Source: an uncultured Actinomycetota bacterium
GTDB lineage: Bacteria; Actinomycetota; Actinomycetes; CAVWCF01
Direction: 5' to 3'
DNA: 64,000 nucleotides
Assembly (NCBI GenBank): GCA_963753435.1
Contig: CAVWCF010000002.1
Coordinates: 32,001-96,000, forward strand
Shown here: positions 1 through 64,000 of the stretch, in pieces
Position numbering within the stretch: the stretch's first letter is position 1
Layout: each line of letters opens with the position of its first letter
The notes under the pieces: generated by a model
Database searches by the model: none
The model's input: the letters and a program-made list of their open reading frames with translations, nothing else
Told to the model about the DNA's origin: nothing
Made by a program: the position numbers and the translations under genes

Positions 1-239
1 ACCACGATCCCGTCCAGGTCGCCGTGGGCTTCAACGGCCGCATTGATCAGCGCGGGTGCGGCGTTCGATCGCGCCAGGTCCATTGCGACGGCGAGATCGG
101 TGGGGCCAGCAGCAGCCGCCAGCCGCTGCTGATCCCGCCCGGTGACGGTCAGACGTGCCGAGGGTCGAAGCAACTCGGCAACGCCGTGTCCGAGCACGCC
201 GGTGGCCCCGGTGACCAGCACTGACGGCCGATAGCTCAT
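1..239 (-). CDS. SDR family oxidoreductase (N-terminal part; truncated by window edge)
   Basis: Manual translation from ATG at 239: MSYRPSVLVTGATGVLGHGVA...GDLDGIV, with TGxxGxxG Rossmann motif; not in the ORF track. Confidence 0.8.
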   Translation of the reverse strand, partial: MSYRPSVLVTGATGVLGHGVAELLRPSARLTVTGRDQQRLAAAAGPTDLAVAMDLARSNAAPALINAAVEAHGDLDGIV

Positions 240-328
240 CCAGGCAGCGTGGCATAGGGCCGGGCCGCACGCAGAACATGCGGATTGGGTCCCGCGCGGA
301 CCCCGGTGGCGTCCGTATCGTGCCCTCC

Positions 329-1381
329 GTGACCAGCCCGCCGGCCCAGGCACCCAAGCCGCCGTCTCGAACCAAGAAGGTCGTCAGTGCCATCCTGACG
401 CTTGCGGTCCTTGCGTTCGTGTTCTTCGGTCTGTTCCCTCGGTTCGCCGACATCAGCGAAGTCTGGGAGTCCTTGGCGGGAATGCCTACGGCTTCCATAG
501 TCGGAGTCCTAGCCGCAGTCTTGGTAAATATCGCCGTATACCCGTGGCCGTTTCAGGCGGCGCTGATCGGCCTGCGCTACTGGCCGGCCTTTGAGGTGCG
601 GCAGACCGCGTTCGCCATCTCCAACACCGTCCCCGCGGGCGGCGCACTTGGGCTGGGCGTGCAGTACGCGATGTTGAACTCCTACGGTTTCGCCGCCGGC
701 GCCAACGCGAGTGCCATCGCCATTACCGGCACCTGGAACGCGTACCTGACGCTGGTGTTGCCGCTGCTGGCGTTGTTCCCGTTGGCCTTGGTCGGGGATG
801 GATTCAGCCAATGGCTTACCCCAGCGCTAATCGGCCTGGCCATTGCCGTTGGCAGCGCACTCGTATTCGCATTGATCCTGCGCAGCGAGTCGTTCGCGCG
901 CAGATTGGGTCAGTGGCTTGACGGGGTCATCAGCCGGGTCGCGCGGTTGTTCAAGCGCGAACCCGGGGCGGGGGTGACCGAGTCCATCGTCGAGTTCCGT
1001 GCATCCATCGTGGAGACGGTGAGCCGTCGTTGGGCGTCCATCACGGGCTCCAACCTGCTCATGCAACTGACCTCCTTCGCGGTCCTGTACGCGGCGCTGA
1101 TCGGGATAGGTGGCGGCGGCGCCGACGTCGGGATGGCACAGGCGTTTGCGGCATTCGCGATTGCCCGCTTGGCGACCTTCATCCCGGTCACCCCGGGTGG
1201 GCTGGGGACAACCGACGCGGCGATGGCGGCTCTACTTGCCGGCTTCGGTATGAGCAACGCCGATGCGTTGGCCGCGGTGCTGGTCTGGCGCATCGGCACA
1301 TTGGTGCCGCAGGTGATCCTGGGCGCCGTCACGTTCCTCATCTGGCGGGCCCGGTCCGGACGCGCCGCAAGGGCCGTGTAG
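329..1381 (+). CDS. YbhN/UPF0104 (lysylphosphatidylglycerol synthase TM-domain) membrane protein
   Basis: Multi-TM protein with IPVTPGGLG and VWR motifs; GTG 329 lies 7 nt after TATCGT. Confidence 0.75.
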   Translation: MTSPPAQAPKPPSRTKKVVSAILTLAVLAFVFFGLFPRFADISEVWESLAGMPTASIVGVLAAVLVNIAVYPWPFQAALIGLRYWPAFEVRQTAFAISNTVPAGGALGLGVQYAMLNSYGFAAGANASAIAITGTWNAYLTLVLPLLALFPLALVGDGFSQWLTPALIGLAIAVGSALVFALILRSESFARRLGQWLDGVISRVARLFKREPGAGVTESIVEFRASIVETVSRRWASITGSNLLMQLTSFAVLYAALIGIGGGGADVGMAQAFAAFAIARLATFIPVTPGGLGTTDAAMAALLAGFGMSNADALAAVLVWRIGTLVPQVILGAVTFLIWRARSGRAARAV

Positions 1382-1412
1382 GTCAGCGGGGGCTCGCCTG
1401 GATCGATCTCGG

Positions 1413-2288
1413 CTACGCGTGTTTGGGGCCGGGGCTCGCCGTTGCCGCGTTCGCGAGCGTCGCTCGTGCCTGCTCGACGCCGGCGCGGGCCGCGCGGAGG
1501 TCATCGGGCGACCCACCGGCTGCCGACAGCGCCGCCTCTGCGTCAAGGGCCTGCCGAAGTCCGTCAAAGGCGCCCTTCAGGTCCGCGGCGTTCGTACTGC
1601 GGGCGTCGTCAGGGGCGGTTTCGGCCAACTCGAACAGGGACCGGTCGACAGCCAGGAACCGGTCCCGACCGCCCGTCCAGGCCTGTTGAAATTGGACGGC
1701 GGACGGTGCGGAAAGCATTGCCGGCAGCAGGGATTGCAGCGCCCAGTCGGCCTCCGTGCGTGCTTCACCCATTCGTGCATCCCAGGTCTTGCGTCGACTA
1801 CTGCGACGCGCTGCCCACACGATGAGGCCGATCAGTCCGACCGCGAGCAGGACCAGCAGCACCCACGCCCAAGCCGGGAGGCCGTCCGTCTCAGCTGCAA
1901 CCGGCTCGGTGGGGTCCGAAGTGGCCGGCGTCGGTGTCGGCTCCGCGGTGACCGTCTCGGTGGCTGTCGCTGTGGCGGTGGCTGTGGCGGTGGCCGTTGC
2001 GGTAGCGGTGGCCGTTGCGGTAGGCGTTTCGGCGCTCGTCTCCGTGGCGCTCGGAGTTGGGGTGCCGGGTTCGACGCTCTGTGTGGGCGTGTCAGTTGGG
2101 CTTGGCTGTGGTGTCGCCGACAGCGATGGGAAGGAGGACGGTAACGACGTCGGCAGCGAGACGTTCCCGTCACCGCTGCAGCCGGTCAGTGCGAGTACGG
2201 CCAGAGCAAGTGCCATCAGCAAAGCCTTCATGCCCAGCACCCTAGGCCGACTCCGATGTCGCGGGCCGGTGGCAGTCGGCGCCGACAT
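1413..2288 (-). CDS. Putative lipoprotein with Thr/Ala/Pro-rich linker and an internal TM helix
   Basis: Lipobox-like LALTGC, (AT)n repeat, then WAWVLLVLLAVGLIGLIVW followed by a basic stretch; start could be 2231. Confidence 0.6.
   Translation of the reverse strand: MSAPTATGPRHRSRPRVLGMKALLMALALAVLALTGCSGDGNVSLPTSLPSSFPSLSATPQPSPTDTPTQSVEPGTPTPSATETSAETPTATATATATATATATATATATETVTAEPTPTPATSDPTEPVAAETDGLPAWAWVLLVLLAVGLIGLIVWAARRSSRRKTWDARMGEARTEADWALQSLLPAMLSAPSAVQFQQAWTGGRDRFLAVDRSLFELAETAPDDARSTNAADLKGAFDGLRQALDAEAALSAAGGSPDDLRAARAGVEQARATLANAATASPGPKHA
1960..2022. repeat. Degenerate 6-bp coding tandem repeat (Ala-Thr)n
   Basis: GTGGCT/GTGGCG/GTGGCC/GTTGCG units; translates as TATATATA on the - strand. 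Confidence 0.8.
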
Positions 2289-2300
2289 GGCGCCCTGCGC

Positions 2301-3146
2301 CTAGCTGAGTGGGTCGCTGGGGTGACTGAACTCGAAACCGGTGCCGCGCAGTTTGGCGCTGGAAACCGGCTTGGTCGGCGTCTTCAGTTCGCCCCGGAAC
2401 TCCAACCGCGGCAGCCCCGCGGCGTCGGCCAGGGAGTCGAAAGCCTCCTTGTTCGTCGGCGGTCGCACCAGGTCCGGCACGCAGTTGTAGTCGCCGACCA
2501 GATCGTTGGCGAGCAGGTGAATCAGGCCCCGGGCCACGTCCTCAACATGCACTCGGTGCAACAAGCCGGCGCCGTCGAATGAGACCGAGCCACCCATGTA
2601 CTGGTGCGCAAGTCGGACCCGCTCGGTGAAGTTGATGTCACGCGGGTGGCCGTATACGTCCGCCAGTCGCAGCACCGCTCCGCGCGGGGCAGCCAACGCT
2701 GCGTCCTCGGCCATGCCGAAGTACACGCTGCTCGGCTCATCAATTTCGGTGCGTGGGGTCAACTCGGTCAGGAACTCGCCGGGCTCCTGAGTGCCGTCAC
2801 CGAAGACGGAGATGGATGAAGTGAAGAGGACGCGGTCGCTGGCCGCGGCTGCCGACTCACAGGACGCCACGAGCACCTCGCGGTAGCTGCGGGCGCGGTC
2901 CTCGACTGTCACCGACTGCATGACCGCGGGGCTGGCCAGCACGAGGATGGCGTCCACATCGGCGGCGGCCTGTTGCACCGCTTCGCGGTCCTGCCCGAGC
3001 AGAACCACGGCCTCATCGGCGACGGCCTCGACTTCGGGAACCCGCTCGGCCCTGGTGGTGGTGGCTCGAACCGTCCACCCGGATTCCTTCGCCAGGCGGC
3101 AGACCTCCAGGCCGACGTTGCCCGCACCGATTACCAACAGTCGCAT
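2301..3146 (-). CDS. NAD-dependent epimerase/dehydratase family (atypical SDR)
   Basis: GAGNVG Rossmann motif, FTSSISVFG, RLADVYG, VHVEDVA. Confidence 0.75.
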   Translation of the reverse strand: MRLLVIGAGNVGLEVCRLAKESGWTVRATTTRAERVPEVEAVADEAVVLLGQDREAVQQAAADVDAILVLASPAVMQSVTVEDRARSYREVLVASCESAAAASDRVLFTSSISVFGDGTQEPGEFLTELTPRTEIDEPSSVYFGMAEDAALAAPRGAVLRLADVYGHPRDINFTERVRLAHQYMGGSVSFDGAGLLHRVHVEDVARGLIHLLANDLVGDYNCVPDLVRPPTNKEAFDSLADAAGLPRLEFRGELKTPTKPVSSAKLRGTGFEFSHPSDPLS

Positions 3147-3292
3147 GAGACTCCTCTCAGATGCCGAGAAGGTAGCGGGACGCCGGAATGGGTCGTATGC
3201 GGCCCCTCCGGTGCTCGCGGCTTTCCTTGGTGCGAACCCCCTGACGGTCGCGACTGGGAGCCAAACCGCCGCAAATCCACGATGATTGGTAT

Positions 3293-3853
3293 GTGGACCG
3301 GGCCCACTCCCACACCGGCCGCCTGCTGGTGGCGCTGCCGGCGCTGGACGACCCCAACTTCTTCCGGACCGTTGTCCTGATCCTCGACCACGACGGGGAG
3401 GGGGCGGTGGGCGTAGTGCTCAACCGCCCAAGTGATGTGCAGTTGGGGGAAGTGCTGCCGGAGTGGGCGTTGCAGGTTTCCGGCCCGCCGCAGTTGTTCG
3501 AAGGCGGTCCGGTCGGGACCGAACGAGCCGTCGGGCTGGCGGTACTCGCCGGCGGGGACTCCCCGGATGGCTTCCGACCGCTGAGCGGTTCCGTCGGGGT
3601 CCTCGACCTGGACACCGACTCCGAATCGGTCCTCGGGCGGCTGGCCGGGGCCCGGGTCTTTGCCGGCTACGCCGGCTGGTCGCCGGGGCAACTGGAGGCG
3701 GAGATCATCTCGGGTGCCTGGGTGGTTGTGGACGCAAGCCCGGACGACCTACTGACCGAGGAGCCAGGCGGGTTGTGGCGGCGCGTCCTGCAACGCCAAC
3801 CGGGGAGGCTGGCCTGGCTGGCCGGCTACCCGGCCGACCCGGAGATGAACTGA
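3293..3853 (+). CDS. YqgE/AlgH family protein
   Basis: DPNFFRTVVL, GVVLNRP, GGPV, FAGYAGW motifs. Confidence 0.9.
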   Translation: MDRAHSHTGRLLVALPALDDPNFFRTVVLILDHDGEGAVGVVLNRPSDVQLGEVLPEWALQVSGPPQLFEGGPVGTERAVGLAVLAGGDSPDGFRPLSGSVGVLDLDTDSESVLGRLAGARVFAGYAGWSPGQLEAEIISGAWVVVDASPDDLLTEEPGGLWRRVLQRQPGRLAWLAGYPADPEMN

Positions 3854-3901
3854 GCCAACCGCCGCAGGAACCCGGCTGCCCAACGACTTAGACTCCGTGC
3901 C

Positions 3902-4174
3902 GTGAGCGAGCAACCCGATAGCGGCGGCGACGTCGGCATCCTGGAGCGCCCGGACACGCAGACCGCCGAACCGGAGGCGGGCGACCACGAGCGGTTTGCG
4001 CACTACGTGCGCAAGGAGAAGATCGTCGAGTCCGCCGTTACCGGTGCCCCGGTGATCGCCCTGTGCGGAAAGGTGTGGATCCCCAACCGCGAGCCGGGTC
4101 GGTTCCCGGTCTGCCCGACGTGCCGGGAGATCTACGAGTCGATGCCGACTGGCGGCGACGACGCGGATGGGTGA
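3902..4174 (+). CDS. DUF3039 domain protein
   Basis: GDHERFAHYV...ALCGKVWIP...PVCPTCREIY. Confidence 0.9.
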   Translation: MSEQPDSGGDVGILERPDTQTAEPEAGDHERFAHYVRKEKIVESAVTGAPVIALCGKVWIPNREPGRFPVCPTCREIYESMPTGGDDADG

Positions 4175-4204
4175 TCCGGCCGGGGTCCGGCCCCGGCCCC
4201 GCAG

Positions 4205-5560
4205 GTGAGCACATCTGCAACCTCCCCGCCAGGCATCCTCTCCGGGCCTTACCGGCGGGTGACGCTGGGCGTCGTTGGCCTCATCTCGCTCATGGCGTTC
4301 GAGGGGATGGCAGTTGCCACCGCCCTGCCGGTCGCGGTCTCAGATCTGGACGGCCTGGACTACTACGCGTGGGCGTTCACGGCCTTTGCCGCAACCATGC
4401 TTTGGGCGACGATCGCCAGCGGGGAGAGCGCTGACGCGCTCGGCCCAAGAACACCGCTGCTGCTGGGCGTAGGCGCCTTCGTGCTTGGACTCCTGGTCGC
4501 CGGGTTGGCGCCTGGCATGGGGGTCTTCGTCGTCGGGCGCGCCATTCAGGGATTGGGTGCCGGCGCGGTAATCGTCGCGATCTACGTGGTCATCGGTCGG
4601 CGCTTCCCGACCGAATTGCAGCCGCGGGCATTCTCCGCGCTGGCCGCGGCCTGGGTCGTGCCCGCGTTCGTCGGTCCGGTGGTGGCCGGCTGGCTGGCCG
4701 AGGGTCCGGGCTGGCGCTGGGCCTTCCTGGCCGTCCCGGTGCTGGTCGCCCCCGGCCTGTGGTTGATCTGGCCGGCGCTGGCAGACCTCGGGCGCCCGCT
4801 GGACTCGTTCGTGGCGAGGTCGGGGCGGCGCCGACTGGCCCTGGCTATAGCGGTCGGCGCAGTGGCGATCCAGTACGCCGGTCAGCGGTTGGATCTGCTC
4901 GGTCTGGGGTTGGCCCTCGTGGGCGCGGTCTTGCTGATCCGGTTCCTGCCGCGGTTGCTGCCGGCCGGAACGCTGCGTCTGGCAGCCGGACTCCCCACGG
5001 GTATCGCCCTCCGCGGCGTCCTGGCCGGTGCCTTCTTCGGCATCGAAGCCTTCGTTCCGCTGTACCTGGTCACCGAGCGCGGTCTATCCGCCACGGCCGC
5101 GGGGCTGGTTCTCACCGGCGGGGCGATCGGCTGGGCCTCCGGGTCCTGGTGGCAGGGGCGCAGCCCGGGTCTGCAGCAGCGATCGCATTTCGTGGCGATC
5201 GGCTCGGTTGCAGTAGCGGTTTCGGGTGTGCTCATGGTCCTGGTCACCTTCCCCGCCGTCCCAGTGCCGGTCGCGCACCTGGCCTGGCTGGTTGCGGGGT
5301 TGGGGATGGGATTGGCCATGCCCAGCCTGTCCGTCGTGGTGCTGAATCTGTCCAAGCCGGACGAACAAGGCGCCAACTCCGCGTCGCTGCAGCTGACCGA
5401 CGCCCTGGGCGCCATCTTGACCATCGCCGCCGGCGGCGTCTGGTTTGCCGCCGTCTTTGCCACGATGGGCGCGACAACCTTCACCGCGATATTCGCCGCG
5501 ATGTCAGCGTTGCCGGTTCTGGCGGCGGTGACGAGTAGGCGGTTACGGGTTTCCGGGTAG
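4205..5560 (+). CDS. MFS transporter
   Basis: Many TM helices; AFEGMAVATALP, GRAIQGLGAG, GWRWAF. Confidence 0.9.
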   Translation: MSTSATSPPGILSGPYRRVTLGVVGLISLMAFEGMAVATALPVAVSDLDGLDYYAWAFTAFAATMLWATIASGESADALGPRTPLLLGVGAFVLGLLVAGLAPGMGVFVVGRAIQGLGAGAVIVAIYVVIGRRFPTELQPRAFSALAAAWVVPAFVGPVVAGWLAEGPGWRWAFLAVPVLVAPGLWLIWPALADLGRPLDSFVARSGRRRLALAIAVGAVAIQYAGQRLDLLGLGLALVGAVLLIRFLPRLLPAGTLRLAAGLPTGIALRGVLAGAFFGIEAFVPLYLVTERGLSATAAGLVLTGGAIGWASGSWWQGRSPGLQQRSHFVAIGSVAVAVSGVLMVLVTFPAVPVPVAHLAWLVAGLGMGLAMPSLSVVVLNLSKPDEQGANSASLQLTDALGAILTIAAGGVWFAAVFATMGATTFTAIFAAMSALPVLAAVTSRRLRVSG

Positions 5561-5584
5561 CAGTCGCAGCGCAACCGGACAAAG

Positions 5585-5618
5585 CAGTGCGGCCCCGGCG
5601 TTAGCCGGAGCCGCACTG
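5585..5618. terminator. Hairpin between convergent genes (probable bidirectional terminator)
   Basis: CAGTGCGGC-C-CCGGC ... GCCGG-A-GCCGCACTG inverted repeat. Confidence 0.65.
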
Positions 5619-5634
5619 ATTCTTGAGCTTGGGT

Positions 5635-6204
5635 TCAGGCGAGTTTGCGCAACTGGAAGGAAGCGAAGACGGTCACGAGGCCCCAGACGATCAGCCAGAT
5701 GCCGGTGATCCAGATGAGCACACCGAGGCTGATCCCCGGCCAGAACAGCAGGATCGCACCCGCTGCGGCTGAGACAAGACCACCAAAGATCCGCCAGCCC
5801 CGGGCTGGGGTGTCGGCGTTGGCAAGGGAGCCGAAGAAGTCGACGATTCCCTGCACCAGCCAGAACGCGCCAAGCAGGATGACCAGTACCCCAAGGGTCA
5901 GGCCCGGGTTCCGTATCGTCACCACACCGGCGACCACACCGAGGATGCCGACGATGGCCATGAGGATGCGTTGGCCGGCGTCCGCTTTCTTCGACGCGAA
6001 TGTCTGAATCACGTAGATGATGCCGAGCACCAAGAACTGCAGGCCGATGAGGAACGCCACGACCTTGGCGGTGGCATCCGGCCACACCAGGACCAAGATC
6101 CCCAGGACCGTGGCAAGTACCCCGACGCCAAGGACCAGTCCCCAGGAGCGACCGACGTTGTCGAATCCGGTGGGAATCTCGTTGCGCGTTTCGGGCATGG
6201 ACAT
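5635..6204 (-). CDS. HdeD/DUF308 family membrane protein
   Basis: Repeated GxxxxxxGxxxxxxP TM units; GGAGG upstream of ATG 6204. Confidence 0.85.
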   Translation of the reverse strand: MSMPETRNEIPTGFDNVGRSWGLVLGVGVLATVLGILVLVWPDATAKVVAFLIGLQFLVLGIIYVIQTFASKKADAGQRILMAIVGILGVVAGVVTIRNPGLTLGVLVILLGAFWLVQGIVDFFGSLANADTPARGWRIFGGLVSAAAGAILLFWPGISLGVLIWITGIWLIVWGLVTVFASFQLRKLA

Positions 6205-6396
6205 TTTTGTGCCTCCAATCCAACGACGGCACGAATTGTGCGGGTACGGAACGCCCAAGTGGCGCAGGCGCGACGGGCCGACACCTAAGCGTTACCTGGT
6301 AGCGCCGAGCTGTGGTGTTGCGCCGATCGGCAACAACCGCCGGTTCGCCCGAAACGGTCGCAGGCCACAATGGAAGCCCCGACCGCCGGAGGCAAG

Positions 6397-8770
6397 ATGA
6401 CGGCCACGCCCATCACCGCAGCGCGAGTCAACGCGACGACACTGGACGAAATCGCCCAGCGTGTGCTTTGGCTGTCGGTGCGCATGGTCGATGCCGCCAA
6501 CTCCGAACGGCAGACCGGCGACGGGGTCAAGGTCGGCGGGCACCAGGCCTCCAGCGCGTCGCTGGTCTCGGTGATGACCGCGCTGTACTTCCAGCACCTC
6601 GATGCCGCCGACCGCGTCAGCGTCAAGCCGCACGCCTCGCCCGTTTTCCATTCAATTCAGTACCTGCTGGGCAACCTGGACCGTTCGTATCTGACGATGT
6701 TGCGCGCTCGCGGCGGCCTGCAGTCCTACCCGTCGCGTACCAAGGACCCCGACGAGGTCGACTTCTCCACGGGATCCGTTGGGCTGGGGGCCGCCGCGCC
6801 GCTGTTCGCGGCGGCGACGCGTCGCTACGTCGACGACCACTTCGGTCCGCGCGATCGTTCGCGCTTTGTCGCCCTCTTGGGTGATGCGGAGTTGGACGAG
6901 GGCAACGTGTGGGAGGCCATCGCCGACCCGGCCACCACCGGCCTCGGTGACGTCATGTGGGTGGTCGACTTCAACCGACAGTCGCTGGACCGCGTGGTTC
7001 CCGGAGTTCGGATCCAGCAGTGGCACGCGCAGTTCGCGGCCGCGGGCTGGCACGTCGTCGAGGTCAAGTACGGCCATCGCCTCCAGGCCAAGTACGCCGA
7101 ACCCGGCGGTCATGTTCTTCGTGACTGGATCGACGCGATGCCCAACGAGCAGTACCAGTCGCTGTTCGGGCTACCGGCGGACCAGGTGCGTGACCGGTTC
7201 CTGGACGGGGCACCGAGCCAGGTCGGTGAGTTTGTTGCCGCCATGGGCGACGAAGAACTCCGCACCCTGGTGACCGACCTGGGCGGGCACGACATGCAGG
7301 CACTGTTGGAGGCGTTCGCCGAGTGCGACCGTGTCACGGACCGGCCCAGCGTCGTGTTCGCCTACACGGTCAAGGGCTGGGGCCTGCCGATCGCGGGCAA
7401 CCCGCGCAACCACTCCGCGCTGCTGAGCCCCGACCAGATCACCGATCTGCGCGCTCGCATGGGTCTGACCACCGCGACCGAGTGGGATCGTTTCGACGCG
7501 GCTTCGGCGGCCGGGATCGTCTGCAACGCACGCCGCGACCACCTGCGCCGTGGTCCGCGCGCGCCGGGCCTGGCGGTGTCCGTGCCGGACCGGACCGGGC
7601 TGAGCACCAGCCGGCCGCTGTCCACACAGGAGGCGTTCGGTCGGGTGTTGGTGGACCTGTCCCGCGACGAGTCGGTCCGCCCGTACCTGGTGACGACGGC
7701 GCCGGACGTGGCCACGTCGACGAACCTGGCCGGTTTCATCAACCGCACGGGCGTGTACGCCCCGGCGGAACGACGAGCGTGGAACGAGGACCCGGTCCTG
7801 AAGTGGGCCGAGGGGCCGTCCGGTCAGCACATCGAACTGGGCATCAGCGAGATGAACCTGTTCCTGTTGCTCGGGCAGCTGGGGCTGTCGTGGGATCTCT
7901 CCGGTCAGCACCTGCTGCCGATCGGCACCGTCTACGACCCGTTCGTCTGCCGCGGGCTGGACGCGCTGATCTATTCCGTGTATTCCGGCGCTAGGTTCCT
8001 GATCGCCGGGTACCCCGTCGGGTGTGACGCTGGCCCCGGAGGGTGGGGCGCACCAGTCCACGATCACCGCCTCCATCGGTTTGGAGTTGCCCGGCGTCAC
8101 CTCGATCGAACCCGCCTACGCGGGTGCCCTGGACTGGCTGCTGTGCGACGCCGTCGCGCGGATGGCGGCTCGCCCGCCGCTGGCGGATCGCGCCGGGCAC
8201 GAGGAGTCCGGCGCCTACTACTTCCGACTCACCACCAGGCCGCTTGACCAGGCGCCGTTCGAGGCGGCTCGCGAGAGGCTGGGGGATGCGCTGTTGCGGC
8301 GCCACGTGCTGGCCGGCGCCTACCGGTTGGTGGATGCGTCCAACCAGGCCGCAGCCGGCGCGCCGCAGGTCCACCTCGTTGCCTCCGGGGCGGTGCTGCC
8401 GGAGACCTTGGCGGCGGCCGCGGAGTTGGCGGACGAAGGCATCGCCGCCCACGTGGTCGACGTGACCAGCGCCGACCGTCTCTACACGGATTGGCAACGC
8501 AGCTTGCGCCAAGGGGTGCGCACCGCAACCACTCCGGCCGTGCCTGGGGCGCTGCGCGCGGCGTTCGGCGACCGGGCACCGATCGTCACCGTCCACGACG
8601 CAGCCAGTCACGCGATGGCGTGGATGGGCACGGCCCTCGGCGTTCCCCAGGTGCCACTCGGAGTCGATTCCTTCGGCCAGTCGGGGTCGGTGTCGGAGTT
8701 GTACGAACTGCACGACTTGACGCCGGGATCAATCGTCAACGCGGCGCTGGCCGCCCTGGCGCTGGCCTGA
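6397..8770 (+). CDS. Pyruvate dehydrogenase E1/transketolase-like ThDP enzyme, split by one frameshift near 8008-8010
   Basis: KVGGHQASS, STGSVGLG, GDAELDEG, ELGISEMN; ORFs 6370-8247 and 8024-8770 join (IAGTPSGVTLAPEGGAHQS) if one G of GGG is removed. Confidence 0.85.
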
Positions 8771-8772
8771 GC

Positions 8773-9492
8773 ATGACGCGGGAGACCGCCCAGACCCTGG
8801 ACCGCGGCCTGCGGGTGCTGGAGTGGGTCTCGCAGTCGCGTTCGGGTCTGTCGGTGACCGAGTTGGCGCAGCGGCTGCAGGTCGGCCGAACTGTCGTCTA
8901 TCGCTTGGTCGCCACCTTGGAGGAGCACGGTCTGGTCCAGCGGGACTCCTCCGGCCGGGTCCGTATCGGCGCGGGGTCTTTGCGGTTGGCCGCGCGGGTA
9001 CGGCCGGTCCTCGCGGAAGCGTCGCTGCCGGTCCTGCGAACGCTTGCGGAAGAAGTCGGCGCGACCGCGCACCTAACCGTTGCCGAAGGGGAGGACTGCG
9101 TCGCGCTGGCGGTCGTCGAACCGAGTTGGACTGACTTCCATGTCGCCTACCGCGTCGGCACCCGTCACCCGATCGGTCGTGGGGCGGCTGGGCGTGCATT
9201 GGCGTCGCTGCGGGACAAGCAACCCGAACTGCAGGCGTCGGAAGGCGAGCTGCAGCCAGGTGCTCACGGGGTGGCCGCACCGATCGTCGGCATCCCCGGC
9301 TTCGAGGCGAGCGTCGGAGTGGTGGCGATGCAGCAACTGCCGCCCACCACCGCAGCACAGGTCATGCAGGCCGCCCATTCACTGCGGCTGGTACTTGCCG
9401 CGGAGCCCCGCGTGGACGAGCCGCCTACACCCCGGCGGCCGCCTCGACCAGGGGCAGGGTCCGGTAGCGAATCGGATGCGCCAGAGCGATAA
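8773..9492 (+). CDS. IclR family transcriptional regulator
   Basis: QTLDRGLRVL HTH, VYRLVATL, GAAGRA, GVAAPI. Confidence 0.85.
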   Translation: MTRETAQTLDRGLRVLEWVSQSRSGLSVTELAQRLQVGRTVVYRLVATLEEHGLVQRDSSGRVRIGAGSLRLAARVRPVLAEASLPVLRTLAEEVGATAHLTVAEGEDCVALAVVEPSWTDFHVAYRVGTRHPIGRGAAGRALASLRDKQPELQASEGELQPGAHGVAAPIVGIPGFEASVGVVAMQQLPPTTAAQVMQAAHSLRLVLAAEPRVDEPPTPRRPPRPGAGSGSESDAPER

Positions 9493-9901
9493 GGGTCGCG
9501 GTCCGCTCCACTCCCGGAACGTTGACGATCGCGTCAATCACTCGTTGTAGATCGGCGTTGTCCCTGGCCACCATCCGGACCAGCAGGTCGCCGGGACCGG
9601 TGATTGTGTGCACCTCGAGGACCTCCGGGATCTCCGCGAGCGCGTCCTCGATCCCTCGGTGACCGGCGACCTGACGTATCTCCAAGGTCGCGAATGCGGT
9701 GACCGGGAAGCCGAGCGCCTCCGGGTCGACGTCCGGGCCGTACCCGGTGATCACCCCGGAGGTCATCAGCCGGTCCAGGCGGGCCTGCACCGTGCCGCGG
9801 GCAACCCGGAGGCGACGCGAGGCCTCCAGCACGCCGACCCGCGGGTCGTCGTGGAACAGTCTGATCAGCCGAGCATCCAGATCATCCAGTTTGCGAGCCA
9901 T
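9425..9901 (-). CDS. Lrp/AsnC family regulator divergent from hppD
   Basis: LDDLDARLI...VARGTVQARLDRL, IPEVLEVHTITGPGDLL. Confidence 0.9.
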   Translation of the reverse strand: MARKLDDLDARLIRLFHDDPRVGVLEASRRLRVARGTVQARLDRLMTSGVITGYGPDVDPEALGFPVTAFATLEIRQVAGHRGIEDALAEIPEVLEVHTITGPGDLLVRMVARDNADLQRVIDAIVNVPGVERTATLIALAHPIRYRTLPLVEAAAGV

Positions 9902-9960
9902 GTGGCGAGCCCCTAGCCGTCGGTAGTGCAGGTTGGTGGTCCGATTGCTGGACATTATGA

Positions 9961-11618
<1,658 letters not shown>

Positions 11619-11655
11619 ACGGGGATCGTTGCGCCGGCCCGGGTTCCGGTCAAGC

Positions 11656-11692
11656 CGACCGCCCCGCAACCGATGAGGTCGCGGGGCGGTCG
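11656..11692 (-). terminator. 12-bp perfect-stem hairpin downstream of the 11729-12346 gene
   Basis: CGACCGCCCCGC ... GCGGGGCGGTCG. Confidence 0.7.
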
Positions 11693-11728
11693 TGGGTAGA
11701 ACTGGTTGGTCGTTGGATCAAGTGGTCC

Positions 11729-12346
11729 TTATGGCGACTGACTCAATGCCAGAGCGCACCAGTCTTCATCCAGGATCGGACTGAATTGGGCCCACTTGAT
11801 TTCCTCTGCGTAGTCGACCGGCACCCCGCCAGGCTGGTAATCGCCGAGCGTGTCGAACACCAGCGCGCCGTCAAGCTGTGCAACCCCCCGGTACCTGCTT
11901 CCGTCCGCGAGCGTGAGCGTGACCTGGAAATTGTCGCGCGCCTTGAACTCGTAGACCGGCCCCACGATCGGATCACCATCGATGTTGGTGCTACCGGGTG
12001 GTAGGTCGACCAGGGTTGCGCTCGTCTCCCGGAAGCTTCCGGAGAACTTCACCGTCATCAGGTGGTTGTCACTGTTGTCAGTCCAGGTCTCAGTGATGCG
12101 ATACGTGTCCATCGCGAGGAAGGCCTGACCATCACTTCCGCGCACGTTCTTTGCGGCGCCGACGCCATTTCCTTCTGCGTTGATTTGGACCTGGTCGTCA
12201 CACTCCGGGAAAGAGAACTCGAACGAGTATCGCTGCGGCTTGTCAAAGAAGGCGCCGGCCGCGCTTGCGGGTGCGGCGTTGATGCTGATGAACGCAAGAC
12301 TGCAAAGGCTGATCACTATCAGGCGTGTTTTGTGCTTGCGATGCAT
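11729..12346 (-). CDS. Secreted hypothetical protein
   Basis: Basic N-terminus, hydrophobic core, APASA cleavage site; two Cys in the mature part; GGGGG RBS-like. Confidence 0.7.
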   Translation of the reverse strand: MHRKHKTRLIVISLCSLAFISINAAPASAAGAFFDKPQRYSFEFSFPECDDQVQINAEGNGVGAAKNVRGSDGQAFLAMDTYRITETWTDNSDNHLMTVKFSGSFRETSATLVDLPPGSTNIDGDPIVGPVYEFKARDNFQVTLTLADGSRYRGVAQLDGALVFDTLGDYQPGGVPVDYAEEIKWAQFSPILDEDWCALALSQSP

Positions 12347-12591
12347 GCGTAACCCCCAATGGGTTCAAGGCGCGCAGCGCACGCGCTCACGCGCCACCGA
12401 AGGCAAGCCGCCTATTCGCTTCGCACGCGGTGATCGTCCACACGAGTATTAGCGCCCAAGAGTCTGGTGGTCAGCTTTGGCGCGCGTTGCCTGCTGGGAC
12501 TGTCGCAGAGTTTCGTGGTGATGGTTCCCCGAATTGCGGAACTCTTCGTAGGCTTGTGACGAGGTTCAACCCGTGGGGCAGGAGTTGCCGT

Positions 12592-13798
12592 TCAGGGCGC
12601 TTGTCGGGCGCTCTCGATGCGTCCGGCCACCTCAGCCAACGTCAGGGCCCACCGTTCGGCCGCAGCCGCGCGGCCGCTGATTCGCACCTCATCGCCGTCT
12701 TCGAGGAAGCCCAGGAGCCGCCCGTCGCCCAGCGGCACGGGTTCGGTGCCACCGGCGGTCAGTTCAAGCAAGCTGCCCACTTGGCTGCGTTCCGGCCCGC
12801 TGACGGTTCCGGACGCGTACAGGTCGCCGGTGCGCAGCGAGGCTCCGTTGGAGGTCATGTGGGCCAGTTGCTGCCCGGGGGAGTAGTAGGTCGAGGCGAA
12901 CGGTGGTCGGGACACCACCGTGCCGTTTACCGCCAGTTCCAGATCCAGTGCCAGCGTCCACGGGTCCGGATCGTGCAGGTACGGCAGTAAGCGGTTCCTG
13001 CTTCGGTCCCGGGGTTCGCGCCGATTCAAGGGCGGCCAAAGGGGTTATCCAACACCCGACGCTGGTGGCGAAGGACTTGCCGAGGAAGGGGCCGAGCGGC
13101 TGGTACTCCCACGCTTGCAGATCGCGGGCGGACCAGTCGTTGACGAGCACGACGCCGTAGACGTGCCGGGTGAATGCCTCCGCCGTTACCGGTCGACCCC
13201 AGGGGCTAGGGACCCCGACGACGAAGCCGACCTCTACCTCGACGTCGAGACGCTCACTTGGGCCGAACCCCGGACCCGCCGATCCCGAGGGGCGGGTTTG
13301 TCCGTTGGGCCGCCCGATCGGTGTCCCCGAGGCAACGACCGTGCCGGAGCGGCCGTGGTAGCCGATCGGCAGGTGCTTCCAGTTCGGAGGCAGGGCGGGG
13401 GAGTCGGGACGGAACAGTCGGCCCACGTTCATCGCATGGTGTTCGGAGGAGTAGAAGTCCACGTAGTCGGCCACCTCGAACGGAAGCAGCACCTTGACGT
13501 CGCGCATCGGCGTGGTCAGCGTGATCGCATCCGCGTCGGACGCCAGCAGTTCCTGAACGCTGTGGCGGAGGTCGGACCACACCTGCGGCCCCGCCGCCAA
13601 CAGTGGGGATGTGGTGTCGGCCTGAAGCAACTCCGCGGGCACCGCCGCAAGCCGGTCCGCGGCCGCAGCCAGGGGCAGCACTCGATCTCCGACGCGTACC
13701 GCCGGCTGGGTGCGTCCGGCCGCCTCCACTCGACCCAGTGGCAGATGGTCGAGGCCGAAACCCGATTCCGACGCGGTCTGCATCCAGGTGGTGTTCAC
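12592..13798 (-). CDS. fahA: Fumarylacetoacetase, split by one frameshift near 12991
   Basis: DYVDFYSSEHHA, PIGYHGR, NDWSARDLQ.WE..PLGPFLGKSF; C-terminal GDLYASGTVSG...GSLLEL lies in another frame. Confidence 0.9.
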
Positions 13799-13799
13799 G

Positions 13800-14642
13800 T
13801 CAGCCCTCCGGGCTGAGTAGGCCGGCCGTGACCAGGTGATCGATCGGGTCGGTGACGCCGCAGCAGCCGAACGAAGTGAACAGCGCGCGGACTTGGGCGG
13901 CGGGTGCTGCGGACAGCAGCGGAACCACCTCGTCGAGATTGCGCCGGGCCAGTACGTCGGCCAGGTCGGCGGCTCCGGCACCGGCCAGGGCCGCTGCCAC
14001 CGCTGCCAGGACGTTCAAGAACCCGTGCTGTTCCAGTCCCGCTTCGGTTCTGACGCGGATCGGGTGGTGCAGCCCGGCGGTGAGTTTGAAGGGCAGCCGG
14101 CGCGCAACTGCGGCATGCAGAAACGCGGCCAGTTCCGCCTCGCTGGGATGCGCGTCCGGCGTCTCGCCGCCAGCGCGGAACTTGGCACGCTCCACGCCAT
14201 CAGCTGCCAGCACGTCCAACGCCGGGATGAATCCGGTTCGGGGCACCTCGATCGCCGCCGGCACGCTGAAGGCCAACTGGTCCAGTAGCACGCGGGTGGC
14301 TTGTTCGGGGTCCTCGCCGGGCGGCAGGGCGACCTCGATACCCACCAGGCCGAGCTGGTCCTCGCGGTCCAGCAGTCGGTTGCGTGCCTCGGCCAGCTCG
14401 ACGAGCCCGCCGTCGGCGACGAGCGCGACGGCCACACCCGCCTGACTGTCAGCAACGGCCAACGCCTCCTCGACAGTGGAGGCACGCAGCAGCAGCGGTC
14501 CGATGAGGTCGCCGTACCAGGAATCCCGGTGCAGCCGGTGCTCGGCCAGTGCGGTCGCCACGGCCGCGTTGCCAGGCGGGAAGACCGCCGCATCGTCGAA
14601 CAGGCCGGTGACCAAGGCGCGAATGCCCGGGTCGGTTGACAC
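13800..14642 (-). CDS. Uncharacterised protein coupled to fahA
   Basis: DDAAVFPPG, KFRAGG, FKLTAGLHH, HGFLN, SFGCC motifs; stop 1 nt before fahA start; TAGCGT 7 nt before GTG. Confidence 0.85.
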   Translation of the reverse strand: MSTDPGIRALVTGLFDDAAVFPPGNAAVATALAEHRLHRDSWYGDLIGPLLLRASTVEEALAVADSQAGVAVALVADGGLVELAEARNRLLDREDQLGLVGIEVALPPGEDPEQATRVLLDQLAFSVPAAIEVPRTGFIPALDVLAADGVERAKFRAGGETPDAHPSEAELAAFLHAAVARRLPFKLTAGLHHPIRVRTEAGLEQHGFLNVLAAVAAALAGAGAADLADVLARRNLDEVVPLLSAAPAAQVRALFTSFGCCGVTDPIDHLVTAGLLSPEG

Positions 14643-14702
14643 GAGACCGACGCTATCCGACAGTGGTCCCGACCGGACCTGGCACCCGAATAACGGACGG
14701 AC

Positions 14703-15884
14703 ATGGCTCACTATCGGCAAGTCGGCGAGATACCCGCCAAGCGGCACACCCAGTTCCGCGACCCGGCGGGGGCGCTGTACGCGGAGGAGTTGATGGGCGA
14801 GGAGGGCTTCTCCTCCGACTCCGCGCTGCTGTACCACCGGCACAACCCGTCGGCGGTTACGGAATCCCGGGTGTGGCAATTGCCGGACCAGACCCTGACG
14901 GCCAACCATCCGCTGCTGCCGCGGCACCACCGGCTGCATGATCTCTTCGATGTGGCCCAGGCCGAGAGTCTGGACGCCGTGACTGCCCGGCGCCTAGTCC
15001 TGGGAAACGCCGACGTGCGCTTGTCCTACGTCGTGGCGGGGGAGCCCTCGCCGCTGTACCGCAACGCCACCGGCGACGAATGCGTATTCGTCGAGAGCGG
15101 CGCGGGCCGAGTCGAAACCGTCTTCGGCTCCTTGCCTTATCGAGCGGGCGACTACGTGCTCATCCCGCGGGCGACAGTTCATCGATGGGTGCCCGACGGT
15201 CTGCTGCGCGCGTACGCGATCGAGGCCAACAGCCACATAGTCCCGCCGCGGCGGTACCTGAGCCGCTTCGGACAGTTCCTGGAAGCCAGTCCCTACTGCG
15301 AGCGCGATCTACACGGCCCGGCCGAGCCGCTATTGCTCGACACGGGGGAAGCGGAGATCTACACAAAGCACCGTGGCCCCGGACCGGGTGGCCTTGTCGG
15401 CTCGATCGTCACGGTGCCACGACATCCCTTCGACGTGGTGGGGTGGGATGGCTGCCTGTACCCGTACACATTCAACGTGGCCGACTTTGAACCGCTGACC
15501 GGGCGCATCCATCAACCACCCCCGGTGCACCAGGTATTCGAGGGCAACAACTTCGTCGTGTGCAACTTCGTCCCGCGCAAGGTGGACTACCACCCGCTCG
15601 CCATCCCGGTGCCGTACTTCCACTCCAACGTCGACTCCGATGAGGTCATGTTCTACGTGGCGGGCGACTACGAAGCGCGAAAGGGTTCGGGCATAGGGCA
15701 CGGCTCGATCACGCTGCACCCGGGCGGGCACACGCACGGGCCGCAGCCAGGCGCCGTGGAGCGTTCGATCGGAGCGGAGTACTTCGACGAGTTGGCGGTG
15801 ATGGTGGACACCTTCAGGCCACTGGAACTCGGTGAAGGGGGCCTCGCCAGCGACGACGGCGTGTACGCGCGTAGCTGGAGTTGA
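14703..15884 (+). CDS. hmgA: Homogentisate 1,2-dioxygenase
   Basis: DVVGWDG, HQPPPVH, PYFHSNVDSDE, HTHGPQPG, ELAVMVDT. Confidence 0.95.
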   Translation: MAHYRQVGEIPAKRHTQFRDPAGALYAEELMGEEGFSSDSALLYHRHNPSAVTESRVWQLPDQTLTANHPLLPRHHRLHDLFDVAQAESLDAVTARRLVLGNADVRLSYVVAGEPSPLYRNATGDECVFVESGAGRVETVFGSLPYRAGDYVLIPRATVHRWVPDGLLRAYAIEANSHIVPPRRYLSRFGQFLEASPYCERDLHGPAEPLLLDTGEAEIYTKHRGPGPGGLVGSIVTVPRHPFDVVGWDGCLYPYTFNVADFEPLTGRIHQPPPVHQVFEGNNFVVCNFVPRKVDYHPLAIPVPYFHSNVDSDEVMFYVAGDYEARKGSGIGHGSITLHPGGHTHGPQPGAVERSIGAEYFDELAVMVDTFRPLELGEGGLASDDGVYARSWS

Positions 15885-15888
15885 GCTG

Positions 15889-17628
15889 TCAGGTCGCCGG
15901 CTGCAGTGACTCCGGGTACAGGTCGAACCACCGCAGGTGCTCGAAGTCCGGGCTGAGCCCGTCGATGGGTGCGTCATCAGCATGCGGCGCAGGCCGGGAG
16001 TTGACGCGTTCGTGCAGCAATGCGTGCGCGGTATCCAGGTAGTCGGCCAGCGCCGACTCCGGGGCTGAGACCCGGGTGTGCGGATACGTGAGAATCCCGT
16101 TCTCGTCGTAGCGCAGCATGCTCAAGCGCAGCGGCGGCTCAACGGGACCGCGGCGATGCCGCCACAGGCCCGTCTCGGTGTCGAAGCAGTAGTCGTCCAT
16201 CAGCGCCCAGCCGTGATCGGCCACCACGGCCACCGCCTTGACGATGTACTCGAACACCGCTTCGGACAGGAAGTAGTTGAAGTTGACGCGTACCCATCCG
16301 GGCTTGATGCCTTCGCAGCCGGTGGCGATTTCGCGCTCGAACTCGTGACTGCGTTCGATGTCGATCCCGAGCAGTCGGTGCCCGTAGGGACCGGCGCATG
16401 AGCAGCCGCCCCGAGATTGGATCCCGAACAGGTCGTTGAGCAAGGCGACCACGAGGTTGTGATGCAGGTATCGACCCGACGGGCTGCGAACGACGAACGA
16501 GACAATGGACAACCGTTCGGCTTCGGTGTTGCCGAGGACCTCTATGTGCGGGTGCTCACTCCACGCCGCGATCGCGCGCCTGAGGAAGTCCTCCTCGTGG
16601 GCCCTGATCACCTCGGTGCCAACCGCCTGCTTCAACCCGAAGATCAGCCCGGCGCGGATGGATTCGACGATGGCCGGCGTACCGGCCTCCTCCCGGGCCT
16701 CGACGTCAGCCAGGTAGAGGTGGTCGTCGGGATTCACGTATGCGACCGTGCCGCCGCCGACCACGGCCGGCACCCGGTTGTGCAGCATGGATTTGCGCAC
16801 GATCAGCACTCCGGGGGTCCCGGGCCCACCGATGAACTTGTGCGGGCTCAGGACGATGGCGTCCTTGCCGGCCGCGGCGCGTCCGTCCCGGGAGTTGAAC
16901 TCGATGTCGACGTACGGGGCGGCGGCGGCGAAGTCCCAGAAGGCCAGCGCGCCGTGTTCGTGCAGCAACTCGGTGATGCCGTGGGTGTCGGTGACGATGC
17001 CGGTCACATTGCTTGCCGCCGAGAACGAACCAATGAGCAGGGGGCGGTCCGCATGCCGAATCAGTTCGGATCGCAGGTGGTCGCAGTCGATATGCCCGTC
17101 GGCGTCCTCGTGGATGGTCACCACGTCCGCGATCGACTCCCGCCACGGCAACTCGTTGCTGTGGTGTTCATAGGGGCCGATGAAGACCACCGGCCTCTCC
17201 CCGGGAGGAATCTGCTCAAGCAGGTGGTACCGGCTGTCCAAGTCGGCGGGGATCCGTAGGTTCAAGATGGCGATCAGTCGATCGATGGCGCCTGTGGTCC
17301 CGGAGCCGCAGAAGATCACGGCGGTGTCCTCGTCGCCGTTCACGGCGTCGTGAATCAGGCTGCGGGCGTCCTCGCGCAACCTCGTGGTCTGTAGCCCGGT
17401 CCCGGAGGACTCGGTGTGCGTGTTGGCGTACCGCGGCAACACCTCGTCGCGGATGAAGTCCTCGATGAACGTCAGTGCGCGACCGGACGCCGTGTAGTCG
17501 GCGTAGGTGATGCGGCGGGGCCCATAGGGCCCATCCATCACCTGATCATCGCCGATCACCGACTCGCGAACCCGGGCCAACAGCGGACTCGGCGGCAGCG
17601 TCGGGTCCGGCGGCGGGATCGACGTCAC
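15889..17628 (-). CDS. Class V PLP-dependent aminotransferase/cysteine desulfurase-like protein
   Basis: YADYTASG, EHHSN, AASNVTG, SPHKF (PLP Lys), RGGCSCAGPY. Confidence 0.9.
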   Translation of the reverse strand: MTSIPPPDPTLPPSPLLARVRESVIGDDQVMDGPYGPRRITYADYTASGRALTFIEDFIRDEVLPRYANTHTESSGTGLQTTRLREDARSLIHDAVNGDEDTAVIFCGSGTTGAIDRLIAILNLRIPADLDSRYHLLEQIPPGERPVVFIGPYEHHSNELPWRESIADVVTIHEDADGHIDCDHLRSELIRHADRPLLIGSFSAASNVTGIVTDTHGITELLHEHGALAFWDFAAAAPYVDIEFNSRDGRAAAGKDAIVLSPHKFIGGPGTPGVLIVRKSMLHNRVPAVVGGGTVAYVNPDDHLYLADVEAREEAGTPAIVESIRAGLIFGLKQAVGTEVIRAHEEDFLRRAIAAWSEHPHIEVLGNTEAERLSIVSFVVRSPSGRYLHHNLVVALLNDLFGIQSRGGCSCAGPYGHRLLGIDIERSHEFEREIATGCEGIKPGWVRVNFNYFLSEAVFEYIVKAVAVVADHGWALMDDYCFDTETGLWRHRRGPVEPPLRLSMLRYDENGILTYPHTRVSAPESALADYLDTAHALLHERVNSRPAPHADDAPIDGLSPDFEHLRWFDLYPESLQPAT

Positions 17629-17683
17629 CGCTTCAGCGTACGCGCGGGCCCGATGGGCTAGGGGGCCGTGACACGATGAGCCT

Positions 17684-17974
17684 GTGACGACAGCGCCGGT
17701 CGAGTTGGAGCGCCCCGAGGAGGATCTGCTCACCCAGCGACCGTGGCGGACGATCGTCTGGGACGACCCCATCAACCTAATGAGTTACGTCACCTGGGTC
17801 TTCCAGCGCCACTTCGGGTATCCGCGAGAGAAGGCCCACCGCCTCATGCTGGACGTGCACGAGCTCGGCAAGGCCGTGGTCAGCACCGGGTCGCGCGAAG
17901 ACATGGAACGGGACGTTTCCGCCATGCACGGGTACGGCCTGTGGGCCACGCTGAGCCAGGACAGTGACGGCTGA
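17684..17974 (+). CDS. clpS: ATP-dependent Clp protease adaptor
   Basis: [28 protein letters not shown]. Confidence 0.95.
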
Positions 17975-18456
17975 TGGGATTCGCGCCCGGTGGTCCGGAT
18001 TCGGTGCTGTTGCACCTGACCGAGGACGAGCAGCAGATCCTCACCAGCCTGCTGTACTCGGTGCTGGAAACGCTGGCCGAACCGGAGGACCCCGACGGTG
18101 CTGCCCTGCGACAGCGGTGGTTCCCGGAGGCCTATCCCGATGACGCTGAGGCCGCCGAGCGGTTCCGGGCAAAGGCCGAAGCCGACCTGATGCAGGGCAA
18201 ACGCGCGCACGCCGCCGCGTGCCTGGCCACGTTGGACGCCGCAGCCGATGACGGCACCCGGGTCCTGGGCCTCGACGATGCGACCGCGTGGGCGCTGGCG
18301 CTGAACGACATCCGCCTGGCTTTAGGTACTCGGTTGGGGGTCGGCGCCGACGACGATCCGCAGTCTCCGCCTGCCGATGACGAGCGCGCCCCGGCTCTGG
18401 ACCTGTATGACTGGCTGACCTGGATGCAGGAGACCCTGGTCAGATCGTTGCCCTGA
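17974..18456 (+). CDS. DUF2017 family protein
   Basis: FPEAYPDD, ALNDIRLALGTRL, YDWLTWMQE; usual position after clpS. Confidence 0.85.
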   Translation: MGFAPGGPDSVLLHLTEDEQQILTSLLYSVLETLAEPEDPDGAALRQRWFPEAYPDDAEAAERFRAKAEADLMQGKRAHAAACLATLDAAADDGTRVLGLDDATAWALALNDIRLALGTRLGVGADDDPQSPPADDERAPALDLYDWLTWMQETLVRSLP

Positions 18457-18475
18457 GCCGCCGTAGCCTTGCGCG

Positions 18476-18913
18476 GTGCTTGTGATCGACGAGGCAACGC
18501 GGGACGCCATCGTGGCGCATGCCCGTCGAGACCACCCTGACGAGGCTTGCGGCGTGGTCGCCGGCAGTATCGGAAGTGACCGGCCCACCCGGTTCATCCC
18601 CATGGTTAACGCGGCCCGCTCGCCGACCTTCTACGAGTTCGACTCCGCCGACTTGCTGGCGCTCTACCGGGACATGGACGCCCGCGACGAAGAGCCCGTG
18701 GTGATCTATCACTCGCACACCGCCACCGAGGCGTACCCGTCCCGGACTGACATCTCCTACGCCAGCGAACCGAACGCGCACTACGTGGTCGTCTCCACCG
18801 CCGAATGCGGCAACGATGAGGGTCCTTACGAGTTCCGCTCGTTCCGCATCGTGGACGGAGCGGTTGCCGAGGAAGAAGTGCGGGTCGTTTCCGCGTTGGA
18901 CCAAGCACAGTGA
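18476..18913 (+). CDS. mec: JAMM/MPN metalloprotease (CysO-cysteine peptidase)
   Basis: PDEACG, YHSHTATEAYPSRTD. Confidence 0.9.
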   Translation: MLVIDEATRDAIVAHARRDHPDEACGVVAGSIGSDRPTRFIPMVNAARSPTFYEFDSADLLALYRDMDARDEEPVVIYHSHTATEAYPSRTDISYASEPNAHYVVVSTAECGNDEGPYEFRSFRIVDGAVAEEEVRVVSALDQAQ

Positions 18914-18929
18914 ACTCAGAAGGGCCCCG

Positions 18930-20152
<1,223 letters not shown>

Positions 20153-20179
20153 GGCCGCTCGACAGCGAGCTGAGCGACC

Positions 20180-20995
20180 GTGTCTGACGCGCCCATCGGC
20201 ATCTTCGACAGCGGGGTAGGCGGGCTCACCGTGGCCCGGGCCGTGCTGGATCAGTTGCCCAACGAGTCGGTCCTGTACGTCGGCGACACCGCGCGGGGGC
20301 CGTACGGGCCGCGGCCGATCGCGCAGGTGCGGGCCTTTGCGCTGGAAGTCATGGACCACCTGGTTGACCGCGGCGTGAAAGCGCTCGTCATCGCGTGCAA
20401 CTCGGCAAGCGCGGCGGTGCTACGGGACGCGCGGGAGCGCTACGACGTGCCAGTGGTGGAGGTAATCCAGCCGGCGGCACGGCGGGCGGCCCAGGCCACT
20501 CGAAACGGCAAAGTCGGCGTGATCGGAACCCATGCCACCGTGACCAGCGGTGCGTACGAAGACGCCTTCGCCGCAGCCCCGCAGCTGGAGGTCTCCAGCA
20601 AGGCCTGCCCCCGCTTCGTTGAGTTCGTCGAGTCCGGCGTCACCTCCGGGCCGGAACTGCTGGCGGTCGCGCACGAATATCTGGACCCCCTAATTCAGGA
20701 GCAGATCGACACCTTGGTCCTGGGCTGCACGCACTACCCGTTGCTGACCGGCGTCATCTCGTACGTGGCTGGAGACGGCGTCACCCTGGTCAGCAGTGCC
20801 GAGGAGACGGCGAAGGACTTGTACCGGGTCCTCGTCTCGCGCGACCTGCTGCGCGCTGGCGGGCCACCGCCGGTGCACCGATTCGTCGCGACTGGAGACC
20901 CAGCGCCGTTCGCCGAGTTGTCGCAGCGATTCCTCGGCCCGGAAGCGGTGTCCGCAACCACCGAACCGGGCCTTCTCGACGAGGTGAACGCGTGA
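20180..20995 (+). CDS. murI: Glutamate racemase
   Basis: [23 protein letters not shown]. Confidence 0.97.
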
Positions 20996-21738
20996 AGTTG
21001 ACGACCGTAGGAGTCAGCGGTTCCGTACCCGGCCCGGATTCGCCGGGTTCCTGCTACCTGGTGCAGGCCGACGGCTTCAGCCTCGTCATGGATCTGGGCA
21101 ATGGCGCTTGGGGCCCGCTGCAGCGTGTGATCGCACCGGATCAGATCGACGCCCTGCTGCTGAGCCACCTGCACGCCGATCACTGCGCCGACATCTCCGC
21201 GCTGGCGGTGCACCTTCGCTACGGGTTGGGGCAGCCTCCTGCTGCCGCCCTCCCGGTGTGGGCGCCGGCGGGAGCCGGGCCCCGTTTGGCGGCTATCTCC
21301 GGGGACACCGCCGATCACCTTCGCGGCGTTCTGGAGGTAACGGAGATGAGCGAGGGGACGCACACGCTGGGTCCGTTGAGTCTCACCCTGACCCGGGTGG
21401 CGCATCCGGTGCCGGCGTTCGGTGTGCGGATCGAGCACGCCGGCGGGGTGCTCGTGTACACCGGCGACAGCGGGCCCTGCCGGGCGCTGGAGGAGTTGGC
21501 GGTCGGTGCGGACGTGCTGCTGGCCGAAGCTGGTCTTGCGGTACAGCCGGGCAACCCGCCCGATCTGCACCTGACCGGCGCCGACGCCGGCCGTCTGGCC
21601 GCAGAAGCCGGGGTGCGGCATCTCGTGCTCACGCACATACCGCCGTGGAACAGCGTGGCGGAGGCCCGGCAGGAGGCCGCGCGCGCGTACGAGGGGCAGA
21701 TCACCGTCGCCACTAGCGGCTGGTCGCTAGAGATCTGA
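20992..21738 (+). CDS. MBL-fold metallohydrolase (RNase Z-like/Rv1339-type)
   Basis: [20 protein letters not shown]; usual murI-rph position. Confidence 0.88.
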
Positions 21739-21781
21739 CGTTGGCCGAGTCGCTGTGCTGGCTCGCCTAGGCTCCCGCCCC

Positions 21782-22528
21782 ATGACCCGCAGCGATGGCC
21801 GAGCCGACGATCAACTCCGACCGATCCGCTTTGAGCGCGGCTGGTTGGACCACGCCGAGGGATCCGTGCTGGTCGAGTTCGGCCGAACGCGAGTGCTGTG
21901 CGCTGCGTCGCTCACCGCGGGCGTGCCGAGATGGCGGCGGGACTCCGGGCAGGGGTGGGTCACCGCCGAGTACGCGATGCTGCCGCGTGCGACCAATACC
22001 CGTAGCGATCGCGAGTCGGTCCGTGGCCGCCTTGGGGGTCGGACTCAGGAGATCTCCCGGCTCATCGGTCGATCGCTGCGGGCATGCGTCGACTTCGACC
22101 TGCTGGGCGAGAACACCATCGTTTTGGACTGCGACGTCTTGCAGGCCGACGGCGGGACCCGAACGGCCGCCATCACCGGCGCCTATGTCGCGCTGGCGGA
22201 CGCGGTAGCGGTCGCGCGGGAGCGGGACTGGCTGCCCGGTCCGGCTTCGCCGCTGACCTCATCGGTGGCCGCGGTGAGCGTGGGCATCGTCAACGGTGCG
22301 CCGCGGTTGGACTTGCACTACGACGATGACATCGGCGCCGACACCGACATGAACGTGGTCATGACCGGGGACGGCCGCTTTGTCGAAGTCCAGGGGACCG
22401 CCGAGGGGGAGCCGTTCGAGCGTTCCTTGCTCGACGAGCTCTTGGCCCTCGCCGCCTCCGGTTGCGATCAGCTCACGCGGCTGCAGGCTGAGGCCCTCGC
22501 GCAGCCCTTGCCGAAGCGTGACGGCTGA
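21782..22528 (+). CDS. rph: Ribonuclease PH
   Basis: [42 protein letters not shown]. Confidence 0.97.
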
Positions 22529-22533
22529 CAGGC

Positions 22534-23151
22534 GTGATGACTGGTCCTCGATTGGTGCTGGCCACCCGCAACGAGCACAAGGTTGTCGAGCTGCAGCGCA
22601 TTCTCGCCGCAGCCCAACTTCCGGCGGAGGTGGTGGCGCTGGACTCCTTCAGCGACGTCCCGGAGGTCGCTGAGACCGCAACCACATTTGCGGACAACGC
22701 CTTGTTGAAGGCTCACGCGGTCGCTGCGGCTACTGGTCTTGTCGCGATTGCGGATGACTCCGGGCTCTGCGTGGACGTGCTCGGCGGCAGCCCTGGTGTG
22801 TTTTCGGCGCGGTGGTCGGGTCGACACGGCGACGATCGGGCCAACCTGGAACTGTTGCTGGCGCAACTTTCCGACGTACCGGATGCTGCCCGGACGGCGC
22901 ACTTCACTTGTGCCGCTGCCGTTGCCACGCCCGATGGGCGTGCGACATCCGTATTGGGGGAGTTGCACGGGGTGTTGACTCGGCAGCCTCGTGGCAGCAA
23001 CGGGTTCGGCTACGACCCAATCTTCGTTCCCGACGGTGACTCCCGCACGACCGCAGAGATGGACCCGGAGGACAAGGACGCGATCAGCCATCGGGGCCGG
23101 GCTTTCCGTGCGCTCGTCGAGCCGCTGAAAGCGATGCTGGAGCAGGCCTGA
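22534..23151 (+). CDS. rdgB: Non-canonical purine NTP pyrophosphatase
   Basis: ATRNEHK, ADDSGL, GFGYDPIF, SHRGRA. Confidence 0.95.
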   Translation: MMTGPRLVLATRNEHKVVELQRILAAAQLPAEVVALDSFSDVPEVAETATTFADNALLKAHAVAAATGLVAIADDSGLCVDVLGGSPGVFSARWSGRHGDDRANLELLLAQLSDVPDAARTAHFTCAAAVATPDGRATSVLGELHGVLTRQPRGSNGFGYDPIFVPDGDSRTTAEMDPEDKDAISHRGRAFRALVEPLKAMLEQA

Positions 23152-23161
23152 CCGCAGTCGG

Positions 23162-23247
23162 TGGTGCGGGAGGAGGGACTTGAACCCTCACGCCCAGTGG
23201 GCACAGGAACCTAAATCCTGCGCGTCTGCCAATTCCGCCACTCCCGC
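23162..23247 (-). tRNA. tRNA-Leu(TAG)
   Basis: GCGGGAGTGGCGGAATTGG...CAGGA-TT-TAG-GT-TCCTG, long variable arm, GTTCAAGTC, encoded CCA. Confidence 0.97.
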
Positions 23248-23291
23248 GCGCGGCAAAGAGTAGGCGCTGGCCCAGGTGTCCGCGCCCAGCG

Positions 23292-23777
23292 CTACAGCCC
23301 GAGGGCGGCTCGGACTTCGGCGACGTGACCGTCCGCGGCCACCGAGTACATGGCGTGCTCGAGCAGGCCGTCCGGTCCAACCACGAAGGTTGACCGCTGC
23401 ACTCCGGTGAAGGTGCGGTCGCCGAACGTCTTGGTGCCCCAGAGGCCGTAGGCGTCGATCAACTGGCGGTCCGGGTCGGACAGCAGCGGATAGGTCAGCC
23501 GGTGCTCGTCGGCGAACGCCTTGTTCTCAGCCGGCGAGTCCGGGGACACCCCGACCACGGCGACGCCGGCAGCCTGCAGCGACTCCAGGCTGTCGCGGAA
23601 GTCGCATGCCTCCAGCGTGCAACCGGGCGTGGCCGCCTTGGGATAGAAGAACAGCACCAATCGCTGGCCGGCGTAGTCGGCCGACGTGACGGTCGAGCCG
23701 TCGTGGCTGGTCAGGGAGAACTCCGGCGCTGGATCGCCGGTTCGCAACGTGATGGTTCCGAAGGTCAAGTCAGTCAC
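23292..23777 (-). CDS. bcp: Peroxiredoxin Bcp/PrxQ (copy 2)
   Basis: FYPKAATPGCTLEACDF, RSTF; start uncertain. Confidence 0.88.
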   Translation of the reverse strand: MTDLTFGTITLRTGDPAPEFSLTSHDGSTVTSADYAGQRLVLFFYPKAATPGCTLEACDFRDSLESLQAAGVAVVGVSPDSPAENKAFADEHRLTYPLLSDPDRQLIDAYGLWGTKTFGDRTFTGVQRSTFVVGPDGLLEHAMYSVAADGHVAEVRAALGL

Positions 23778-23863
23778 GGCGAGGACCGTATGCGGGCGCA
23801 AATGAACGTGCATCTTGGGGTGGTCGGCAGGGGTGGGAAGAGTGCCGGAGATGGGATGCGGCA

Positions 23864-24331
23864 TCAGCCCGCGATCCCGAGTTCACGCGTCAGTTTGGCC
23901 ACGTGACCTGTCGCGCGCACGCCGTAGCGGGCCTCCTCGATGCGCCCGTCGGAGCCGACGATGAACGTGGACCGGATCACACCGGTGACGGTCTTGCCGT
24001 AGAGCTGCTTCTCCCCGTATGCGCCCCATTGGGTCATCACTGCCCGGTCAGGATCGGACAGCAACGTGAACTCCAGGGACTCCTTGTCGCGGAACTCCCG
24101 AAGCTTCTCGCTGGAATCGGGGGAAATGCCCAGAACGGTCAGCCCGGCCGCTTCGATGTTCGCCTTTGCCGCCTGGAAGTCGCAGGCCTGCTTCGTGCAG
24201 CCCGGGGTTCCCGCGGCCGGGAAGAAGTAGACGATGACGCGCTGGCCGCGGTAGTCGGCCAGACAGACGGTCTTCTCATCCGCAGCCAGTAGGCAGAACG
24301 GCGGAGCCGCGTGCCCGGCTGTCAAGCGCAT
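23864..24331 (-). CDS. bcp: Peroxiredoxin Bcp/PrxQ (copy 1)
   Basis: FPAAGTPGCTKQACDF, IRSTF. Confidence 0.92.
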   Translation of the reverse strand: MRLTAGHAAPPFCLLAADEKTVCLADYRGQRVIVYFFPAAGTPGCTKQACDFQAAKANIEAAGLTVLGISPDSSEKLREFRDKESLEFTLLSDPDRAVMTQWGAYGEKQLYGKTVTGVIRSTFIVGSDGRIEEARYGVRATGHVAKLTRELGIAG

Positions 24332-24351
24332 CCCTAGAGGCTATCGACTTG

Positions 24352-24368
24352 TTGCGAATAACTCGCAA
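24352..24368. promoter_or_regulatory. Palindromic operator resembling a Nur box
   Basis: TTGCGA-ATAAC-TCGCAA, 34 nt upstream of the ECF S-component gene. Confidence 0.6.
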
Positions 24369-24402
24369 TAGGGTAAGACTCTGCTTATCAAGGGGAGGTC
24401 TC

Positions 24403-25449
24403 ATGCACGTTCCGGACGGGTTCCTGTCCGCGCCGGTTTCGGTGGCAACTGCCGCGGTCGCCGCAGGCACGGTCGCAGTCGCGCTTCGCAAGGCACGGAA
24501 TGAACTGGATGAAAAGACCGCCCCCATGGCGGGTCTGGTCGCCGCCTTCATCTTCGCGGTCCAAATGATCAACTTCCCGGTCGGGGTCGGAACCAGCGGC
24601 CACCTCATGGGTGGTGCGCTGGCTGCGGTGCTGGTCGGTCCCTGGACTGCTGTCTTATGTATTTCTGTTGTCCTCGTGGTGCAGGCGCTGCTGTTCGCTG
24701 ATGGCGGTCTGACTGCGCTCGGCACGAACATCACGCTCATCGGCCTCGTCACCGTGCTGGTGGGTTGGACCGTCACTCGGTTGGTGTTGCGTTTCCTGCC
24801 GCGACGACCGTCGTCAGTGGTCCCTGCCTCCTTCGTTGGCGCGCTGCTCTCCGTACCCGCGGCCGCGGCGGTCTTCACGCTGCTCTTCGCGATCGGCGGG
24901 CAGGCGGACCTGTCCCTGACCGCCCTGCTGGTCACCATGATCGGCTGGCACACGCTGATCGGGCTGGGCGAAGCGGTGATCACCTCCCTGACTGTCGGGG
25001 CGGTGGTGGCAACCCGACCCGACCTGGTCTTCGCAGCGCGAGACCTGCAGCCGTCCCTGCTACTCAAGACCGCCGATGGGGACTTGGTGACCGCGCCTGG
25101 AACCGAAGCGGAGCCGGCCAACGCCGAGCGGTCGCGGGTCGGCGTCTTCGTGCTGGTCGGGCTGGCGGTCACTGCCGGTGTAGCGGGGCTGCTGTCGTTC
25201 TTCGCCAGTTCCAACCCGGACGGGCTGGAGTACGTCGCTGAGGATCAGGGCTTCCTGGACCGCGCCAAGGACTCGGCGGTGGGCGAGTTCCTGCTCGCCG
25301 ACTACGGCGAGGTCGGCGGCATACCGGTGGGAATCGCCGGGCTGATCGGCGTCGCTGCGACGGTCGTGATCGGTTGGCTGTTGTTCCGGTGGCTGGGGCG
25401 GGGATCCTCACAGCCGCCGGCTGAGCCCCGTTCTCGGGCAAGGGTCTGA
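24403..25449 (+). CDS. ECF Ni/Co transporter substrate component (CbiM/NikM fused to PDGLE domain)
   Basis: N-terminal MHVPDG, SGHLMGG, ADGG, NPDGLE. Confidence 0.92.
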   Translation: MHVPDGFLSAPVSVATAAVAAGTVAVALRKARNELDEKTAPMAGLVAAFIFAVQMINFPVGVGTSGHLMGGALAAVLVGPWTAVLCISVVLVVQALLFADGGLTALGTNITLIGLVTVLVGWTVTRLVLRFLPRRPSSVVPASFVGALLSVPAAAAVFTLLFAIGGQADLSLTALLVTMIGWHTLIGLGEAVITSLTVGAVVATRPDLVFAARDLQPSLLLKTADGDLVTAPGTEAEPANAERSRVGVFVLVGLAVTAGVAGLLSFFASSNPDGLEYVAEDQGFLDRAKDSAVGEFLLADYGEVGGIPVGIAGLIGVAATVVIGWLLFRWLGRGSSQPPAEPRSRARV

Positions 25450-26222
25450 TGGCCGGTGGGCATACCGGCCATGCGCACCGGATGTACCGCCATGGGCACT
25501 CGGTCGTTCACGGGCTTCCCGCGCACGTCAAGATCGTTGCCCTGGTCTCGTTCGTACTGATCGTCGTATCCACGCCGCGCGAGGCTTTCTGGGCGTTCGG
25601 GGCCTACGCGCTGCTGCTCATCGCAGTGGCGATGGTGGCTCATGTCCCGGCCGGATTCATCCTGCCGCGGATGCTGATCGAATTGCCGTTCGTGGTGTTC
25701 GCCCTGCTGCTGCCGTTCATCTCGGGGGGACCGGAGACCGAGTTCCTGGGCTTGACCGTTTCTGAGTCCGGACTGCTCGCGGGCTGGAACATCATCGCTA
25801 AGGGCTCTCTGGGTGTAGTCGCTTCGATCCTCCTGGCCGCCACGACCGAGCCCCGAGATCTTCTGGTCGGGTTGCAGCGGTTGCGGGTTCCGCCACTGCT
25901 GGTGGAGATTGCCTCTTTCATGGTCCGATACGCCGACGTGATCGGTGGGGAGATGCAGCGCATGAAGGTGGCACGGGAGTCGCGCGGCTTCCAGGGCAGG
26001 CATCTGGGGCACCTGCGCGTGATCGCGCACTCGGCGGGTGCACTCTTCATCCGCTCCTACGAACGTGGCGAACGCGTGCACCTGGCAATGCTGTCCCGCG
26101 GGTACAACGGCGCGTTGCCACGGCTGGGCAGCGCGACCACCACGGGGTCCGACTGGGCCAGGGCGGTGGTGCTGCCAGCGGCCGCACTGGTCATCGCGGC
26201 CAATGCCTGGGTACTGCTGTGA
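25449..26222 (+). CDS. cbiQ: ECF transporter T component CbiQ/NikQ
   Basis: ARESRG, LFIRSYERGERVHLAMLSRG. Confidence 0.92.
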   Translation: MAGGHTGHAHRMYRHGHSVVHGLPAHVKIVALVSFVLIVVSTPREAFWAFGAYALLLIAVAMVAHVPAGFILPRMLIELPFVVFALLLPFISGGPETEFLGLTVSESGLLAGWNIIAKGSLGVVASILLAATTEPRDLLVGLQRLRVPPLLVEIASFMVRYADVIGGEMQRMKVARESRGFQGRHLGHLRVIAHSAGALFIRSYERGERVHLAMLSRGYNGALPRLGSATTTGSDWARAVVLPAAALVIAANAWVLL

Positions 26223-26965
26223 CACCTTCCTTGGAGGTTCGTGGCCTCGCCTACGCGTACCCGGATGGACACCAGGCTCTCTTCGGTGTCGATCTGACCG
26301 TTGCTACCGGGGAACGCGTCGCTTTGTTGGGACCCAACGGCGCCGGCAAGACCACCCTGGTTCTGCACCTCAACGGAATCCTGTCCGGAGGGGTGGGTGA
26401 GGTGCGTGTGGGCGGCCTGCCGGTCGCCAAGGACTCTCTCACGGAGATCCGCAGGCGGGTCGGCATCGTCTTTCAGGACCCCGACGACCAGTTGTTCATG
26501 CCCTCGGTCCGTGACGACGTCGCCTTCGGCCCGGCCAACCTCGGCGTGACCGGCTCGGAGTTGGACGACCGAGTCATGATGGCGCTCAAGCGTGTTGGCA
26601 TGGAGGCATTCGCCGACCGGCCACCGCACCATCTTTCGTTCGGGCAACGACGGCGTGTGGCTGTGGCAACCGTGCTCGTTATGGAGCCGGAAATCCTCGT
26701 TCTGGACGAGCCGTCCAGCAACCTGGACCCGGCATCCCGGCGGGAACTTGCGGATGTGCTGCTCGCCCTAGACGTCACGATTCTCATGGTCACCCACGAC
26801 CTGCCCTACGCACTGGAGCTGTGTCCCCGATCGGCGGTGCTCAACGAGGGAGTCATCGTCACCGATGGTCCGACGTCGGACATCCTGTGCAACGATGAGT
26901 TGATGGCAGCCAACCGGTTGGAGTTGCCGTTCGGGTTCGACCCGACGACCACCCCAACTATTTGA
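26219..26965 (+). CDS. cbiO: ECF transporter ATPase CbiO/NikO
   Basis: GPNGAGKT, FQDPDDQLF, LSFGQ, LDEP. Confidence 0.92.
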   Translation: MTPSLEVRGLAYAYPDGHQALFGVDLTVATGERVALLGPNGAGKTTLVLHLNGILSGGVGEVRVGGLPVAKDSLTEIRRRVGIVFQDPDDQLFMPSVRDDVAFGPANLGVTGSELDDRVMMALKRVGMEAFADRPPHHLSFGQRRRVAVATVLVMEPEILVLDEPSSNLDPASRRELADVLLALDVTILMVTHDLPYALELCPRSAVLNEGVIVTDGPTSDILCNDELMAANRLELPFGFDPTTTPTI

Positions 26966-26979
26966 GCGGGGAGGGCCAA

Positions 26980-27261
26980 GTGGCCGAAGCATCAGACACC
27001 AGCGAGGCGTCGACGTCGGCTGCCCCGCCGGCCCGGTCCGTCGCCGACATCCAGGCCGATTTGGCTGCCCGTCGGCAGTCTCTTGCCGCGACGGTGGACG
27101 AGCTCAGCTACCGGGTCCAGCCGAGCACCATGGCGCACCGCGCCAGCGCCAGTGCGATTGCCTTCTTCAAGGAGCCCGAGACCGGGCAGGTGCGCTGGGG
27201 TCGCGTCGCCATCGTCGCCGGTGGCGCCGCGCTGCTGCTTGCGGGGATCATCCGCCGCTGA
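26980..27261 (+). CDS. DUF3618 domain protein
   Basis: IQADLAARRQSLAATVDELSYRVQP plus C-terminal TM. Confidence 0.8.
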   Translation: MAEASDTSEASTSAAPPARSVADIQADLAARRQSLAATVDELSYRVQPSTMAHRASASAIAFFKEPETGQVRWGRVAIVAGGAALLLAGIIRR

Positions 27262-27288
27262 CAAACAGCGCGCCGGTAGCCTGCCTAA

Positions 27289-27624
27289 GTGGTTTCAGCT
27301 GGGGATCCTGACTCGCTACCGGTGAAATTGCTGCACGACCGGGTGCTGGTCAGCGCTGACGGTGCGGCCGGTGAACGCACCTCGACCGGCGGGATTGTGA
27401 TTCCGGCCACGGCCGAGGTCGGCAAACGGCTGGTCTGGGCCGAGGTGGTCGGTGTCGGGCAGAACGTCCGCACCTTCGAAGTCGGTGATCGAGTCCTGTT
27501 CGACCCGGAGGTGCGCGCCGAGGTGGAAATGGCCGGGCGCACCTACATCCTGTTGCGGGAGCGGGACGTGCACGCGGTAGCCAGCCAGCGGATCACCGAG
27601 CCCGGTACCGGGCTGTACCTGTGA
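27289..27624 (+). CDS. GroES-like co-chaperone (no groEL nearby)
   Basis: LHDRVLV, GGIVIP, VGDRVLF, YILLRERDVHA. Confidence 0.9.
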   Translation: MVSAGDPDSLPVKLLHDRVLVSADGAAGERTSTGGIVIPATAEVGKRLVWAEVVGVGQNVRTFEVGDRVLFDPEVRAEVEMAGRTYILLRERDVHAVASQRITEPGTGLYL

Positions 27625-28982
27625 CCCAGCCGGCCGCGCTGGCACCGGGTCCGACCGGCGCGGAGATGTTGCGGAGCATCACGCGAATGCGACGCGACAC
27701 CTTGGGCTTCCTGAGCGACTGCGCGCACCGGTACGGCGACGTCGTCGCGTTTCCCGTGCCGGGGGACCCCGTACTGCTCTTGACCGCGCCCGAGGCGGTT
27801 CGCCAGGTGATGCAGGCGGGGCACCGCGACTTCGGCAAACGAACGGTCCAGTACGACACGCTGGCGCTGGTTACGGGCCGCGGGCTGCTCACCAACGACG
27901 GTGATTCCTGGATGCGCCGCCGTCGCCTGGCGCAGCCGGCGTTCCACGGGGCGCGGATGGCAGCCGTTGGCGATCAAGTCGGCAGCGCGGTCGGCCGCCT
28001 GGAGGCGGAGTGGTCCGCCCTGCCCGACGGCACAGTCATCGACGTCGACGCCGCCATGATGCGGGTCGCCTTGGAGGTCGTGGGTCGATCGTTGTTCTCC
28101 GCTGACTTCACTGAGGATGCCGATCGGCTCGTGGCGGCGGTGCTTGAGTCACTGGACCTGGTGGTCGCCCGGGCATCATCGCCATTCCGCCTGCCGCTGG
28201 CCGTCCCCACGCCGCGCAACCTCCGCATGCGGCGAGCGGTGGCGGTGCTGGATGCGGCGGTCGAGCCGCTCATCCGGGCGCGGCGGACGCGCGCGGAAGG
28301 ACCGGGAGACGACCTCCTGGGCGCCTACATCGCGGCTGACGATGATGGTGCCGCGCTTTCTGACGCGGAGATCCGCGACGAGGTCGTCACCTTGATCGTG
28401 GCCGGGCACGAGACCGTCGCGTCCTCACTGACCTGGACCTGGCATCTGCTCGGTCAACACCCGGACATAGCTGATGCAGTTGCGGCGGAATCAGCACGAG
28501 TGGCCGGTGAGCGGGCTCTCAGTGCCACGGATCTGCGGGCGCTGGATCTGACCGGACGGGTCGTCACCGAGTCGCTGCGATTGTTCCCACCGGCGTGGGT
28601 CGTGAGCAGGCGAGCATTGGCCGACGTTGAGGTGTGCGGGTACTCGATCCCGGCCGGCGCGACGCTGATCCTCAGCCCCTACGTCACTCAGCGCGACCGG
28701 CGAAACTTCGCCGACCCGGAGGTCTTCGACCCCGACCGGTGGTGCACAGCCGCGGGCGAGCGGTTCGCGTACTTCCCGTTCGGCGCCGGACCGAACCTAT
28801 GCATTGGACGCGACTTCGCCCTGTTGGAGGCAGTGCTGATCGTGGCGACTCTGGCCCAACGCTTCCGACTGGAGCCCCAGGCCGGTCGCGCAGTGCGCGC
28901 CGAACCGCTGGTCACTATTCGCCCGGCCGGCGGGATGCCGATGCGACTCAAGCACCGGCAGCAGTCGACGCTGAGCGCCTGA
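27621..28982 (+). CDS. Cytochrome P450
   Basis: AGHET I-helix, ESLR, PDRW, FGAGPNLCIG heme motif. Confidence 0.95.
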   Translation: MTQPAALAPGPTGAEMLRSITRMRRDTLGFLSDCAHRYGDVVAFPVPGDPVLLLTAPEAVRQVMQAGHRDFGKRTVQYDTLALVTGRGLLTNDGDSWMRRRRLAQPAFHGARMAAVGDQVGSAVGRLEAEWSALPDGTVIDVDAAMMRVALEVVGRSLFSADFTEDADRLVAAVLESLDLVVARASSPFRLPLAVPTPRNLRMRRAVAVLDAAVEPLIRARRTRAEGPGDDLLGAYIAADDDGAALSDAEIRDEVVTLIVAGHETVASSLTWTWHLLGQHPDIADAVAAESARVAGERALSATDLRALDLTGRVVTESLRLFPPAWVVSRRALADVEVCGYSIPAGATLILSPYVTQRDRRNFADPEVFDPDRWCTAAGERFAYFPFGAGPNLCIGRDFALLEAVLIVATLAQRFRLEPQAGRAVRAEPLVTIRPAGGMPMRLKHRQQSTLSA

Positions 28983-30141
28983 GCCCGGAACTTGTGACGA
29001 ACAGGTAGACCGCGCCGATCGCGGCCACGAACCCCGATGCCACCAACGGCACCGTGCCCGATCCCGGTCCGGTCTCCCACAGCAGCCCGGCCCACAGCCC
29101 GGCCAGCAGAATTGCGCCGCCGGAGAACCCTTGGAACACGCCCTGCGCGCGGCCCCGGTCGGCGGCGGGTACCAAGTCGGTGATCCAGGCCTTGCCGACG
29201 CCGTCAGTGAGCGCGTGGAAGCCGCCGTAGACCAACAGCAGCAGGATGACCGCGAACCCACCGTCGACGGTCGCCAAGCCCAGGTATCCGATCGTGAAGC
29301 AGACCAGGCCGACGGCGTAGATGCGAGCGCGTGGCCAACGATCCGCCAGGGCCCCAGCGGGGTAGGAGAGCAGTGCGTAGGAGGCGTTGTAGGCCACGAA
29401 TGCCAGCACGACCTCGGTCGCGCTGAAACCCAGCTGGCTGACTCGCAGGAGCACGAGCGCGTCGGGGAAGTTCGCGAGTGAGATCAGCCCAAGGATGAGG
29501 ATCGTGCGCTTCGCCTGCGGCGGCAGCGGAGTTCGGGCCCGGCTCTCCGCTGCTGTTCGCGGGCGGACCTGCCGGGTTTCGCGAACCAGAAATGTCAGTG
29601 CGACGCTGAGGACGGCCGGAACCACGGCAACCCAGAGTGCGACCCGGATGTCGCCATCGGTAAGGACCAGAACGAGTAGCCCTAGCAGCGGTCCCAGCAC
29701 CGCCCCGAGCGTGTCGGTGGCCCGGTGGAAGCCGAATGCCCGGCCCAGGTCGGCGGGGGCGACGCCGTCGGCGATCAGGGCGTCCCGAGGTGTGCCACGC
29801 ACACCCTTGCCGATGCGGTCCACGCTGCGTCCGACCAGCACAGCCGGCCACGTGGTGGCCGCTGCCACGATCACCTTGCCTCCGGCCGCTAGCGCGTAGC
29901 CGGTGCTGACCAGTCCCCGTCGCCCCTCGCGGTCGGAGGCGCGACCAGACAGGTAGCGGGCCAATGACGCGGCGCCTTCGGCCACTCCTTCGACCAGGCC
30001 AACAACCACGGCGGGGGCGCCCAAGACCACGGTCAACAGGATGGGGAGGATCGGGTAGACCAACTCACTGGCCATGTCCTGCAGGAGCGAGACCATGGCG
30101 AGCAGAAAGAGGTTGCGGGTCAACCACCGTGGCCTGCGCAC
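28948..30141 (-). CDS. MFS transporter
   Basis: DMASELVYP, DRIGKGVRGTPRDA, GRAFGFHRA. Confidence 0.9.
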   Translation of the reverse strand: MRRPRWLTRNLFLLAMVSLLQDMASELVYPILPILLTVVLGAPAVVVGLVEGVAEGAASLARYLSGRASDREGRRGLVSTGYALAAGGKVIVAAATTWPAVLVGRSVDRIGKGVRGTPRDALIADGVAPADLGRAFGFHRATDTLGAVLGPLLGLLVLVLTDGDIRVALWVAVVPAVLSVALTFLVRETRQVRPRTAAESRARTPLPPQAKRTILILGLISLANFPDALVLLRVSQLGFSATEVVLAFVAYNASYALLSYPAGALADRWPRARIYAVGLVCFTIGYLGLATVDGGFAVILLLLVYGGFHALTDGVGKAWITDLVPAADRGRAQGVFQGFSGGAILLAGLWAGLLWETGPGSGTVPLVASGFVAAIGAVYLFVTSSGLRRSASTAAGA

Positions 30142-30162
30142 GGTGGGACTATTTCGTACGGG

Positions 30163-30235
30163 TGCGCCGCCAGGGACTCGAACCCCGAACCCGCGGATTA
30201 AGAGTCCGCTGCTCTGCCAGTTGAGCTAGCGGCGC
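30163..30235 (-). tRNA. tRNA-Lys(CTT)
   Basis: GCGCCGCTAGCTCAACTGG...GCGGA-CT-CTT-AA-TCCGC...GTTCGAGTC. Confidence 0.97.
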
Positions 30236-30277
30236 GTGAGGCGGAACGGTACCAGCGACGGCTGGATGCTTGGTAAT

Positions 30278-30607
30278 TCATTCCTCTTCGCTGGGTGGCC
30301 GCTTGGCTGCCGGGCGTTCCCGCTCCCAGGCAGAGAGTTGCTGCTCAAGTGCCTTCATGATCTCGAAGACCTGCGACGGCGGGATGTGCACGCGGCTGAC
30401 GATGCGGGCCGGCACGTTGAGGAATACGTGCCCGTCGGTGGTGTCCTGCTTGGGCCGGGGTTGGCCGGAAACCGCGGCGAAGTCCAGGGTGAAGCCGTCG
30501 TTGTCGTGCCAGATCGAGACAAAGTTGGCGTAGACGCCGCCTTCGACTTCGGGGGAGATCTCAATGGCGAAGCGGGTCTCGGGAGAGCCGCCTGGGGAAT
30601 CGGTCAT
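30278..30607 (-). CDS. DUF3467-like small protein between two tRNA genes
   Basis: GGVYANF, FTLDF, IVSRV motifs. Confidence 0.75.
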   Translation of the reverse strand: MTDSPGGSPETRFAIEISPEVEGGVYANFVSIWHDNDGFTLDFAAVSGQPRPKQDTTDGHVFLNVPARIVSRVHIPPSQVFEIMKALEQQLSAWERERPAAKRPPSEEE

Positions 30608-30639
30608 GACCCCAGCCTACGAGTGGCGTGGGTCTTGCG

Positions 30640-30716
30640 TGGGGTGAGTGACGGGACTTGAACCCGCGACGTCCTGGACCACAACCAGGTGCTCTACCAA
30701 CTGAGCTACACCCACC
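30640..30716 (-). tRNA. tRNA-His(GTG)
   Basis: G-1 then GTGGGTGTAGCTCAG...CCTGG-TT-GTG-GT-CCAGG...CCA. Confidence 0.97.
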
Positions 30717-30777
30717 ATTGCCGCGTCTGCGGCGGGGCGAAGTGTATCCCCGCGGCCCGCATACGGCGGAATCGCGA

Positions 30778-31383
30778 TCAGGCGGGCGGGTTCTCGTTCA
30801 GGTCGGCCGCGACCGCCCGGGCCGATTCGGTGTCCGGTCCAGGATCGGGCACGAAGACGGCGCGGCGGTAGTACTGCAGCTCGCGAATGCTGTCGAGGAT
30901 GTCCCCGAGAGCACGGTGACCACCGGTCTTGTCCGGGGCAGCGAAGTACGCGCGTGGGAACCAGCGGCGGGCCAGCTCCTTGATGCTGGACACGTCGACG
31001 TTGCGGTAGTGCAGATGTGCCTCCAAGGCGGGCATCTGCTTGACCAGAAAGGCCCGGTCCATGTGCACGGTGTTGCCGGCCAGCGGCACTTTGCGGGCTT
31101 CGGGTACGTGGCTCTGCACGTAGGCGAGCACCTCTGCTTCGACGACGGCCACGTCCTCGCCGTCTTCAAGCAGGGGGAGCAGGCCGGACTGCGTGTGCAT
31201 GTCCCGCACCACGTCGGACATCTGCGCGAGCGCTTCGGCCGTGGGTCGGATCACTCGCGCGATTCCCTCGTCCAGCGGGGTCAGGTCCGCGTCGGTGACG
31301 ACGACGGCGATCTCCACCAGCACATCGGCGTCGAGGTCGAGACCCGTCATCTCGCAATCGATCCAAACCAGAGGTCCGCCCAT
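30778..31383 (-). CDS. orn: Oligoribonuclease
   Basis: LVWIDCEMTGL, HYRNVDVSSIKEL, HRALGDI. Confidence 0.97.
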   Translation of the reverse strand: MGGPLVWIDCEMTGLDLDADVLVEIAVVVTDADLTPLDEGIARVIRPTAEALAQMSDVVRDMHTQSGLLPLLEDGEDVAVVEAEVLAYVQSHVPEARKVPLAGNTVHMDRAFLVKQMPALEAHLHYRNVDVSSIKELARRWFPRAYFAAPDKTGGHRALGDILDSIRELQYYRRAVFVPDPGPDTESARAVAADLNENPPA

Positions 31384-31447
31384 GGCTGCTGACTCTAGGG
31401 GCCTCGCCGCCGCGACTGCGGCCGGGCCGACCCGGGCCGCCGAGGCG

Positions 31448-32425
31448 CTAGGTGTCGTCGCGAACGTCCGAAAGGGGGCGCCTTGGAGTCGGTGGTCCCT
31501 GAGTGCCGTACCCGAACCGGACAACCATCTGGGCATGGCCAGGGGGATCGGCGGGGTCGCGGACCAGCCAGCGCAGGCTGGGCTGCTCGATCGCCTGGTT
31601 CACGAAAGACGTGGCGAGGCCCTCGATTGTGGCTGTCAGCAGGACGCGCTGCAGCGCCTGGCCGGCGATGAGCCAGTTCTCCGGGTCGTCGGAACGGGTC
31701 TGCAGCACGCCGAGCAGTGGCGCAGACTCGTAGTGCTCGCGGGCGCGTCCGGGAACGGGCTTGCCGCGCCGCAGGTCACGGGTGACCGCGTTCGGATCGG
31801 CCGCCAGCGGGCCAAGTGCGTACCCGGGCACACCGTCGGGGCGGTCGGCTTCCACGCCCGTCCACTGGGCGGCCTCCTCGGCGAGGCTCGGGTCCAGGTC
31901 CCGCTCCAATTCGCCAATGTGCAGTAGGTCGATGATGCGGCTGCGTTCGAAGGCGTCGGTGACCAAGTGCAGGAATGCGCCTTCGGCCGAAGCTGCTTCG
32001 CGCAGGGACGACATGACCGAATCCGGCACGTCGCGGTCCTCGAAGGGCCACCGGTTGGTGTGCCGCATCGGGATTGCATCCAGCATTGCGCCCACCATGC
32101 CGTGACGGCTGCGACCCGGAACCACCCGGACCAGCGCCAGCAGGTCAGGGTCGGCGGGCTCGGGCAGCAGGTGCATGTCGGAGTGGTAGCCGAGGTGCTC
32201 GATGGCCACCCGCAGGTTCAGCAGGGCGGCTCCGCAGGAGATGAGGAGGTTGCGGCCCGTCGGGTCGACGTGGGTCAGCTGGCGACTCCGGTCGGCCCGG
32301 ACCTCGATGGTCCCGTCGCTGAAGTGAAACGTCCACGGCTGGGTGTTGTGGATGCTGGGGGCAGCGGTAGCCGCAGCGAGGAGAACCTCTTGCTCAGTCG
32401 GGCTCATCGCCACAGCGGTCATCAT
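31448..32425 (-). CDS. Acg family FMN-binding nitroreductase-like protein
   Basis: APSIHNTQPW, ISCGAAL, RHTNR, AGQALQRVLL, TPRRP. Confidence 0.9.
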   Translation of the reverse strand: MMTAVAMSPTEQEVLLAAATAAPSIHNTQPWTFHFSDGTIEVRADRSRQLTHVDPTGRNLLISCGAALLNLRVAIEHLGYHSDMHLLPEPADPDLLALVRVVPGRSRHGMVGAMLDAIPMRHTNRWPFEDRDVPDSVMSSLREAASAEGAFLHLVTDAFERSRIIDLLHIGELERDLDPSLAEEAAQWTGVEADRPDGVPGYALGPLAADPNAVTRDLRRGKPVPGRAREHYESAPLLGVLQTRSDDPENWLIAGQALQRVLLTATIEGLATSFVNQAIEQPSLRWLVRDPADPPGHAQMVVRFGYGTQGPPTPRRPLSDVRDDT

Positions 32426-32437
32426 GGCAGCAACTCG

Positions 32438-33322
32438 CTACTTCGCCGTCCGAACGACCGCGACTGGGCAGTAAGCGTGGTGCAGTACCGCGTGGCTGGT
32501 GGACCCGAGCAGTAGCGCGCGGAAGCCACCTCGACCGCGGCTGCCGACCACAAGCAGCAAGGCGCCGGCGGATGCGGTCACCAATGCCGGCGCTGGACTT
32601 CCGTGCATCACGTACTGGCGCACGTCCACGTCCGGGAACCGCTCGCGGAATCCCCCCAACGACTCCGCGAGCACGCGCAGTTCCTCGTCGGTGACTTCGT
32701 CAGAGGAGAAGCTGATCGGCGCTCCCACACCCGGCGCGTCCAGGCTGGGCGAGTTCCAGGCATGTACTGCGGTGAGTCCGACTTGGCGGAATGACGCCTC
32801 GGAGAAGGCGAACTCAAGCGCTTCGGCCGAGTTTGGACCCTCCACGCCCACGACCACCCGCCCGGCTTCGGGACCGCCGGGTACCGGGGCGTGCGGGCGG
32901 ATCACGACAACTGGACATGCGGCGTGCGTGGCCACCTGGACGCTCGTGGACCCCAGCAGCAACTCGGTGAAGCCGCCGAGACCGCGAGAACCCAGCACTG
33001 CAAGAGATGCGTTCTCGGCCTCGGTCAGCAGCGTGTGCGCTGGGGGACCGGCCACGACTCTGGTGGTGACCTCGATTCCGGCTTCGCTAACTCGCTGCTC
33101 GGCCGCTTCAGCCAGCCGACGTGCGGCCTCCTCGAATGGTGTTGCGTCCGTGGGAGGTACGGCCCCGCTCACCGGGGACGGCGGGATCGGCACGCTCCAC
33201 GCGTGCACCAGGACGATGCCCTCGTGGTGCGCGCGCGCGCTGCCGATGGCCCATTCAAGTGCTGCGTTCGAAACGTCGGAGCCATCGATTCCGACGATGA
33301 CTGGCTTGCCGGTGCTGGTCAC
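32438..33322 (-). CDS. Tandem-domain universal stress protein
   Basis: Two GSRGxGGF..LLLGSTS motifs; GGAGG upstream of GTG. Confidence 0.93.
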   Translation of the reverse strand: MTSTGKPVIVGIDGSDVSNAALEWAIGSARAHHEGIVLVHAWSVPIPPSPVSGAVPPTDATPFEEAARRLAEAAEQRVSEAGIEVTTRVVAGPPAHTLLTEAENASLAVLGSRGLGGFTELLLGSTSVQVATHAACPVVVIRPHAPVPGGPEAGRVVVGVEGPNSAEALEFAFSEASFRQVGLTAVHAWNSPSLDAPGVGAPISFSSDEVTDEELRVLAESLGGFRERFPDVDVRQYVMHGSPAPALVTASAGALLLVVGSRGRGGFRALLLGSTSHAVLHHAYCPVAVVRTAK

Positions 33323-33377
33323 CAAGGCCTCCTGGAGGACAATCGCCTTCAGGGTGCGACACCGGGGTGGGGGCAAG

Positions 33378-33397
33378 GCAGGGCCGATGGTCCCGGT
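33378..33397 (-). promoter_or_regulatory. Putative DosR/DevR-type box
   Basis: GGGACCATCGGCCC on the - strand, upstream of usp-acg. Confidence 0.6.
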
Positions 33398-33406
33398 GTC
33401 GGACAG

Positions 33407-33480
33407 CCCCTCGTAGCTCAGTTGGATAGAGCAGCGGACTTCTAATCCGCCGGTCGCAGGTTCGAATCCTGCCGAGGGGA
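33407..33480 (+). tRNA. tRNA-Arg(TCT)
   Basis: CCCCTCG/CGAGGGG acceptor stem, GCGGA-CT-TCT-AA-TCCGC, GTTCGAATC. Confidence 0.96.
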
Positions 33481-33573
33481 CCCGTAGCCGGTTCAGCAGC
33501 GCGGCCGGTTCAGCGTCGTCGGACGGTCTTGGGGAATACCCGGATCGGCCCGGGGGCTGACACCCTCGTGGAC

Positions 33574-34962
33574 ATGGCAGCGGACGAATCCAGCTACGAC
33601 CTGGTCATCCTTGGTGGCGGTTCCGCCGGTGAGACGGCGGCGGCCCGCGTCGCCCAGGCGGGCAAACGGGTGGCGCTGATCGAGTCTCGGCTAGTCGGCG
33701 GGGAGTGCCCCTACTGGGGCTGCGTGCCGAGCAAAGCCCTCCTCATCGCCGCCGCCCGGCGCTCGGCCGCGCTACGAGCGCACGACCTTGGGGCGGTCTC
33801 CGGGCCCGTGAAGTTGGACGACCCCCGACTTGCGTGGCCGGCGGCTCTGGCGATGCGGGACCTGCGCGCCGAGCATCTGGACGACACCGATGCCGCCGCG
33901 CGCCTTCGCAACGACGGAGTCGAGATAGTGCGCGACACCGGCCGAGTGCTCGGACCGGGTCGGGTCGCCGCAGGTGAGCGCGAGCTGAGGTATCGCAACC
34001 TGCTCATCAGTACCGGCGCTGAGGCGGCTCTGCCACCCATCGACGGGCTTGCCGAAGCGGAGCCGTGGACCAGTGAGGATGCGCTGACGTCGACGGAACT
34101 CCCGGACCGTCTGGTGATCCTTGGCGGCGGCGCGATCGGTTGTGAGTTGTCCCAGGTCTACGCGACGTTCGGGTCAGACGTGGTTGTGGTGGAGGCACTG
34201 GATCGGGTGTTGGTGGGGGAGGAGCCCGCGGTAAGCGCGGCGGCAGCCGATGTGTTGCGCCGCAGCGGCGTGCGGATCTCAACTGGAACGGCGGTCGAGC
34301 GGGTCAGCCGGGAGGGCGACCAGACGCTGGTGCACCTTGCGGACGGACAAGTGTTGGCGGCCGACCGGCTATTGGTGGCGACCGGCCGGCGGCCGCGTGT
34401 TCGCGACCTGGGCCTGGAGACCCTGGGGATCGACACCGACGCCGGCCGATTGGAGATCGGCGACGACGCTCGGGTCGTTGGCCAATCCAACGTTTACGCC
34501 GCCGGTGACGTGATCGGGAGGCTGCAGTTCACGCACACCGCCAACTACGCGGGCCGGGTTGTCGCGGCCAATGTGCTCGGTGGGGATGCACGGCTGGACT
34601 TCAGCGCCATCCCCCGTGGGGTCTACATCGATCCGCCGGTTGCCGGTGTCGGGATGTCCATGCAGCAGGCGAAGACCGCCGACCGTTCCGTCGTTAGCGC
34701 AACGGTGCAGGTCGGCGACACCGCCCGAGCCTGGTTGGAGGCCGAAGGCGGCGTGCTGGTTCTGGTGGCCGACGCGCACGACGGAGTCCTCGTGGGCGCC
34801 TCCGCCCTGGGTCCGCGCGCCGACGAGTGGATTGCGCAGGTGACCCTGGCGATCCGCGCCCGGATCCCGTTGCGCACCCTGGTCGACACCGTGCAGCCGT
34901 TCCCGGCGGTATCGGAGATTCTGTTCCCCGCGTACGAGCAACTCCTCGCGAAGGTCTCCTGA
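33574..34962 (+). CDS. Pyridine nucleotide-disulfide oxidoreductase (Lpd/MerA family)
   Basis: GGGSAG, GGECPYWGCVPSK, GGGAIG, YAAGDV. Confidence 0.9.
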   Translation: MAADESSYDLVILGGGSAGETAAARVAQAGKRVALIESRLVGGECPYWGCVPSKALLIAAARRSAALRAHDLGAVSGPVKLDDPRLAWPAALAMRDLRAEHLDDTDAAARLRNDGVEIVRDTGRVLGPGRVAAGERELRYRNLLISTGAEAALPPIDGLAEAEPWTSEDALTSTELPDRLVILGGGAIGCELSQVYATFGSDVVVVEALDRVLVGEEPAVSAAAADVLRRSGVRISTGTAVERVSREGDQTLVHLADGQVLAADRLLVATGRRPRVRDLGLETLGIDTDAGRLEIGDDARVVGQSNVYAAGDVIGRLQFTHTANYAGRVVAANVLGGDARLDFSAIPRGVYIDPPVAGVGMSMQQAKTADRSVVSATVQVGDTARAWLEAEGGVLVLVADAHDGVLVGASALGPRADEWIAQVTLAIRARIPLRTLVDTVQPFPAVSEILFPAYEQLLAKVS

Positions 34963-35025
34963 CCGGCCGGCGGCATCACCGGCCTGGCGGTCGCCGGCCG
35001 GCAGCGGCGCTCTTAGGCTGGGCCC

Positions 35026-36357
35026 ATGTCTGAGCGGGAGCCGCAGCCGAACCCGGCCGGGGAGGGCCCGGAGTCGGCCGCGACCAACCCGCCGCCGGAC
35101 GAGTCGGCCTATCCGCCCCCGCAGTACCCGCCCCAGGCGTACCAGTACCCACCGCCGCAAAACCCGGCCCCGGCCTACCAGTACCCACCGCCGCAGTACC
35201 CGCCCCAGGCGTACCAGTACCCACCGCCGCAGTACTCCGGCTATGCGCAGTACCCACCGCCGCAGTACCCGCCCCAGGCGTACCAGTACCCACCCCAGCA
35301 ATACCCAGGTCCGTACTATCCGTACCCGCAGCAGTACCCCGGCTACGTGCAATACCCGCCTTACCCGGCACCGAAGCCGGACGGACCGGGCGTGGCCCTG
35401 GCGAAGCATCCGCACATCGAGCCCCGGGAACACCACCGGCTGTTGCGCACCGCGCGGGCGCGCGCGTGGATGCCAATAGTTGGCACCGTCTTCTTCATCG
35501 TGGCCTACGTCTTCTCCGCGGCCGTGCTGTCCTTGCCGTTCATCTTCGGTGCTCTGGGCGCCGGATACGACGACGGCCTGTTCCCCTTCGACTCGCCGAT
35601 CTTCCTGCTCTTCAACAACCTCTTGCTGGCGGTGCTGATCCCGATATCGATGCTGACCGTCTGGTTGGTGCATCGAGAACGACCCGGGTGGCTGTCCAGC
35701 GTCGCTCGCCGGTTCCGATGGCGGCTCGTGTGGCCGTTCGTCGGGCTGGCGCTGGCAGCACAGTTCGTCACCTACCTGGTCACCGCGGTGTTCGCCGATC
35801 TGGATGAAGTGACGCAGCCGTTGCCGCAGACCCCGGACGTGGGCACGGTGCTCGCGTTCTTGGTGATCATCTTCCTGACCACGCCGCTGCAAGCAGCGGC
35901 AGAGGAGTACGCGTTCCGCGGCTATCTGAGTCAGGCGATCGGCTACTTCGCGAAGTCCTGGGTCATCCCCGCGGTCATCACCGGTCTACTTTTCGCAGCC
36001 GCGCACGGCAGCCAGGATCTGGCGGCGTTCGTCGACCGCTTCGCCTTCGGCATGTTGGCTTCCTACGTCACCTGGCGCTCTGGTGGACTCGAAGCTGCAT
36101 CGGTCTACCACGCCGCCAACAACGTCGTGATCCTCGCGCTGGGCGCCTTCGTCGGTAACCCGCTTCCGGACCCGGGTGTGCAGACTTCAATTCCCTGGTC
36201 GCTAGTGGTGTTCGACATCTTGGGCATGGTCGTCTTCGGGTTGCTCACCCACTGGTACGTGCGCCGTGCCGGCCTGCAGCGAACGAGCGTCACGCTGGCG
36301 GCGCCCGCCCCGCCGGTGCCGCCGACGGCTCCACCTGCGGCGGTCCCGACCGGATGA
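35026..36357 (+). CDS. CPBP/Abi family intramembrane protease with Pro/Tyr/Gln-rich N-terminus
   Basis: AAEEYAFRG, FAAAH, HAANN motifs. Confidence 0.9.
   Translation: MSEREPQPNPAGEGPESAATNPPPDESAYPPPQYPPQAYQYPPPQNPAPAYQYPPPQYPPQAYQYPPPQYSGYAQYPPPQYPPQAYQYPPQQYPGPYYPYPQQYPGYVQYPPYPAPKPDGPGVALAKHPHIEPREHHRLLRTARARAWMPIVGTVFFIVAYVFSAAVLSLPFIFGALGAGYDDGLFPFDSPIFLLFNNLLLAVLIPISMLTVWLVHRERPGWLSSVARRFRWRLVWPFVGLALAAQFVTYLVTAVFADLDEVTQPLPQTPDVGTVLAFLVIIFLTTPLQAAAEEYAFRGYLSQAIGYFAKSWVIPAVITGLLFAAAHGSQDLAAFVDRFAFGMLASYVTWRSGGLEAASVYHAANNVVILALGAFVGNPLPDPGVQTSIPWSLVVFDILGMVVFGLLTHWYVRRAGLQRTSVTLAAPAPPVPPTAPPAAVPTG
35119..35294 (+). repeat. Three exact 35-bp coding repeats within a degenerate QYPPP repeat tract
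   Basis: CCGCAGTACCCGCCCCAGGCGTACCAGTACCCACC at 35119, 35191, 35260. Confidence 0.9.
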
Positions 36358-37232
36358 CCGCGGCCACAGCGGGACTGCGGTTCGCGGTTCCGCTGCGCCC
36401 CACCGTCGGCACTCGCCCCATCGACGAGCCGGACTGGCTCATCGTCGACGGCGAGCGCCCTGCCCTGCTCGCCGCCAAGCAAAGGCTCTTGGTGGAGCAC
36501 CACCGCGAGGTTGTCCGACTGGACGATCTCCCCGAGCAGCTCGGCAGCGAGGTAGCCGAGATGGTTCTGGACAACTACGCACGGCACCACCCCGGTGTGC
36601 TCACCCGGTCCGGTGAGCTGATCACCGATACCGGATCGGGGCTGGTCGTCGACCTCGACGCGGAGCACCCACTGCTCGGCGTCAGTCGAGTTCTCGCCGA
36701 GGACCTGTGCGTCATGGTCAACCGGGACGGGGAATGGGTGCTGGCTGGCGCGTGCGTCTGCTTCCCCAGCCGGTGGAGCCTCGCTGAGAAGGTCGGCCGT
36801 TCGTTGGACGGCATCCACGACGTGGTCCCCGGCTACGCCGGGCCGGTGGCCGTGGCCTCGCAGCGCGTGTTCGATCGGCTAGCCGACGGCATCCTGCTGC
36901 GATTCAACTGGACTCTGCTGGACGACCCGGAGTTGTTTCAGCCGCGACCGCCCAAGAGGCCGGCCGCCGTCGGCCCGGAAGACCTGTACCTGCGGGTTGA
37001 GCGGCAGACGCTTCGGCGGCTGCCTGGCTCCGGTGCCGTGCTCTTCACCATCCACACCTCGGTGGAGTCGTTGTGGCAGGTGGCGCAACGCCCCGAGCAG
37101 GCGGGGAACTTGGCCGCTTCGCTGCGCAGCAGCACGCCCGCCACCCGGGCCTACAAGGGTTGGGCGGAGCTGATCGAGGCGTCGGCACAGTTCCTCGAGG
37201 AACGCGCCGCAGGCGGTGCTTCCCGACTGTAG
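36354..37232 (+). CDS. DUF3445 (heme-dependent oxidative N-demethylase alpha-like) protein
   Basis: EDLCVM, CFPSRWSLAEKVG...IH..VP, RFNW, LRVERQTLRRLP. Confidence 0.85.
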   Translation: MTAATAGLRFAVPLRPTVGTRPIDEPDWLIVDGERPALLAAKQRLLVEHHREVVRLDDLPEQLGSEVAEMVLDNYARHHPGVLTRSGELITDTGSGLVVDLDAEHPLLGVSRVLAEDLCVMVNRDGEWVLAGACVCFPSRWSLAEKVGRSLDGIHDVVPGYAGPVAVASQRVFDRLADGILLRFNWTLLDDPELFQPRPPKRPAAVGPEDLYLRVERQTLRRLPGSGAVLFTIHTSVESLWQVAQRPEQAGNLAASLRSSTPATRAYKGWAELIEASAQFLEERAAGGASRL

Positions 37233-37318
37233 GTCGGCTGGGGCACAATGTGCTCGGCCCACAGGGTCGGACTTGTTGAGAGCGCTGGGGAAGGCGAAGC
37301 TCGACAAGGAGGACTGAC

Positions 37319-37828
37319 GTGGCCGCTGATACGCGCAAGTCACGAGGCGTCGTGTTCATCCACTCGACGCCCGCTGCACTTTGCCCACATATCGAATGGG
37401 CGATTTCAGCGGTGCTGGACCAGCAGGTCTCCCTGGATTGGACGCCGCAGCCGGCTGAGCCGGGCAGCTTCCGGACCGAGTTCTCCTGGCAAGGCGAGCC
37501 CGGCAAGGGTGCGGAGCTGGCGTCGGCGCTGCGCGGCTGGGGCAAAGTCCGCTACGAGGTCACCGAGGAACAGTCGAACGGACGCGAAGGCGAGCGTTTC
37601 GCCGGGACGCCGTCGCTGGGCATCTTCCACTCCCTGATGGGAACTCATGGCGACATCCTCGTGCCGGAGGACCGGCTCAAGGCCGCAGTGGTGGCGTGCG
37701 CGATCAACGACGTCGACCTGGCCGACGAGATCGCCAGGCTGCTGGGCAAGCCGTGGGACGACGAACTGGAGCCCTTCCGGATGGCCGGTGAGGGCGCGCC
37801 AGTCCGTTGGTTGCACCAGGTGGTGTGA
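37319..37828 (+). CDS. DUF3145 domain protein
   Basis: HSTPAALCPHIEWA, WDDELEPFR, VRWLH. Confidence 0.9.
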   Translation: MAADTRKSRGVVFIHSTPAALCPHIEWAISAVLDQQVSLDWTPQPAEPGSFRTEFSWQGEPGKGAELASALRGWGKVRYEVTEEQSNGREGERFAGTPSLGIFHSLMGTHGDILVPEDRLKAAVVACAINDVDLADEIARLLGKPWDDELEPFRMAGEGAPVRWLHQVV

Positions 37829-37832
37829 CCGC

Positions 37833-39239
37833 CTAGAGGGGGATGTTGCCGTGGGTCCCGCGTAGGTCCGGTGCTTCCGCGATAGCAGCCGCAATCGCCG
37901 AGCGTGTGACGTCCGGGGCGACAACCTCATCCACGAAACCCATTGCCACGGCCTTGTCCAAGCCGCCGGCCAGCAACTCATGCTCCTCGGCCAGTTCTTG
38001 TTCCAACTGCGGGCGAACCTCGGCGGGCGCCTCGGCCAGCCGCCTGCGGTGCAGAACGCGCACCGCCGCGACGGAGCCCATGACGGCCACCTTTGCGCCG
38101 GGCCAGGCAAGCACTCGAGTGGCCCCGAGTGAGCGGGAGTTCATCGCGATGTAGGCGCCGCCGTACGCCTTGCGCGTGACGACGGTGACCCGGGGCACGG
38201 CGCACTCGGCGAAGGCGTGCAGCAACTTGGCGCCTCGGCGCACGACCCCGTCCCATTCCTGGCCGACCCCCGGCAGGTAGCCGGGAACGTCCACCAGGAC
38301 CACCAGCGGTACGCCGAACGCATCGCACATGCGCACGAAGCGGGCGGCCTTCTCCGCGCTGGCGGAGTCCAGACAACCGCCCAGTCGCAGCGGGTTGTTC
38401 GCGACGACGCCGACCGTTCGACCGCCCAGACGGCCCAGAGTGGTCACGATGTTGGGGGCCCACTTCGGGTGCAACTCGACTCCGGTGTCCGGGTCAAGCA
38501 CTCCGGAGACCAACGGGTGCACGTCGTAGGCACGCTTGGCCGACTCCGGCAGGAAGTCGGCCAGCGGCAGATCCGCCGCCCCACCGGGGACACCCTGCTG
38601 GCCGAGCAGCGCGGCCAGCTTTCGGGCCTGCCCGAGCGCCTCCTCATCGGAGTCGGTAACCACGTGCACGACGCCGCTGCGGCGCCCGTGCGGCTCGGGT
38701 CCGCCAAGCCGGAGCATGTCGACGTCCTCGCCGGTGACCGAACGGACCACGTCCGGTCCGGTAACGAACACGCGTCCCTGTGGGCCGAGGATGACGATGT
38801 CGGTCAGCGCCGGACCGTAGGCAGCGCCGCCGGCCGCAGCGCCGAGCACGACCGAGATCTGTGGGATTCGCCCCGACGCCCGCGTCATGATCGCGAACAC
38901 CTCTCCGACCGCGTGCAGGCTGGCGACCCCCTCGCGCAGCCGCGCGCCGCCGGAGTGCCAGAGCCCCACTACCGGGCAACCATCGGCCAGCGCCCGGGCA
39001 TAGGCCGCCAGGATCACCTTGCAGCCGGCTCCACCCATGGCGCCGCCCTGCACCCGCGGATCCGAGGCGAAGGCCACGACTGGGGCACCGTCCACCCGAC
39101 CGGTCGCAGCCAGCATTCCCGAGTCGTCCTCGGGTGTGAGCAGGGTTGCTGAGCCGTCGTCGAAGAACGCCCGCATCCGTACTTTCGGGGAGCGGGGGTC
39201 CACTTCGACGGTGAGGTCGGGGGAGTCGGTCACGGTCAT
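37833..39239 (-). CDS. accD: Acyl-CoA carboxylase carboxyltransferase subunit (AccD6-like)
   Basis: SGGARL, FVTGP, DVPGYLPG, RKAYGGAY. Confidence 0.9.
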   Translation of the reverse strand: MTVTDSPDLTVEVDPRSPKVRMRAFFDDGSATLLTPEDDSGMLAATGRVDGAPVVAFASDPRVQGGAMGGAGCKVILAAYARALADGCPVVGLWHSGGARLREGVASLHAVGEVFAIMTRASGRIPQISVVLGAAAGGAAYGPALTDIVILGPQGRVFVTGPDVVRSVTGEDVDMLRLGGPEPHGRRSGVVHVVTDSDEEALGQARKLAALLGQQGVPGGAADLPLADFLPESAKRAYDVHPLVSGVLDPDTGVELHPKWAPNIVTTLGRLGGRTVGVVANNPLRLGGCLDSASAEKAARFVRMCDAFGVPLVVLVDVPGYLPGVGQEWDGVVRRGAKLLHAFAECAVPRVTVVTRKAYGGAYIAMNSRSLGATRVLAWPGAKVAVMGSVAAVRVLHRRRLAEAPAEVRPQLEQELAEEHELLAGGLDKAVAMGFVDEVVAPDVTRSAIAAAIAEAPDLRGTHGNIPL

Positions 39240-40486
39240 GCTGCGCTCCTGAAAGCCAGGGTGACGTTGTGTCCACCGAAACCGAATGAGTTGTTGAGCG
39301 CCACCAAGGACCCGGCGCCGAGCGGACGGGGCGTGGTGGCCACGTCGAGGCCGATCGCGTCGTCGAGATCTTCAAGGTTGATCGTCGGCGGGGCGGTGCG
39401 GTGGTGCAGTGCCAGAACTGTGAACACCGACTCCAGGGCGCCTGCGGCCCCGAGCAGGTGACCGGTCATCGACTTGGTGCCGGTCACCACCAGACCGTCG
39501 GCCGCCGGACCCAAGGCAGCGCGCAATGCGACCGCCTCGGCCACGTCCCCAGCCGGGGTCGAGGTGGCGTGGGCGTTCACGTGGTTGACCGCATTGGCTG
39601 GCACTCCGGCGTCGGCGAGAGCCGCGCGCACCGCACGGGCCGCCCCCGAGCCGTCCGGATCCGGTTGGGCGATGTGGTGGGCGTCAGAACTGAGTCCGGC
39701 GCCGATCGCTTCTGCGTAGATGCGCGCACCGCGGGCTTGTGCGTGTTCGGCCGACTCCAGCACGAGGCACGCTGCGCCTTCGGAGAACACGAAGCCGTCG
39801 CGACCCCGGTCGTACGGACGCGAAGCGCGCTCGGGCTCGTCATTGCGCTTGGACAGCGCCATCATGTTGGCGAACGCGGCCAACGGCAATGGGTGCACGC
39901 ACGCCTCCGTGCCGCCCACCATGACGACGTCGGCCCGACCGGACCGGATCATCTGCATACCCATGGCAACGGCTTCGGCGCCGGATGCGCAGGCGCTGAC
40001 GGGCGTGTGCACCCCCGCCTTGGCACCGAGATCCAGACCCACCTGCGCCGCCGCGCCGTTCGGCATCAGCATCGGAATGGTGTGTGGGCTGACCCGACGC
40101 GGACCGTTCTCCCGCAGGTTGTCCCACTGCCCCAGAAGCGTCAGTGCGCCACCGATGCCGGTGGCGATCACCGCGCCCAGGCGCAACGGGTCGACGTCGG
40201 GGCTGCCCGCATCCGTCCACGCCTCCCGGGAACTGATCAGGGCCATCTGCTGGGATCGGTCCAACTTGCGGGCCTCGACGCGTTCCAGCACCGCTGTCGG
40301 ATCGACAGCCACCTGTCCGGCGATTCGGACCGGCAGGTCGGCCGCCCAGGGTTCGGTGATGACGCTGATGCCGCTGCGCCCCTGCAGGAGACCGTCCCAC
40401 GTGGTCTTGGCATCGCCACCGAGGGGGGACGTCGCGCCCACCCCGGTGACGACGACCTTGGGTACGGCGGTCTCCGCGGAGGTCAC
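39236..40486 (-). CDS. fabF: 3-oxoacyl-ACP synthase II
   Basis: SACASG, NAHATST, KSMTGHLLGAAG, NSFGFGG. Confidence 0.95.
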   Translation of the reverse strand: MTSAETAVPKVVVTGVGATSPLGGDAKTTWDGLLQGRSGISVITEPWAADLPVRIAGQVAVDPTAVLERVEARKLDRSQQMALISSREAWTDAGSPDVDPLRLGAVIATGIGGALTLLGQWDNLRENGPRRVSPHTIPMLMPNGAAAQVGLDLGAKAGVHTPVSACASGAEAVAMGMQMIRSGRADVVMVGGTEACVHPLPLAAFANMMALSKRNDEPERASRPYDRGRDGFVFSEGAACLVLESAEHAQARGARIYAEAIGAGLSSDAHHIAQPDPDGSGAARAVRAALADAGVPANAVNHVNAHATSTPAGDVAEAVALRAALGPAADGLVVTGTKSMTGHLLGAAGALESVFTVLALHHRTAPPTINLEDLDDAIGLDVATTPRPLGAGSLVALNNSFGFGGHNVTLAFRSAA

Positions 40487-40725
40487 GCCAACGCGCCCTT
40501 GATGTAGCTGACGGCGTCGCCCACGGTGGTCAGGTTCTTGACGTCGTCGTCGGGGATCTTCACGCCGAACTTCTCCTCGGCGGCTACCACGACCTCGACC
40601 ATCGACAGCGAGTCAACGTCCAGGTCGTCGACGAAGGCCTTTTCCAGCTGGACGTCCTCGGTCGGCACGCCGGCGATGTCATTCACGATCTCGGCCAGGC
40701 CGCCGAGGATCTCCTGCTCGTTCAT
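40483..40725 (-). CDS. acpP: Acyl carrier protein
   Basis: DLDVDSLSMVE. Confidence 0.96.
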   Translation of the reverse strand: MNEQEILGGLAEIVNDIAGVPTEDVQLEKAFVDDLDVDSLSMVEVVVAAEEKFGVKIPDDDVKNLTTVGDAVSYIKGALA

Positions 40726-40838
40726 CCGTTCCCCTTACCTAGGTGTGTTGTTCCCGCCGCTGCGGGGGTCTGTTGGTCGGGCCAGTCTTTCCTAAGTCGA
40801 TGTCCCATTCCGCCTGGGTCCCGTCCGTTCGGTCATCT

Positions 40839-41837
40839 TCAGGGCAGTTGCACTACCTGCGCGGCATACGCCAGCCCGGCACCGAAGCCGATCAGTAGAG
40901 CCAAACCGCCACCGGTGAGCTCGCCGGACTCAAGCATCCGTGACATTGCCAGCGGCACGGAGGCGGCGGAGGTGTTGCCGGTCGTGGTGATGTCCCGGGC
41001 CACGGCGACGGTGTCCGGCACTTCGAGCTTCTTGACCATCGCGTCGATGATTCGCAGGTTCGCCTGGTGTGGGATGAACGCGGTCAGGTCCGACACCGTT
41101 ACTCCGGCGGCGTCCAGCGCCCGTTGTGCCACCGGGGCCATGCTGTAAACGGCCCAGCGGAACACCTGCTGGCCCTCCATGTGCAGGGATGGGAACTCAC
41201 CAGTACCGCGCAGCTCGTCCCAGGACCGGTCCTGGGTGAGGATGTCGGCCTGGTCACCGTCGGCTCCCCAGATGACCGGACCGATTCCCGGTTCGTCAGC
41301 CGGTCCCACGATCGCGGCGCCGGCGCCATCAGCGAACAGGAAAGCGGTCGAGCGGTCCGTCGCATCGATGATGTTTGTGAGCTTCTCGACGCCGATGACG
41401 AGAACGTGCTCGGCGCTGCCGCCGCGGATCATGTCGTTGGCCAGGGCCAGCCCGTGGCAGAAGCCGGCGCACGCGGCGGATATGTCGAACGCGGCCGCGT
41501 CGCGGGCGCCGAGGCGACTTCCGACGAGGGGTGCAGCCGCGGGGGTCTGGTACATGTGGGTGACCGTGGCAACGATGATCGCGTCAATGCGGTCCGCAGT
41601 GATACCCGCGTGTGCCAGGGCCTTCTCGGCGGCCGCGGTACCCATGTCGACGACGGTCTCGTCGGCTGCGGCGAAGCGCCTCTCGACGATGCCCGAGCGC
41701 TCCCGAATCCACTCATCGGAGGAGTCGATGTGCTCGCAGATCTCGGCGTTCGTAACTACGCGTGCCGGTCGGTAGTCCCCGACGCCGAGGATGCGGGCCC
41801 CGCGGGCACCCGGCTTGCCGGCGGCGATCCTCGTCAC
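40839..41837 (-). CDS. fabH: 3-oxoacyl-ACP synthase III
   Basis: AACAGF, PHQAN, GNTSAASVP. Confidence 0.96.
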   Translation of the reverse strand: MTRIAAGKPGARGARILGVGDYRPARVVTNAEICEHIDSSDEWIRERSGIVERRFAAADETVVDMGTAAAEKALAHAGITADRIDAIIVATVTHMYQTPAAAPLVGSRLGARDAAAFDISAACAGFCHGLALANDMIRGGSAEHVLVIGVEKLTNIIDATDRSTAFLFADGAGAAIVGPADEPGIGPVIWGADGDQADILTQDRSWDELRGTGEFPSLHMEGQQVFRWAVYSMAPVAQRALDAAGVTVSDLTAFIPHQANLRIIDAMVKKLEVPDTVAVARDITTTGNTSAASVPLAMSRMLESGELTGGGLALLIGFGAGLAYAAQVVQLP

Positions 41838-43039
41838 GAGGCGACCTCGGCTTCCAGTGGGTGCAGGCGCAGCAGCGGCTGTCCTGGGTTCACCGGGTCG
41901 CCGTCTTCAACCAGCCATTCGATGACGATGCCACCGTGCGGCGCGGACACTGGATGTTCGTCTCGGAGGGTGTGCACAGCACCCACAGTGGTCCCGGCGG
42001 CGATTTCAGTGCCCAGGGAGTCGTCGGTGTCCGAGCCCGGTGCCACGTGGAACGTGCCCTTGGCCGGTGCCACGAGCAGCCGCCAACTGGGGGAGGCGTC
42101 CAAGTCGGCCGGTGCTCCATGCCGGGCCACCAGCTCCCGGGCTGCCGGCAGGTCGTCCGGCGTCTTCAGGGCGACGGTCTCTACCCCGGGCAGGGCTCGC
42201 TTGATCAAGCCCGTCAGCGTGCCAGCGGGCGGAACCTCGATCACCGCCGTGACGCCGAGGTCGGCCATCGTGCGCATCACCAGGTCCCAGCGCACCGGCA
42301 GGGCGATCTGCGCCACGATTCGCTCCAGCACCTCGGTGCCGTGATGAACCACAGCGCCGTCCCGGTTCGACAGCAAGCGGATGCGCGGGTCATGCGTGGT
42401 CACCGCGCGGGCCAGACCGGCCATTCGGGCGACGGCCGGCTGCATGTGCGTGGTGTGGAAGGCCCCGGCAACCTGCAGCGGTCGCACTCGGGCGCCTTCG
42501 GGGGGAGCAGCGGCTAGTTCCGCCAACTGCTCGTGTGTGCCGCCCACCACGACCTGACCGGCCCCGTTGTGGTTGGCCACCGTCAGCCCGACCGCCTCGG
42601 CCGCTGCGACGACCTGCTCGGGGTCCCCGCCCAGGACGGCACTCATGCCGGTTGGCGTCACCGCGGCGGCTTCGGCCATGCCGCGGCCGCGTTCCCGCAC
42701 CAGCACCATGGCCTGTTCGGCAGAGATAACGCCGGAGGCCGCAGCAGCGGTGAGTTCACCGACGGAGTGCCCGGCGCCGGCGCCGACCTGGCTGAACGCG
42801 TCGTGCGGGTGGGGGAAGAGCGCAAGCAGGGAAACCAGCCCGGCGCTGACGATCAACGGCTGAGCGACTGCGGTGTCGCGAATCGTGTCTGCGTCGGACT
42901 TGGTGCCGTGCTCGATGAGATCGAGTCCGGCGCATGCCGACAACCAGTCCATGCGGGCGGCGAAGCCGGGCAGTTCCAACCACGGTTGCAGGAATCCGGG
43001 AGTTTGGGCGCCCTGACCAGGGCCGACGATGACGAGCAC
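41834..43039 (-). CDS. fabD: Malonyl-CoA:ACP transacylase with C-terminal biotinyl/lipoyl-like domain
   Basis: PGQGAQ, GHSVGE, GAFH; C-terminal VAPAKG...VSAPHGG...VEDGDPVNPGQPL. Confidence 0.92.
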   Translation of the reverse strand: MLVIVGPGQGAQTPGFLQPWLELPGFAARMDWLSACAGLDLIEHGTKSDADTIRDTAVAQPLIVSAGLVSLLALFPHPHDAFSQVGAGAGHSVGELTAAAASGVISAEQAMVLVRERGRGMAEAAAVTPTGMSAVLGGDPEQVVAAAEAVGLTVANHNGAGQVVVGGTHEQLAELAAAPPEGARVRPLQVAGAFHTTHMQPAVARMAGLARAVTTHDPRIRLLSNRDGAVVHHGTEVLERIVAQIALPVRWDLVMRTMADLGVTAVIEVPPAGTLTGLIKRALPGVETVALKTPDDLPAARELVARHGAPADLDASPSWRLLVAPAKGTFHVAPGSDTDDSLGTEIAAGTTVGAVHTLRDEHPVSAPHGGIVIEWLVEDGDPVNPGQPLLRLHPLEAEVAS

Positions 43040-43106
43040 CCCAGAACCCTGCCCGATGACCGGTCCCCGTGGCGATGGGGACGCGCACGAAACCCGCGCG
43101 GCTCTC

Positions 43107-43123
43107 TTGTAGGAAACCTACAA
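43107..43123. promoter_or_regulatory. TTGT-N9-ACAA palindrome upstream of fabD (FasR/MabR-type site)
   Basis: TTGTAGG-AAA-CCTACAA, overlapping the fasR stop codon. Confidence 0.7.
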
Positions 43124-44254
43124 ATCGGGCGCAAGTCGACCCAGGATGCAGGCCACCCGCAAGGTAAGGGCGCCGCGAGCATCCGTCGGTGCGTAGCCCG
43201 TCACGTCGGCGATCCGACGCAGCCGGTAGCGGACCGTATTCGGGTGGACAAAGAGGTCCCGGGCGGCGCCCTCGATCGAACCGGCGCGTTCCAAGTACGC
43301 CTCGACGGTCGCGAGCAGGTCCGCAGAATCCGCCAGCGGCCGGAACACGGCGTCGACAAGGCGGGCCCGCGCGGTGGGGTCGTTGCGCAATGAGCGTTCG
43401 ACCAGCAGGTCGTCGGCGGTCACCAGGCGTGGCGCATCCGGCCAGGCGGTCACTGCCTCCAGGGCCGACACCGCCTCGGCCACAGCCAGGCCGGCGGAGA
43501 ACAGGTCGTCGGCAACCGGGCTGACCGCGACCGGTCCTGGCCCGAAGTGACTTAGCAACTGTGGCACCTGGGCGGACGGATCCACCCCGCCCGTTACTGC
43601 GACCACTAGCCGGTCGCCCTGAACCCCCACGATCGCCTGCAGCCCGCTGTGGGAGGCGGCACGTTGAACTGCGGCAGAAACCTGCTCTGGAGAGCGGTCC
43701 GGAGCCTGTCCGACGAGGACGACCACGTCACCGGTGCCGGTCCAGCCGAGGGCGGCGGCACGCGACCGGATGGACTCATCGACCTCGTTGCGCAGCAGCG
43801 CGTCGATGACCATCGCTTCAATGCGCGCATCCCAAGCACCGCGGCTCTCTGCCGCTGCCGCGTAGACGCGGGCGGCACCGAAGGCGACCTCACGCGAGTA
43901 CCTCAGGACGGCTTCCCGAAGGCGGTCCTCATCGCCAGGCGCGGCCAGGGAGTCGACTCGCTCCTCCACAACCGCCACCGTGGACCGGACCAACTCGACG
44001 GTGTGTTGCAGCGGAATCGACAGGGCCAACTCCGGCGGGGCGGCGCTGAAGACGTCTCCGCCCGGGGATGTGCCGTCAGTCGCCGCGTCGACGAACCCGC
44101 GGATTCCGGCTTCGGCCACGGCTGCGACCCAATCGCGTTGGGCCGGTGTCAACTCGGCAAACCAGGGATGGGTGTTGGCCATGCGCTCCAGTGCCGCCGC
44201 AGTTAGCTCCCCGACCGCCGCGCGTAGGCGCGTGGACGTCTTCCGGCTTGCCAC
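43118..44254 (-). CDS. fasR: PucR/CdaR family regulator of the fab operon (FasR/MabR ortholog)
   Basis: YSREVAF, RGAWDARIEA, LFVHPNTVRYRL; directly upstream of fabD. Confidence 0.9.
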   Translation of the reverse strand: MASRKTSTRLRAAVGELTAAALERMANTHPWFAELTPAQRDWVAAVAEAGIRGFVDAATDGTSPGGDVFSAAPPELALSIPLQHTVELVRSTVAVVEERVDSLAAPGDEDRLREAVLRYSREVAFGAARVYAAAAESRGAWDARIEAMVIDALLRNEVDESIRSRAAALGWTGTGDVVVLVGQAPDRSPEQVSAAVQRAASHSGLQAIVGVQGDRLVVAVTGGVDPSAQVPQLLSHFGPGPVAVSPVADDLFSAGLAVAEAVSALEAVTAWPDAPRLVTADDLLVERSLRNDPTARARLVDAVFRPLADSADLLATVEAYLERAGSIEGAARDLFVHPNTVRYRLRRIADVTGYAPTDARGALTLRVACILGRLAPDL

Positions 44255-44268
44255 GGGCCTCAGGCTAC

Positions 44269-44285
44269 TTGTAGGGCCTCCACAA
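44269..44285. promoter_or_regulatory. Second TTGT-N9-ACAA site, at the fasR promoter
   Basis: TTGTAGGGCCTCCACAA next to a TAGCCT -10 hexamer (44262-44267, - strand). Confidence 0.6.
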
Positions 44286-44315
44286 CTACGTCGGTGAGCC
44301 TGACACGATGAGCTC

Positions 44316-45062
44316 GTGGTCGAGAGCGCGGCCGTATCCGGGGACGGCGCCCAGTTGCTGGTGCACCGCGCCGCCGATCGGTTCGTCACCCGAACATCGG
44401 GGTTGGACAGCCGGCACTGCTTCTCCTTCGGCCAGCACTACGACCCCGTCAACGTTTCCTTCGGGGGACTGCTTGCCCTCAACGACGACTGCGTTGCCCC
44501 CGGCGCGGGATACCCACCGCACCCGCACGCCGGGCTGGACCTGGTCAGTTGGGTGGTTAGTGGTCGGCTGCGCCACGAGCACGGCGGCGTTGTCAGCGTC
44601 GTGCAGGCTGGCGGTGCCCAACTCTTGGCCAGCGGCCCGGGCGTGCGCCACAGCGAGGTCAACGCCGGAACCGAGTGCCTGCGGTTCATTCAGATGTGGC
44701 TTGCCGCCCCGGACCGCGCAACGGCGAGAACTGCCGCCCTTGTCCGCCACGAGTCCACCCGCATTCAGTTCGCCGGATCACCGTGGGTCCAAGTCGCCGG
44801 CGGCTCCGATTCGGGCGCCCCGCTGACCTTGACGAATCCACGCGCGGCCGTCTTCGCCGCCCGATGGGAACCAGGCGACACTGCCGATTGGCCCGCCTCG
44901 GCTTGGGTGCACTTGTTCGTTGTGGCCGGCCAGGTGAGCGTGACCGGCCTGGCGGACCTGGGCGTAGGCGACTCGCTCCGCGCCCGCAGTACTGAAGGAA
45001 TCGCAGTCACGGCCGTCCAGCCGGCTGAGTTGCTGCTCGTGTCGGCACCGCCGGTCGGTTAG
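44316..45062 (+). CDS. Pirin family protein
   Basis: FSFG, HPH, GVRHSE, FIQMW. Confidence 0.88.
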
Positions 45063-47794
45063 GCGTCGCCCATCCCCAATCCGGGATCGGCTGCGCTGAC
45101 GTCGGTCAGCCGGTAGCGGGCCACGGCGTCGGAAACTTCCGATGCGGCGATCTCCCCGCGGCGGGCCAAGGACTGCAGGGCTCGGACCGTGATGGACTCG
45201 GCATCGACCAGGAAGTGCCGGCGAAGCGCGCCGCGCGTGTCCGACATGCCCCACCCGTCCGTACCGAGGGAGGCATAGTCGGTCGGCACCCATTGCGCGA
45301 TCTGGTCGGGGACCGCGCGCATGTAGTCGCTGACCGCAACCACCGGACCGGACCGTTCGGCGAGCCGCTGGGTCACGTAGGGCTGCCGGGCCGCCGCCAG
45401 CGGGTTCAGGAAGGCATCTTCGTCGCAAGCCAGCGCTTCGCGGCGCAGTTCGTTCCAGGAGGTAACGGACCAGACATCGGCGGCCACGTCGTGGTTGGTG
45501 GCCAGGAGCTCCTGGGCGCGTTCGGCCCACGGCACGGCCACACCGGAAGCCAACAACTGCACGGCCGGTCCGCTGGCGTCCGAAGGTGCCGGGGCCCACA
45601 GGTGCATCCCGCGCAGGATCCCGTCCACGTCGACGGCTTCGGGTTCGGCTGGTTGCGGGAAGGGCTCGTTGTAGATCGTCAGGTAGTAGAAGACGTCCTC
45701 GGCGTCCTCTCCGTACATGCGGCGTAGACCGTCCCGCACGATGTGGCCCAATTCGAAGGCGAATGCCGGGTCATATGTCACCGCGGCGGGGTTGGTGGAC
45801 GCCAGCAGCGGGCTGTGGCCGTCCTCGTGCTGCAGTCCTTCGCCGTTGAGAGTGGTTCGTCCGGCGGTTGCCCCCAGCACGAAACCGCGGGTCATCTGGT
45901 CCATCGCCGCCCAGAAGCCGTCGCCGGTTCGCTGGAACCCGAACATCGAGTAGAAGATGTAGATCGGAATCAGCGGCTCGGCGTGCGTTGCGTAGGACGT
46001 CCCGACCGCGGTGAAGGATGCGACCGAGCCCGCCTCGTTGATTCCCTCGTGGAGGATCTGCCCGGTCACCGACTCCTTGTAGGACAGCATCAGTTCGCGG
46101 TCAACGGCGGTGTATTGCTGCCCATGTGGGCTGTAGATCTGCTGCACCGGGAAGAGCGAGTCCATTCCGAAGGTGCGGGCCTCGTCCGGGATGATCGGAA
46201 CGATCCGGGCGCCGATGCCCTCGTGCTTGATCAGGTCCTTGAGCAGCCGGACGAAGGCCATGGTGGTGGCCACCGGCTGTTTGCCGGAGCCGCGGCGAAC
46301 CACCTCGTAGATGTCGTCCCCGGGCAGGACCAGCGGCTTTGCCGTAACCCGGCGTTCCGGCAGGTAACCGCCGAGGGCGCCGCGGCGCTCATGCAGGTAC
46401 TTGGCCACATCGCTGCCCGCGCCAGGGTGGTAGTAGGGCGGCAGGGTGGCATCCAGGTCGGCGTCCTCGATGGGGATCTGCAGCCGGTCCCGGAACGCGC
46501 GCAGGTCGTCCTTGGTCAGCTTCTTCATCTGGTGAGTGGAGTTGCGCGCCTCAAAGTGGCTGCCCAGGGTCCAGCCCTTGATCGTCTTGGCCAGGATCAC
46601 GGTCGGCTGGCCGGTGTGTGCGGTTGCCGCGTGGTAGGCGGCGTAGAGCTTGCGGTAGTCGTGGCCACCGCGCTTGAGGTTCCAGATCTCCGCGTCGGTG
46701 AGGTGCTCCACCAGTTTGCGGGTTCGCGGGTCGCGGCCGAAGAAGTGCTCCCGGACGAACGCGCCGTCCTCCGCCTTGTAGGTCTGGAAGTCGCCGTCCG
46801 GGGTCGTGTTCATCAGGTGCACCAGGGCGCCGTCGGCGTCCTGGGCGAGCAGGGTGTCCCACTCCCGACCCCAGATCACCTTGATGACGTTCCAGCCGGC
46901 GCCACGGAACAGCGACTCCAACTCCTGGATGATCTTGCCGTTGCCGCGGACCGGACCATCGAGCCGCTGCAGATTGCAGTTGACGACGAAGATGAGGTTG
47001 TCCAGTTCCTCACGAGCGGCCAGGCCGATGGCGCCAACCGATTCCGGTTCGTCCATCTCGCCGTCGCCGAGGAATGCCCACACCCGCTGCTCGGAGGTGT
47101 CCTTGAAGCCGCGGTGGTGCAGGTACCGATTCAGCCGCGCCTGATAGATGGCGTTCAGCGGGCCCAGGCCCATGGAGACGGTCGGGAACTCCCAGAAGTC
47201 CGGCATCAGGCGCGGGTGCGGGTAGCTGGGCAAGGCGCCGCCCGCGTGCGACAACTCCTGCCGGAAACCGTCCAGTTGGTCTTCGCTCAGGCGGCCCTCC
47301 AGGAAGGCGCGCGCGTACATCCCCGGCGAGGCATGACCCTGGTAGAAGATCTGATCTCCGCCGCCGGCGTGGTCCTTGGCGCGGAAGAAGTGGTTGAAGC
47401 CGACTTCGTACAACGAGGCCGACGATGCGTAGGTGGAGATGTGCCCACCGACGCCGATGCCCGGTCGCTGGGCGCGGTGCACCATGATCGCCGCGTTCCA
47501 GCGGATGTAGGCGCGGATGCGTCGCTCGACCCACTCGTCCCCTGGGAACCACGGCTCCTGCTCGGGCGTGATCGTGTTGATGTAGTCGGTGGCCCGCAGG
47601 CTTGGCACCCCGACCTTGCGTTCCCGAGCCCGCTGCAGGAGGGACAGCATGATGTAGCGGGCCCGGTACGAGCCCGCCGTGTCGATCAGTTCGTCCAGGG
47701 AGGCAAGCCATTCGCCGGTCTCTTCGGGGTCCACATCGACCAGCTGGGTGGGCAGCCCCGAGTTGAGCAGCGTCGGACGCCCAATCTCGGCCAC
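45059..47794 (-). CDS. aceE: Pyruvate dehydrogenase E1 component, homodimeric
   Basis: [43 protein letters not shown]. Confidence 0.97.
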
Positions 47795-48010
47795 GTTGTC
47801 TCCGTTCGTTGTGCGCTCGACACACACGGCCGGTCTGGCTTGTTCCAACCGGCACCACGCCTGCGGCCCATCCTGTCGTGCGGGACCGGATTCGTCACCT
47901 CATGGCCACGTACGGCGCGGATGCTTGCGCTGATGGGGCGGCTGCTATGGACTACGCCCACAGGCCCAGCAGGTCGCCCGCTGATGCGGGCGAGGATCGA
48001 GAGGTAGGCG

Positions 48011-48442
48011 GTGAGCACGACGGCGGTGCCCGGTGAGGCTGACCGTTCCACTGCGACGAAATTGGGTCTGCAGTCCGGGGACCTGGTCTTGGAGATCGGC
48101 TACGACGACGACTGTGACGAAGCGCTGCGGTCGGCCATAGAGGCGGTTACCGGGTCTGCGTTGCTTGAGGACGACACCGAAGAGGTTGTCGACGCCGTGC
48201 TGCTGTGGTGGCGCGACGACGACGGCGACCTCATCGACGGGCTGGTCGACGCCCTCACGTTCTTGGCCGACGGTGGCACCATCTGGTTGCTGACCCCCAA
48301 GGCGGGGCGCGAAGGCCACGTAGAACCTTCCGACATCGGCGAGGCCGCGCCGACGGCTGGGCTGCAGGCCACCAGCAGCGTTGCGGCCGCAGCTGACTGG
48401 TCGGGCACTCGACTCGTGTCACCGAAGTCCAGTCGCCGCTGA
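48011..48442 (+). CDS. DUF3052 domain protein
   Basis: EIGYDDDCD, LLWWR, IWLLTPKAGR; usual neighbour of aceE. Confidence 0.9.
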   Translation: MSTTAVPGEADRSTATKLGLQSGDLVLEIGYDDDCDEALRSAIEAVTGSALLEDDTEEVVDAVLLWWRDDDGDLIDGLVDALTFLADGGTIWLLTPKAGREGHVEPSDIGEAAPTAGLQATSSVAAAADWSGTRLVSPKSSRR

Positions 48443-48527
48443 CTCATCCGGAGTCCGTGCCGGCATCAGTGCCGAGGCGGTATCTACCTGAGAGTTCTAC
48501 GCCGTGGTTTCGGCCCCGCGGGGCTCC

Positions 48528-49296
48528 TCAGCCGCGGCGGAGCCAACCCGTCAGTCGACTCGCACCCTGCATCATGGCCAAGGCCGGGCGCATCGCCGCG
48601 GTCCCGGGGATGCCCTCCGTGTTCGCCACCACTTGAGCCAAAGGCAGCAGGCCCCGGGCGTCATTGAGGCGCAGGCGCCCAGCGGCGACGAGGGCAACAA
48701 CGTCTTGGCGGCGGCCGCTGGTTATCTGCAGCAGGGCTGCTGCCTCAGCCTGAACCGACGGGCAGACCGTCGCAGTCCTGACCCAGTCGCCATCCGCTGT
48801 CATCCACGTCCAGGGACAGGTCCAGCCGTTCGGTTCGGACGGCTACTCGCATGTTGGCGCCGTTGCGTTTGCAGATAGCGCCTAGGACGTCGACGAACGC
48901 GACAACGCCGGCGTCCAGGGCCGCCTCGTCAGCGGCCTCGGGTTCATCGAGTAGATCAAGGGTGGCAACGGCCGCCCGATAGGCGGATGCGTGCAGGTAG
49001 GTGACCCGGGGGAGCGTCCCCACCGGTGACGGGACGGGGGTCCGCCAGTGCGGCCGAGCGGGGTCAGTGAGCAGTGTGCGCAGTTCCTGGCCTATCGCCT
49101 CTTGGGTACGCGTCAATTCCGCAAGGGGGTCGGCGTCTTGGGGCGGATCTGCGTCGAGCAGGTCCGGCAGAGCGGAACGCAGCGTGGCGTTGCCGGGTTC
49201 AACCTGCTCGGCGACGTCGAGCAGATGCGCCCACGCGCGGGCCGTCCCCTTGACCAATCGGTCGGGGTCAACGGCGGCAAGTCCGAGATCAGCCAT
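48528..49296 (-). CDS. Hypothetical protein (weak MDMPI/SCP2-like architecture), split by a frameshift near 48760
   Basis: N-terminal frame ends GLPVGSG*; removing one C gives GLPSVQAEAAALLQITSGR... Confidence 0.6.
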
Positions 49297-49470
49297 CGGC
49301 ACAACTGTGCCCGTATCTGTTGGCGCGCCGCCAGCGGCAGCCGCGGCTGCGTGCTTCGGGGACGCCGAAGGGCTCCGACCCGAGCGGGCGCTCCAGGTAC
49401 CCCTGTGTAAGGGTTTGTAGCCGCCGGCATCCGAGCGGTATGCCGAAGCAGCGCGATAGAGAGGGCGAGC

Positions 49471-49929
49471 ATGGATCTGGTTGGCAGCGAGGCGCCGGAC
49501 TTCACCTTGACCAGCCAGCACGGCGAGTCCGTGCAGTTGTCCCGGTACCGCGGCGAGAAGAACGTGGTGCTGATCTTCTTCCCGTTCGCATTCAGCGGTA
49601 TCTGCACCGGGGAGTTGTGCGAGGTCCGCGACCGCCTGGGCAGCTTCGTCAACGACGACACCGTGACGATCGCGGTGTCTTGTGACACCAAGTTCACTCA
49701 GCGCATCTTCGCCGAGCGCGACGGCTACACGTTCGACCTCCTGTCCGACCACTGGCCCCACGGTGCGGTCGCCCAGTCGTACGGCGTCTTCAACTCCGAC
49801 GCCGGTGCGGCGCTCCGCGCCACGTTCATCATCGACAAGGCCGGCGTGGTGCGGTGGCAGGTCGAACACGCCATTCCCGACGCCCGGGACACCGCCGAGT
49901 ACGAGAAGGCGCTCAGCTCTCTCGGCTGA
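49471..49929 (+). CDS. AhpE-type peroxiredoxin
   Basis: FFPFAFSGICTGELC, LLSDHWPHG. Confidence 0.9.
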   Translation: MDLVGSEAPDFTLTSQHGESVQLSRYRGEKNVVLIFFPFAFSGICTGELCEVRDRLGSFVNDDTVTIAVSCDTKFTQRIFAERDGYTFDLLSDHWPHGAVAQSYGVFNSDAGAALRATFIIDKAGVVRWQVEHAIPDARDTAEYEKALSSLG

Positions 49930-49960
49930 GCATCTACTCTGTGCGTCCCCGGACACCCCC

Positions 49961-50034
49961 GGGCGCATAGCTCAGTTGGTCAGAGCACCTGCCTTACAAG
50001 CAGGGGGTCACAGGTTCGAGCCCTGTTGCGCCCA
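49961..50034 (+). tRNA. tRNA-Val(TAC)
   Basis: GGGCGCA/TGCGCCC stem, CCTGC-CT-TAC-AA-GCAGG. Confidence 0.97.
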
Positions 50035-50054
50035 CCGTCTCGTACCCTGCGGCC

Positions 50055-51188
50055 ATGCCGACGTTAGGCGAGGTCGTAGCCGCGCTGCACAAGCGTTTCC
50101 CAACGGGCTACGCGGAGGACTGGGACGCGGTCGGTCTTGTCTGCGGCGACCCGGACGCGCAGGTTGGCCGGATTCACTTCGCCGTTGATCCGACCCCGTC
50201 CGTGGTCGATGAGGCGCTGGCCGCCGGGGCGAATCTTCTCGTCGTGCATCACCCGCTGCTGCTGCGTCCGGTCAGCGCTGTTGCAGCCACGGACTGGAAG
50301 GGGCAGGTACTGCACCGGCTCATCCGGTCCGACTGCGCCTTGCTGACGCTGCACACCAACGCCGATTCGGCCCGACCCGGCGTCTCGGATGCCCTTGCCG
50401 AGGCTCTTGGATTGCGGCGGGTCCAGCCGCTGTCGCCAGGTGGACTGCCGTTGGACAAGCTCGTCACTTTCGTACCGCGCGCAGACGCCGATGCCGTCTT
50501 GGACGCTCTGGCTGCAGCCGGCGCAGGCGCTATCGGAGACTACGACCGGTGCGCGTTCCGAGTGGACGGCACGGGGACCTTCCGGCCGCTGTCCGGCGCC
50601 GAACCGGCGATTGGATCGGTTGGGTCCATCAGCGAGGTGGCCGAGACCCGGCTGGAGATGGTGCTGCCCCGGCAGTCGCGCGCCGCAGTCGTGGCCGCCC
50701 TGCGTGCGGCGCACCCGTACGAGGAGGTCGCGTTCGACCTGTACGAGGTGGCGTCGGCGCCGGGGTCGACGGGGTTGGGCCGGGTCGGCGACCTAGCCCA
50801 GCCGGTGACCTTGGCCGAGTTCGTGCAGCGCGTTGCCAGCGCGCTGCCGCCGACGGCCGTCGGTGTCCGAGGCGCTGGCGATCCGCAACGGCTGATCAGC
50901 CGGGTCGCCGTCTGCGGCGGCGCGGGGGACTCCCTCATCGACGCAGCCGCCCGGGCAGGTGCGGACGTCTTCGTAACCGCCGACCTGCGCCACCACCCCA
51001 CGCAGGAGGCATCGCTTCGCGGCCTGGCGCTGGTGGACGCCACGCATTGGGCCACGGAGTGGCTGTGGCTGCAAGGTGCCGCAGATCAACTGGTCGCCGA
51101 CCTGAGCGCCACGGGAAGTACGGTTGAGGTTCACGTCTCCGCCATGTCGACCGACCCGTGGAGCCTGCACGTGGGGAGTTCAACCTGA
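50055..51188 (+). CDS. Nif3-like dinuclear metal centre protein
   Basis: WDAVGL, HHPL, HTNAD, HPYEE, DLRHH, HWATE. Confidence 0.93.
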   Translation: MPTLGEVVAALHKRFPTGYAEDWDAVGLVCGDPDAQVGRIHFAVDPTPSVVDEALAAGANLLVVHHPLLLRPVSAVAATDWKGQVLHRLIRSDCALLTLHTNADSARPGVSDALAEALGLRRVQPLSPGGLPLDKLVTFVPRADADAVLDALAAAGAGAIGDYDRCAFRVDGTGTFRPLSGAEPAIGSVGSISEVAETRLEMVLPRQSRAAVVAALRAAHPYEEVAFDLYEVASAPGSTGLGRVGDLAQPVTLAEFVQRVASALPPTAVGVRGAGDPQRLISRVAVCGGAGDSLIDAAARAGADVFVTADLRHHPTQEASLRGLALVDATHWATEWLWLQGAADQLVADLSATGSTVEVHVSAMSTDPWSLHVGSST

Positions 51189-51910
51189 ACGCCGATCCGG
51201 ACGCCCAGTTGCTCCTGCTGGACCTGCAGGAAGTTGATTCCAGGCTGGACCTGTTGGCGCACCGCCGCGAGACGTTGCCCGAAGTGAAGCGTTTGGCCGA
51301 GTTGGAGGCCGACAACGCCGCGATCGCGGACCGGCTTGTCGCCGCCGAAACCGAGGCCAGTGATGTGCAGCGGCTGGTGAACAAGGCTGATTCGGACGTG
51401 GAGCAGGTTCGTCAGCGTGCCCAGCGCGACCAGCAACGTCTCGATGCCGGCGTCGGGACGGCCAAGGACATGCAGTCCCTCACAGCGGAGATCCAGTCGT
51501 TGGCGCGACGTCAGTCCGAACTCGAGGACGCCGAGTTGGAGGTCATGGAGCGGTTGGAGGAAGTGCAGGCTGCGCTCAACGGCCTGCAGGCGGATCGTCA
51601 GCGGCTGACGGAGGAGATTGCGGCGACGACCCAGGCTCGCGATGTGGCGTTCGGGCAGATCGCTGCTGAGTCTGAGGACCTGGCCCAGGAACGTACGTCG
51701 CTTGTCGCGCGCGTACCGGAGGACCTGCTCGCGTTGTATGACAAGTTGCGTGCGCAGTACGACGGCGTTGGGGCTGCCGCGCTCGAGCACGGTCGGTGCG
51801 GGGGCTGCCGTCTGGAGCTGAACCAGGCGGACCTGAACGAGATCCGCAGCCAGGCACCCGAAGCGGTCGTCCGGTGTGAGGAGTGCCGCCGCATCCTGGT
51901 TCGCCGGTGA
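51185..51910 (+). CDS. Coiled-coil protein with C4 zinc ribbon (DUF164-like); probable CTG start
   Basis: CGGC...CEEC.RIL; GGGGAG 6 nt upstream of a CTGA overlap. Confidence 0.85.
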   Translation: MNADPDAQLLLLDLQEVDSRLDLLAHRRETLPEVKRLAELEADNAAIADRLVAAETEASDVQRLVNKADSDVEQVRQRAQRDQQRLDAGVGTAKDMQSLTAEIQSLARRQSELEDAELEVMERLEEVQAALNGLQADRQRLTEEIAATTQARDVAFGQIAAESEDLAQERTSLVARVPEDLLALYDKLRAQYDGVGAAALEHGRCGGCRLELNQADLNEIRSQAPEAVVRCEECRRILVRR

Positions 51911-53062
51911 CCGATTCCGCGCCGAGGTCGCTGATCGTCGAGGCCGACGGCGGTGCTCGCGGCAACCCCGGTCCCGCCGCCTACGGCGCCCTGGTGCGCG
52001 ACGCGGCAGACGGGGGCGGTCCTGGCCGAGCGCGCTGAAGCGATCGGGGTTGCTTCGAACAACGTCGCCGAGTACCGCGGACTGATCGCCGGGCTGCAAG
52101 CCGCCACCGAGTTGAGCGCTGAGGCCACGATCGAAGTACGCATGGACTCCAAGCTCGTGGTCGAGCAAATGTCGGGGCGCTGGAAGATCAAGCATCCGGA
52201 CATGAAGCAACTCGCGCTGCAGGCCCGGCGCACCGTCGCAGCCGACCGGGTGCGATACACCTGGGTGCCCCGGGCCAACAACGCCGCTGCTGACGCGTTG
52301 GTGAACGAGGCTCTGGACCGCGGCCCCGTGCATCGCGGTGGGTCAGCCGGCGATAGTGGTTCCAGTGTCAGCGACCAGGAGCCGTCCTTAGCGGCAGGCC
52401 CGGAGGTCAGCGCTGCCCGGACTGGCGTGCCGGGATTCAGCGCAATGGGGGACCCAACCGTTGTCTGGTTGCTGCGTCACGGCGAGACCGAACTCACGGC
52501 TCAGCGCCGGTTCTCCGGGCGCGGAGGTGTCGATCCGGAACTGACCGAACTCGGTCGGGCGCAGGCGGCCGCAGCAGCGGCGGCACTCGCCGGTCGGATC
52601 GATGTGATCATCGCCTCCCCGCTGCGGCGTACACAGCAGACGGCAGCTGCGGTGTCGGCCGCCACGGGGATCGACGTGCTCGTGGATGAGGAACTTGCCG
52701 AATGTGCCTTCGGCGAGTGGGACGGCCTGACTTTCGCGGAGGTCCAATCAGGCTGGCCGGAGCACCTGGCCGAGTGGCTTGCCGACGCCACGGCCGCACC
52801 ACCGGGTGGGGAGTCGTTCGTGGCGGTCGCCGAGCGTTCAGCGGCTGTGCTGCAGCGCGCGGTAGCGGCGCATTCGGGCCGGCAGGTTCTGCTCGTCGCG
52901 CACTCCACGATCATCAAGTCGCTGGTGCGGTTGGCGCTGGATGCGCCGGCGGAGGCAGTCCTTCGGATGCAGCTGTTGCCCGGTTCGCTGAGCCGGATCG
53001 ACCACTACGAGGACGGGAACCAGGCGTTGCGCTCGTTCGCCGTTGATAGTCACCTGCCCTGA
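51907..53062 (+). CDS. Bifunctional RNase HI / histidine phosphatase, split by a frameshift near 52005-52016
   Basis: EADGGARGNPGPA in the frame from GTG 51907; NNVAEY, DSKLVV, RHGET in the next frame. Confidence 0.9.
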
Positions 53063-53084
53063 GAGCCCGATACCCTTGAAGCAC

Positions 53085-53500
53085 GGCGGACGAGTCGGCC
53101 GGACGGTCGCGTCGGCGCAACGGCCCGCACACTGCGGGTACGGCGTCGCCGAGGAAAGTCCGGGCTCCATAGGGCGCGGTGGTGGGTAACGCCCACCCGG
53201 GGTGACCCGCGGGACAGTGCCACAGAAAACAGACCGCCGGTCCGCGAGGACCGGTAAGGGTGAAACGGTGGTGTAAGAGACCACCAGCACCGGGGGTGAC
53301 CCCGGTGGCTAGGCAAACCCCACTGGGAGCAAGGCCAAGAGGGAACGGGGCGACCCGATCCTGCGCAGACGTTCGAGGGCGGCCCGCCCGAGTCTGCGGG
53401 TAGGCCGCAGGAGGCTGTCGGCAACGGCAGTCGTAGAGGGATGACCGTCCCCGGACTCCGGTCCGGGACAGAACCCGGCTTACAGGCCGACTCGTCCGCC
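53085..53500 (+). ncRNA. rnpB: RNase P RNA (type A)
   Basis: GAGGAAAGTCC, CAGTGCCACAGAAA, GGGTGAAACGG, ACAGAACCCGGCTTA; terminal GGCGGACGAGTCGGCC/GGCCGACTCGTCCGCC helix. Confidence 0.97.
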
Positions 53501-53519
53501 CCAGGTCTCTGGCATGTTC

Positions 53520-53889
53520 TTTGACAACGAAGAGGGATAGCGGTGGCTTCACATCCACGTGAAGACACACGCCGGAAAGGTCGGTGCGAACGCTGGCGTC
53601 ATTGGCGGAGCGGTTCTCGGTGCGATCTTCCCGCCCGCGGGGGTGGCGTTGGTCGCAGATGGCGCTCTGGGCGCCGCCAGCCTTGGCGCGATCGGCCACT
53701 GCCGGCGGCATCTCCTGAGCCGACCTGAAGGACCTAGGCGCTCTCTAGGAGGACAGCCAAGCGGCAGTCGTTTCCGCCGCGAAGAAGGCCAGCAAGGCGG
53801 TCGACAAAGGCGACGTCAGCGCTGCGCTAGCCGACATCGAGAGCGGGGCCGCGGACGCAGTTGAAGCAGGAGCGGCAGATCTGATCTGA
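53520..53889 (+). pseudogene. Decayed DUF1269-like membrane protein gene
   Basis: GAVLGAIFPP glycine-rich segment, frameshift near 53700, then AGGIS*ADLKDLGAL*EDSQAAVV (stops at 53716 and 53746). Confidence 0.6.
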
Positions 53890-54280
53890 ACTCGGCTGGG
53901 TTGGGGACTACGCATCAAACCGCGTACTCAACCGCCCAGCCAACTTTCTCGGCTTGAACCTGCTCTAGTTGAGCGGCAACTTTCGCGGAATACCCTGCGC
54001 TTAGGGTTCTCGGACGTTCAGGTACTCACGAAGGACGGAGTGGGGCCAAGAAGCCGTACCGCGATCCTTCTTGAGTACGACCTGGCGAGGGTTGCCCACG
54101 GCGGCGTGGAACCCGGCTGTGTGTTTGAACGGATGAAGCAGTCGCCCTGTCGTAGCTAGCTAGCCGCGCCGGAGCCGCCTAACCTGGGTGTTGTCAGTCC
54201 GCCGAGATTTCGTTGCGAGTCCGCTGCTGGTCTTCATTGACCAACGCTAGCCAAGGGTATCTCCACAGGTCAGAGAGCTG

Positions 54281-54308
54281 ACCAGGCTTTCAGGCCGACT
54301 CGTCCGTC
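54281..54308 (+). repeat. Direct-repeat copy of the rnpB 3' end (att-like)
   Basis: 25/28 identical to 53473-53500, including 16 exact bp CAGGCCGACTCGTCCG. Confidence 0.85.
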
Positions 54309-54338
54309 CATGCCAGCGCAGTGAGGGCCACCTGCGCT

Positions 54339-55952
54339 CTAGTAGGCGCCTCGGGCCTGGACTACAGCGTGAAACGTTCGCAGGATGATCCGCAAGTCCA
54401 GCAGCGGGGACCAGTTCTCGACGTAGTACAGGTCGAGGTGAAGGGACTGGCTCCAATCCAGGTCGGAGCGCCCACTAACCTGCCAGAGTCCGGTGATTCC
54501 TGGCTTGACGAGCAGTCTCCTAGTTGCATCCGAGTCATATGCCGAGACCTCTTGTGGGAGCGGGGGTCGTGGCCCGACCAGGGACATCTGACCTATCAGC
54601 ACGTTCCATAGCTGAGGGAGTTCGTCCAATGAGGTCCGTCGAAGGAAGGCGCCGACTCGGGTCACCCGAGGGTCGCTGATCAGTTTGAACAGTGGGCCTT
54701 CGTCGTGAAGGTTCCCTGGCGCGAGCAGGTCTAGTTGCTCCTCCGCGTCCTTCACCATTGAACGGATCTTCAGCATCGTGAACGGTCGGCTATCCCTGCC
54801 TATCCGAGTCTGTCGGAAGATCACTGGTCCGTGAGTCTCCAGCCGCACCGCGATACCGATTGCGACGATCAGTGGAAGCGTCAGCACAAGAGCTAGTGCA
54901 GCCAGGCCCCGGTCGAATATCGCTTTTCCCCACCTACGAACGCCGGTCAATTCGGGCTTGCGCACATGCAGTAGGGGGAGGCCGGCTACTACGTCTACTG
55001 CGAGCCTCGAATGGCTGACCTCGTCGACATTGGGGGCTACCACTATGTCGACGTCTGTGTCACCCAAAGAGCACACCAGCCGACGGACATCCGCCTGCGA
55101 CAGGTGCGACCAGGCCGCGATGGCCACGGTGTCCGCACCTGTGTTCGCCACTGCCTGAAGGGTGTCGGCTGAGGGACCGGCGACGGGGATGCCTTCAATG
55201 GTTTCATCGGTGTGCTTATCGACGACCACTCCCACGACGTGGTGCCCGTGGTCCTTGCGCTGCTGGAACCGACGAACAAATTCGGCCGCCGCTCGCTCTG
55301 TGCCCACGACGAGGACGCGGCGGGTAGCGACCGGCGAATCTGCGTTGCGGTGGATCCAGAGTCGGGTGGTCCGCCGCGCCAACACACTGATCAGGCCCGC
55401 CAGCACCAAAGCTGAGACGAGGAAGCGACCCAAATCAACCCATCCCAGGAGCAGGCTGACGACGCCCGTGGCTGCGATCGTCCACGTGGCGCTGCGGGCT
55501 ATTCGACGCATGGCCTCGGCGCTGGTCGGAGACAGCCACGATTCGTAGCAGCGGTTGACGCTCAGGGCGGTCACCCAGAGCAGCGAAACCCCGAGAGCAA
55601 GGACGGCCTCCTGCCACCGAACCGAGCCGCTGCCGGTAAGGACGAGTAGCGCCGTCGCGCCTGCCGCGGCGGCCGTCAGATCAAAGATGGCCAGTGCCTT
55701 GCGCCCGCGTGATCGCCGATGGCTGCCCGTGGGCAGAGGTTGCTTCTCACCCGGGCGATCAGATGTCAGCGATGCTTCCGCGGGTTGTCGCGGCGCCGAA
55801 CCCGAGCGGCGAAGCGTGGTTCCGCTGGGCCCGAGGGCCACTCTGGCAGCGATGGCGTGCTCCGGCGCATCCTCGCCTGCTGCCCTTTGCAGCGGGATTC
55901 TTGCCTCCGCGGGTATGCCCGCAGTTCCCGTGCCACGCGTGTCGGTTGACAT
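54339..55952 (-). CDS. Polyprenyl-phosphate glycosylphosphotransferase (WcaJ/CpsE-type priming transferase)
   Basis: KIRSM, DPRVTRVG.FLR.TSLDELPQ, SLVGPRP, KPGITGLWQ. Confidence 0.93.
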   Translation of the reverse strand: MSTDTRGTGTAGIPAEARIPLQRAAGEDAPEHAIAARVALGPSGTTLRRSGSAPRQPAEASLTSDRPGEKQPLPTGSHRRSRGRKALAIFDLTAAAAGATALLVLTGSGSVRWQEAVLALGVSLLWVTALSVNRCYESWLSPTSAEAMRRIARSATWTIAATGVVSLLLGWVDLGRFLVSALVLAGLISVLARRTTRLWIHRNADSPVATRRVLVVGTERAAAEFVRRFQQRKDHGHHVVGVVVDKHTDETIEGIPVAGPSADTLQAVANTGADTVAIAAWSHLSQADVRRLVCSLGDTDVDIVVAPNVDEVSHSRLAVDVVAGLPLLHVRKPELTGVRRWGKAIFDRGLAALALVLTLPLIVAIGIAVRLETHGPVIFRQTRIGRDSRPFTMLKIRSMVKDAEEQLDLLAPGNLHDEGPLFKLISDPRVTRVGAFLRRTSLDELPQLWNVLIGQMSLVGPRPPLPQEVSAYDSDATRRLLVKPGITGLWQVSGRSDLDWSQSLHLDLYYVENWSPLLDLRIILRTFHAVVQARGAY

Positions 55953-56124
55953 CCGGACCCCCGTCCAAGTGCGCCAATTCGTCCCATACCCGTATCGACG
56001 GATGGCTCGTTCTTACTGCATCCGGATCGCCCTTGTGGACGGTTTGCAGAAGATCGTCTGGTGGTAGCCGCGGGAATATCCGCAATCCCCTTCCCGCGGT
56101 GATCAGTGACCCTAGTGTGGTCCC

Positions 56125-57951
56125 ATGATGCGGCGACCTTCAGGGTCTGCTGCAGTCGGTCTGACTGTGGTCGGCCTGCTCTTGGTCGGTGGTTCTGGCC
56201 TGCCAGCGTTGGATGCGCAGCCGGCGGGAACCCCACCGTCGCTGCGAGTCGCCGTGGCCGCTGATCTGGGCCAGACGGCAGCCACGTCCAGCGTGCTCGA
56301 CATGATCGGGCAAGGTGACTTCGACATGGCCGTCGCCGCGGGCGACTTGTCCTACGGGGCGACAGGCGGCGAGCAGGACTGGTGTGACTTCGTCAAGGCC
56401 AGGACCGGTGAGGGCTTCCCCTTTGAGTTGCTGGCCGGTAACCACGAAAGCAACGGCCAGAACGGTCACATCAACGACTTCGGGTCCTGCCTTCCCAATC
56501 AGTTGCCCGGTGCCGTCGGGACGTACGGTCGGCAGTACTACGTCGATGTACCGCAGGTGCAGCCACTAGTGCGGTTCGTCATGATCGGGGCCAATCTCAC
56601 GTTCCCAGACGGTTGGTACGACTACCGCAAGGGCTCGCCGCGCTACGTATGGACCGCGGCAGCGATCGATGGGGCTCGTAGTGCTGGAATCCCGTGGGTT
56701 GTCCTTACGACGCACTACAACTGCCTCGGAATTGGCAACTACGACTGTCCGCTCGGCAGAGACATCGTCGACCTGGCAATGGACAAGCGGGTTGATCTGG
56801 TTCTGACCGGGCATGACCATCTCTACGGCCGCACACACATGTTGGGCACTGGCGCGGCATGCCCCACCGCAACCGAAGGTTATGACGCAGATTGCGTCTT
56901 GGACAGCGGAGCCGATGGTGTCTACGACACGGCTGATGGCACGATTCTGGCGACGGTTGGAACCGGCGGCCGGAGTGTCTATCCGGTCAACCCCTCTTCG
57001 CCCAATCTGTCGTACTACAAGGCATATAGCGGCATGGTGGGGGCGCCCGAGTACGGACTGCTGGACCTGACCATCGACGCAGACGGTCTGAACGGCCGAT
57101 TCAGGACCGTGACGGGCGCGGAGACGGACCAGTTCACGATCCGCGCAGAGCTCTCCGGCCCCACTGCTCCGCAGCCGCCTACGGACTTCACTGCGACGGT
57201 GATTAGCGGCCCCGCGGTGGATCTGTCGTGGGTGCACGCCGGCGCCGACGTAGCCGAGTTCGACTTGTTCCGTGACGGTGCCGCTCTGGCTACTGTGCCT
57301 GCAGATGCCCGCAACTACTCCGACGCAGCGGTCGCTGCCGGGTTCTCCTACGACTACCGCCTGGTTGCCAGGGGCGTCAACGGCCTTTCCTCAGATCCCG
57401 CGTTGGTATCGGCCTCCGTTCCTATTGCGGAGCAACTGGTCCTGGTGCCAGCCGAGTCCGAGTGGTCCTATCGCTTCACCAATCAATCCGCGCCACCCCC
57501 CGGTTGGGAGGATCCTGCTTTCGATGACTCAAGCTGGCCCTCTGGCTCCGCACCCTTGGGATTCGGCAGTTCCCATATCGCAACGAATGTCGACGTGGCA
57601 GGCACGGAGACCCGGCCGCTATCTGCGCAATTCCGAAGAGACTTCATGATCGCCGATCCCGGACTCCTACCGCCCGTGCAGGTGACAACGCACGCCAACG
57701 ATGGTGTCGTCGTCCTGGTCAACGGTGTGGAGGTGGGCAGAGGCAACCTGCCCTCCGGACCGATCTCGTGGACCACCTATGCGACGGCGGCGCCACCGAC
57801 GTCCTATGCAATCTCGCACTCGTTGACCTTCGCCGTCCCCCATTCGGTGTTGCGCGCCGGTGTCAACACCGTCAGTGTGCAGGCGCATCTGAACTATCGG
57901 CGAACCGCCTCAATAAGCATGGACCTGGAGATGCGCACAGTCACTAACTGA
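56125..57951 (+). CDS. Secreted purple-acid-phosphatase-like metallophosphoesterase with FN3-like and C-terminal beta domains
   Basis: Signal peptide; DLG, GDLSY, GNHE, GHDH motifs. Confidence 0.8.
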   Translation: MMRRPSGSAAVGLTVVGLLLVGGSGLPALDAQPAGTPPSLRVAVAADLGQTAATSSVLDMIGQGDFDMAVAAGDLSYGATGGEQDWCDFVKARTGEGFPFELLAGNHESNGQNGHINDFGSCLPNQLPGAVGTYGRQYYVDVPQVQPLVRFVMIGANLTFPDGWYDYRKGSPRYVWTAAAIDGARSAGIPWVVLTTHYNCLGIGNYDCPLGRDIVDLAMDKRVDLVLTGHDHLYGRTHMLGTGAACPTATEGYDADCVLDSGADGVYDTADGTILATVGTGGRSVYPVNPSSPNLSYYKAYSGMVGAPEYGLLDLTIDADGLNGRFRTVTGAETDQFTIRAELSGPTAPQPPTDFTATVISGPAVDLSWVHAGADVAEFDLFRDGAALATVPADARNYSDAAVAAGFSYDYRLVARGVNGLSSDPALVSASVPIAEQLVLVPAESEWSYRFTNQSAPPPGWEDPAFDDSSWPSGSAPLGFGSSHIATNVDVAGTETRPLSAQFRRDFMIADPGLLPPVQVTTHANDGVVVLVNGVEVGRGNLPSGPISWTTYATAAPPTSYAISHSLTFAVPHSVLRAGVNTVSVQAHLNYRRTASISMDLEMRTVTN

Positions 57952-58462
57952 TGCGGTCATCTCCTAGCCCGGAGGGGTTATGGCGTGCCAAGGCGTGGGG
58001 CGGGGCGGCCCGCCTCAGGTGGCTGCTTGACACGTGGTCGGTGTAGGGGACGTACTGGACGTCCACGCCCAGTTGCTGGAACCTGTCTTCGAGGTGGGTC
58101 CACTTCGACGATCCCCGCCAATCGTCCCCCTTGAACACGACGTCGAATCGCACCATTTCCCAGGTCGCGAGTTTGTCCGTAGTCGTCTCAAGGTGAACCT
58201 CATCGACGAACCTGATCGCTTGCACGATCATTATCCGCGCCCGTTCTGGCACCACGGGTCGTCGACCCTTCTGCCGTTCCGCAACCTCGTCGGAGACGAC
58301 TCCAGCAATCAAGTAGTCGCAGGCCAGTCGGGCCCTCCGCAGCATGTTGAGATGACCCATGTGGAACATGTCGAAAGCGCCCGGTGCGTAGCCGACGGCA
58401 CCACTCCTTGGCCGCCCCTCCGTTAAGCCGAGGCTGCTCGACGCCAACTCACCCACGTGCAT
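57944..58462 (-). CDS. TagD-like cytidylyltransferase
   Basis: GAFDMFHMGH, KGDDW, VSSS. Confidence 0.88.
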   Translation of the reverse strand: MHVGELASSSLGLTEGRPRSGAVGYAPGAFDMFHMGHLNMLRRARLACDYLIAGVVSDEVAERQKGRRPVVPERARIMIVQAIRFVDEVHLETTTDKLATWEMVRFDVVFKGDDWRGSSKWTHLEDRFQQLGVDVQYVPYTDHVSSSHLRRAAPPHALARHNPSGLGDDRIS

Positions 58463-58946
58463 CGACCTCTCGGATTGCCGAGCGATCTCTCGTCAGCAAT
58501 TCGCCTTGCTCATCAAGAGTCGCTGGTAGGTAGTCGACCTGGACGCCGACAGCCTGCATGTCTGCTGCGATCTTGCCCCACAGGTCCGAGGCGCGGAGGT
58601 TGTCGCCCACGAACAACTTGTCGAACCTCAGGAACTGCCAGGCCTCCTTCTTGTCGTGGGAGGTTTGCGGGACCACGTGGTCGACGTAGCGAACGCTTTG
58701 AATGATTTCCATCCGCTCGATGAAGGGGAAGACTGGCAACTCCCCGTGTACCGCCTGGGCGACCTCGTCTGTACTCACTCCCACGATGAGGTGGTCGCAT
58801 TCCTGACGTGCGCGCCGGAGGAGGTGGATATGGCCTTCGTGGAGGAGGTCGAAGACCCCGGCCGTGTACCCAACAACGGCTGGCCGAGGTTGCGATGGGG
58901 CAGGGCGACCGACTCGATGGGAGCCAACACCTTCTGGGTCCGTCAT
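58449..58946 (-). CDS. TagD-like cytidylyltransferase (divergent paralog)
   Basis: GVFDLLHEGH, GVSTDE, FVGD; no C-terminal SS/ST motif. Confidence 0.85.
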   Translation of the reverse strand: MTDPEGVGSHRVGRPAPSQPRPAVVGYTAGVFDLLHEGHIHLLRRARQECDHLIVGVSTDEVAQAVHGELPVFPFIERMEIIQSVRYVDHVVPQTSHDKKEAWQFLRFDKLFVGDNLRASDLWGKIAADMQAVGVQVDYLPATLDEQGELLTRDRSAIREVDARG

Positions 58947-59044
58947 CTTGATTATGCTCCCTAATCCAATACTGCGCGCCCGCTAAGATATGGGGTGAGT
59001 TTATTAGTTCGTGGCGGTAGCGACGCCGCGGAGGGGGACTGCCG

Positions 59045-59791
59045 ATGTCTACTGCTACTCCGGTCTCGGACGTTCTGAACGCGCTGCGGGAGCGTTGGTT
59101 CGTGATCCTCGTCGCCGCAATCATCGGCTTGGTAGTGGGCGCGATCGCGTATGTCGTATTAGATCAGGACTATGAGGCCACTGCCGTTTTCGCGGTTGAG
59201 CCAGTTGCGTCAACCCCGTTGACGGGTGACCCGGGCAACCTGAACATGGCAACAGAACTTGTGGTCGCTCAGTCCCAGCCCGTAGTGGAGCGCACGGCCG
59301 CAGAGCTAGGGGAGGTACCGCGGTCTGTTGATGCGGCTTTGGAGGTCACAGTCCCTCGCAATTCGAACGCGCTGGCCTTCACGTTCAGTGCGGATGAGCC
59401 AGCTGTGGCAGCAGAGGGTGCTAACGCCGCGGCCCGGGCGTACGGCGAGGAACGCGCCGGCCTCGTGGACTCGGTCTACTCAGAGGCTGAGTCCGACCTG
59501 GAGAAGAGCATCGTCGCGACTCAGGCTCAGCTGACCGAAGTAGAAGCTGGCAGCGCGCAGGAGTCGTTGCTGGAGGCGCAACTGGCTGGGCAGCAAGCGC
59601 GGCTGGCGGAGTTGACGGGAACGGACTTCTATCCGGGTACGCTGGTCAGCCCCGCAGTGCCGCCTTCAAGCGCTAGCGGACCTGGCCGGACATCCCTGCT
59701 GCTCGCCGGCTTGGCCTTGGGCCTGCTTATTGGGGCCTTTGTGGCTCTCGTCATGAGCCGAGGGGACGGCCAGCGGCGTTCGGACATCTAG
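59045..59791 (+). CDS. Wzz/CpsC-type polysaccharide chain-length determinant
   Basis: N- and C-terminal TM helices, YEATA motif, Pro-rich segment before TM2. Confidence 0.75.
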   Translation: MSTATPVSDVLNALRERWFVILVAAIIGLVVGAIAYVVLDQDYEATAVFAVEPVASTPLTGDPGNLNMATELVVAQSQPVVERTAAELGEVPRSVDAALEVTVPRNSNALAFTFSADEPAVAAEGANAAARAYGEERAGLVDSVYSEAESDLEKSIVATQAQLTEVEAGSAQESLLEAQLAGQQARLAELTGTDFYPGTLVSPAVPPSSASGPGRTSLLLAGLALGLLIGAFVALVMSRGDGQRRSDI

Positions 59792-59806
59792 TTCGTTGGC
59801 GCGGGC

Positions 59807-60724
59807 TCAGTTCTGGGCTTCCCAGATCTCGTCCACTAGAGACTTGGTTTCAAGGATGTGCGCCCGGGTCGAGGCCCCGAACACAACGGACTCAATTGCG
59901 GGGAATCCCGCGATCCACTCGAGCGCCTCGCGCGGGTGGATCGCCCCGGAGGCGAAGACCGACATAGCTATTGCGCGGAACTCCCGGTTCGCCAGCGCGT
60001 CTTCGTAGGCCGCGAAGCCCCCGGACATCCGGAAACCGATCTTGTTGATGTTCGAACACACCACTGGGTCTCGGACGTCCGCAGCGTCCAGGGCATCGAG
60101 CAGTGACGGCAGATTCATGGTGATGAACCCCGGCTCGGCGTCGTAGCGGCGTCGAACGTGTGAACTGAAGATGGCGAAGGCCTCGTGCGCTCCGAGTCCG
60201 AGCAATAGGTCCACGACGACGTTCTGCAGGAACACGACTGGAGTACGTAGTCCGTGGAACATCTTCATCTCAGCGTCTACCAGGAGGGTGACGAGCCCTT
60301 CGATGTCCTTGGCTGCGAGCGCCCGACCCCCCCGCATCGCAGCGTTGAGGAACCCCTCGTCCGGCAAGAATCGCCGAACAGCTTCCAACATGCCGTCCTC
60401 GGTCACAGCATTGGCGTACTTGTGGGCGTATGGCATGCAGGGTAGGAAGGTGAATCCTGTGTAGCGCGAACCGCCATCCCGGACCCGATTGCAGATATCG
60501 ACGATCCGATCGTGCGTTGTGCACATGAACGTCGGGATGCCCGCGTCGTAGGCGACATCGAGTACGTCCATGATGGCGTCATTGGTCTGAAAGCGGATGG
60601 CCTGCGCTCGGGCCTTCTCCTCGCTCATGTGGTTTACGCCGAAGAACTGGTTGTCACCGAAAAGCAGGCGGTCCAGCACAGGCCCGCGGGCCTCGGCGAG
60701 ATGTGGCTGCGATGCTCCGTTCAC
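59807..60724 (-). CDS. Hypothetical protein (possible aldo-keto-reductase-like fold) in polysaccharide cluster
   Basis: GDNQFFGVNH, PGFITMN, AMSVFASG, VFGAS; overlaps the upstream oxidoreductase stop. Confidence 0.75.
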   Translation of the reverse strand: MNGASQPHLAEARGPVLDRLLFGDNQFFGVNHMSEEKARAQAIRFQTNDAIMDVLDVAYDAGIPTFMCTTHDRIVDICNRVRDGGSRYTGFTFLPCMPYAHKYANAVTEDGMLEAVRRFLPDEGFLNAAMRGGRALAAKDIEGLVTLLVDAEMKMFHGLRTPVVFLQNVVVDLLLGLGAHEAFAIFSSHVRRRYDAEPGFITMNLPSLLDALDAADVRDPVVCSNINKIGFRMSGGFAAYEDALANREFRAIAMSVFASGAIHPREALEWIAGFPAIESVVFGASTRAHILETKSLVDEIWEAQN

Positions 60725-61866
60725 GCTCGTCGCCTCCAGCCCCAGCGGAATCGCCGGCGCTCGCTCGTCTTCATCCTGGGTTCTCCAGCGGCTGACAGTG
60801 CTGGTGACGGTGCTTTTCGTTCAGCGGCATCATCGATGATCATTGCGATCGCGCGATCGGTAGCCAATCCGCTTCTGAAGTCATTGACGGTAGGCAGTGT
60901 TGCCCCGGCGAGTGAAGCGGCCGCCGCCCGAATGAATGAGTCGATCTGGGCGCTGTACTCCTCACCCCGCAGGTAGAAGCCGACCGGCTTGGTGAGATCG
61001 GTGGTGTATCTGATGTTCCAGCCTTCGTGGTAGCCGGACGGGGCGGTGGCGTTTGACCGTAGGAACGTCCGACATTCCTGACGATCGGCCTCGATCTTGC
61101 CGTCGCGGCCCCACAGCGTGACCCGCGTCGTCATCTTCCGGTAGGACTCGTCCGACCAGTTGACCGACAGTTGAGCGCTCGTGCCTCCTTCGAAGTCGAT
61201 GCTGCAGTAGACCTCGTCCTCCGTCTCGGCGGAGTGGATGCGTCCGAGCGTGGCCCCCTCGACTCCAGTTGGCTCGCCGAAGTACCAGCAGGCAAGATCC
61301 AGCGGATGGGCGGCGTAGTCGTAGAGAGCACCGCCGCCTTCCTTCTTGCGCGAGCGCCAGGTGCTGCCTTTCGACCTCAACACGACCGGCCCATATGCCT
61401 CGACGAGGGCGTGGGAGACCGGGCCGATAGCCCCCGACTCCAGCAGTTTCTTGACTTCCTGGAAAGACCCAACGAACCTGTTGTGATAGCCCACTTGGCC
61501 GACGAGTCCGCGCGCCGCCGCTTCGGCGGTAAGGGCGGCTGACTGTTCAACGCTCAACGCAAGGGGCTTCTCGCAGAAGACATGGTGGCCAGCCTTGAGC
61601 GCAGTCATCGCAAGGTCGTAGTGAGTGCGTGTGGGAGTGGCGATGACCGCGGCGTCCGCGGCGACCGAATCGACCATGCGTCCGTAGTCTGAGTACGTCG
61701 GCAACCCGCTGTACTTGTTCAGTACGTCGAGTACGTACCGTGATGAGTCACAGACGCCGACGATCTCCACCTGTGGGTGGGCACGGAGGATGGCCAGGTG
61801 CGATAGCCCCATCTTCCCTACGCCTACGACTAGTACGCGGAGCCGCTGCTGTGTCCCGTCTGTCAA
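60721..61866 (-). CDS. Gfo/Idh/MocA family oxidoreductase
   Basis: GVGKMG, CEKP, GYHNRF, GGGALYDYAAH. Confidence 0.9.
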   Translation of the reverse strand: MTDGTQQRLRVLVVGVGKMGLSHLAILRAHPQVEIVGVCDSSRYVLDVLNKYSGLPTYSDYGRMVDSVAADAAVIATPTRTHYDLAMTALKAGHHVFCEKPLALSVEQSAALTAEAAARGLVGQVGYHNRFVGSFQEVKKLLESGAIGPVSHALVEAYGPVVLRSKGSTWRSRKKEGGGALYDYAAHPLDLACWYFGEPTGVEGATLGRIHSAETEDEVYCSIDFEGGTSAQLSVNWSDESYRKMTTRVTLWGRDGKIEADRQECRTFLRSNATAPSGYHEGWNIRYTTDLTKPVGFYLRGEEYSAQIDSFIRAAAASLAGATLPTVNDFRSGLATDRAIAMIIDDAAERKAPSPALSAAGEPRMKTSERRRFRWGWRRRA

Positions 61867-61870
61867 GGCG

Positions 61871-63214
61871 TCAGTTCTCCGAACTCGAAACGGCAGATGT
61901 CACGACGCGAACCTTGCCACCTTGATGGTCGATACGCGCAACGCGAACCACGTCCACCCGGACCTGGTCGTCGAAGAGCCCGGCCAGTCGAGCAACTGCT
62001 TGCTGGATGGCTCGATCGACGGCTTCCGATTCGGCCGTCGGCACACACACGAGGGTTATGGACATGTCCTGGTGCTGTTGGATCTGGAACTGACTGACTG
62101 CTGTTGGCATGTGGTTGAACAGGCCGGTTAGTCCGCCTGCCACAACTCGGCCCCCTGGACCGTGTAGCGCGTCCGATTGGCGACCCTCGATCGGCCCGAT
62201 TCGGGGGAGCCCCATGCCGCAGTCACAGAGCCCGTGAATCGGGGAGGTGAGGTCGCCCATTCGGTAGCGGATGATCGGCTGGACTCGGTTGGTGAGGTCG
62301 GTGACTGTTACCTCGCCGATCTCTCCATTTGCGACGCTACGGCCGTCCTCACCCAGGCACTCAACGACGCGGACGTCGGCCAGCACATGCAGACCCGATT
62401 GCTCGCGGCATTCCGCGGCCATCCACGTCACCTCGGCGCTTCGGTAGGAGTCGTACACCGGCGCCGCTAGTGCCGCCTCGATGGTGGCGCGGTGCGCCGT
62501 TGTCACGGGCGCGGCGGTGACTGCTATGGCCCGGGGCGGTTCAAGTCTCAAGCTGGTCTGTGCGGCAAATCGGGCGAATTCCAGGACTCCGCCCAAGTAC
62601 CCGGTGAGCAGTGCTGGTCGGACGCGGCTCCACTCATCGCAGAAGGCGCTCAGCGCATCCGGTGTCATGTTCCAGGCGTCCAGCTGCACTTGCTTTGTGG
62701 GCCACCATTGCAGGCGGTGCACGAAGTCGTCTCGTCGGGACCTGACTTGCCGGTAGATGACCGCGGAGTTCTCCGCGGGGGATACCCCCCACCAGCGATA
62801 GACCTGGCGCCACATTGCTGCAATAGGTGAGCGCCGATCGTGAAGGACCGTCAGGGGCTCCCCGGTACTGCCGCCGGTGGTGGAAGGGATGCCATGACTC
62901 GGGCGTGCCGCGGTGGAACGCATCTCATCGCCGTGGTGCCGGAGGTCTGTTTTCGAGACGCGGGGCAGTTGATCGAAGACGTCCGCGTGTCGCAGATCGC
63001 TCTCGGTGAAGCCGGCCGCGCTGTAGAGGTGGTTGTAGAAAGGCGTCGTGCGAAAGGCGTAGAGCGCCATGGCCATTGACTTGCGGCGCTGGAGACGTGC
63101 GATCTCGTCCGCTGAGGACACTTCCGAGTCCGCCAACTCAGCTGAGAGTCGAAGCACACCACGACCGGCGGCGGCCATCTTGGCCGCGTAGAGGCGCTCA
63201 GACAGGGTGCCCAT
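61871..63214 (-). CDS. Phenylacetate-CoA ligase family (CapK-like) adenylate-forming protein
   Basis: TTGGSTGEP, Y.SAE, TDL.N...PIIRYRMGD, IEGR. Confidence 0.85.
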   Translation of the reverse strand: MGTLSERLYAAKMAAAGRGVLRLSAELADSEVSSADEIARLQRRKSMAMALYAFRTTPFYNHLYSAAGFTESDLRHADVFDQLPRVSKTDLRHHGDEMRSTAARPSHGIPSTTGGSTGEPLTVLHDRRSPIAAMWRQVYRWWGVSPAENSAVIYRQVRSRRDDFVHRLQWWPTKQVQLDAWNMTPDALSAFCDEWSRVRPALLTGYLGGVLEFARFAAQTSLRLEPPRAIAVTAAPVTTAHRATIEAALAAPVYDSYRSAEVTWMAAECREQSGLHVLADVRVVECLGEDGRSVANGEIGEVTVTDLTNRVQPIIRYRMGDLTSPIHGLCDCGMGLPRIGPIEGRQSDALHGPGGRVVAGGLTGLFNHMPTAVSQFQIQQHQDMSITLVCVPTAESEAVDRAIQQAVARLAGLFDDQVRVDVVRVARIDHQGGKVRVVTSAVSSSEN

Positions 63215-63326
63215 TGCGTTCCCCCTCGAAATCGGCTGCGGGCGGCAGAGCGATCCGCCTGGGGCCGACTGCGCTCAGGTTATCTATCTTAGGTGGACCT
63301 GAGAACTGAGGGGAGCGCCTCCTGAA

Positions 63327-64000
63327 TCAGCTGGGCATGGCGTACACGCGCACGTAGTCGACCTGCATGTCTATGTTGCTGGTGTACTCGCGGTGGTTCG
63401 GGTCGGGCAGTCCCATGAACGTCGGTGCCATTCCCACGTGCACGTTGAGCCGCATGTGCAGCGGCGACTGGAAACTCGGTCCCCAGAGTTGAGGAGTGTC
63501 CTGCGGTGTTGCCGAACCAAGCAGCCTTCCGTCGTAGTAGAGGCGGAAGTCGGTCGGCGTGTACTCCACCGCCCAAGTGTGGAAGTCGTTGGACACCGGG
63601 GAGGTGCGACCCTCCTCGGCGGACAGGTTCCACTCCTTCTTGACGTTGTTGGTACCGGTCGTGTCCGTGTGCACCGTTGTCGTGAATGTGCCGGGCCGGA
63701 ACCACTGGTTGACGATTGTGCTGGCAGGGCCTGAGCCCCACGCCTCGAAGATGTCGATCTCGCCCTTATCGGAGTTGCGCAGCCAAAATGCGGGCAGCAC
63801 TCCCAGCGAAGTCCCAGGCGCTGTCGGTACCTTCGCCCGAATCTCCCACCGTCCGTACCGTTGTGCGAACGCAGTGTTTCCGGCCTTCAGCGGGCGAGTG
63901 TCCATGTACCCCACCTTGTGCCAACGGGGCGCGGTTCCGTATGTCTGATCGACTGGCTCATCCAGCCAGTCCGCCCGCAAGTGCGCAACGCCGCCTGAGA
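63327..64000 (-). CDS. Glycoside hydrolase family 16 protein (5' end beyond window)
   Basis: YGRWEIRAK, PAFWL, EIDIFE, FHTW, VDYVRVY; frame open to the window edge. Confidence 0.88.
   Translation of the reverse strand, partial: SGGVAHLRADWLDEPVDQTYGTAPRWHKVGYMDTRPLKAGNTAFAQRYGRWEIRAKVPTAPGTSLGVLPAFWLRNSDKGEIDIFEAWGSGPASTIVNQWFRPGTFTTTVHTDTTGTNNVKKEWNLSAEEGRTSPVSNDFHTWAVEYTPTDFRLYYDGRLLGSATPQDTPQLWGPSFQSPLHMRLNVHVGMAPTFMGLPDPNHREYTSNIDMQVDYVRVYAMPS

Follow-up and report, generated by a model that had tools for sequence, protein, structure and literature searches.

The window, a stretch of 64,000 nucleotides from an uncultured Actinomycetota bacterium (contig CAVWCF010000002.1 of assembly GCA_963753435.1), carries a homogentisate gene cluster in which an uncharacterised gene, here called X, directly precedes the gene for fumarylacetoacetase. 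Gene X occupies positions 13800-14642 on the minus strand, runs from a GTG (14642) to a TGA (13800-13802) and encodes 280 amino acids; its reading frame, its homologs and a fold model make it a candidate maleylacetoacetate isomerase with a predicted (beta/alpha)8 barrel. Downstream on the same strand lies fahA (12592-13798), recognised from its reading frames and profile matches as a long, TIGR01266-type fumarylacetoacetase that is here in two frames, and whose GTG at 13798 stands one base past the X stop, leaving a spacing of 1 nt. On the opposite strand, across a gap of 60 nt, starts hmgA (14703-15884, plus), a divergent-type homogentisate 1,2-dioxygenase scoring below the cut-off of TIGR01015 and above the Pfam cut-offs of HgmA_N and HgmA_C. 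The gene hppD (10015-11145, plus), 2.7 kb away, matches the 4-hydroxyphenylpyruvate dioxygenase model TIGR01263 above cut-off. An earlier note on this DNA had drawn the same map, and its 280-aa frame with all the motifs it quoted, its three pathway genes and its placing of X, divergent from hmgA and ending 1 nt before fahA, were recovered here.

A gene for an Lrp/AsnC regulator (9425-9976, minus; profile match), divergent from hppD, is likely the regulator of the homogentisate cluster; Lrp genes adjoin hppD in other X-bearing records too. Between fahA and an SRPBCC gene, positions 11729-12346 (minus) encode a protein of 205 aa that begins like a signal peptide and matches nothing in Pfam. The fahA frame is split near 12988-12990 by one extra base, which is absent from a more distant related contig where fahA forms a single frame; near-identical contigs do not span the site. 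This split is probably an assembly indel. A gene at 6370-8770 (plus), which from its sequence we take to be pyruvate-dehydrogenase-E1-like, is likewise in two frames, suggesting indel errors in the assembly.

The GTG start of X is supported by a -10-like hexamer, TAGCGT (14650-14655, minus), standing 7 nt before it, and by the recurrence of this placement: when several candidate starts were tried per locus, 76 of 79 sequences (the window and 78 loci) had a TANNNT motif 5-8 nt ahead of some in-frame start, relative to a background of 197 among 28,703 start codons (0.7% per start codon). Such an arrangement, read from sequence, suggests that the X-fahA transcript is likely leaderless. A scan for sigma-70 promoters found none. 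In many loci a TGTCC-like stretch recurs in the X-hmgA gap (14643-14702 in the window), some 35 nt ahead of the start codon of X; it might serve as a -35 element or as an operator.

The X family and its linkage to fahA

Gene X has no family match in Pfam or NCBIfam at E 0.1, including the deoC model TIGR00126 in NCBIfam, and a PDB sequence search returned nothing usable. Its relatives are nonetheless plentiful: of 7,994 candidates scored, 1,516 proved homologous, and at 50% identity the relatives make up 5,179 clusters; single-domain members, where their sources name them, are called 'hypothetical protein'. Full-text searches of the open-access literature turned up no account of the family.

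Across 146 representatives, a set of polar residues is near-invariant, namely D16 and D17 (142 each), H35 (136), E103 (137), E132 (142), K154 (138), R156 (146), K186 (140), H192 (139), R196 (134), H206 (139), N210 (142), R252 (146) and C261 (138), although lysine conservation in the genome and metagenome locus sets described below is biased by the search patterns used. The SFGCC motif singled out in the earlier note survives in its second cysteine, which is C261; its first, C260, is kept in only 27 of 146, and no further cysteine is conserved. K154 and C261 are lost together in seven of eight loss cases among 142 sequences, and a quick tree of 72 rows, a subsample holding one in three intact representatives, places these joint losses in at least three independent events.

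Full-length copies that lack K154, K186 or H192 as well as C261 are on record (L053, L283-L287, P0123, P0124, P0132, P0133, P0153, P0245 and P0253). Where their context is known, these degenerate copies mostly lie away from pathway genes, and they may possibly form a pseudo-enzyme subfamily with a new role. Two copies without K154 and C261 (G119, G263) are still full length in front of fahA. Within genus g133, the position before fahA holds, in turn, an intact X, a degenerate X, a short remnant (E 5e-4) or none (G166:C8, G263:C87, G283:C28 and G253:C3), an apparent series of decay; guaA lies upstream in the last three of these genomes.

Gene neighbourhoods were compared in two sets, the 80 top-ranking loci of at least 543 confirmed in genomes and the 80 top-ranking loci of at least 591 from metagenomes, the latter retrieved by a distant alignment from 7 of 64 parts. 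In the former, hmgA is present in 77 of 80 loci, fahA in 75 and hppD in 34. Where at least 600 nt of flank is available, fahA lies directly downstream of X in 75 of 77 genome loci and in 50 of 58 metagenome loci, from these best-80 sets, and a 4-nt overlap joins its start to the stop of X in 49 of 61 loci. Neither of two maiA queries found a match in any of the 160 loci, of which just 68 have 3 kb on each side, consistent with what the earlier note had expected of the homologs' surroundings.

The linkage, which the earlier note had proposed to check, extends over three phyla, occurs with both types of hmgA and persists through differing gene orders. Records of Streptomyces, Pseudonocardia, Rhodococcus and Tsukamurella show the order hmgA-X-fahA, a Priestia record (Bacillota) shows hppD-X-fahA-hisC-hmgA, and in the cyanobacterium Kovacikia X-fahA is divergent from hppD-hmgA. 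Two Streptomyces plasmids carry X-fahA with no hmgA nearby, and the linkage of X is tighter to fahA than to hmgA. Rhodococcus plasmids L084 and L185 encode a FAD monooxygenase, HmgA, X, FahA, a CoA transferase and a thiolase, with hppD absent, and these clusters are likely a hydroxyphenylacetate route into homogentisate. Among plasmid records as a whole, canonical hmgA was found in 294, mostly proteobacterial, and X in 24, none of them proteobacterial, a contrast across phyla that, being drawn from plasmids and not from genomes, is no more than suggestive.

The association reaches the protein itself. Eleven of 12 longer X homologs carry the FAA-hydrolase domain PF01557, and four X-FahA fusions (among P0395-P0399) are 74-88% identical, share a common linker and have kept their motifs intact, which makes at least one lineage of fusions genuine. 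Other, single fusions are possible frameshift artefacts.

Occurrence of X among genomes

No maiA (TIGR01262) occurs in the whole source genome (2.17 Mb, 97.98% complete), so that the absence remarked on in the earlier note is not confined to the window. This genome has mshC, its own deoC (G000:C1:1003457-1004116) and, away from the cluster, one gene of the family of mycothiol-dependent maleylpyruvate isomerase (MDMPI), with one weak MDMPI_N match.

Of 301 Actinomycetota genomes, 82 carry hmgA-like genes and 15 carry X, and hmgA is present in every X genome; seven unpublished genomes are among the 82 and none among the 15. The figure of 82 is an upper bound, because L171 (in G066), a weakly hmgA-like cupin whose neighbours are a CoA transferase gene and an HMG-CoA-lyase-like gene and which is not accompanied by a long FahA, is possibly no homogentisate dioxygenase. 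With the source genome and the seven unpublished genomes set aside, 74 hmgA-positive genomes remain, 33 of which encode a long FahA and 15 X. Every one of these 15 has a long FahA, in 14 cases with X directly upstream of its gene, and the other 41 of the 74 genomes have short FAH proteins only and no X. In four loci (L166-L169, from G298, G251, G291 and G164), hmgA adjoins a short FAH-family gene (~320 aa), X is missing and the neighbours that were scanned include no known isomerase; these short proteins might hydrolyse maleylacetoacetate directly.

A second sample, 251 genomes of the class of the source organism, yielded X in 95, long FahA in 137 and both in 89 (92, 134 and 86 of 248 without the unpublished G444, G452 and G568), counts that are given without a test statistic as the sampled genomes are kin and not independent. 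In one of the six genomes with X only, the contig stops within fahA; the five remaining have lost K154, K186 and C261 altogether and hold no pathway gene within about 4 kb of X, which counts for a pathway role of the intact protein. On the other hand, 48 of the 137 long-FahA genomes, including all 22 of genus g3, have no X, and this speaks against a simple hole-filling story. In nine long-FahA loci without X, hmgA adjoins fahA with nothing between them in five, X remnants are present in two, and neither is seen in two. Thus, X is dispensable. Among the neighbour genes of 20 X-less loci, of whose 171 called open reading frames 85 were scanned, no member of a known isomerase family was found.

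These distributions do not bear out the anti-correlations that the earlier note had proposed. maiA does not score above cut-off in any of the 74 hmgA-positive genomes, with or without X, and MDMPI-family genes are present in 32 of 34 genomes tested, the source genome included, again with and without X; in G010 an MDMPI-family gene even lies beside hmgA together with an intact X.

Predicted fold and comparison with known enzymes

The AlphaFold2 model of X (pLDDT 95.7, pTM 0.93) has eight barrel strands and predicts a (beta/alpha)8 barrel as in class I aldolases. Foldseek returned TIM barrels with weak E-values, and upon structural re-alignment ranks 1-40 went to chains of deoxyribose-phosphate aldolase (DERA, a class I aldolase) or derived from it. 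An independent fold search over 48,161 chains also placed DERA in the top six positions (Z 13.0-15.0, rmsd 3.1-3.6, 194-222 residues; next 12.2), the best match being 1n7k (Z 15.0, rmsd 3.1, 200 aligned residues), with 1jcl and 3ndo also among the DERA structures compared. Racemase and GST folds are absent among the matches listed, which are barrels, and weak similarity to them is possible.

In the model, K154 (codon 14181-14183, minus) lies on strand 6 and is the predicted Schiff-base lysine, K186 (14085-14087, minus) lies on strand 7 and is the predicted pKa-lowering lysine, both assignments resting on the model, conservation and the DERA alignment. C261 (13860-13862, minus), just past strand 8, is the predicted nucleophile according to the model, its conservation and its coupled loss. 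A profile alignment of X with 30 DERA sequences sets D16, E103, E132, K154 and K186 on the D, D, E, K and K of DERA, so that the strand 6 and strand 7 lysines would be in register, as would acidic residues of strands 1, 4 and 5; residue numbers of E. coli DERA are here mapped onto the motifs of the aligned sequences by our own assignment. The alignment is not significant (probability below 1%, E 0.07-0.26 with 5 or 30 sequences) and leaves strand 8 unaligned. DERA and X further differ in sequence (10-22% identity, no significant match), in some 50 extra residues that X has between strands 7 and 8, and in the cysteine, which in X follows strand 8 and in DERA is C47, a position not occupied by Cys in X. 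The Schiff-base lysine of E. coli DERA is K167, which has its pKa lowered by K201, with D102 as the proton relay (PMC6016325).

Comparison with established cis-trans isomerases sets X apart from each of them. MaiA/HmgC/GSTZ1, the zeta-class GST (TIGR01262; EC 5.2.1.2), would share with X the reaction and the pathway slot, and maiA comes after hmgA in two proteobacterial records. X, however, has no GST or TIGR01262 match, is predicted to be a TIM barrel and not a GST fold, and would employ a protein cysteine where MaiA employs glutathione. Maleate isomerase, which has an Asp/Glu racemase fold and two cysteines, adds a cysteine to the cis double bond, after which the bond rotates. The analogy drawn with it in the earlier note gains no support from the fold, the racemase fold not being among the listed matches to the predicted TIM barrel of X, and fails on the cysteines, of which one is conserved instead of a pair; a two-cysteine mechanism was discarded for X on the latter ground (C261 138/146, C260 27/146). 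MDMPI (PF11716, TIGR03083) has a DinB-like fold. What it has in common with the predicted X enzyme is that it is a non-GST, mycothiol-dependent protein of actinobacteria, or at least a non-GST one, carrying out cis-trans isomerisation on a maleyl-keto acid (PMC6498646). It differs in that X has no match to MDMPI_N or TIGR03083, in the eight-stranded barrel of the X model, and in serving the gentisate pathway, and its family genes co-occur freely with X. By the tests made, X falls outside the MaiA, MDMPI, maleate isomerase and deoC families.

A putative isomerase role, its rivals and its meaning

HmgA produces maleylacetoacetate, which a glutathione-dependent HmgC isomerises before HmgB hydrolyses the product (PMC8449657). 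Considering its position between HmgA and FahA, X probably is a maleylacetoacetate isomerase, converting maleylacetoacetate into fumarylacetoacetate, and the earlier note's candidate reading of a non-GST isomerase in the pathway gap gains support from the linkage. X would work without glutathione transferase chemistry, by its own lysine and cysteine. Maleylacetoacetate being a cis enone, an imine of Lys154 at the C4 carbonyl would activate the double bond, the C261 thiolate would add, the bond would rotate and the thiolate would leave; K186 would lower the pKa of the Schiff-base K154, and Arg156, His192, Arg196, His206 and Arg252 are the predicted partners of the two carboxylates. Granted the isomerase role, this Schiff-base-plus-cysteine mechanism is modestly favoured, whereas role and mechanism taken jointly are advanced tentatively, at somewhat below an even chance.

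A precedent for such steps exists in DERA, in which crotonaldehyde forms a Schiff base on K167 and C47 adds to the beta carbon, giving a K167-C47 bridge that is partly reversible on heating (PMC6016325), and an evolved DERA performs iminium-based Michael additions (PMC8576802). Crotonaldehyde chemistry thus runs imine formation and thiolate addition by accident, and, as Lys-Cys bridging is known in DERA only as self-inactivation or as an engineered feature, X would represent its natural use.

The dispensability of X is compatible with an isomerase role, since a non-enzymatic, glutathione-dependent bypass of maleylacetoacetate isomerisation has been reported in mice (Fernandez-Canon 2002), and this step may likewise be taken care of by thiols of another kind or by other enzymes. 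Because many fahA genomes have no X, normal growth of an X knockout on tyrosine, which the earlier note held to count against the role, would be compatible with it as well.

Dispensability also fits a Schiff-base enzyme of the same pathway with another reaction, be it cleavage of maleylacetoacetate, decarboxylation of acetoacetate or removal of by-products, for example succinylacetoacetate or succinylacetone. To this may be added that the nearest folds of X are C-C-cleaving class I aldolases and that reactive side products of the pathway arise non-enzymatically (PMC11457941). Direct cleavage, however, would leave FahA, coupled and fused to X as it is, without a task, decarboxylation would waste a product for which activating CoA transferases sit in the same clusters, and the loss of the cysteine together with the lysine would fit conjugate addition better than a retro-aldol reaction; we regard this reading as unlikely, if deserving of some weight. 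The coupling and fusion to fahA, the restriction of X to long-FahA genomes in the 74-genome set and the degenerate full-length copies that stay before fahA in G119 and G263 might alternatively reflect a partner of FahA, acting mainly in its assembly, channelling or activation with catalysis secondary, much as fungal HmgX is an accessory factor for HppD (PMC3203155). Such a partner is quite improbable, given that the conserved Lys, Arg, His, Glu and Cys stand at strand ends, as active-site residues typically do, and that long FahA occurs without X in 48 of 137 genomes. An accessory role towards HppD itself was rejected as unlikely, because no more than 34 of the 80 genome loci have hppD close to X and the Rhodococcus plasmid clusters do not have it. 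Least probable, and very much so, is a thiol-conjugate enzyme that would take mycothiol or bacillithiol as nucleophile or strip a thiol adduct off maleylacetoacetate: the same invariant residues recur across phyla that we presume to be mycothiol, bacillithiol and glutathione lineages, which a built-in nucleophile fits better. In its favour are the mshC of the source genome and the use of small thiols by known isomerases of such type (PMC8449657 and PMC6498646).

The isomerase reading may also bear on an activity without a gene. Glutathione-independent maleylacetoacetate isomerase activity was reportedly described in Gram-positive bacteria by Hagedorn and Chapman in 1985; X, present in Rhodococcus and Priestia records, could account for it. 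In the accessible part of a proteomic study of Rhodococcus globerulus, HmgA and HmgB were detected and no isomerase is named (PMC11889516). In its broadest form, the proposal is that the numerous unannotated X proteins are cis-trans isomerases that need no cofactor, are built as class I aldolase barrels and operate by iminium activation and a protein cysteine, and that X is the gene behind this long-reported activity; it is possible and falls a little short of an even bet.

The X family is real, widespread and unannotated, and it sits in the isomerase slot. The homogentisate route of tyrosine and phenylalanine breakdown has a gap in bacteria without a GST-type MaiA, and a family of more than 5,000 clusters with no Pfam or NCBIfam model fits this gap, which X would not close everywhere, about one third of the sampled long-FahA genomes being without it. 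Should the proposed mechanism be true, an isomerase would be added to the class I aldolase fold, and X would be a natural iminium-Michael enzyme of interest to biocatalysis.
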